NCBI RefSeq assembly: GCF_001017655.1
Contig: NZ_CP010904.1
Location: 2,850,001-2,882,000, forward strand
Direction of reading: 5' to 3'
Length of the DNA: 32,000 bases
From: Kiritimatiella glycovorans
GTDB taxonomy: Bacteria; Verrucomicrobiota; Kiritimatiellia; Kiritimatiellales; Kiritimatiellaceae
Shown: positions 1 through 32,000 of the stretch, piece by piece
How the letters are laid out: each line of letters opens with the position of its first letter
Position numbering within the stretch: position 1 is the stretch's first letter
Notes under the pieces: generated by a model
The model's input: the letters and a program-made list of their open reading frames with translations, nothing else
What the model was told of the DNA's origin: nothing
The model's database searches: none
Made by a program: the position numbers and the translations under genes

Positions 1-591
1 ATTGAACTGGAAAGTGCGGTCGGTGCCCGTGAGGTTCGTAATCGTGATTGGAGTAGCGTTCAGAGCGCTGCCGTTCTGGAAGAACTGCACGGTGGGACTC
101 GCTCCGGTTTCGTCGACCGTAATTTCCCAGGTGTTCACTCCGCTCACCGTCGAACTGAATTGGATGCCCGAACCGTCCGCAAAATAAAACGAATTCGACC
201 CATTTCTTCGGATGAGCAAGCCGGCATCTGCGATGTTGGCACCAACAGCCTCGTTCCCGAACCCAAATCCGATCCAGTCCCCGCTTGAACCAGAGGTATT
301 GCTGAGTTCAAACGAAATGGTGTAGATTTCGCCGACAAGCTCCGCTCCGAGATCAACGGCAAGCGTATCCGAAGTGTCGGGTGTAAACGAACCTGCTGCG
401 ACGATATTTACATTCGAACCGTTGAGGGCGAGGGAACCGGTCGCATCATAGCTGTAGGGGGCGTTGGCCAGACTGCTGGCGGCTTGCCGGGTGCTGATGT
501 CGTTGTTGAAGCCAACCGCTGCGCCGGCCGTGGCGTTGAAGGTGTCCTCAAAGACCAGCTGGCCCGATGCGGAGGAGGCGAGGAACGACGC
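1..591. repeat. Copy A of a ~600-nt duplicated coding module (3' part of the large gene)
   Basis: 1-591 aligns with 2857-3462 at roughly 85-90% identity by eye, with small in-frame indels (for example gttcgtaatcgtgattgg versus gttcgacaaaatcgtggttgg). The match starts at window position 1, so it probably continues beyond the edge. Confidence 0.9.
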
Positions 592-2598
592 ATCCGGATC
601 CGAATGCCAGGCCTTCAAGTCGGAGGCCCGGCACGCACCATCGATGCCGGTGAAGCCGATGCGACCGATCAATGGATTCGTGCCCGCCAGATTGAGCAAT
701 CCGATCTGATAGTCGTTAAGATAGAATTCGCCCATGTCCTCGCGCAGGATCAGCCGGAAATCGGCTTGTTGCCCGAGATCGACTTCTATATCCCGGACAT
801 GTTCCCGGCGAAAATGAGTTCCGTCCTTGTCGACACCGCCGAAGCGAACCGTACCATCGCGATCGACGACGATGGCGAAGTCCCGTTCGCCCTCGCGCCG
901 TAAGACAAGCGACGGCCTATCGGAAATCGATTTGCTCGGCCGCGCATAGACACCGACATCGCTAATGCCGAAGTACCCACGCCATGTAGGATTCCCGCCA
1001 GGAAGTCCAGGCCAACTTTCGTCCTCCGCGTTCTTCTTCGTAAATCGAACAAACCGCGCATCGCGCCCGAGATTTTCCCAGTAGGCCCCTATGGAGTAGT
1101 TGCGAGCGTCAAACACTTGCGGCGGATCCGGGACGACAGTCCATTCCTTACCGTCGACCGAGGTCTCCACAAAATCAGGAGGCACGGAGGCGTGAAGCGC
1201 AATGGAGCCGATTGACTGACTTTCCCCCAAATCCAACTGAAACGACACCGCTCCGCCCACCGGCGCATGCCCGACCCAGCCTGTGGCCGGATTGCCATCG
1301 ATCGCCTTGTCCGGACTGAAGCTGTCCGCTTGATTCCATTCGGCTTCCTCGGTTGCACTGGCCGTTGCCGTCGCATCCAGAGCCAGATTCCTTTCCCCGC
1401 GGGCACCGTCCAAACGGAGTTTGCCCTCGACCACGACGGCATTTCCATAGGGAAGCGTCTCTGGAACACCATACAGCCAGGACGCTTTTCCGTCATCGAA
1501 TGGCTCTACGGCGGAAAGCCGGATGGGTTGGCTCTTCAGCCGGTCGTTCCCTTCCCAGTATTTTAGCCAGATGCTTTCGCCATCGGACTCGATCCGCTTC
1601 AATGGTGGCATATGATACGATCTGCCATTATCCCGACCAACATGAAACATCTCGGCAAAGAAGGTGCCGCCGGGCAAGTCGTAAACGCGTGGATAAAAAT
1701 ATGAATAGGTCCCCCAGGTGTGATTGCGAGGGGTGGGCCGGTAAGGCCCCTCCGGTTTCTTGGAGCTAACGATGTGAACGCGAACGCCGAGCGGCGACGC
1801 GTGGGTGTTGTCGCAATACTCGATGAAGTAGCGATCTCCCATCTTGAAAAAGCCCCCCATCTCACCCGGAATGGTGTCCTTCTTAATCCGGGGCACCTCC
1901 ACCACCTCTACCGGGGGCAGCACCTCCCATTGAATTCCGTCCCGGGTTTTGCCGAAGCCAAACCCCCACACGTCTTTGGGAACGGCAATCCATGCGCCGT
2001 ACCAGTATCCGCCGTCGGGAGCCGGGCAAGGGTTGATCGTGTCAAAGCGGCGGTTGGTGTACCAGCGCGGATCCGGAAGGAAGGTCGACTCGGGCCCCAG
2101 CTTTTCCCAAGTGCGCGAATCCTCGGACACGGCAAAGCGCATGCGGAAGCCGGGGTATTTTGGTACATCGGTAAAAGAATATTGCATCACCCAGGGGCCG
2201 TCAGGCTGATACCGGGTCACAGCAGCGCAACCTGTCCAGTAGACATCCTCGTCGTTCGGGAAGTCGATGCCGTGGTCGCGCCAGTAAACGCCGTCTTTGG
2301 ATGTCGCCAAGCCTAGTCCCTGCTTCTTGACATTTGCATGTGCTTTGGGATTCCAGCCGATGTAATCGTACATCATATAATAAGTGCCGTCATCGAACCA
2401 GATGGCCGGCTCGCCGTGAACATGATGGGACAGGACAGTCGGACTAAAGAAGACGTCCTGCACATGGGTTTTTGGCTCCTGCGCGACGCAGAGAGACTCG
2501 CCGATCGGCAGTAGTCCTGCGACGACACACGCGAGCAGTTTCGTGCATGTCACAAACCGGTGCGATTGCCAGATTTTCGAGGGTTTTTTCGGACTCAT
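1..2598 (-). CDS. Exported multidomain glycoside-hydrolase-like protein: beta-propeller GH-like N-domain, F5/8 type C (discoidin) domain, ConA/LamG-like domain, and a C-terminal module paralogous to the adjacent PEP-CTERM protein. The 3' end lies outside the window.
   Basis: Absent from the supplied ORF track because there is no stop inside the window. Manual translation from the ATG at 2598-2596 (in-frame TGA upstream at 2646-2644) stays open for 866 codons to position 1, and no track ORF uses this minus frame. The N-terminus MSPKKPSKIWQSHRFVTCTKLLACVVAGLL looks like a signal peptide. LATSKDGVYWRDHG and GFGKTRDGIQWEV resemble 5-bladed propeller GH clans (GH43/32/130-like). DKAIDGNPATGWVG is an F5/8 type C signature. 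The last ~195 codons closely match gene 2728-3501. Confidence 0.75.
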   Translation of the reverse strand, partial: MSPKKPSKIWQSHRFVTCTKLLACVVAGLLPIGESLCVAQEPKTHVQDVFFSPTVLSHHVHGEPAIWFDDGTYYMMYDYIGWNPKAHANVKKQGLGLATSKDGVYWRDHGIDFPNDEDVYWTGCAAVTRYQPDGPWVMQYSFTDVPKYPGFRMRFAVSEDSRTWEKLGPESTFLPDPRWYTNRRFDTINPCPAPDGGYWYGAWIAVPKDVWGFGFGKTRDGIQWEVLPPVEVVEVPRIKKDTIPGEMGGFFKMGDRYFIEYCDNTHASPLGVRVHIVSSKKPEGPYRPTPRNHTWGTYSYFYPRVYDLPGGTFFAEMFHVGRDNGRSYHMPPLKRIESDGESIWLKYWEGNDRLKSQPIRLSAVEPFDDGKASWLYGVPETLPYGNAVVVEGKLRLDGARGERNLALDATATASATEEAEWNQADSFSPDKAIDGNPATGWVGHAPVGGAVSFQLDLGESQSIGSIALHASVPPDFVETSVDGKEWTVVPDPPQVFDARNYSIGAYWENLGRDARFVRFTKKNAEDESWPGLPGGNPTWRGYFGISDVGVYARPSKSISDRPSLVLRREGERDFAIVVDRDGTVRFGGVDKDGTHFRREHVRDIEVDLGQQADFRLILREDMGEFYLNDYQIGLLNLAGTNPLIGRIGFTGIDGACRASDLKAWHSDPDASFLASSASGQLVFEDTFNATAGAAVGFNNDISTRQAASSLANAPYSYDATGSLALNGSNVNIVAAGSFTPDTSDTLAVDLGAELVGEIYTISFELSNTSGSSGDWIGFGFGNEAVGANIADAGLLIRRNGSNSFYFADGSGIQFSSTVSGVNTWEITVDETGASPTVQFFQNGSALNATPITITNLTGTDRTFQFN

Positions 2599-2655
2599 TT
2601 GCAGGGTGTGTTCGGACTTACGATTCGTTTGTGCGCTATATCGTCATTCGATGGA

Positions 2656-2702
2656 CGAACGCTTCGCGTTCGCCCATCGCGCCCCGAGCTGGGCTTCGCC
2701 CA
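2656..2702 (-). terminator. Two GAA-triloop GC hairpins downstream of the PEP-CTERM gene; possible terminator or RNA-stabilising structures, no U-tract
   Basis: On the minus strand, cgaacgcGAAgcgttcg (2672-2656) and tgggcGAAgccca (2702-2690). Both contain the GCGAAGC mini-hairpin core, and both lie between the stop of 2728-3501 and the start of the 1-2598 gene. Confidence 0.25.
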
Positions 2703-2727
2703 AGCGGGCCGACTCCGGGCGCGTTAC

Positions 2728-3501
2728 TTACGCCCGCGCGCGACGGCGAAAGACGCAAAGGAGCGCAGCCGCACCCACAAAAAGCCCCACCGTCGCCGGC
2801 TCCGGGATGACTTCGATTCGGAGATTGTCGAAGGTGCCAGTGGTATTGCTAAGCGAATTGAACTGGAAAGTGCGGTCGGTGCCCGTGAGGTTCGACAAAA
2901 TCGTGGTTGGAGTAGCGTTCAGAGCGCTGCCGTTCTGGAAGAACTGCACGGTGGGATTCGCTCCGGTTTCGTCGACCGTAATTTCCCATGTGTTCACTCC
3001 GCTCACCGTCGAACTGAAATTGGTGCCCGAACCGTCCGCAAAATAAAACGATTTCGCCCCATTTCTTCGGATGAGCAAGCCGGCGCCGACATTTGCGTTG
3101 GCGGCACCAACAGCCACGTCCCCGAACCCAAATCCGATCCAGTCCCCGCTTGGACCAGAGGTATTGCTGAGTTCAAACGAAATGGTGTAGATTTCGCCGA
3201 CAAGCTCCGCCCCGAGATCACCGGCAAGCGTTTCCGAAGTGTCGGGTGTAAACGAACCTGCTCCGTCGATCACAACATTCGAACCGTCGAGCGAGATTGC
3301 CGCGCCGCCCGCCGCGGTATAGGCGTAGGGAGCGTTCGTGAGGGTCGTATTGGCCTGGCGCGCGGCTATATCGTTATTGAATCCGGCTGAGTTTACAGCC
3401 GTGGCGTCGAAGGTGTCCTCAAAGACCAGATTGCCCGATGCGGAGGAGGCGAGGAGCGACGCCAGAGCGAGAGAGAGAGAGAGCTTGGATGTCTTTTTCA
3501 T
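2728..3501 (-). CDS. PEP-CTERM sorting-domain secreted protein, a stand-alone copy of the module fused to the upstream-neighbour gene
   Basis: 257-aa ORF. The N-terminal signal peptide is MKKTSKLSLSLALASLLASSASG. The C-terminus VIPEPATVGLFVGAAALLCVFRRRARA has the PEP motif, a TM helix and a basic tail, which is the PEP-CTERM/exosortase signal. Confidence 0.85.
   Translation of the reverse strand: MKKTSKLSLSLALASLLASSASGNLVFEDTFDATAVNSAGFNNDIAARQANTTLTNAPYAYTAAGGAAISLDGSNVVIDGAGSFTPDTSETLAGDLGAELVGEIYTISFELSNTSGPSGDWIGFGFGDVAVGAANANVGAGLLIRRNGAKSFYFADGSGTNFSSTVSGVNTWEITVDETGANPTVQFFQNGSALNATPTTILSNLTGTDRTFQFNSLSNTTGTFDNLRIEVIPEPATVGLFVGAAALLCVFRRRARA
2857..3462. repeat. Copy B of the duplicated coding module
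   Basis: Aligns with 1-591. The homology extends into the signal-peptide coding part (ggaggaggcgaggagcgacgc versus ggaggaggcgaggaacgacgc). Confidence 0.9.
3469..3482. repeat. (GA)7/(CT)7 dinucleotide microsatellite inside the signal-peptide codons of the PEP-CTERM gene
   Basis: The plus strand reads gagagagagagaga. On the coding strand this is ctctctctctctctc, encoding LSLSL in KLSLSLALA, 6 codons after the start. Confidence 0.9.
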
Positions 3502-3806
3502 GATTTTGTCCAGGGTTGTAGATTAGATTGACGATTGAAACTACCGTAATCATGGACCAGAACCATTCGAAGTCAACCAGAAAAATGAAAAAATTTTTGG
3601 GACACTCCCCGCTCCCCTGCGGCTCGACCGCGCCCGCACCTGCGCCCTACTTTTCGCGCCTCGATCGGTCTCCGATTCCTCCGATTCCATCCGTCGCATT
3701 CGATCCAGTTTTTCCAATAGCTCCGGGCGCTATCGCAGCACTGCCATCGTTCCTTCGGTGTTTGGGCTCTCTGCCATTCCAAGCTTAAAGCAGGGCAACG
3801 ATTGGA

Positions 3807-5729
3807 TCAAATGTTCCGGTCCGAGAACCAGGAACGGAGGACGTTCCCGTCGCCGTCGATCAGCTCGATGTTGCGGAGGGCGCTTGCGCCCATCGCACCC
3901 GGAGGATCGATCCGCAGCGATCCGATCGGACCGGCGTCCAGCGGCACCTCGAAGGTCTCCCACTTCCCGGCAGCATCCAAACGGACGGCCTCGAAGCTGC
4001 CCGCCCGGAACACTTCCTGCGGCCCGGCGGAGAAGACGAGAACGCCACCGAGGTTTTCCGAGCGGATCGAGAACCGAAGGGTGAGTCCCTCGCCTGAGAT
4101 CGGTTCGAAGCGGGTCATCACCCAGGGATCCCCGCCCAGCGATTCGAGCGCGAGCGCACCGCCATCGTCCAGCGACAGTTTGACCGGTCGCGGCGTGCGC
4201 CAGCCCTCGATCTCGACCGGGGCCACAGCGGGGTTTGCATTCGTCGGTTGCCCGGCATAGGCCGCCGCGAAGAGGGTCTCGGCCTCGGCGCGATCGGCGG
4301 CGGTCATGGTGAAGGAGGCCAGCCTCGGCACGTCCTGCTTTTGGACCCCGAATTCTTCCGGACGGTAGGCGGCCGGATTGAAGCGCGGATTGGGCGGGGG
4401 CACGACCGCTCCGGTTTCGCGCAGGTGGGCGGTGATCAGGGCATCCAGTTCCGCCACTTTTTCGGGATGCTCTGCGGCCAGGTTTTCGGTCTCCCCGATG
4501 TCTTCGGCGAGGTTGTAGAGCAGGTAGCGGTGGGCGCCGGCCTCCCCGTCGTGGAAGACGCGGATCAATTTCCAATCGCCGTGATGCACCGCCACCGAGG
4601 GCGGCATCCACTCGGGCACCCCCGGATCGTGGGGGAAATAGGTGATCATGCCGCCGGGCCGCTCCAGCTCGCCGCCTTCCAGCGCGGGCCGGATGTCGAT
4701 GCCGTCTACGGGATGGCCCTCCGGCAAATCCACCCCGAGGGCGTTGAGGAAGCTCGGATAGAGGTCGGTGCTTTGGATTCGCGCGTCGGTCCGACTGCCC
4801 GGCTCGACCACCCCGGGCCAGACCACGATGGCCGGCACCCGGATGCCGCCTTCGAAGATGGTGGCCTTGCCCCCGCGCAGCGGCCGGTTGTCGGTCGGGC
4901 GGGCGAGGAAGCCTTCGCCGTTCTCATCCCGCTCGAAGATCATGTTGTATTCGTTGCCGCCGTTATCGGAGAAAAACACGATGATCGTATGCTCCGCCTC
5001 GCCCGTTTCGTCGAGGGTATCCAGAAGGGTTCCGACGGCATCGTCGAGGGTCTCGACCATCGCCGCGTAGGTGGGCGAATCCTGGCCGCTGTCGATATCT
5101 TCGTCCGGATCGACGCGCCCGGCATACTTTTCCTTCAGCTCAGGCTTGGCGTCGAACGGGGCATGCACCGAGAACTGCCAGAACTGCAGGTAGAACGGCC
5201 GCTCGGCCGCGCTCTGTTCGCGAAGCCAAGCCGCCGCCTCGGAGGCCATCCGGTCTTCGATGTGCTCGCCGGGGCTGCCGCTGTCGTAATGCGCGTATCG
5301 CCACGGGGCGAGAAAGCTGCCGCCCGGACCGGGGCCGGGGTGCCGCGGGATATCGATCTCGAAGCCGTGGTCCATCGGCGCGAACGGGGGGTGCCCCAGA
5401 TGCCACTTGCCGAAATGGCCGGTCGCCCAGCCGCTGTCGCGCAGCAGCTTGCCAAGGGTGGGCAGGCGGGTGTCGAGCGGGCCCGCCGATTGGATGCCAA
5501 GAGCCTTTTTGCCCGGCGGGGCGCTCGCCTGAACTGCGGGACGCAGCGCGGGCACCTCCTGCTTGGTGTGCGCGGTCGGCGCGGTGATGCCATGCCTTGC
5601 CGGGGTCTGCCCGGTGAGAATGCTGGCCCGCGTCGGCGAGCACAACGGGCTGGCCGCGTAGGCGTCGGTGAAGACCATCCCGCGATCGGCGAGGCGCTCG
5701 ATATTCGGAGTCTCGTAAAGCTCGGTCGT
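3807..5729 (-). pseudogene. Formylglycine-dependent sulfatase (arylsulfatase A family) with an extra C-terminal beta-rich domain; 5'-truncated
   Basis: ORF 3807-5678 begins MVFTDAYAASPLCSPTRASILTGQ, which contains the C-x-P-x-R sulfatase signature. The frame stays open upstream only to the TGA at 5762-5760, giving ...TTELYETPNIERLADRG. The signal peptide and the N-terminal metal-binding DD block expected ~50-80 aa before the CxPxR motif are missing. Homology stops at 5729/5730, where repeat unit U1 starts. Confidence 0.7.
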
Positions 5730-6076
5730 TCTTCTGCGGGTCTGACCCCCGCTACATCTTCATTGTGAAGGACTTACATCCCACCTCAATCGGTTTCCTG
5801 CGCTTAGCAATCTTCTGCGGGTCTGACCCCCGCTACATCTTCATTGTGAAGGACTTACATCCCACCTCAATCGGTTTCCTGCGCTTAGGGCCTCAATTCC
5901 ATCGTCGGAAAATCTTCTGCGGGTCTGACCCCCGCTACATCTTCATTGTGAAGGACTTACATCCCACCTCAATCGGTTTCCTGCGCTTAGGGCCTCAATC
6001 TTCTGCGGGTCTGACCCCCGCTACATCTTCATTGTGAAGGACTTACATCCCACCTCAATCGGTTTCCTGCGCTTAG
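5730..6076. repeat. Four identical 78-nt tandem units carrying the last 16 codons, the stop and the 3' hairpin of the RAYT-like gene
   Basis: Units lie at 5730-5807, 5811-5888, 5913-5990 and 5999-6076. All read tcttctgcgggtctgacccccgctacatcttcattgtgaaggacttacatcccacctcaatcggtttcctgcgcttag. The linkers are caa (3 nt), ggcctcaattccatcgtcggaaaa (24 nt) and ggcctcaa (8 nt). The 8-nt and 24-nt linkers are pieces of the RAYT C-terminal coding sequence. Confidence 0.95.
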
Positions 6077-6832
6077 GGCCTCAATTCCATCGTCGGAAAA
6101 GATGTCGTAAGCTCCTCGCGCCTCACGAAGCGTCGCACATTCCTCGGCCTCTTCTATACGACAGGCGTCCACATCGATCCCGAACTCCCGTTTTACCCGC
6201 GCAATGTACGCAGGGCTTCCGAGCGCCAGTTTTTCGCTCCAATAATACTCACGGCTCAGCAACGAACCTCGTTCGCGGATTGCCGCATCCACACGCTCCC
6301 TTCGCCAGGCGCTCAGTTCCTCTTGATTAGATAACCCCGCCAGTTGCACCAGCAGGCTTCGGTCAATTCGCCCGTATCTCTTCGGTCTGCGCTCAAGCTC
6401 ATGGTACCCGCCAAAGGACCATTCCGAGGGATGCCTGACCACTCCGGCCCGAACCATATTCAGGTCGATATAGGTCATACAGCGCCTCAAGTGGGTGCCA
6501 TTTTCCACGGCCGTCGCGTGATAGCGGTCTTCCCAGAATGCTCCCTGGCGATGCTTACGCGCGTTATATTCCTGCGCCACACGGCCCGCCATAAGCTGCA
6601 TCGCGCGGGGAATGGCCATCCGGTTGCCGGAACCGTGTACCAGAAGATGGATGTGATTTGACGTCACCACGTAATTGAGCACCTGAAGCCCATATCGTTT
6701 TTTCGCCTCAAACAACCAGTGCATCCAACGCCGTCGGTCTCTCGCGAAACGAAACAGAAATTCGCGCTTGTGACACCGGTGCGTCAGGTGCCAGGTGTGA
6801 CCGGGAAGGTAGAAGCGGTGGGGGCGGACCAT
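6029..6832 (-). CDS. IS200/IS605-superfamily Y1 (HUH) transposase, REP-associated tyrosine transposase (RAYT)-like
   Basis: The ORF track gives 6029-6868 from a TTG; the first ATG is at 6832 (MVRPHRFYLPGHTWHLTHRCHKREFLF). VLNYVVTSNHIHLLV contains the HUH motif (H-I-H). MTYIDLNMVRAGVV matches the catalytic-Tyr Y-x-x-x-N-P-V-R-A-G block of COG1943 proteins. Inverted GC hairpins flank the gene. Confidence 0.8.
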   Translation of the reverse strand: MVRPHRFYLPGHTWHLTHRCHKREFLFRFARDRRRWMHWLFEAKKRYGLQVLNYVVTSNHIHLLVHGSGNRMAIPRAMQLMAGRVAQEYNARKHRQGAFWEDRYHATAVENGTHLRRCMTYIDLNMVRAGVVRHPSEWSFGGYHELERRPKRYGRIDRSLLVQLAGLSNQEELSAWRRERVDAAIRERGSLLSREYYWSEKLALGSPAYIARVKREFGIDVDACRIEEAEECATLREARGAYDIFSDDGIEALSAGNRLRWDVSPSQ

Positions 6833-6880
6833 GGCGTAACCTTGCCACCTGCCCCCCCTTGTCGTCAACGCGCCCGCGCT

Positions 6881-7106
6881 TAGAACTTCGTTTTTAGGGC
6901 CGTAATTGATCCCCTAAGACCAAACAAGCGATTTCAACACACGATTACTCATTCTATTTGAACCGCTTACGGGGGTCAGACCCCGTTTCACTATAGAACT
7001 TCGTTTTTAGGGCCGTAATTGATCCCCTAAGACCAAACAAGCGATTTCAACACACGATTACTCATTCTATTTGAACCGCTTACGGGGGTCAGACCCCGTT
7101 TCACTA
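6881..7106. repeat. Two identical 113-nt tandem units on the 5' side of the RAYT-like gene, each ending in the inverted hairpin
   Basis: 6881-6993 and 6994-7106 are identical (tagaacttcgtttttagggccgtaattgatcccc...ccgcttacgggggtcagaccccgtttcacta). The reverse complement of acgggggtcagaccccgt shares GGGTCTGACCCCCG with the hairpin in the left-hand units. Confidence 0.95.
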
Positions 7107-7889
7107 TTGCTCGATCCGACGCTTCAGGGCGCCGTTCAGCGACTCCACATCCCCGTTCTCATGGGGACTGTCCACTTGGATCAGACGGGGAACCATCTCG
7201 AAGTGATCCATCAGCTCCAGGTAGGCGCGGTTGTACGCCCGCGGTTCTCCGCTGGCCTCCGCCGGCCGGTGGGTCGCTGCGCTCGAATGATCCATCCAGT
7301 GCTCCGCCGGCACACGGCCCAGCCGCGTCAGCGCGTTCTGAATCCCCGTACGCAGCGCCACCAGGCTTTCGCTATGGCAGATGCTGGCCCATTCCCAGTT
7401 CGAGTAGGTCAGCACGTTGTGACACAACTGGTGGTCGAACGGTTCCCCGGCGATCGTGATCCCCAGCCGGTCCATGTGCGTGAAGTCTGTGGACATCCGC
7501 ACGCCCGGCCGGTGCTCCTGCGCGAAGTACACCTCCTGCTCGGGCCCCGAAAGCGCTCGCCATTCACGTACCCGCCGCTGAAACGTCCGCAGTTGACCCT
7601 CCTGATACTTACCCGCCCGCTCCCGGCACAGCCACTCGAACACCGTCTTGGCCTCCAGCTCCGGGCAGCCCTCGAACATCAGTCGGCACTCTTCCCAGTC
7701 CTCCGCGAACGGGTCCTCCCGGGTACGCCACCTGCGCTCAACCGGCATCTCTGAGGGCAGTTTCCCGCACCTCAGGTACTTCTGCGCCGTCTTACGGTCC
7801 AGATCGGCCCGCAACGCAGCCTTGGACACGTTCCCTGTCCTTTCGTATTCTTCCATCAGCTTCCTCACTTTCCGGTCCGGGGTGACCAT
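7104..7889 (-). pseudogene. DDE (rve-type) transposase, IS21-family-like IstA; apparently 3'-truncated at the repeat array
   Basis: 261-aa ORF with an N-terminal HTH-like region. Candidate catalytic residues lie in STDFTHM, HWMDHSSAAT and ENGDVESLN. The layout parallels IS21 IstA (DFGE ... L.YS ... GGVP..yDN). The ORF stops 8 codons after the putative catalytic E, exactly at the edge of the 113-nt repeat. No C-terminal domain or istB partner follows. The family assignment is from memory of motif patterns, not from a search. Confidence 0.5.
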
Positions 7890-7937
7890 CGGCCCTCCTT
7901 TCTTTCCAAAAAGAGAGCCTCCAGCACCCCCGGTTAG

Positions 7938-7979
7938 TGGGGAAGTCTAATTGTCGTCACTGGGGAAGTGTAATTGTCG
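7938..7979. repeat. Two direct 19-nt repeats forming the probable terminus of the IS21-like element
   Basis: tggggaagtCtaattgtcg (7938-7956) and tggggaagtGtaattgtcg (7961-7979), with a 23-nt period, lie just upstream of the transposase RBS (aaggaggg) and start. Multiple subterminal repeats are a known feature of IS21-family ends. Confidence 0.4.
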
Positions 7980-7985
7980 CTGCGC

Positions 7986-8301
7986 ACGGGCGGCCGAGTT
8001 CAGCCCCGAGGCATACGCCCGGCAGGCGTTCGGCATCGTGGGCGGCGAGGAGCCGATCAGGGTCCGGCTGCTGTTCGAGCCGAAACTGGCCGTGTACATC
8101 ACCGAACGGCAGTGGCACCCCACCCAGGAGTTCCGAACGCGCCGGGACGGCCGTGTCGAGATGCGGCTGGAGACGACAGGACGCAAGGAACTGGTACGCT
8201 GGGTCCTGTCCTGGATGCCCGACGTGAAAGTGCTCGCCCCGAAGAGCCTGCGGGCTCGGATCGCGGAAAAGCTTCGGGATGGACTACGAGCACAGCAATG
8301 A
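7986..8301 (+). pseudogene. C-terminal fragment of a WYL-domain transcriptional regulator (YafY-like), 5'-truncated by the IS21-like element
   Basis: The ORF 7951-8301 tail reads ...PIRVRLLFEPKLAVYITERQWHPTQEFRTRRDGRVEMRLETTGRKELVRWVLSWMPDVKVLAPKSLRARIAEKL. This matches the conserved C-terminal pattern of WYL regulators (WHPSQ ... DG ... ElxrWiLsxG ... v.vLeP..Lr). The HTH and WYL N-terminal two-thirds are absent. The 5' boundary is approximate. Confidence 0.6.
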
Positions 8302-8483
8302 AACAATAAGCGGTGGTCCCGATAGCGGAGCCAGTGTTTTCGAACTTTAAGTCAGCATCAGGGCTCCCGCTTCCTGCGAGTGTTCTGCCACAACTCCGGC
8401 GAGTTGTCCATAGTCTGCGACCGTCGAGAATGGGTCATTGAACTCGTCGGAGACGGTCGCATGGCTGTGGGCAACTCGCCTCT

Positions 8484-9389
8484 TCATGCCGCTCTGCATT
8501 TTGACTCCGTCTCCATCCCGAAGTACGCCTCATCGGGCGTTCGATCCCCGATCGATGAGTGCGGACGTTCGGCATTGTAGCGCTCCAGCCACGCCCCCGC
8601 GCCGCGCCCGGTTTCCCGGGGCGTTTCATAGCTTTTCAGGTAAACGTCTTCATATTTCAGACTCCACCACAGCCGCTCGATGAACACATTGTCCACCCAG
8701 CGGCCCGTCCCATCCATGCTGATTTTTAAGCCCTCGTGCTGTTTCATCTCCCTGATCCAATCCGTCGACGTGAACTGCGAGCCTTGATCGGTATTCATGA
8801 TCTCCGGCGCCCGCCCGGCCGTGGCCACCGCCGATCGAAAGGCCCGCAGGCAGAACGCGGTATCCATCGTGGTGCTCAGTTCCCACCCGAGCACTTTCCG
8901 GCTGTACCAGTCCATGACGGCCACCAGGTAGCAATACCCTCGCGGCATCGGGATATAGGTGATATCGGCGCACCAGACCTGATTCGGCCGCGTAACATCC
9001 ACTCCACGCAGCAAATACGGATAGATGCGATGCCCCTTGCCCGGTGCGCTGGTCCGCGGCCGCGGGCGGAGAGCCGAGATATGCGCGAGCCTCATCAGCC
9101 GGCGAAGCCGCTTTCGCCCCACGTTCAGCCCCTGTTCGCGCTTGAGTAATCGGCGCAGCCCCCGCGTCCCGAACGTCGGGAAACGCAGATGAAGTTCGTC
9201 GAGCATCCTCATAATCCGTAAGTCCGTGATCGTCGCCCTGGGCTCCGGCGGCGTCAACCGGTTCCGGTTGACGCCCAGCAGAGCACATTGGCGCCGCAGC
9301 GAGAGTTGAGCATCAGAAGGATCCACCAGAGCCTTCCTCACGGATCGATCCCCAACTCGACGCATTTTTTTCCATCCACTCCTTCTCAA
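8484..9389 (-). CDS. IS3-family transposase OrfB (DDE integrase core)
   Basis: The DDE residues are in the expected contexts: WCADITYIP, MNTDQGSQFTS and VFIERLWWSLKYE. The ORF overlaps orfA by 77 nt around an A7 run (9365-9371). Confidence 0.85.
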   Translation of the reverse strand: MRRSGWKKMRRVGDRSVRKALVDPSDAQLSLRRQCALLGVNRNRLTPPEPRATITDLRIMRMLDELHLRFPTFGTRGLRRLLKREQGLNVGRKRLRRLMRLAHISALRPRPRTSAPGKGHRIYPYLLRGVDVTRPNQVWCADITYIPMPRGYCYLVAVMDWYSRKVLGWELSTTMDTAFCLRAFRSAVATAGRAPEIMNTDQGSQFTSTDWIREMKQHEGLKISMDGTGRWVDNVFIERLWWSLKYEDVYLKSYETPRETGRGAGAWLERYNAERPHSSIGDRTPDEAYFGMETESKCRAA

Positions 9390-9642
9390 TCACCAGCTGA
9401 CCTACTTTTCGCTCCAGCCGCTCGCAGTTCTTTTCCAGCCCGCGCTTTTCTAGGTCCGGCGCGTTCTTGCGCTCAAAGAGATCGGCTGCGCCCTCTGTGA
9501 GCTCCGTCTTCCATCGAGTCACCATGGTCGGATGCACGTTGTTTTCCGCCGCGATCTCCGCCACGGTCTTGATGCCGCGCAACGCCTCCATCGCGATACG
9601 CGCCTTGAACTGCGCGCTGTGATTTCGTCTCGGCTTCTTCAT
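9313..9642 (-). CDS. IS3-family transposase OrfA (HTH)
   Basis: MKKPRRNHSAQFKARIAMEALRGIKTVAEIAAENNVHPTMVTRWKTEL is the typical IS3/IS911 OrfA helix-turn-helix. A leucine-zipper-like region follows. Confidence 0.85.
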   Translation of the reverse strand: MKKPRRNHSAQFKARIAMEALRGIKTVAEIAAENNVHPTMVTRWKTELTEGAADLFERKNAPDLEKRGLEKNCERLERKVGQLVIEKEWMEKNASSWGSIREEGSGGSF

Positions 9643-9776
9643 CGGTTCTCCTTTCGGTCTCCTTTTTACCGGGAGAACCCGATGCTGTCTATCCGCCCCT
9701 CACTGGCTCCGTTTTCCGGGACCACCGCTGATATCCTGCGGACCATTCCAGCCGCTGAGATTCCAGCAGTTCCTTA

Positions 9777-9875
9777 AAAACAGGTCACGGACGGGCTACA
9801 GCAGCCCGTCCTGACGCGCGGGGGGGCTTGAGTCCGAACCGTCGCCCGGTGTGTTCGGTGGTGACGCGGCCCCGG
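9777..9875 (-). pseudogene. Diverged relic of the ruvB 3' end (last ~26 codons plus 19 nt of downstream sequence)
   Basis: 9777-9875 aligns with 19926-20023 in the same orientation at roughly 80-85% identity with a 1-nt indel. The translation GRVTTEHTGRRFGLKPP compares with Ruv[18 protein letters not shown]. The shared downstream string is aaaacaggtcacg. Confidence 0.7.
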
Positions 9876-9889
9876 CTCTTCCACGCTTC

Positions 9890-10038
9890 ATTGCACCTTC
9901 TTCTTCCGTTTGATCCCGGCGGGCTGGCATGTCGCAATATGATAATATTTAATACCATAAGTCGTATGGAGTGCTCTCGGATGATGTGGTTATAGTGAGA
10001 TGAGTTATGAATAAATTCGATCAGAAGAAGGAGCCCTG
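9890..10038 (+). promoter_or_regulatory. AT-rich intergenic region; probable promoter and RBS of the uronate locus
   Basis: This is one of the few extended AT-rich stretches in the window (atgtcgcaatatgataatatttaataccataag...). The aaggag RBS sits 5 nt before the kduI ATG. No specific operator was identified. Confidence 0.3.
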
Positions 10039-10866
10039 ATGAAGGTACGCTATACGGTAGGTAAAGGTGAGTACAGGCGGATGACCTCGGCGGAACTGCG
10101 TGAGGCGTTCCTGGTCGATCTGTTTGAGGATGGCGCACTGAACCTCCTCTACTGCGAAGTGGAACGCGCCATCATCGGCGCCGCGGTCCCCACGGACACC
10201 CCGCTTGCGCTGGAAGCGGACCGGGAATTGGCCGCAGATTTCTTCTGCGAACGGCGCGAGGCGGGTGTACTCAACATCGGCGGCCATGGAATCGTGAGTG
10301 TGGACGGCACGGATTATGTCGTGGAGCACCTCGACGTTCTTTACATAGGCCGCGGCTCAAAAGAGGTATGGTTCGCCAGCGAAGATGCCGGTCAGCCGGC
10401 GCGGTTCCACCTGGTGAGCTACCCGGCCCACACGGCGTATCCGACCGCCCTGGCCCGGAATGCCGATGCGAACAAGATTGAGCTGGGAACGGCGGAGGAC
10501 TCGAACAGACGCACGATCAACCAGTACATCCACGAGAACGGCATCCGGAGCTGCCAGCTCACGATGGGCTTTACCGTCCTCGAGCCGGGCAGCGTCTGGA
10601 ATACGATGCCCTGCCACACGCACGAGCGCCGCACGGAGATCTACATGTACTTCGGGCTGGACGAAGAATCCACGGTATTTCATTTCATGGGCCCCGGCGA
10701 CGAAACACGCCACATGGCGGTTTCGAACGAACAGGCGGTCCTCTCACCCATGTGGTCGATCCACTCCGGCTGCGGAACCCGGGCTTATGCCTTCTGCTGG
10801 GCCATGGGCGGCGAAAACCAGCGATTCGATGATATGGACTCCATCGCGATCGAGGAATTGAGATAG
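10039..10866 (+). CDS. kduI: 5-dehydro-4-deoxy-D-glucuronate isomerase (4-deoxy-L-threo-5-hexosulose-uronate ketol-isomerase)
   Basis: The 275-aa ORF aligns end-to-end with my recollection of E. coli KduI: NRRTINQYI, WNTMPCHTHERRTEIYMYF, ETRH..V.NEQAV.SP.WSIHSG.GT.AY.F.W.M.GENQ.FDDMD. Confidence 0.95.
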   Translation: MKVRYTVGKGEYRRMTSAELREAFLVDLFEDGALNLLYCEVERAIIGAAVPTDTPLALEADRELAADFFCERREAGVLNIGGHGIVSVDGTDYVVEHLDVLYIGRGSKEVWFASEDAGQPARFHLVSYPAHTAYPTALARNADANKIELGTAEDSNRRTINQYIHENGIRSCQLTMGFTVLEPGSVWNTMPCHTHERRTEIYMYFGLDEESTVFHFMGPGDETRHMAVSNEQAVLSPMWSIHSGCGTRAYAFCWAMGGENQRFDDMDSIAIEELR

Positions 10867-10950
10867 GCAGGCCGCGTCCCCGTTCCCGTCGACCCATGGT
10901 CGACCGGCAAACGACGAAGGGGAGCATTCAGAAACAAGAGAGATGAGCGT

Positions 10951-11751
10951 GTGATAGAGCAATTATTTGATCTTAATGGCAGGGTTGCACTGGTAACGGG
11001 CGGAACGCATGGCATCGGCATGGCGATCGGGACGGCGCTGGGAAAGGCGGGCGCGAAGATCTGCGTCAATGATCTCGACGAAGCGAAACTGGATTCAGCC
11101 GGGAAACAATATGCCGTCAACGGCATCGATGCCTATACGCTCGTCTTCGATGTAACCGATGAGGCGGATGTGGATGCCGGGCTGTCGCGCATCGAAAAGG
11201 AAGTCGGCCCCGTCGATATTCTGGTCAATAACGCGGGCATCATTAAGCGCATTCCGATTCTCGATATGCCGGTTGCGGAATACAGACAGGTGATCGATGT
11301 CGACCTGGTGGCGCCCTTTATAGTGAGCAGGCGAGCAGTACCGGGCATGATCGAAAAGGGCGGCGGCAAGATCATCAACATGTGCTCAATGATGAGTGTA
11401 TATGGCCGCAATTCGGTATCCGCCTACGCATCCGCCAAGGGCGGGCTCAAGCTGCTGACCGCCAATATGTGCTGTGAATGGGCCCGGCACAACATCCAGG
11501 TCAACGGCCTCGGTCCGGGCTACATCGCTACGGCGCAGACCGCGCCCATTCGCGAAGGCGGCCACCCGTTCAACGACCTCGTCATGACGCGCACTCCGGC
11601 GGGACGCTGGGGCGAGCCTGAAGATGTGGGGAATGCCGCCCTCTTCCTGGCCTCCGGGGCCAGCAATTTTGTCAACGGCCACGTGCTCTACGTCGACGGC
11701 GGCATCCTTGCCAACTTCGGTTACGTGAAGGGCGAAAACGACCCGGTCTAG
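10951..11751 (+). CDS. kduD: SDR-family 2-dehydro-3-deoxy-D-gluconate 5-dehydrogenase / gluconate 5-dehydrogenase-like oxidoreductase
   Basis: GTG start. Motifs are LFDLNGRVALVTGGTHGIG (Rossmann TGxxxGxG), NNAG, S...YASAKGG (catalytic Y-x-x-x-K) and NGLGPGYIAT..T...R......TPAGRWGEPEDV..AALFLAS.AS.FVNGH.LYVDGG. It lies immediately downstream of kduI. Confidence 0.8.
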   Translation: MIEQLFDLNGRVALVTGGTHGIGMAIGTALGKAGAKICVNDLDEAKLDSAGKQYAVNGIDAYTLVFDVTDEADVDAGLSRIEKEVGPVDILVNNAGIIKRIPILDMPVAEYRQVIDVDLVAPFIVSRRAVPGMIEKGGGKIINMCSMMSVYGRNSVSAYASAKGGLKLLTANMCCEWARHNIQVNGLGPGYIATAQTAPIREGGHPFNDLVMTRTPAGRWGEPEDVGNAALFLASGASNFVNGHVLYVDGGILANFGYVKGENDPV

Positions 11752-11775
11752 CTCCGGCGAGGGAAGACGAAAGCC

Positions 11776-12927
11776 ATGGGAAGGAAGCCCCGCATACTGA
11801 TTGTCATCGAATCCGCGCGAGAATCGGGACGGGCTCTGCTGGCCGGAATTTCGGACTACTCCCGCCATTTCGGACACTGGGAGATTCACTGGCATCCGGT
11901 AGGGTTCCTGGGGCTCAAGGCCCTTTCCGATGTCGGAGACTTCGATGGCATCCTCGCCCGGAACATCGCGGATGCGGAAACCTTTGAGCAGCACGGAGTC
12001 CCGGTCATCATCTTCGCACACCTGGGCCCGTTCCGGAAGGGGCAGGTCTTTGAGTGCGCCGATGACGCGGCCATCTGCGAACGGGTGGCGCGCCATTTCA
12101 TTCAGCGCGGGTTCTCGAATTTCGCGTTTTTCGGGCAGCGCAGCACGATGTGGGCGGCCAATCGCCGGAAGGCGTTCCGGCGCGAGGTAGAACGTTCCGG
12201 TTTCACGCTCGACACCTGTATGGCCGACTGCGTGACGCTGGAGGAGATGGAAGACGAGGAGACCATCGAGCGCGTCTGCAACTGGCTCCGAACGCTGCCG
12301 AAACCGGTCGGGTTGATGGCGGCCAACGACGATGCGGGCCGCTGGCTGGTCCAGCTCTGCGATCTGGCGGGAGTTCATGTGCCTGACGACTGCGCCGTGG
12401 TCGGTGTCGACAACGATCCCGTGGTGTGCGGTCTGAGCAACCCGCCCCTTTCAAGCGTCTCTCTCCACCAGCACGAAGCGGGCTACGAAGCGGCGGCAGT
12501 GCTGGACCGCATGATGCGGGGGGAAGCCCCCGGCGTTACACAGATCGTCGGGCGGGTGAACGAGATGGTGGTGCGCCAGTCTTCGGACATCTTCGCCATA
12601 GACGATCCGGCGGTCGTCAAGGCGCTCAAATTCATGCAGGACCATGCACACCGACCGCTCCGGGTAGCCGACATTGCCGAGGCCGGCGGCCTGTACCGGC
12701 GCGGACTGGAACGGCGTTTTAAGAAGTATACGAACCAGACGATGGGCAGGTACCACCGCCGGCTCCGCGGAGAGCATATTGCGAAACTGCTCCGTCAGTC
12801 ACATTGGACGCTTGAGCAGCTTGCCGAGGAGTGCGGCTTCGCCAGCGCACCGCTTCTCAGTCGTTTCTTCTCAAGCGTAATGGGGGAAGGCCCGTCAGCC
12901 TATCGCAAACGCATCCGATCACGATGA
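11776..12927 (+). CDS. XylR-like transcriptional regulator (periplasmic-binding-protein/LacI-type sugar-sensing domain fused to a C-terminal AraC-type HTH)
   Basis: The N-terminal RILIVIESARESGRALLAGISDYSR...W is typical of XylR-type regulators. A C-terminal AraC HTH follows (LRVADIAEAGGLYRRGLERRFKKYTNQTMGRYHRRLRGEHIAKLLRQSHWTLEQLAEECGFASAPLLSRFF). Confidence 0.8.
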   Translation: MGRKPRILIVIESARESGRALLAGISDYSRHFGHWEIHWHPVGFLGLKALSDVGDFDGILARNIADAETFEQHGVPVIIFAHLGPFRKGQVFECADDAAICERVARHFIQRGFSNFAFFGQRSTMWAANRRKAFRREVERSGFTLDTCMADCVTLEEMEDEETIERVCNWLRTLPKPVGLMAANDDAGRWLVQLCDLAGVHVPDDCAVVGVDNDPVVCGLSNPPLSSVSLHQHEAGYEAAAVLDRMMRGEAPGVTQIVGRVNEMVVRQSSDIFAIDDPAVVKALKFMQDHAHRPLRVADIAEAGGLYRRGLERRFKKYTNQTMGRYHRRLRGEHIAKLLRQSHWTLEQLAEECGFASAPLLSRFFSSVMGEGPSAYRKRIRSR

Positions 12928-12941
12928 ACAAGGAAGGCGCT

Positions 12942-13964
12942 ATGAATAAATCGGCATCCCTGTTTACCGGAGGCTTCCTCCTCGGCGCCCTGCTCGCGTC
13001 GGTGATGTTCTCCTTCGTGTTGCGCGGGAAACTCTCGGGCGGTGGAGCGCAGGGCCGGACGCAGACGGTCCTGAAACTGGCTCACTGCCTCAGCACCGAA
13101 CACCCGGTGCATCAAGCGATGGAATACATGAAGACTCATCTGGAAGAGATCTCCGACGGCCGCATGACCGTCGATATTTATCCCGGCTCCGTGCTCGGCT
13201 CCGAAACGCAATGCATTGAGATGCTGCAGAACGGATCGCTCGCCATGACCAAAACCTCCGCCGCGGCCATGGAAAACTTCATTCCGGCGATGGCGGTCTT
13301 CGGCCTGCCCTATATCTTCCGCGACGCGGATCACTACTGGAAGGTGTTAAACGGCGACATCGGCAGAGCCCTGCTCAGGAAAGGCGAGACCCGATTCCTC
13401 TACGGACTCTGCTATTACGACGCCGGCAGCCGCAACTTCTACAGCCGGGGGAGTCCGATTCGTACGCCCGAGGATCTGGAAGGGCTCAAGATCCGTGTCA
13501 TGAACAGCGAAACCGCGATCGATATGGTCAAAGCCCTGGGCGGGGCGCCCACCCCCATTGCCTGGGGCGAGCTTTATTCCGCGCTGGCGCAGGGCACGGT
13601 CGACGGCGCCGAGAATAATCCGCCCAGCTTCATTTCGAACAGGCACTACGAGGTCTGCAAACACTTCTCGCTAAATGGACACACCCGCATCCCGGACATT
13701 CTCATGATGAGCACCCGGGCCCGGGACAAACTTACCCCTCAGCAGCGGGAATGGGTGCAGCAGGCCGCCGATGCGTCCTCCGAATTTCAGCGCGCGCTAT
13801 GGAAGAAGGAGACCGTTGCCGCCCTGAAAAAGGCCCGGGAGGAGGGGGTGAACATCTATACGGTAGATACGGCCGTCTTTGCCGCCAGGGTCCAGCCCAT
13901 GCTCCGACAGGTTGAAAATCCGGAAGTGCGCGAACTGCTCGACCGGATTCCGGAGGTGCATTAA
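12942..13964 (+). CDS. dctP: TRAP transporter substrate-binding protein (DctP family)
   Basis: DctP-family pattern: KLAH.....HP...A...M...L.E.S.GR..V.IYP...LG.E......Q.G.L ... RVM.S......V.ALGG.PTPI.WGELYSALAQGTVDGAENNP. The start was chosen at ATG 12942 (aaggaagg RBS 5 nt upstream) rather than the track start 12831. ATG 12924, which overlaps the regulator stop, is an alternative. Confidence 0.85.
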   Translation: MNKSASLFTGGFLLGALLASVMFSFVLRGKLSGGGAQGRTQTVLKLAHCLSTEHPVHQAMEYMKTHLEEISDGRMTVDIYPGSVLGSETQCIEMLQNGSLAMTKTSAAAMENFIPAMAVFGLPYIFRDADHYWKVLNGDIGRALLRKGETRFLYGLCYYDAGSRNFYSRGSPIRTPEDLEGLKIRVMNSETAIDMVKALGGAPTPIAWGELYSALAQGTVDGAENNPPSFISNRHYEVCKHFSLNGHTRIPDILMMSTRARDKLTPQQREWVQQAADASSEFQRALWKKETVAALKKAREEGVNIYTVDTAVFAARVQPMLRQVENPEVRELLDRIPEVH

Positions 13965-14482
13965 TGCGGACGACGCTTATAACTCTGAAAAGAACCATGA
14001 CGGCCGCACTTAACGCCGTGCTCATTGTCGCCGTCGGTTTGCTGGTGCTGGATGTAGTCTGGGGGGTCTTCACGCGCTACATCATGGGCGAACAGGCCAA
14101 GTGGACCGAAGAACTGGCGCGTTTCCTTCTCGTATGGGTCGCCCTGCTGGGGAGCGCGGTCGCTTTCGGCACAAAGGCGCACCTGGGGGTCGACTTCTTC
14201 ATCCATAAACTCCATCCCGATATGCACAAAGTGATGGGCGTGGCGGCGCATCTGATAACCCTCTTTTTCGCCGGCGCCATTTTTCTGTACGGCGGGAGTC
14301 GTTTTGTCATCGATGCCCTGAACATGGAACAGATGACCCCCGCCCTCGGCTGGAAGATGGGCTACGTCTACCTGGCCCTGCCCATCGCCGGCGTGTTCAT
14401 GGTGCTCTACACCCTCGAAAACCTGGCGGAAACCCTTGCCGCCCGACCGCATGACGCGAACGCCCCGGAGGAGGTGGCCTGA
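13964..14482 (+). CDS. dctQ: TRAP transporter small permease (DctQ family)
   Basis: 172 aa with four predicted hydrophobic segments. The start overlaps the dctP stop (TAATG) and the stop overlaps the dctM start (TGATG), indicating translational coupling within a TRAP operon. Confidence 0.8.
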   Translation: MRTTLITLKRTMTAALNAVLIVAVGLLVLDVVWGVFTRYIMGEQAKWTEELARFLLVWVALLGSAVAFGTKAHLGVDFFIHKLHPDMHKVMGVAAHLITLFFAGAIFLYGGSRFVIDALNMEQMTPALGWKMGYVYLALPIAGVFMVLYTLENLAETLAARPHDANAPEEVA

Positions 14483-15837
14483 TGGGCATGGTCGCACTTG
14501 TGCTCGTCACCGTTTTTCTGCTCCTGCTCGTCATGCACGTGCCGATCGCGGTTTCGATCGCGCTGGCCTCGTTCTTTGCGATTGTCGCCGCGGGCATGGA
14601 TCCCACCCTTGTGCTGGCCGGCAGGATGGCCAACGGGATCAACAGCTTTGCGCTGCTGGCCATCCCCTTTTTCATTCTCTCCGGCCATCTGATGGGCCGC
14701 GGCGGAATGGCGCGACGATTGATCGATTTCGCCGGGGCGCTGGTCGGGTTTCTGCCCGGCGGCCTGGCGTATGTCAACACGCTCACCTGTATGCTTTTCG
14801 GCTCGATCTCGGGGTCGGCCGCCGCGGCGGTCTCCTCGGTCGGCGGATTCATGATCCCGGAGATGAACCGCAAGGGCTACAGCCGCGAGTTCAACGTCTC
14901 GGTCACCACCACTGCCGCAACCACCGGGCTGCTTATCCCCCCCAGCAATGTCATGATCGTCTATTCGGTCGCCGCCGGGTCCGTCTCCATTGCTGCGATG
15001 TTCATGGCCGGCGTGCTGCCCGGCATTCTGACGGGACTCTTCATCATGCTGGTATGCGGCGGCTTCGCCTTCCAAAAGAAGTACCGCCGCGAGCCGCGAG
15101 CCTCGTTGCGGGAGATTCTGGTGAGCTTCAAGCGAGCCTTCCTGAGCCTTTTTCTGATCGTGATCGTGATCGGCGGCATTCTCGGCGGCATCTTCACCGC
15201 CACCGAGGCCGCTGCCATTGCCGTGGTCTACGCCCTGCTCCTCTCCGTAGGCCTCTACCGCGAGATCCCCCTGAAAGAGCTGCCCGCTCTGCTGAGCAGG
15301 ACCGGCGTAACCACCGCCGTGGTGATGCTCCTTATCGGCGCCAGCTCGGGGATGAGCTGGATCATGACCATGGCCAATATCCCGCAAACCGTCAGCGCCG
15401 CCCTGCTGGGGCTCTCCGACAACCCCGTGGTGATTTTGCTGACTATCAACCTTCTGCTGCTCTTTGTCGGCACGTTTATGGATATGACGCCGGCCATCCT
15501 GATCTTCACCCCGATATTCCTGCCGGTCGTCACCGCGCTCGGCATGCACCCGGTCCACTTCGGGATCGTCCTGATCGCCAACCTCTGCATCGGCCTCTGT
15601 ACCCCCCCGGTCGGCACCTGCCTCTTTATCGGCTGCGGAGTCGGACAAACCACGATCGCCAGGGTGACCCGTACCATCCTTCCCTTCTTTGCGGCCATGA
15701 TCGTCGCCCTGATGGTAATCACCTACCTGCCGATCGTATCGCTATGGCTCCCGGTGAAAACCCACCAGCTTAAACAGGCCGAGGTGGAGAAAGCCGCATT
15801 TATGCAGACGAAAGCCACAACAACAGAGGAGCAATGA
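14482..15837 (+). CDS. dctM: TRAP transporter large permease (DctM family)
   Basis: 451-aa polytopic membrane protein. It has DctM-like motifs (LLAIPFFILSG.LM..GG...RLI.FA.ALVG...GGLA.VN.....FG.ISGS..A). Confidence 0.9.
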   Translation: MGMVALVLVTVFLLLLVMHVPIAVSIALASFFAIVAAGMDPTLVLAGRMANGINSFALLAIPFFILSGHLMGRGGMARRLIDFAGALVGFLPGGLAYVNTLTCMLFGSISGSAAAAVSSVGGFMIPEMNRKGYSREFNVSVTTTAATTGLLIPPSNVMIVYSVAAGSVSIAAMFMAGVLPGILTGLFIMLVCGGFAFQKKYRREPRASLREILVSFKRAFLSLFLIVIVIGGILGGIFTATEAAAIAVVYALLLSVGLYREIPLKELPALLSRTGVTTAVVMLLIGASSGMSWIMTMANIPQTVSAALLGLSDNPVVILLTINLLLLFVGTFMDMTPAILIFTPIFLPVVTALGMHPVHFGIVLIANLCIGLCTPPVGTCLFIGCGVGQTTIARVTRTILPFFAAMIVALMVITYLPIVSLWLPVKTHQLKQAEVEKAAFMQTKATTTEEQ

Positions 15838-15838
15838 G

Positions 15839-17719
15839 ATGAGGAAACGGATAATCATCGTCTGTGCCGGTGCGATCGGCGTACTCAGCGCAGCCAGCCA
15901 TGCCGCGGATGCGGCGGACGAACGGGATATTATGGAACCCGCCGCCGTGAAGGCCGTGCTGAAGAAAGTGGCCGACTGGCAGCTGCAGCCGGAGAACGGG
16001 AGACATCATCCCCTGCGCTGGATGAACGGCGCTCTCTATGTGGGCATGCTCGAATGGGCGCGCATTGCCGATACGTACCACTACTTCGCGGCACTGCGGG
16101 ATATCGGCGAGGAGCACAGCTGGAGTCTTCTGCCCCGGACGTATCACGCCGATGACCACACGGTCGCCCAGATGTATCTGGAGCTCTACAGGATACACCG
16201 GGATCCCGCCATGCTTGAACCGACCCGTTCGCAATTCGATGAAATCATCGCCCATCCGCCCGAACTCGACCGCCATCGCTGGTGGTGGTCCGATGCACTC
16301 TTCATGTCACCTGCGGTATGGGTCAAGCTGCACGCCATTACGGGGGATGAGAAGTACCTCAGGTTCATGGATCAGGAATACGCGTGGACGACCGATATGC
16401 TGTACGACGAGGAGGCCTCGCTCTACTTTCGCGATCGGAATTACCTGTATCCCGCACACCAATCGGAAAACGGCAGAAAGGTTTTCTGGAGCCGTGGGAA
16501 TGGCTGGGTATTCGGGGGGCTGGTAAACGTCCTCAGCGACCTGCCCGAAGACTGGCCCACACGCCCCAAGTACGAGCGTATTTTCACGGACATGGCCGCG
16601 TCACTCAAGCGCATCCAGCAACCCGACGGCTACTGGCGCACCAACCTCGGCGATCCGGATGAATATACCGACCCCGAAACCAGCGGCACCGGCTTCTTTG
16701 TCTATGGCCTGGCATGGGGCATCAACCACGGGTATCTCGACCGGGAGACGTACCTGCCCACGGTCGAAAAAGGCTGGAAGGCGCTGGTCAAGGCCGTCCA
16801 GCCCGGCGGCAGGCTGGGTTTTGTGCAGCCCATCGGCGCCGCACCGACGGGTGGCCTCACCGCCCAGCAAACCGAAGTGTACGGCGTCGGCGCCTTCCTC
16901 GCCGCGGGCTCACAGGTCTTTCGCCTGCTCGAGGACCCGTCGGCCTCGCCCTGTTTTGCCCGCTTCGTGCCCGAGCGCATGGATGATTTTGCATGGGAGA
17001 ACGATCGCATCGCCTTCCGCATGTACGGTCCGGCGCTGTGGAACAGCCCCGGGGAACGCTGCGGGAGCGGCATCGATGTCTGGGCGAAGAGGGTCCGCTA
17101 CCCCATCATCAACAAGTGGTATAAACACGGCGACTATCACCGGGATCTCGGCGAAGGACTCGACTTCTACAAGGTCGGTAAAACGCTGGGCTGCGGCGGA
17201 CTGGGCTACTGGGTCGAAGACACCCTCGTTCCCGGCGATCACTTTGCCTCGTACAAGGTGCTGCAGGGCAGCGGCGATGAAATTGCATTCGAACTGCACT
17301 ATGCGCCCAAAACCATCGGCCGGGCCACCGTGACCGAAATCAAGCGCCTCTCCATGCAGGCAGGACGCAACCTCTTCACCGCACAGAGTACCTTCAGAGT
17401 GGAAGGCGCCGACTCCATTACCGCGGCCGTCGGCATTGTCCTGCGCGATGATCAGGGTCGGCTTGAACATGGCGAGAACTGGATCAGCTACGCCGGCCCG
17501 GAAACCCGGGGCAAAGGCCGCATCTTCTGCGGCGCGGTCCTGCCGAACCGTGCCGAGTTCAAGCGGGCCGACGGCCATGCTCTGCTCCTGCAGCCGATCC
17601 GGGATGGCGACACCTTTACGTATAGGGCTGGCGCTGCCTGGAGCCACGGGCTCGATTTCAGGACCGAGGACGAGTGGTTGACGTATATAAAGCGGCAGGC
17701 CGCCGGTTCGGCGAACTGA
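15839..17719 (+). CDS. Exported unsaturated rhamnogalacturonyl/glucuronyl hydrolase (GH105/GH88-like) fused to a DUF4861-like C-terminal domain
   Basis: The signal peptide is MRKRIIIVCAGAIGVLSAASHAADA. GH105-type motifs are WWWSDALFMSP, FWSRGNGWVFGGL and PETSGTGFFVYGLAWG. From about residue 365, FVPERMDDFAWENDRIAFRMYGPAL...GIDVWAKRVRYPIINKWY matches my recollection of DUF4861 proteins found in pectin/uronate loci. Confidence 0.75.
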   Translation: MRKRIIIVCAGAIGVLSAASHAADAADERDIMEPAAVKAVLKKVADWQLQPENGRHHPLRWMNGALYVGMLEWARIADTYHYFAALRDIGEEHSWSLLPRTYHADDHTVAQMYLELYRIHRDPAMLEPTRSQFDEIIAHPPELDRHRWWWSDALFMSPAVWVKLHAITGDEKYLRFMDQEYAWTTDMLYDEEASLYFRDRNYLYPAHQSENGRKVFWSRGNGWVFGGLVNVLSDLPEDWPTRPKYERIFTDMAASLKRIQQPDGYWRTNLGDPDEYTDPETSGTGFFVYGLAWGINHGYLDRETYLPTVEKGWKALVKAVQPGGRLGFVQPIGAAPTGGLTAQQTEVYGVGAFLAAGSQVFRLLEDPSASPCFARFVPERMDDFAWENDRIAFRMYGPALWNSPGERCGSGIDVWAKRVRYPIINKWYKHGDYHRDLGEGLDFYKVGKTLGCGGLGYWVEDTLVPGDHFASYKVLQGSGDEIAFELHYAPKTIGRATVTEIKRLSMQAGRNLFTAQSTFRVEGADSITAAVGIVLRDDQGRLEHGENWISYAGPETRGKGRIFCGAVLPNRAEFKRADGHALLLQPIRDGDTFTYRAGAAWSHGLDFRTEDEWLTYIKRQAAGSAN

Positions 17720-17835
17720 ATCCGGGGTTGGCTGAGCCCTGTTTACATGAGGGGGCGCGTAGGTCGTACACGAATAGAAGATCCGCGCGGGATGGCAGGA
17801 ATAACGAAATGATCGTGAAAAATGGGAGGGAGCTG

Positions 17836-19899
17836 ATGAGCAGGGGACGAGAGGTGAGAATAGCCGGTCTGGCTGCGCTTATGGTCGCGATGAGCGGTGC
17901 TGCCGCCCTGTCAGATCCCGCGGCCTGGATCCGTTTCGACCCCGAGAACTCAAAACAGTATCACGGACGAACGTATCATTTCCTCGGAGATGCGCCGCTC
18001 TATGTGAAGGTCGCCGCGGCCCCGAAAGAGGATGCCGTTCTGGATTTATTGTGGGGCGCGAAAAACGATCAGCGTGTCGCTATACTCAAGGCCGGCGATA
18101 CGGAACAGCGGGTCAGAGCGGGAGGGTATGACGGGTTTCGCTGGCAACGGGTGGAGCTGGACCCGCCGAAAGGGAAAGAGGAATGGCTGGTTGAGTTGCG
18201 GGCGGCGAACGGGAACGACGCTCCGGCCTTTCTGGCGGCGCTTCGTCTGACGTCCTCCCGCACCGCCCCGAACGAAGCATTGCCCGATGCGGCGTCAAAG
18301 TTCATGCAGCTCTGCGAGCCGCCTCCATCAGGCCTCGATCGCTGGGCTCAGGAACTGCAGGACCAATCGCTCGCCGTCGAACGGCGTGCGCTCATTCATG
18401 GACTCCAGGCATCGGAAGCCCTGCGGCGATGCCGCAAGTTCGTCGACGGCTGGGCCGCTCACTGCGACCCGAAGACCGGCCTGGTTCCGCGCAATCTGCG
18501 CCACGATAAATACCTGTGGAACGGCCAGGACTCTGCCGCCGATAACTATCCCTTCATGGTGCTGACCGCCGCCCTGACCGATCAGGAACTGTACAAAGGG
18601 AGGATGCTGGACATCCTCAGAACGGAAGAAAAGGTGGCCACCCTCAGAGGAGGTCTGCCCGCGGATTATGATTTCCGGAAACAGGATTACCGCAACAAAG
18701 AGACCCCTCTGTCCGCCCTGATCTTTGCAGGATCAGAGTATGTAAAAGACGGCCTGATGCCGATTACCGAATGGCTGGGCGATTCTCCATGGTCCGAACG
18801 CATGAAGGGCATCATCGACAGCATCCTCCGGCAGGCTGAATACGAGACGCCTTACGGAAATATCCCGTCCGGCAACATCGAGGTCAACGGAGAGATGATG
18901 CAGGTGCTCAGTCGCCTCTGCTTCCGCTATAACAACAGCACGTATCTCGATATGGCGTGCCGAATCGCCGATTACTACCTGTTGGGAGATCGGCATCCGA
19001 CCCGTGATGCCGAACTGCTGCATCTGCGTGACCACAACTGTGAACTGATCTCCGGGCTGACCGAAGTCTACGCGGCCTGCCATTTCCTTCGGAAGGAGAA
19101 GGCAACGCAATACAAACAGCCGATTCACTGGATGCTGGATGATATTCTCAAGGTCGGAGTGAACGAACACGGGCTGATGTACCAGGCGGTTAACCTGCGT
19201 GACGGATCGATTGTCAACCAGACGATCCACGATAACTGGGGCTACAACTACAATGGATTCTATACCGTCTATCTTTTGGATGGAGACCGGAAATACCGTG
19301 AGGCGTGCCGCTTCGCCCTGTCCAGCCTGAAGGAGCACTACTGGAAGCATAAGTGGCAGGGGTTGATTGCCGACGGGATTGCGGATTCGGTGGAAGGGGC
19401 GCTTAACCTGTTCAATCGTGAGCCGGATGCAGAAGGCGTGCCGATGTGGATCGATGCGAACATCAATTGGATGCTGGATATGCAGAAACCGGATGGCGTC
19501 ATCGAAGGCTGGCATGGCGACGGGAATTATGCGCGAACCGCCATTATGTGGGCTCTGTGGAAACAGCAGGGTGCAACGATCCGCCCCTGGCGCGAGGATG
19601 TTAAGCTGGGCGCGGTTCGCGAGGGGAACAAGGTTACGTTTGTGCTGAGGGCGGATGCGCCGTGGAAGGGAACCCTCAGGTTTGACCGACCGCGTCATGC
19701 GGAGTTCATGCATTTGCCGCTCGATTATCCGCGCATCAATCAGTTCCCGGAATGGTATACGATAGATAGAACCGAGCGCTACTCCGTGTCCCTGCAGAAT
19801 CGGGAAGCCAAAAGCTATACCGGCGTTGACCTGATGCAGGGGCTGCCCCTGGAGCTGGGGGCGGGAGAGACTTGTTTATTGAGGGTTATAGAGATATAG
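17836..19899 (+). CDS. Exported protein of unknown function; N-terminal beta-rich region plus a large helical, possibly (alpha/alpha)-barrel-like, region. Candidate carbohydrate-active enzyme by context only.
   Basis: Long ORF in frame with 17674-19899. The preferred start is ATG 17836 (gggaggg RBS 5 nt upstream), giving MSRGREVRIAGLAALMVAMSGAAALS, which is signal-peptide-like. I recognise no family motif. Tandem aromatic-rich blocks occur (DNWGYNYNGFYTVY, GWHGDGNYARTAIMWALW). It is the last gene of the uronate locus. Confidence 0.55.
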   Translation: MSRGREVRIAGLAALMVAMSGAAALSDPAAWIRFDPENSKQYHGRTYHFLGDAPLYVKVAAAPKEDAVLDLLWGAKNDQRVAILKAGDTEQRVRAGGYDGFRWQRVELDPPKGKEEWLVELRAANGNDAPAFLAALRLTSSRTAPNEALPDAASKFMQLCEPPPSGLDRWAQELQDQSLAVERRALIHGLQASEALRRCRKFVDGWAAHCDPKTGLVPRNLRHDKYLWNGQDSAADNYPFMVLTAALTDQELYKGRMLDILRTEEKVATLRGGLPADYDFRKQDYRNKETPLSALIFAGSEYVKDGLMPITEWLGDSPWSERMKGIIDSILRQAEYETPYGNIPSGNIEVNGEMMQVLSRLCFRYNNSTYLDMACRIADYYLLGDRHPTRDAELLHLRDHNCELISGLTEVYAACHFLRKEKATQYKQPIHWMLDDILKVGVNEHGLMYQAVNLRDGSIVNQTIHDNWGYNYNGFYTVYLLDGDRKYREACRFALSSLKEHYWKHKWQGLIADGIADSVEGALNLFNREPDAEGVPMWIDANINWMLDMQKPDGVIEGWHGDGNYARTAIMWALWKQQGATIRPWREDVKLGAVREGNKVTFVLRADAPWKGTLRFDRPRHAEFMHLPLDYPRINQFPEWYTIDRTERYSVSLQNREAKSYTGVDLMQGLPLELGAGETCLLRVIEI

Positions 19900-19944
19900 A
19901 GCGCCGTGAACCTGATCTGTTCTTGAAAACAGGTCACGCCCGGG

Positions 19945-20961
19945 CTACAGCAGCCCGTCCTGCCGCGGGGGCGGGGTGAGGCCGAATCGGTGCCAGGTGT
20001 GCTCGGTGGCGACGCGGCCCTGGGGGGTGCGCTTGAGGTAGCCTTCGCGGATCAGGAAGGGTTCGTAGACCTCTTCGAGCGTGCCCTGTTCCTCGCCGAC
20101 CGAGACCGCGATCGATCCCAGACCGACGGGGCCGCCGGAGAACTTCTCCAGGACCGTGGTCAGAATCTTCTTGTCCATTTCGTCGAGGCCGTTTTCGTCG
20201 ATGTCGAGCAGCCCGAGCGCGCGGTCGGCGGTCTCGCGGGTCACGCGGTTGTCGGCCCTGACCTGGGCATAGTCGCGCACGCGACGCAGGAGGTTGTTGG
20301 CGACGCGCGGCGTTCCGCGCGCGCGGCCGGCGATCTCCAGCGCGCCTTCCTCCTCGATCTCCACGTCGAGCAGCCGCGCGGAGCGGCGGATGATCTCGGC
20401 CAGCTCCTCGCGCGGATAGTAGTCGAGCCGGTTGGACAGGCCGAAGCGGGAACGCAGCGGGGCGGAGAGCAGGCCGCTGCGCGTGGTGGCGCCGACGAGC
20501 GTGAACGGAGGGAGGTTGAGCCGCACCGAGCGCGAGTTGGGGCCCTGGTCGATCATGATGTCGATCGCGAAGTCCTCCATGGCCGAGTAGAGGTATTCCT
20601 CGACCGTCTTCTGCATACGGTGAATCTCGTCGATGAACAGGATGTCGCCGCGTTCGAGATTGGTGAGCAGGCCGGCCAGATCGCCGGGCTTGTCGACCAC
20701 CGGGCCGGAGGTGGCGCGCAGATCCACCCCCATCGCATCGGCGAGGATGTGGGCCAGCGTGGTCTTCCCGAGTCCGGGCGGGCCTGAGAGCAATACGTGG
20801 TCGAGGACATCGCCGCGCTCGCGCGCGGCCTGCACGAACAGTTCAAGCCGTTCGCGAATCTTTCCCTGACCTACGAAGTCGGTGAAGGTATGCGGCCGCA
20901 GCCGCACATCCAGTTCGGCGTCCGGCTGTTCGAAGGGGGTGATGCCGTGTTCTTCGGTCAT
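19945..20961 (-). CDS. ruvB: Holliday junction branch migration DNA helicase RuvB
   Basis: LRP..F.DF.GQ....E.L..F..AA..R...[18 protein letters not shown] (Walker A), DEIHR (Walker B/sensor) and the RuvB C-terminal winged helix ...[12 protein letters not shown]. Confidence 0.95.
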
Positions 20962-20970
20962 GGTCGTGTC

Positions 20971-21561
20971 TCAGCCCGCCAGGGCATGGCGGACGATTTC
21001 CTCCACGGTGGTCTGCTCGGTAATGTCCTTTTCCGCGGCGCGCAGCATTTTGCGCGCCTGGTCCTCTTTGTAGCCCAGCGAGACCAGCGCGAGCGCGGCA
21101 TCGCTCATGCGCGTATCGCCCCCCGAGGCTTCACCGGACACCGCTTCGAATTTTTCGCCGGCGGTAAACTTGTCGCGCAGTTCCAGCACCATCCGTTCGG
21201 CGGTTTTCTTGCCGATGCCGGAGATGGTGCCCAGACGTTTCGCGTCACCCTCCACCAGCGCGCGCTTCAATTCGCGGGGCGGCAGGCCGCTCAGGACGCT
21301 TATGGCGAGCTTCGGCCCCAGGCCGGTGACCCCGATCAGACGCTCGAAGAGATCCTTTTCCTCTTCCGTCCCGAAGCCGAAAAGCAGGTGCGCGTCTTCC
21401 CGCACATGATCGTGTATCAGGACGCGGCAGCGCTCGCCGAGCCGCGGAAGACGATCGTACGTGCCGAGCGGGATAAACACCTCGTAGCCGACCCCGCCCG
21501 CGTCGACCACGGCGCGGGTGGGGGCTTTGTCGCAGAGCGTGCCGTCCAGAAAAGCGATCAT
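20971..21561 (-). CDS. ruvA: Holliday junction DNA-binding protein RuvA
   Basis: MIAFLDGTL........VVDAGGVGYEVFIPL.TY, the HhH motifs (LI.V.G.GPK.A..VLS ... L..I.GIGKKTAERM.LEL) and a position directly upstream of ruvB. Confidence 0.95.
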   Translation of the reverse strand: MIAFLDGTLCDKAPTRAVVDAGGVGYEVFIPLGTYDRLPRLGERCRVLIHDHVREDAHLLFGFGTEEEKDLFERLIGVTGLGPKLAISVLSGLPPRELKRALVEGDAKRLGTISGIGKKTAERMVLELRDKFTAGEKFEAVSGEASGGDTRMSDAALALVSLGYKEDQARKMLRAAEKDITEQTTVEEIVRHALAG

Positions 21562-21570
21562 GGAGCGTGA

Positions 21571-21695
21571 GTGTATCAGGAGAGGGAGAGAGGGGGAAGG
21601 GGATTCACATGAAGAGCATGAAGGTGAGTTGAGGGGGGGGACGTAATCCGTACTCGCACTCGTACTCGTACTCGGACTCGGAGCGCCGAAGGCGC
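21571..21695. repeat. Intergenic word-repeat element, locus X (related to 30503-30668)
   Basis: Contains gtgagtgtatcagg, then catgaagagcatgaaggtgagttgagggggggg (21608-21640). Five hexamers follow: gtactc gcactc gtactc gtactc ggactc (21650-21679). A gcgcc-GAA-ggcgc hairpin lies at 21683-21695. The same core, CATGAAGnnCATGAAGGTnnGTTnnGGGG followed by GTACTCG repeats, recurs at 30539-30613. Confidence 0.7.
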
Positions 21696-21819
21696 GATCC
21701 CATCCGTGTTCTCTCTTACGCTCGTAGTAGGCCCGCAGACCTGCGAAGCAGGGCCAGGGCCGTTATTTTCACGCGCCTTGCCTGCGGGGCAGGCTTGCGG
21801 CGCTACTACGTACTTTTCC

Positions 21820-22629
21820 TCACGCCACCGTGCGCTGTGTGCTCAGGGCCTCGTCGAAGCGCACGATCTGCTTCTTCATCCCGAGCAGGGCGAGGTAGAC
21901 GCCGAAATCGGGGTAGTTCTCGCGCAGCGCGACGAAGTTGGCGATCGGATCGTAGTTCCGGTCCTCCGGGGGAAGATCGTAACCGACACACTCGGCGACC
22001 AGATCGATCCGCTTGGACATGAAGGATTCCACGATTACCGGAACGCCGGCGTTGCGGAGCCAGTCCACGTTTTCGTGGCGGCGGATCACCGGCTGGGTGA
22101 CGATGAACTGCGCGCCGGCCTCGAGCTTGCGCCGGAGTTTGTCGCGCTCGGCGTCCTGCGGCTCGTAGTGATTGAACGCGACGCCGCAGACGAAATCACC
22201 CGGATGTTCGCGGTGGATGTACTCCATGAGTTCGACCGAGGTCACCGTCGTGCCCCCCGTGCCGAGTTCCCCGGGTTCCAGGCGGTGCATGCGCTCGGAA
22301 CCGTCGCCGCTGACCGCCAGGATGTAGCGCGCGCCTTTTTCCTTCATCTCGGCGAGAATGCGGTCGAGGTCCGCTTTGATGTGGAACGTGTTCAGGTGCA
22401 CCAGCACCCGCTCGGGCTTCACGTCCGCTTCAACGGCGTCGAGGGTTTCCATGGCCTCGAAACTCAGCATGCCGAGGGGGTTGTCGGTGATGCAGGCCAC
22501 CCAGTCGCGATCCATGGTGATGGCGTATTTTTCCGCGAACTTTTCGAGGTCGCCCTCAATATTTTCGCTCGCCTGCTTGGGCGTCAGCACCTCGTTGAGG
22601 AACCGTCCGGGTTCAAACCAGTCTTTCAT
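21820..22629 (-). CDS. Methylenetetrahydrofolate reductase-like protein (MetF/MTHFR family, short divergent form)
   Basis: The architecture parallels MetF: HLN.. (compare HLTC), YILAVSGDG (compare IVALRGD), VAFNHYEPQDAERDKLRRKLEAGAQFIVTQPV (compare AAYPE.HP.A..D...LK.K.DAGA...ITQ). The start was moved to ATG 22629 (MKDWFEPG, gagggggg RBS) from the track GTG at 22644. It lies downstream of fhs. Confidence 0.65.
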   Translation of the reverse strand: MKDWFEPGRFLNEVLTPKQASENIEGDLEKFAEKYAITMDRDWVACITDNPLGMLSFEAMETLDAVEADVKPERVLVHLNTFHIKADLDRILAEMKEKGARYILAVSGDGSERMHRLEPGELGTGGTTVTSVELMEYIHREHPGDFVCGVAFNHYEPQDAERDKLRRKLEAGAQFIVTQPVIRRHENVDWLRNAGVPVIVESFMSKRIDLVAECVGYDLPPEDRNYDPIANFVALRENYPDFGVYLALLGMKKQIVRFDEALSTQRTVA

Positions 22630-22674
22630 GACCACCCCCCTCACGCATTTCAGCGCGCATGTTTTGTCTTTTTT

Positions 22675-24438
22675 TCAGAAGAGTCCCTCTACTTTGCCCG
22701 TGTCGGGATCGACATCGATCCGCCGGTAGGCGGGATTGGACCCGGTTCCGGGCAGGAGTTTGATCGTTCCGGCCACCGGCACCAGGAAGCCCGCGCCCCG
22801 GTAGGTGAGGATATCGCGCACGGGCAGCGTCCACCCCGCCGGCCGCCCCTTCAGTTCGGGGTCGTGGGAGAGGCTCAGGTGCGTCTTGACCATGCAGGTT
22901 CCCATGGACCGGGCTTCCGGGTCGTTTTCGAGCCGCGCCAGTTTCTCCTCCGCGAGCGGTTCGAAGGTAACGCCGTCGGCGCCGTAGATGTCCCGCGCGA
23001 TCAGCTCGATCCGCTCGCGCAGCGGGGTCTCGAGTTCGTACAGGAAGCGGAAGTCGCCGGGCTCTTCCGCTGCGGCCTCGACGGCCTCGGCCAGCTCGCG
23101 CGCCCCTTCGCCGCCGCGCAGCCAGTGTTCGGAGACGGCGAAATAGGCGTCGTGCGCCTCGGCCACCTTCCTCACCACCTCGCGTTCCGCGGCGGTGTCG
23201 GTGTGGAATCCGTTCAGGCACACGACCGGCCGCACGCCGCTCCGTTTCACGGTCTCGATGTGCGCGGCCAGGTTCCGGCATCCGCGTTCGACCAGTTCGA
23301 GGTTCTCCTCTTTGTAGACGTCGTCGAGCGGCAGGCCGGGTTTCACCTTCGGTCCGCCGCCGTGCATCTTCAGCGCGCGGATGGTGGCGACGAGCACGAC
23401 GGCGTCGGGGGCGAGTCCGGAGTAGCGGCACTTGAGATTCCAGAACTTCTCGAACCCGATGTCGGCGCCGAACCCGCTTTCCGTGACCAGGTAATCGCCG
23501 AGCCGCGAACCCAGCCGGTCGGCGAGCACGGAACTCTGGCCGATGGCGATATTGGCGAACGGCCCGGCGTGCACGAAGACCGGCTGGCCCTCGACGGTCT
23601 GCATCAGGGTCGGATCGAGCGTATTGCGCATCCACGCGGTCATGGCGCCGTCGACTTCCAGATCGGCGGTCGTGACCGGACGCCCGTTCCGGTCGGTGGC
23701 GAGCACAATCTTTGCGATGCGTTCGCGCAGGTCTTTCAGGTCGCGCGCCACGGCGAGAATCGCCATCAGTTCGCTGGAGACGGTGATCTGGAAGCCGGAA
23801 TCCATTTCCAGCCCGTCCATTTTGCCGCCCTGTCCGATGGTGATATTGCGCAGCGCCTGCGCGCAGAAATCGATGGCCCATTTCCAGTGAACCTGCCCGG
23901 GGTCGATATCGAGCCGCTTCAGGTTCGCGCGGGCCAGTCGTGCGTCGTCGTAGTTGTGTTCGTGCTGCATGCGTGCCGTCAGCGCGGTCATCGCCAGATT
24001 GTGCGCGTTGGTCATCGCGTCGATGTCGCCGGTCAGCCCGAGCGAGAACGGCGTGAGCGGGATGCACTGGGCCAGGCCGCCCCCGGCGGCGGAACCCTTG
24101 ATGTTGAAGGTGGGGCCGCTGCTGGGCTGGCGGATCGCGCCGACCGGGCGTTTGCCGATGGCGCCGAGTCCCTGCACCAGCCCCATGGTGGTGGTGGTCT
24201 TGCCCTCGCCCAGAGGGGTCGGCGTGATGGCCGTGACGTCGATGTATCTGGCGGAACCGGCCCCGGGCATCCGCTCGAGCACGCGGCGGTGGTCCACCTT
24301 CGTAAGCTGCCGCCCCATCGGGATCAGCTCTTCGGGGCGCAGACCGATATCCGCCGCCAGGCGGTCGATCGGGATCATCCGCTCCTCCGCCGCCTGCGCG
24401 ATCTCCCAGTCTTTCATTTTCGTCGGGTCAAGATTCAT
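22675..24438 (-). CDS. fhs: Formate--tetrahydrofolate ligase (formyl-THF synthetase)
   Basis: 587 aa with the motif run [22 protein letters not shown]...GK.....IRQPS.GP.F.IKG.AAGGG.AQ..P...F.L..TGD..A...A.NL. Confidence 0.95.
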
Positions 24439-24441
24439 CGT

Positions 24442-25461
24442 CTAGATTTCCCCTTCCCTCGCCGCGGTGATGAAGTTCATGCCGAAATCGTCCTTTCCCG
24501 TAAGAAGATCGCGGGCCAGCGCGTATGCGCGGTTCTCCCTGTCGAGGGCGGCGAGCGCGCCCGAATTGATATGGGCCGGATCGACGATTCCGCCGTCCGC
24601 ACCCGCATCCACACAGAGTTGCGTGAATACCGTATTGATGAGTTTGCGTTTCGGCAGCCCGAACGAGACGTTGCTGAACCCTCCGGTGATATGAATCGTA
24701 CCGCCGAACTGCGTCCTCGCCGCCCGGCAGGCCTCGATGACCGCGGCTCCGTGCTGCGGGTCCGTGGCCACGGGCATGACCAGCGGATCGAGGTGGATGC
24801 GGTCGTCCGCTATGCCGCGCCGACGGAGTTCCTCCATCAGCGCTTCAAAATTCCGGATCCGGTCCGAAGCGTCGGCGGGCATCGTATCGCGACCCGCCGC
24901 GGAGGCGATCACCTCAGCGCCGCTCTCCGCGGCGAGATCGGCGGCATCCATGCGTTCGAGCGAGACGGAGTTGATCATCGGCCGCCCGCGCGACGGGTCG
25001 CAGGCGGCAATCCCGGCCCGCAGAACCTCCACGCTGGACGAGTCGATGGCCGGCGGCAGGGAGGACGCCTCCTGCGCGACCCCGCACAGCCACGTCATCG
25101 CGTCGGCGCGCACGGAAGGATCGGATGTATATTCGTCGACATTCAGATCGAGAAAATGGGCGCCGTCACGCTCCTGGCCGGCGGCCAGCCGGGTCAGGTA
25201 ATCCACGCCCAGTTCGGCCGCCTCGCCCGAACCGAGCATTCCCTGCGCGATCGCCACGGCACACTGCCGCACCCGCCCGCGGGACCAGAGGTCGCCTTCG
25301 CGGATCGCGGCGGGAATGGGCAGCAGGCGATCCCCGTCTTCGGCGCGGTAGCGCACGTAATGATCGCCGTCCTTTTCGACGACAAATTTCCCGTCCGTGC
25401 GGTACACCCTCGTGCAGTGCAGCTTTTCCCCAATCAGAATCAGCGCGTCGCGTTCGCTCAT
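24442..25461 (-). CDS. Pterin-binding (DHPS-like) methyltransferase; methyl-THF:corrinoid methyltransferase family (AcsE/MeTr/MetH pterin-domain-like)
   Basis: LILIGEKLH (compare IIGERIN), LDLNVDE, INSVSLE, IHLDPLV.PV.T, and ITGGFSNVSFGLPKRKLINTVFTQLCVDAGADGGIVDP (compare GLSN.SFGLP.R..iN..Fl..a...Gld.aI.dP). An insertion of roughly 30-40 residues follows the first strand. There is a 3-nt gap to fhs. Confidence 0.8.
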   Translation of the reverse strand: MSERDALILIGEKLHCTRVYRTDGKFVVEKDGDHYVRYRAEDGDRLLPIPAAIREGDLWSRGRVRQCAVAIAQGMLGSGEAAELGVDYLTRLAAGQERDGAHFLDLNVDEYTSDPSVRADAMTWLCGVAQEASSLPPAIDSSSVEVLRAGIAACDPSRGRPMINSVSLERMDAADLAAESGAEVIASAAGRDTMPADASDRIRNFEALMEELRRRGIADDRIHLDPLVMPVATDPQHGAAVIEACRAARTQFGGTIHITGGFSNVSFGLPKRKLINTVFTQLCVDAGADGGIVDPAHINSGALAALDRENRAYALARDLLTGKDDFGMNFITAAREGEI

Positions 25462-25639
25462 ATCAATCTCCCGGTTGCCCGCTCTCCAGACCGGTCTTTC
25501 AACCGTACCGCCATCATAAACGCAGCCGGGATACGCCCGTATAGGGAATAGTGGCTGAACGATAGCAATATCTTGCTTGTCGAAAAAATAATCGCGGCCT
25601 AAATTAGGCTCATTAAGGCCCTTTCAGGGGGGTGCGGAT
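25462..25639. promoter_or_regulatory. Divergent promoter region between the methyltransferase operon and the AraC regulator; contains a 13-nt AT-rich perfect palindrome
   Basis: GCCTAAaTTAGGC at 25597-25609 has 6-bp arms. The region (caatatcttgcttgtcgaaaaaataatcg) is AT-rich compared with the flanks. Protein binding is not demonstrated. Confidence 0.3.
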
Positions 25640-26839
25640 ATGAATTTGTTGTCGAACCATCTGATCAGGACGGTAATACGCAGCTATCGCGAGCGGTACG
25701 GTATCCGCCCCCGTATCCTGGATACGGAGGGTAGAATTCTCAACGCGGGGAAGAGCGACGAGGTCAACTCTCTCCCCGTGCTGATCAAGGGGCGTCACGA
25801 TGCGATACGCGAGGCGGTGCGCTGGGGCGAGGCCTACACTTTTTTCCTGATGCCGGGCGTACTGAGCTGGGTGGTGCCGATCGTGCACCGGGAATCGCTG
25901 CACGGGGCGCTGACCGGGGGCGAGGTGGTCACGGAGGAGGACTTCGATCTCGCCGCGGCCGTCAACTATCTGACGGAGGCCGGGTGCGAGCGCGCGGCGG
26001 CGCAGCGGTATACGGACGCGCTCCCGGTATGGCCGCATGAGCGTCCGCGGGAGGCGGCCGATTACCTCTACCAGCTTCTCTACGATCACACCCGGCTCCG
26101 CCCGCTGCTCCTGCGCCGCAACAATGAGAATGCGCGCCAGCAGCGCCAGATCGCGGAGGAAATCCAGCAGCGCAAGGTCGCCCAGAACCGGATCTATCCG
26201 TTTGACCAGGAGCAGATGCTGCTCTCCCTCATCCGTGTCGGCGACAAAGCCGGCGCCCGCAAGCTGCTGAACAAGATGCTGGCCGCGATGTTCCTCTACT
26301 CCCCCAAGGTGTACGTCGTGCAGGCCCGCGCCATCGAGATGCTCGGCTACCTGGTGCGCACCGCCATCGAGGACAGCCCCATGCTGCGCCCGCTGCTGGA
26401 GAATCATCGCCACTGGATCGAGGAGATCCTCGAGGCGGACGACTTCGAGCGCCTGTGCGAAGTGCTGCGCAACGCGCTGGACGAATTCATGAACCGCATC
26501 TATCTTCAGGGCTACAACCGCAGCAATGCCAAGGTCCGTGAAATCATGAATTATCTCGCCGAGCATTACACCGAACCGATCTCGCTCGACGACGTGGCGC
26601 AGGCGGTGAACCTGAGCCGCTTCCGCGCGGCGCACCTGGTCAAGGAAGTGACCGGCAAGACCATTCTGCAGCACGTGAAGCGGATGCGCGTGCAGAAGGC
26701 GCGCGAACTGCTCGATCAGAGCGAGCGCAATTACGCCGACATCGCCTACGAACTGGGCTTTTCGGATCAGAGTTATTTCATTAAACAGTTCCGTGAGCTG
26801 ACCGGTACCACCCCCGCCCGCTACCGGCACCGAAGGTGA
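25640..26839 (+). CDS. AraC-family transcriptional regulator with an N-terminal sensor domain (possibly PocR-like)
   Basis: The C-terminal AraC HTH pair is ISLDDVAQAVNLSRFRAAHLVKEVTGKTILQHVKRMRVQKARELLDQSERNYADIAYELGFSDQSYFIKQFRELTGTTPARYR. The first ~110 residues (IRSYRERYGIRPRILDTEGRIL ... SWVVPIV) resemble my memory of the PocR ligand-binding domain. That assignment is tentative. Confidence 0.7.
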   Translation: MNLLSNHLIRTVIRSYRERYGIRPRILDTEGRILNAGKSDEVNSLPVLIKGRHDAIREAVRWGEAYTFFLMPGVLSWVVPIVHRESLHGALTGGEVVTEEDFDLAAAVNYLTEAGCERAAAQRYTDALPVWPHERPREAADYLYQLLYDHTRLRPLLLRRNNENARQQRQIAEEIQQRKVAQNRIYPFDQEQMLLSLIRVGDKAGARKLLNKMLAAMFLYSPKVYVVQARAIEMLGYLVRTAIEDSPMLRPLLENHRHWIEEILEADDFERLCEVLRNALDEFMNRIYLQGYNRSNAKVREIMNYLAEHYTEPISLDDVAQAVNLSRFRAAHLVKEVTGKTILQHVKRMRVQKARELLDQSERNYADIAYELGFSDQSYFIKQFRELTGTTPARYRHRR

Positions 26840-26861
26840 GGGGGGGAAAGAGTGTGAGTGA

Positions 26862-26884
26862 GAAACCTGAGACCTGAGTAAGAT
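26862..26884. repeat. Intergenic word-repeat, locus Y (exact 23-nt inverted match to 30646-30668)
   Basis: The reverse complement of gaaacctgagacctgagtaagat is atcttactcaggtctcaggtttc, which occurs exactly at 30646-30668. It contains the tandem heptamer ACCTGAG x2 and is preceded by gtgagggggggaaagagtgtgagtga. Confidence 0.85.
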
Positions 26885-26949
26885 GCAGAGTCAGGTGGAC
26901 GACCATTGAAATCCAAATCGAAATCGATAGGTACCGCAGACCCGTGGAG

Positions 26950-27057
26950 GGTCGGCTTCCACGCCGACCGCAGGTTCGTGGAATGCGTTGACCTCGTGCA
27001 CGGGGTGGAACCGGACGGGGTGGAACCCGTCCCTCCAGGTGGGGTCAGAACCCGTCC
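26950..27057 (+). promoter_or_regulatory. Structured leader with direct repeats upstream of the RACE gene
   Basis: Hairpin ggtcggc-ttccac-gccgacc at 26950-26969. Direct repeats cggggtggaacc at 27001-27012 and 27016-27027, with a variant ggggtcagaaccc at 27041-27053. ggacggg (27013-27019) can pair with cccgtcc at either 27026-27032 or 27051-27057. Confidence 0.3.
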
Positions 27058-27092
27058 GGCCGCCGTCACCCAACAATCGGTAAGCAAGAACG

Positions 27093-28964
27093 ATGAACAT
27101 CACATTTGAAGTCAACGGAAGAGACATCGGCATCGCGGGCGATGCGGACCGCACGCTGGATCTGCTGGCCATCGACGCAGGTGTGCCGCTGGACCGCCGC
27201 TGCGGGGGCAAAGGGGTCTGCCGCCGCTGCCGGGTCCTGCTCGGCCCCGGCAGGTACCGGGTGCAGGGGGTGGACCGGGAGGTCCCGGAGGGCGGGGAAG
27301 TCGAAGGGTTCGCGTGCCTGACCCGAGCGGTCAGCGAGGGATGCCGCGTGCGCGTGCCGGCCTCTTCGCTGATCGAGGAAAAGGGGCAGATCGGCATCGA
27401 CTTCCGCACCGGGAGTTTCCAGTTCGGGGCCCGCACCCGCCGTCTCTGCGTGGAGGTTCCCGCGCCTACGCAGGATCATCCGCGGGCGGACCGCGAACGC
27501 CTGCTCCGCGCGATCGAGACCGGGGCCGGAATGAAGGACGTGCGCGTGCCGCTTACGATGATGCGCGAGCTTCCGCTTCTGCTCAACGGGGTCGCGGAGA
27601 CGGTGACGGTTACGCTGAGCCGCTTCAACCACCAGTGGTACATGGTGCGGGCGGAGCGCGGCGATACCACGGACGCGCCGAATCTCGCCGTCGTCACGGA
27701 TATCGGAACGACCACCGTGGTCTGTGCGCTGGTCGACCTCAACACCGGCGCGGTGCTCGACAAGGTTTCGCGTTACAATCAGCAGATCCGGCTGGCGGAC
27801 GACGTGGCGTCGCGCATCTCGCTCGCAGAGACCCCGGCCCAGCTGGAGGAGATGCGGCGGCTGGTGATCGGGGAGTCGATCAATCCGCTGATCGAGCAGC
27901 TCTGTGCGCGCGCGGAGACCGAACCCGATTTCATCCACCGGCTGGTCGTCTCCGGGAACACCGTGATGATGCACCTGTTTCTCGCGATCCCGCCCGTCCA
28001 TATCGGGCGCATCCCCTTCCAGCCCGCCGCCCACGTGCATGAACAGTACTGGGCGGCGGAGTCGGGGGTGGAGATCCATCCCCGCGGAGTGATCGACCTC
28101 GTGCCCGCAATTTCGGGCTACGTGGGCGGGGACCTCACCGCCGATATTTACGTCTCGGGCCTGCACCGGCGCGAGCAGGGGATCGCGGCGCTGATCGATA
28201 TCGGGACCAACGGCGAGATCGTGCTCGCGGAAAACGGCTCGCTGTGGGCGGCGGCCACCGCGGCGGGGCCGGCCTTCGAGGGCGCGGGCCTCCGCCACGG
28301 TTCGCGCGCGGCGGAGGGGGCGATCGAACACATCCGGCTCGACGGGGAGGGGAACATAAGCCTTTCCACGATCGGCGACGTACCGCCCGCCGGAATCTGC
28401 GGGTCGGCGATCATCGACTTCATCGCCGAACTCAACCGCCGCGGCTGGCTGACCCCGGCCGGCCGGTACGTGCGCGAAAAACTGGAGGCGGCGGGCCGGG
28501 CGGTGGAGATCGAAGAGGGTGGACACAAGCTGCTCGCCTGCGTCCTGGCGGATGCGGAGTCGTCGGCCAGCGGCGAACCGATTGTCGTGACCGAGGGCGA
28601 TGTCGCGGAGGTGCTGAAAGCGAAGGCCGCAATCTATGCCGGGATGCAGACGCTGCTGCGCGCGCGCGGACTCGGCTTCGAGGATCTCGAGCAGCTTATC
28701 CTCGCCGGCGGGTTCGCGCAGTATGTGGACCTGCGCAATGCCATGGAGATCGGCCTGTTGCCGCGTCTTCCGGAGGAGCGGGTGGAGAGCATCGGGAACG
28801 GCTCGCTGGCGGGTGCGTATCTCGCGGCGGTGGACGAAGACGCCTGCCGGACGTATCAGACCATCGTGCACCGGCCGCGTATTATTCCGCTCAACCTGCA
28901 GCCGGATTTCGAGGACGATTTCATCGACGCGCTTTCGCTACCGGAGGGCGACGCGGTCTGCTGA
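27093..28964 (+). CDS. RACE-type reductive activator of corrinoid-dependent enzymes (N-terminal plant-type [2Fe-2S] ferredoxin plus ASKHA ATPase domain; COG3894/DUF4445, AcsV/RACo-like)
   Basis: The ferredoxin Cys pattern is CGGKGVCRRC plus C in FACLT. ASKHA motifs are AVVTDIGTTTVV, VVSGNTVMMHLF, PAISGYVGGDLTA, LIDIGTNGEIVL, ATAAGPAFEGAGLRHGSRAAEGAIE, GICGSAIID and ILAGGFAQY. Confidence 0.85.
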   Translation: MNITFEVNGRDIGIAGDADRTLDLLAIDAGVPLDRRCGGKGVCRRCRVLLGPGRYRVQGVDREVPEGGEVEGFACLTRAVSEGCRVRVPASSLIEEKGQIGIDFRTGSFQFGARTRRLCVEVPAPTQDHPRADRERLLRAIETGAGMKDVRVPLTMMRELPLLLNGVAETVTVTLSRFNHQWYMVRAERGDTTDAPNLAVVTDIGTTTVVCALVDLNTGAVLDKVSRYNQQIRLADDVASRISLAETPAQLEEMRRLVIGESINPLIEQLCARAETEPDFIHRLVVSGNTVMMHLFLAIPPVHIGRIPFQPAAHVHEQYWAAESGVEIHPRGVIDLVPAISGYVGGDLTADIYVSGLHRREQGIAALIDIGTNGEIVLAENGSLWAAATAAGPAFEGAGLRHGSRAAEGAIEHIRLDGEGNISLSTIGDVPPAGICGSAIIDFIAELNRRGWLTPAGRYVREKLEAAGRAVEIEEGGHKLLACVLADAESSASGEPIVVTEGDVAEVLKAKAAIYAGMQTLLRARGLGFEDLEQLILAGGFAQYVDLRNAMEIGLLPRLPEERVESIGNGSLAGAYLAAVDEDACRTYQTIVHRPRIIPLNLQPDFEDDFIDALSLPEGDAVC

Positions 28965-28986
28965 ACTGGAGGAGGGCTCACCCGAC

Positions 28987-29823
28987 ATGATCGACCTCAA
29001 CGACCTCAGGCGCGCGCAGTACGCCGTACGCGATCACTGGCCCGACGCGCGGCCGCGTGCCGGGCTGGTGCTCGGCTCGGGCTGGGGCGAGGCGGCGGCA
29101 GACTTCGCGGTGATCGATTCGATCCCCTATCTCGAGATTCCGGCCCTGGGGCAGACCGGCGTCACGGGACACGCGGGGAGGCTGGTGCGCGCCGAAGCGG
29201 ATATCGGCGAGATGTGGATCTTCGAAGGACGCCGGCACTGGTATGAGGGTGAAGGGTGGACGCCCGTCGTGCTTCCCTCCTGGCTGCTGCATGCCTTCGG
29301 CGCGCGACTGCTGCTGCTGACCAACGCCTCGGGCGGCATACGCGACGACCTCGGGCCCGGATCGCTGATGATCGTGGAGGACCACATCAACCGGCTGGGC
29401 GGACATCCCCTGATCGGGCCGCACCGGCCCGAACTCGGTCCCCGGTTCCCGGATCAGTCGGAGGTGTACGACCGCGCGCTGCGCGGAATTCTGTCGCAGG
29501 CCGTGGAATCGGCCGGGGCGGAGCCCCGCCGCGGCGTCTACGTGGCGGCCTCGGGCCCCGCATTCGAAACCCCCGCCGAAATACGCGCGTTCCGCGCAAT
29601 GGGCGCCGATGCGGTGGGGATGTCCACCGTGCCCGAGGCCGCGGTGGCCTGCGCGCTCGGGCTGCGGGTGGCGGCCCTCTCCTGCGTGTGCAACCGCGCC
29701 GCCGGGCTCGGCGATGCGCCGCTCTCCGAAAGTGAGGTCGTGGAGGCCGCGACCCGCGCGCTTCCCGTAATGCGGCGGGTGCTGAAACGGTTTTTCGAAA
29801 ACAGGGAGGCGTTCCGTGAGTGA
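28987..29823 (+). CDS. Purine nucleoside phosphorylase (PNP/MTAP family, PunA-like)
   Basis: The start was moved to ATG 28987 (ggaggagg RBS). Motifs are GLVLGSGWG, TGHAGRLV, EGRRHWYEG (compare GRFHYYEG), LLLTNASGG, SGPAFETPAEIR..R..GADAVGMSTVPE and N.AAG. Confidence 0.85.
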   Translation: MIDLNDLRRAQYAVRDHWPDARPRAGLVLGSGWGEAAADFAVIDSIPYLEIPALGQTGVTGHAGRLVRAEADIGEMWIFEGRRHWYEGEGWTPVVLPSWLLHAFGARLLLLTNASGGIRDDLGPGSLMIVEDHINRLGGHPLIGPHRPELGPRFPDQSEVYDRALRGILSQAVESAGAEPRRGVYVAASGPAFETPAEIRAFRAMGADAVGMSTVPEAAVACALGLRVAALSCVCNRAAGLGDAPLSESEVVEAATRALPVMRRVLKRFFENREAFRE

Positions 29824-30499
29824 CCGGACGGAAGAGAACCACGGCAGCGATCAGGGCGGGCCTTCCTTCAGGCTCCGCGAATCCGGCGGCCCCGTGTCGG
29901 GCAAAAGCTGTCCCCACTGCAACGCGCCAATGGGGGGGCAGGACGTGATCTGCATGGAATGCGGGTATAACACGCAGACCGGCGAGATCATACGCACCAC
30001 CACCTCCCGACGGCGCGGCCCGCGCCTCGGGGTGTGGCTGCTGCTCTTTCTCTTGGTCGCCGTGGTCTGGATCGGGTTCCGGCGGCCGGAATGGATCGAG
30101 CCGGGGCGCCGCGCGTTCGTGGCGACGTACCGCTGGGCGCGCGAGGCCGTCAACCCCGTGCCGGAGGTTTCCGGGGAGGATCCCGTCGCGCCCGAACCCG
30201 CGTCCTCCGCAGACCGGGCGGAGCCTGATGACCGCGCCGCGGGATCGCGGCGCGCGGAGATTCAGGACAGACTCAACCGGAAGTATCCCCCGCTGGTACC
30301 CGGGGAATCGGCCACTTTTGAACTGGACGACGGCACCACGTTCCGCGGCGAGTTTCGAGGATTGGAAGGCGATCAGGCCGTGATCAAACGCGAGGACGGC
30401 CGCCTCGTGCGGGGGCCGCTGAACCGTCTCTCCCGCGAAACCCGCCTGCGCTGCGACCCGCAGGCGCGGGCGCAATGGGTGGAGGAGAGGGTTCGTTGA
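29816..30499 (+). CDS. Hypothetical membrane protein with an N-terminal zinc-ribbon (CPHC...CMEC), one TM helix and a small C-terminal beta-rich domain
   Basis: The GTG start overlaps the PNP stop. The zinc ribbon is CPHCNAPMGGQDVICMECGYN and the TM helix is LGVWLLLFLLVAVVWIGF. Codon usage resembles neighbouring genes. I recognise no family. Confidence 0.45.
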   Translation: MSDRTEENHGSDQGGPSFRLRESGGPVSGKSCPHCNAPMGGQDVICMECGYNTQTGEIIRTTTSRRRGPRLGVWLLLFLLVAVVWIGFRRPEWIEPGRRAFVATYRWAREAVNPVPEVSGEDPVAPEPASSADRAEPDDRAAGSRRAEIQDRLNRKYPPLVPGESATFELDDGTTFRGEFRGLEGDQAVIKREDGRLVRGPLNRLSRETRLRCDPQARAQWVEERVR

Positions 30500-30502
30500 G
30501 CC

Positions 30503-30668
30503 GGGAACCTGAAGGCTGAGTATCCTGACGGGATAGACCATGAAGGCCATGAAGGTTGGTTCGGGGGAGGAGGAATCAGAGTCGGGATCGGGATTTGTAC
30601 TCGTACGCGTACGTTGGGATGCGGGCGGATTTCGGGTCCGGCCAGATCTTACTCAGGTCTCAGGTTTC
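30503..30668. repeat. Intergenic word-repeat element, locus Z; ~165 bp bounded by imperfect inverted repeats (MITE-like)
   Basis: The left end is ggaacctgaaggctgagtatc (30503-30523). The right end cttactcaggtctcaggtttc (30648-30668) has the reverse complement gaaacctgagacctgagtaag, giving about 16/21 matches. The interior holds catgaaggccatgaaggttggttcggggg (30539-30567) and gtactcgtacgcgtacg (30597-30613), shared with locus X. Confidence 0.7.
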
Positions 30669-30716
30669 AGCCCTCCCACTCATGATATACAGTCTTCACC
30701 CGCAAGGGTTTCGGCT

Positions 30717-31946
30717 CTACTGCCAGAGGCATGATACAGGCACGGCCCTGAGATTTGCTCCGAACGGAATGATCTCACGACCCGTATACAGAAGGACTCC
30801 GCCGGTGAACCTCGCCCCGGCGTCCTGCGCCAGGGAATTCAGACCGCGGAAATCGTTCCGCTTAAGTGTTTGCGCAAGCTTCACCTCCACGCCGCAGATC
30901 CGCCCTCCACTCTCGAGCACGAAATCCACTTCGGCACCGCCGCCGGTTCTATAATGGAGGAGTGCAGGCCGGTTCCGGCTCCACTCGATCTGCTTGATGA
31001 GTTCGCCGCCGACGAAGGTCTCAATGAATCGTCCGGCCAGGGTGGGATCACTCATCCATGAGGTCTCCGAAGCATTGAGGAGGTGCGTCATGAGACCGGT
31101 GTCGCCGAGCATCAGTTTCGGGGATTTGACGAGACGCTTCCCGAGGTTTGCGGCCCATGGCGGAATCCGATGGATCAGGAACGTGGTTTCAAAGAGCGAC
31201 AAATAACGCTGGAGCGTTGAGTACGGCACGACCGCGTTGCGTGATACCTCGGCAGCATTGAGCAAAGATCCGGATCGTGCCGCCAGCAGCGCCATGAGTC
31301 CGGGGGCCTGGGTGAGGCCTTCAATATGGGAGAGATCGCGAATATCCCTCTGCAGAACGGTGGTCAGATACGAGGCAAACCAGCTTCGCCGCCGGTCATC
31401 CGCCCTTCGAAGGGCTTCCGGATATCCGCCCCTGCTCACGCGCGCCGCCAGGTCCGCCCGACACACGGGCGCGGCGGGCTCGCAGGACGGTTTACCGCTC
31501 ATCAGGCGCTCTACGAATCCATCGCGGCGTTTTTCCTGTTCGCCCTGGGAAAAGGGACGCAGGGTGATGATCTCCATGCGCCCGGCCAGAGATTCCGAGA
31601 GCTTGGGCAACATCAGCACGTTGGCGGATCCCGTGAGAAGAAAACGCCCGGGCCGCCGATCTCGGTCCACACAGAGTTTGATGGCGGGGAAGACCTCCGG
31701 CGCCTTCTGCACTTCATCAAGAACCACCATGCCCTCAAGGCCCTCGATGAACCCCTGGGGATCATTGGCCACCGCCGCCATGACGCCTGCATCATCGAAT
31801 GTCAAATAAGTCGATCTTCCGGAGACCTCTTTCGCCAGCGCACGCACCAGCGTGGTCTTTCCCGTCTGCCGCGCCCCGTTAATCAATACCACCGGGGTGT
31901 CGGACAGGGCTGCCTTAACTCGATCTTCAATATTTCTTCTTATCAT
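30717..31946 (-). CDS. AAA-family ATPase with DUF4143-type C-terminal domain (AAA_14/DUF4143 architecture)
   Basis: Walker A LINGARQTGKTTL, Walker B VVLDEVQ, then LLTGS....L.....ESLAGR...I.L.P.S..E. The C-terminal region is typical of the widespread AAA_14+DUF4143 proteins. Confidence 0.8.
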   Translation of the reverse strand: MIRRNIEDRVKAALSDTPVVLINGARQTGKTTLVRALAKEVSGRSTYLTFDDAGVMAAVANDPQGFIEGLEGMVVLDEVQKAPEVFPAIKLCVDRDRRPGRFLLTGSANVLMLPKLSESLAGRMEIITLRPFSQGEQEKRRDGFVERLMSGKPSCEPAAPVCRADLAARVSRGGYPEALRRADDRRRSWFASYLTTVLQRDIRDLSHIEGLTQAPGLMALLAARSGSLLNAAEVSRNAVVPYSTLQRYLSLFETTFLIHRIPPWAANLGKRLVKSPKLMLGDTGLMTHLLNASETSWMSDPTLAGRFIETFVGGELIKQIEWSRNRPALLHYRTGGGAEVDFVLESGGRICGVEVKLAQTLKRNDFRGLNSLAQDAGARFTGGVLLYTGREIIPFGANLRAVPVSCLWQ

Positions 31947-32000
31947 GGTTAAAATATAACTACATCATGGTGAATATGCAAGGTAATGTTGGATCTGCCC

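What the first reader, a model, noticed from the sequence alone, without database searches (positions are those of the whole stretch)
5730..7106. RAYT-like Y1 transposase whose two inverted hairpin flanks are each amplified into perfect tandem arrays (4 x 78 nt, 2 x 113 nt)
The HUH/Y1 transposase gene (6029-6832, minus) is bracketed by GC hairpins in inverted orientation. These are gcgggtctgacccccgc on the left and acgggggtcagaccccgt on the right, with the shared core GGGTCTGACCCCCG. That is the REP/RAYT (REPtron) layout. The unusual part is that the flanks are long, sequence-identical tandem units rather than single short REPs. Each left unit carries the last 16 codons, the stop codon and the hairpin of the transposase gene. 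All left units start at the same nucleotide (tcttctgcggg). Their right edges vary: 3, 24 or 8 nt of extra sequence, each ending in AA, and the 8-nt and 24-nt linkers are pieces of the transposase C-terminal coding sequence. A fixed cut next to a hairpin with a variable second end would fit repeated site-specific nicking or strand transfer by the HUH enzyme, or hairpin-stalled replication slippage. It does not fit classical IS transposition. Perfect identity between copies implies recent or ongoing activity. The array edges coincide exactly with the truncation points of a sulfatase gene and of an IS21-like transposase gene.
Basis: partly seen in the sequence, partly recalled or inferred. Interest (0 to 1): 0.7.

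Follow-up and report, generated by a model that had tools for sequence, protein, structure and literature searches.

The report
Insertion sequence with stuttered, re-copied ends
A 1-kb mobile element driven by an HUH tyrosine transposase carries extra head-to-tail copies of both of its tips, and the same "stutter" appears at about a quarter of the ends of its relatives, leaving a natural footprint of how this little-studied enzyme family cuts and rejoins DNA.

Summary
Left of the gene lie three extra exact copies of the element's end (78 nt + CAA, 102 and 86 nt). Right of it lies one extra 113-nt copy. All start at the same outermost nucleotide.

The protein is identical to a Kiritimatiella glycovorans "transposase". 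It is a class-2 Y1/HUH enzyme, closer to published TIR-associated tyrosine transposases (TIRYT, 34-35% identity) than to E. coli RAYT (24%).

Relatives (more than 7,700 proteins) sit in ~1-kb units bounded by inverted repeats with the core GGGGTCGGACC. One relative occurs with several different flanks, so the family behaves as an insertion sequence, not a REP system.

The new point is that tip "stutter" is a family trait. It occurs at 22% of 130 ends against 0.5% of control positions. It varies between copies of one element and is present where no hairpin can form.

Best explanation: the transposase nicks at the tip and holds the 5' end. It then rejoins that end to a 3'-OH that a polymerase has already extended into the element. 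This mechanism is inferred, not shown. Fusarium Helitrons with "multiple 5' termini" are the closest analogue.

Verdict: a known kind of element with an undescribed, mechanistically informative variant. The source genome could not be searched.

The parts
3807..5729 (-). Left flank: sulfatase gene lacking its 5' end. The reading frame runs right up to the array edge at 5729.
   Evidence: Pfam Sulfatase E 5.5e-45, with protein residue 6 aligned to profile position 25. NCBIfam arylsulfatase profile starts at position 29. No sulfatase N-terminus is found to the right.
5730..5810 (+). Outermost extra copy of the downstream (RE) end: the first 78 nt of the end plus untemplated CAA
   Evidence: Exact 78-nt prefix of 5999-..., then CAA where the template has GGC. 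TRF period 81.
5811..5912 (+). Second extra copy of the RE end: first 102 nt, ending ...GAAAA
   Evidence: Exact 102-nt prefix. TRF period 102.
5913..5998 (+). Third extra copy of the RE end: first 86 nt, ending ...CTCAA
   Evidence: Exact 86-nt prefix. TRF period 86.
5999..6028 (+). Resident RE terminus: 6-nt tip TCTTCT, palindrome GCGGGTCTGACCCCCGC (6005-6021) and spacer up to the stop codon. The imperfect terminal repeat continues about 108 nt into the gene's 3' end.
   Evidence: the two ends align as an inverted repeat over ~108 nt. The other palindrome copies lie at 5736-5752, 5817-5833 and 5919-5935.
6029..6832 (-). Y1/HUH tyrosine transposase gene, 267 aa (HUH = H60-I-H62, Tyr121). There is a folded C-terminal domain. 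The last 26 residues are predicted disordered, and the final 15 of them are encoded inside the 78-nt unit.
   Evidence: Pfam PF01797. NCBIfam REP_Tyr_transpos 76.8 bits. PDB 4ER8 by sequence and by fold, E 3.4e-7. Residues invariant in 25 relatives. 100% identical to a K. glycovorans protein. Model pLDDT 81.
6881..6993 (-). Resident upstream (LE) end, read on the minus strand from 6993: 7-nt tip TAGTGAA, then palindrome ACGGGGTCTGACCCCCGT (plus-strand coordinates 6969-6986), then subterminal sequence
6994..7106 (-). Extra outer copy of the LE end: the first 113 nt, 100% identical (palindrome at 7082-7099)
   Evidence: TRF period 113, 100% identity. Exact 113-nt prefix.
7107..7889 (-). Right flank: IS21-family transposase gene truncated at its 3' end by the array. 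The stop codon at 7104-7106 is supplied by the array.
   Evidence: NCBIfam transpos_IS21 166.5 bits, profile positions 2-241 of 294

Best explanation
SHOWN. The locus holds one copy of a ~1-kb insertion sequence of the TIR-flanked tyrosine-transposase type (TIRYT/'TIRtron', TnpAY1 subclass-2.1-like). It reads: tip, palindromic core GGGTCTGACCCCCG, a 267-aa Y1/HUH transposase gene, inverted core, tip. Both ends carry extra tandem copies that all begin at the outermost nucleotide of the element and run inward for different lengths (78, 102, 86 and 113 nt). The same 'end stutter' is a frequent, polymorphic trait of the whole protein family. It occurs equally at both ends.

INFERRED MECHANISM.
1. 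At each end the transposase nicks the strand on which the terminal repeat lies 3' of the cut. It becomes linked through its tyrosine to the 5' tip of the element.
2. The freed 3'-OH of the flank is extended by a host polymerase into the element for n nucleotides, sometimes adding a few untemplated bases.
3. When transposition is not completed, the enzyme resolves its phosphotyrosine bond onto this extended 3' end instead of the original one. The product is flank | end[1..n] | end[1..].
4. The looped-out extra copy is fixed at the next replication.

Each unit of a different length records a separate aborted event. Joining the tip to a 3'-OH further out in the flank would instead give an adjacent deletion. 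That may explain why the two flanks here are non-contiguous truncated genes. Perfect identity of the copies indicates recent activity.
For: Element and family:
- Pfam, NCBIfam, PDB and fold matches to Y1 enzymes.
- 34-35% identity (E 3e-25 and 4e-23) to published TIRYTs, against 24% to E. coli RAYT.
- Inverted core GGTCGGACC at about -115 and GGTCCGACC at about +25 in nearly all of 80 relatives' loci.
- Identical protein P0002 on ~960-bp units with 3 different right flanks. Two contigs begin and end exactly at the tips.

Stutter is specific and general:
- The tip 8-mer is repeated just outside the tip at 29 of 130 ends (31 of 80 loci) against 0.5% of random positions (binomial p ~1e-37).
- Mirrored controls gave 0-1 of 137 inside the element and 0-1 of ~115 in the flank.
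- By my count of the list, 17 of the 32 positive ends are upstream ends and 15 are downstream ends.
- The P0002 element carries 0, 2 or 4 extra tip copies in different contigs.
- The closest clade also stutters.

Against plain cut-and-join or slippage:
- 0-1 nt of microhomology, and units that are exact prefixes with three different lengths.
- Untemplated filler such as CAA, TAA, ATGCA or a 12-mer at roughly half the junctions I read by eye.
- A typical family terminal repeat has no stable hairpin.

Chemistry precedent:
- Y1 enzymes form a Tyr-5'P link plus a free 3'-OH, and any suitable attacking 3'-OH is joined to the cleaved 5' end in vitro, with a required 3' base (PMC8266576).
- Here both templated junctions fall at AA although AA occupies only 7 of 129 positions.

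Analogue: Fusarium Helitrons, also HUH elements, have 'multiple 5' termini' in which the first 31, 65, 73 or 85 nt are repeated (PMC5148889).

Not an artefact: the genome was assembled from PacBio RSII plus MiSeq reads (PMC5148204).
Against: - No biochemistry exists for this subfamily. Which strand is nicked cannot be read from duplex sequence, because every junction reads equally on both strands (A|T in this window).
- In REP/RAYT systems the GTAG tag lies 5' of the hairpin. Here GTAG lies 5' of the left-end hairpin on the inside-to-outside strand, which would put cleavage 3' of the hairpin. That is the opposite polarity to the model.
- The base before inner tip copies (A in the window and in L003/L006) differs from the base at true insertion junctions of the P0002 element (G or T). 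This is not expected if one joining specificity ruled both reactions.
- No polymerase involvement has been demonstrated.
- The genome-wide copy number of the hairpin in K. glycovorans could not be checked, because the genome is absent from the searchable collections.
- The link between the arrays and the flank truncations is conjecture.
Confidence: 0.5

Rival explanations
1. Cut at the tip plus cuts at secondary internal sites on the same strand. The enzyme cleaves 3' of the hairpin at the tip and also at loosely specified sites further inside. This releases short single-stranded circles, or exchanges strands between sister copies. Re-integration at the tip cleavage site then gives tandem partial ends, as in IS608 peel-and-paste applied to a mini-element.
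For: On the inside-to-outside strand the left end reads GTAG-hairpin-6 nt-cut, the geometry of a REP or of an IS608 right end. E. coli and Marinomonas TnpAREP cut both 5' and 3' of REPs and at 'discrete distant sites' defined by only a dinucleotide (PMC8266576). In the window, 5 of 7 junctions read N|TT on that strand.
Against: Inner boundaries in relatives fall at many different positions, even inside the 9-bp core and only 5-15 nt from the tip. L006 has four different positions within 17 nt. A sequence-guided HUH cut is unlikely to do this. Untemplated filler at about half the junctions I read by eye does not fit seamless cut-and-join. The sequences 5' of the supposed internal cuts (GGAA|, CATC|) do not resemble the tip (AAGA|).
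Confidence: 0.2
2. Self-insertion followed by deletion. A second copy of the element inserts into, or right next to, the end of a resident copy. Transposase-mediated adjacent deletion then removes all but the first n nucleotides of one copy. Self-insertion was proposed for Helitrons with multiple 5' termini.
For: Self-insertion was proposed for the analogous Helitron structures (PMC5148889). Flank truncations at this locus show that deletions ending exactly at the tips do occur.
Against: It needs one full insertion plus one precise deletion for every unit: four such pairs here, and up to four or more in L006 and L140. Apart from one adjacent MITE-like relative in L114, I saw no nested or tandem second copy in the ~90 loci, but this was not searched for systematically. 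Units as short as 5-10 nt would require deletions ending within a few bases of the tip every time.
Confidence: 0.1
3. A domesticated REP/RAYT system (REPtron) whose flanking REPs have been amplified into a BIME-like cluster. The hairpins would be members of a genome-wide REP family mobilised in trans by a single-copy RAYT.
For: The protein is nearest to E. coli TnpAREP among solved structures and scores just under the REP_Tyr_transpos cut-off. The same palindrome GGGGGTCTGACCCCC occurs as dispersed, GTAG-tagged REP-like hairpins in other phyla. One matches the window's end exactly over 24 nt, and one sits beside a TIRYT-like gene with solo copies elsewhere in that genome. REP clusters 'reiterated in tandem with flanking DNA of variable length' are known (PMC3733652).
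Against: No copy of the motif lies outside the arrays in 32 kb, even with 2 mismatches or the relaxed family pattern. The units are not bare REPs. They are exact prefixes of the element's own end, including coding sequence. A close relative (P0002) moves as a whole ~1-kb unit. Published TIRYTs match better than RAYT.
Confidence: 0.1
4. Host replication slippage stalled at the terminal hairpins, with no role for the transposase.
For: The window's tips can form 5-6 bp hairpins of -5.3 to -6.1 kcal/mol. Tandem duplications often arise by slippage.
Against: Junction microhomology is 0-1 nt. One boundary is always the exact element tip, which in relative P0002 was defined independently from copies with different flanks. 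The stutter is just as common in relatives whose terminal repeat does not fold better than shuffles. Duplications are absent just inside the core and in the flanks.
Confidence: 0.06
5. Assembly artefact: the arrays do not exist in the cell.
For: Perfectly identical short tandem units are a classic source of mis-assembly. I could not inspect reads.
Against: The published genome was closed with PacBio RSII (>10-kb library) plus MiSeq reads. The units have different lengths and unique junctions. Equivalent structures appear in many independent assemblies from JGI, NCBI, ENA and Logan.
Confidence: 0.03

Closest known systems
TIRYT / 'TIRtron' (TIR-associated tyrosine transposases; Di Nocera et al. 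2013, PMC3733652) = TnpAY1 subclass 2.1 (Quentin et al. 2018, PMC6006769) = Bertels 'group 1' RAYTs
   Same: It is a Y1/HUH enzyme with a long C-terminal extension. The gene is flanked by terminal inverted repeats rather than classical REPs. The repeat motif fits GGGGWSAS (window: GGGGTCAG). It has 34-35% identity to published TIRYTs hch_1378 and sml_1152. The motifs NH[IV]H and WE match subclass 2.1.
   Different: It is a distinct subfamily, about 34% identical. The Y motif is YIDLNM rather than the class-2 signature Y---NP. No Pfam HTH domain is detected in the C-terminal domain. The literature describes subclass 2.1 as low-copy and 'not associated with typical IS features'. Here a relative moves as a whole 1-kb unit. 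Tandem partial re-copying of the tips is not mentioned in the only two papers of the searchable library that name TIRYTs.
REP/RAYT REPtrons and BIME/REP clusters (E. coli TnpAREP, PDB 4ER8; Corneloup et al. 2021, PMC8266576)
   Same: This is the nearest solved structure. It shares the HUH/Tyr chemistry with a Tyr-5'P intermediate that any suitable 3'-OH can resolve. The palindromic motifs flank the gene in inverted orientation. REP clusters can be reiterated in tandem with variable flanking DNA.
   Different: The score is below NCBIfam's RAYT cut-off. No dispersed REP family is seen in the window. The repeated units are prefixes of the element's own end, not free REPs. The family is mobile as gene plus ends.
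IS200/IS605 family (IS608, ISDra2 TnpA)
   Same: It has the Y1 HUH fold (Foldseek E ~2e-3) and short terminal or subterminal palindromes. No target-site duplication is evident.
   Different: The IS200 model scores 21.7 against a cut-off of 55. The Y---Q motif is absent. The ends are inverted rather than in the same orientation on one strand. The protein is twice as long. The typical family repeat does not form a stable hairpin.
Helitrons with 'multiple 5' termini' (FoHeli elements of Fusarium, PMC5148889; maize Helitrons, PMC3288121, title and term counts only)
   Same: These are HUH-transposase elements in which the first n nucleotides of the nicked 5' terminus are repeated in tandem (31, 65, 73 or 85 nt). 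They show the same geometry: a fixed outer start, a variable inner end, and different versions in different genomes.
   Different: They are eukaryotic RepHel enzymes with two tyrosines and a helicase. Their ends are asymmetric and only the 5' terminus is affected. Here both ends stutter, on opposite strands. The mechanism proposed there was self-insertion.
Nick-primed replication by Rep proteins and relaxases (rolling-circle plasmids, AAV terminal resolution)
   Same: The proposed steps match: an HUH nick, the enzyme held on the 5' end, the 3'-OH used as a primer, and rejoining to a newly made 3' end.
   Different: This is analogy only. No replication origin function or helicase partner is known for this element.

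Membership tests
Y1 HUH single-strand endonuclease/transposase superfamily (PF01797) | HUH motif and catalytic Tyr on the Y1 fold | tested here: met
   Pfam Y1_Tnp E 1.9e-11, above cut-off. H60, H62 and Y121 are invariant in 25 relatives. They align to the HMH and Tyr of 4ER8. Fold match to 4ER8 at E 3.4e-7, TM 0.70.
REP/RAYT (REPtron) | Protein reaches the curated RAYT model cut-off | tested here: not met
   NF047646 REP_Tyr_transpos scores 76.8 bits against a cut-off of 80, a near miss.
REP/RAYT (REPtron) | Gene flanked by REP hairpins in inverted orientation | tested here: met
   GCGGGTCTGACCCCCGC on the left and its inverted counterpart on the right. The hairpins fold at -5.3 to -6.1 kcal/mol.
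REP/RAYT (REPtron) | The flanking palindrome belongs to an abundant family dispersed through the genome | not testable with these tools
   The source genome is absent from the searchable collections. Within the 32-kb window there are no copies outside the arrays.
REP/RAYT (REPtron) | Single-copy, domesticated gene that does not move with its flanks | tested here: not met
   Identical protein P0002 sits on ~960-bp units with at least 3 different flanks, and some contigs end exactly at the tips. Many relatives sit on ~1-kb contigs. In Geobacter the gene is single-copy in a fixed context, so behaviour varies by lineage.
TIRYT / TIRtron (TnpAY1 subclass 2.1) | Sequence relatedness to published TIRYTs exceeding that to RAYTs | tested here: met
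   BLASTP: hch_1378 34%, E 3e-25. sml_1152 35%, E 4e-23. aba_2776 29% over 220 aa. E. coli RAYT 24%, E 2e-8.
TIRYT / TIRtron (TnpAY1 subclass 2.1) | Gene flanked by terminal inverted repeats sharing GGGGWSAS | tested here: met
   The window has GGGGTCAG. The two ends align as an imperfect inverted repeat over ~108 nt. The family consensus TGGGGTCGGACCAAGCTAAC matches 7 of 8 positions.
TIRYT / TIRtron (TnpAY1 subclass 2.1) | Class-2 signature motifs (HuH NH[VYF]H, W[EQ], Y---NP) and a C-terminal HTH-like extension | tested here: inconclusive
   NHIH and WE are present. The Y motif is YIDLNM, with M nearly invariant where class 2 has P (compared with PMC6006769 Table 1). A folded C-terminal domain is predicted, with pLDDT of about 76-98 over residues 150-240, but no Pfam HTH hit was found.
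IS200/IS605 | TnpA reaching the IS200 model, Y---Q motif, ~150 aa | tested here: not met
   NF033573 scores 21.7 bits against a cut-off of 55. The motif is YIDLN, and the protein is 267 aa.
IS200/IS605 | Left- and right-end hairpins in the same orientation on one strand | tested here: not met
   The ends are inverted, both in the window and across the family (central base G at the upstream end, C at the downstream end).
Helitron / IS91 rolling-circle transposons | Rep with two tyrosines or a fused helicase, and asymmetric ends | tested here: not met
   There is a single Y1 domain with no helicase, and the ends are symmetric inverted repeats. Only the end-duplication phenotype is shared.

The most novel reading that the evidence does not exclude
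TIR-flanked Y1 transposases would act symmetrically. They would nick the 5' side of each terminal repeat on opposite strands, stay attached to both 5' tips, and let the flank 3'-OH ends prime strand-displacement synthesis into the element. This would be a nick-primed 'copy-out' mode, akin to parvovirus terminal resolution and unlike the same-strand peel-and-paste of IS200/IS605. The stuttered tips would then be a natural, sequence-readable record of aborted initiations. Such a record could be mined across thousands of genomes to measure transposase activity and joining specificity.
Probability: 0.25. Interest if true: 0.75.

Novelty: new variant of a known kind. Interest (0 to 1): 0.58.

Why it matters
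Class-2 Y1 enzymes occur in about a quarter of bacterial species, and subclass 2.1 in about 15% of strains (PMC6006769). In the literature I could search, no transposition mechanism has been shown for the TIR-flanked members. Published surveys describe them as low-copy genes without typical IS features.

This locus and roughly 90 related loci show three things. At least this subfamily can move as a whole ~1-kb insertion sequence. Its exact termini can be read from the DNA. Its enzyme leaves a characteristic scar: tandem prefixes of the tip, on both ends.

That scar restricts the possible chemistry. If the usual HUH 5'-phosphotyrosine rule holds, the enzyme must be attached to the element's 5' tips on opposite strands. 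The scar also links a bacterial IS to the unexplained 'multiple 5' termini' of Helitrons. It suggests simple experiments.

It is also a practical warning for annotation. The arrays create spurious ORFs (for example 5765-6037) and truncate neighbouring genes.

Tried and rejected
(1) Exact-protein look-ups for the window gene and for its identical database twin P0001 found no contig.

My own estimate of the random expectation was about 70. None came from Kiritimatiella, so the source genome is not searchable and the hairpin's genome-wide copy number stays unknown.

(3) A first regular expression for the core was too strict and found almost nothing in relatives. It was replaced by upstream-versus-downstream local alignment and the looser pattern GGTCNN[AG]CC.

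(4) An automatic parser of stutter units is noisy for 5-mers far from the tip. Only immediate tandem cases and the k-mer test with controls were used for the claims.

(5) A universal rule for the base before each tip copy was rejected. It is A in the window and in L003/L006, but G/C in L103 and T/C in L161/L163.

(6) Unequal crossing-over as the source of the left array was rejected, because the three extra units have three different lengths.

(7) Nothing identified the C-terminal domain. Pfam gave no hit there, and the whole-protein Foldseek search against the PDB matched only the catalytic domain.

(8) tblastn of Y1 proteins against the 66 motif-bearing loci found a gene in only one, L021.
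Full report
**1. Observation**

The sequence at 5730-7106 is as described. Tandem Repeats Finder gives periods of 81, 102 and 86 nt at 5730-6085 and of 113 nt at 6881-7107, all at 100% identity.

A script showed that the left units are exact prefixes of the resident element end that starts at 5999. They are 78 nt followed by an untemplated CAA, then 102 nt, then 86 nt. The right outer unit (6994-7106) is an exact 113-nt prefix of the resident end read on the minus strand. Microhomology at the breakpoints is 0-1 nt.

The 14-mer GGGTCTGACCCCCG occurs six times, four on the plus strand and two on the minus strand, and only in the arrays. Shuffles gave 0.42 expected matches. A relaxed family pattern adds no convincing extra copy in the 32 kb.

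As ssDNA the tips fold into 5-6-bp hairpins of -5.3 to -6.1 kcal/mol.

The left edge abuts a sulfatase gene lacking its N-terminus. The right edge abuts an IS21-family transposase gene cut at profile position 241 of 294. The missing sulfatase start is not found further right.

**2. The protein**

ORF 6029-6832(-) encodes 267 aa. These matches place it:
- It matches Pfam Y1_Tnp.
- It scores 76.8 bits on NCBIfam REP_Tyr_transpos (cut-off 80) and 21.7 on the IS200 model (cut-off 55).
- Among solved structures it matches only E. coli TnpAREP by sequence (4ER8, E 1.7e-4), with the HUH and Tyr aligned.
- An AlphaFold model (pLDDT 81) matches 4ER8 best (E 3.4e-7, TM 0.70), then the IS608 and ISDra2 TnpA structures.

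The last 26 residues are predicted disordered. The final 15 of them are encoded inside the repeated 78-nt unit.

The protein is 100% identical to a 'transposase' of Kiritimatiella glycovorans. More than 7,700 homologues of ~265 aa at about 50-58% identity occur in many phyla, and many lie on ~1-kb contigs. H60, H62, Y121, W100 and N125 are invariant in 25 relatives.

Against sequences published as TIR-associated tyrosine transposases (supplement of PMC3733652) it shows 34-35% identity (E 3e-25 and 4e-23). Against E. coli RAYT it shows 24%.

Its motifs NHIH and WE fit TnpAY1 subclass 2.1 of Quentin et al. Its Y motif is YIDLNM rather than Y---NP.

**3. The element**

Protein P0002 (58% identical) is encoded on ten contigs. 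They share a ~960-bp unit that runs from CATAGTCGGGTCGGACC... to ...GGTCCGACCCCAATGT. They diverge immediately outside it into three different right flanks. Two contigs begin and end at these tips. The unit is therefore mobile and its termini are defined.

In 80 further loci from metagenomes, nearly all genes have GGTCGGACC about 115 nt upstream and the inverted GGTCCGACC about 25 nt downstream. The consensus is TGGGGTCGGACCAAGCTAAC.

A Geobacter homologue shows the same ends but sits in one fixed context.

The window's array boundaries lie 6-7 nt outside the palindrome. That is the same geometry as the independently defined tips of the P0002 element. The window's two ends align as an imperfect inverted repeat over ~108 nt.

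This is the 'TIRtron' layout of Di Nocera et al. (TIR consensus GGGGWSAS). Quentin et al. equate it with subclass 2.1. In the searchable library only these two papers mention TIRYTs.

**4. End stutter is a family trait**

Contigs of the same P0002 element carry 0 extra tip copies (L001, L007-L009), 2 (L003: 20 and 57 nt, each followed by TAA) or 4 (L006: 15, 11, 12 and 8 nt with short fillers). All start at CATAGTC.

Similar nested copies occur at upstream ends (L085, L126, L131, L148, L149) and at downstream ends (L103, L140). They also occur in the closest clade (L161/L162 and L163).

The effect was quantified with a k-mer test:

| Position tested | 8-mer repeated nearby |
|---|---|
| Element tip, looking just outside it (within 60 nt) | 29 of 130 ends (31 of 80 loci) |
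| Random positions in the same loci | 0.5% (binomial p ~1e-37) |
| Anchors just inside the core | 0-1 of 137 |
| Anchors 70-100 nt out in the flank | 0-1 of ~115 |

By my count of the list, 17 of the 32 positive ends are upstream ends and 15 are downstream ends.

Unit lengths range from about 5 to 113 nt. About half of the junctions I read by eye carry 1-12 untemplated bases.

The consensus family repeat does not fold better than shuffled sequence (-1.3 kcal/mol).

The window's arrays are therefore the longest-unit, most recent (100% identical) example of a general property.

**5. Mechanism**

What is shown:
- Every extra unit begins at the element's outermost nucleotide, in direct orientation, at either end.
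- Inner ends vary from unit to unit.
- Junctions lack microhomology and often carry filler.
- The trait is polymorphic among copies of one element.
- It does not depend on a stable hairpin.

These facts point to an event that starts at the transposase's cleavage site and involves DNA synthesis.

Y1 enzymes cleave to give a 5'-phosphotyrosine link and a free 3'-OH. In vitro, TnpAREP joins an added 'attacking' 3'-OH oligonucleotide to the cleaved 5' end, and requires a particular 3' base to do so (PMC8266576).

My preferred reading (inference) has four steps:
1. The enzyme nicks 5' of each terminal repeat, on opposite strands, and holds the 5' tip.
2. A host polymerase extends the flank 3'-OH into the element.
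3. The enzyme resolves onto that extended end, giving flank | end[1..n] | end.
4. The looped-out copy is fixed at the next replication.

The three left units of different length would then be three separate events. They cannot be unequal crossing-over of a single unit.

In the window both templated junctions fall at AA, although AA fills only 7 of 129 positions of the end. The third junction has CAA added, and the right flank also ends in AA. This hints at a joining preference for ...A|T, but the rule is not universal in relatives.

With HUH chemistry, the opposite nick polarity would duplicate flank sequence rather than element tips. The arrays therefore argue that the tyrosine is attached to the element's 5' ends at both termini. 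That differs from IS608, where both cuts are on one strand.

Joining a tip to a more distant 3'-OH would delete flank DNA. This could explain why the two flanks here are unrelated truncated genes, but it is conjecture.

**6. Rivals**

(a) Cuts at the tip plus loosely specified internal sites, with mini-circles or sister exchange.
- For: the GTAG-hairpin-cut geometry on the inside-to-outside strand, and the N|TT junctions.
- Against: the scatter of inner boundaries in relatives, and the filler bases.

(b) Self-insertion plus precise deletion, as proposed for Helitrons. It needs two rare events per unit. Apart from one adjacent MITE-like relative in L114, I saw no nested or tandem second copy in the loci examined, although I did not search for them systematically.

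(c) A true REP/RAYT system with a BIME-like cluster.
- For: the palindrome GGGGGTCTGACCCCC is a dispersed REP-like hairpin in other phyla. In Acidimicrobiales genomes it is GTAG-tagged, and one copy matches the window's end exactly over 24 nt. One Dojkabacteria genome has a TIRYT-like gene beside the motif and solo copies elsewhere.
- Against: the window has no dispersed copy, and the units are prefixes of the element's own end.

(d) Hairpin slippage, which is disfavoured for the reasons given in sections 4 and 5.

(e) Assembly artefact. This is unlikely, because the genome was closed with PacBio RSII plus MiSeq reads (PMC5148204) and equivalent structures recur in independent assemblies.

**7. 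Comparison and novelty**

The element is a new member of a known but barely studied kind (TIRYT, subclass-2.1-like).

Tandem re-copying of both tips, and its high frequency across the family, is not described in the two papers that treat these elements. They note only that some TIR repeats occur as dimers or clusters.

The nearest described phenomenon is the 'multiple 5' termini' of Fusarium Helitrons, where the first 31-85 nt are repeated and differ between strains (PMC5148889).

I therefore rate this a new variant of a known kind, of moderate to good interest. Its value lies in the mechanistic constraint and the testable predictions, not in a new class of system.

**8. Limits**

- The source genome could not be searched.
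- The nicked strand and the role of a polymerase are inferred.
- Most related loci come from short-read metagenome assemblies.
- The counts use simple k-mer criteria.

Noticed in passing
L114, about 123-355 nt downstream of the transposase stop codon: A ~235-bp unit is bounded by an inverted pair of family repeats (GGGGTCGGGCCAAGCTAA ... GGCCCGACCCC). It has remnants of the subterminal motifs but no gene. It looks like a miniature non-autonomous (MITE-like) derivative sitting next to a full element.
   Followed up: partly
L014-L079 (genome scan); e.g. L059 3121-3171, L047 893-911, L024 1049-1096, L021 7200-7772: The palindrome GGGGGTCTGACCCCC recurs as a dispersed REP-like hairpin in distant phyla. 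In Acidimicrobiales MAGs it carries GTAG...CTAC feet, and in L047 it matches the window's end exactly over 24 nt. In a Saccharibacteria MAG it forms inverted doublets. In several Bacillus/Neobacillus genomes it lies next to TTAACG-rich repeats. In a Dojkabacteria MAG it lies 55 nt upstream of a TIRYT-like gene, with two solo copies elsewhere.
   Followed up: partly
window 6032-6110 and 6881-6925; family loci at about -60..-25 upstream of the start codon and in the last ~50 nt of the gene: A second conserved inverted motif (…CTTAG…TTTTnGGGnCAAAA…) lies near the start and inside the 3' end of the gene across the family. The conserved C-terminal peptide (LS..N...W) lies in a tail predicted to be disordered. 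That conservation may therefore reflect a constraint on the DNA of the element's end rather than on the protein.
   Followed up: no
window 7951-8301 (+): A 116-aa ORF lies between the IS21 fragment and the IS3 element. It has no NCBIfam hit and starts abruptly, so it is possibly another gene fragment in this IS-rich patch.
   Followed up: partly
window 8484-9642 (-): An IS3-family element has overlapping orfA (9313-9642) and orfB (8484-9389). Together with the IS21 fragment and the tyrosine-transposase element it forms a 4-kb cluster of mobile-element DNA beside sulfatase and uronate-isomerase genes.
   Followed up: partly
window 5765-6037 (+) and 6034-6330 (+): Spurious ORFs of 90 and 98 aa are created by the repeated units (MKDLHPTSIGFLRL... 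repeated). A gene caller could annotate them as proteins.
   Followed up: no
L148 and L113, 25-60 nt outside the upstream core: Outside the current tip there is a stuttered relic of a different, older-looking tip (GAAAATC GAAAATCGGGG). Successive generations of ends may pile up at one site.
   Followed up: no
window 2728-3501 (-): This ORF ends with a PEP-CTERM-like sorting signal (VIPEPATVGLFVGAAALLCVFRRRARA). It has no NCBIfam hit.
   Followed up: no
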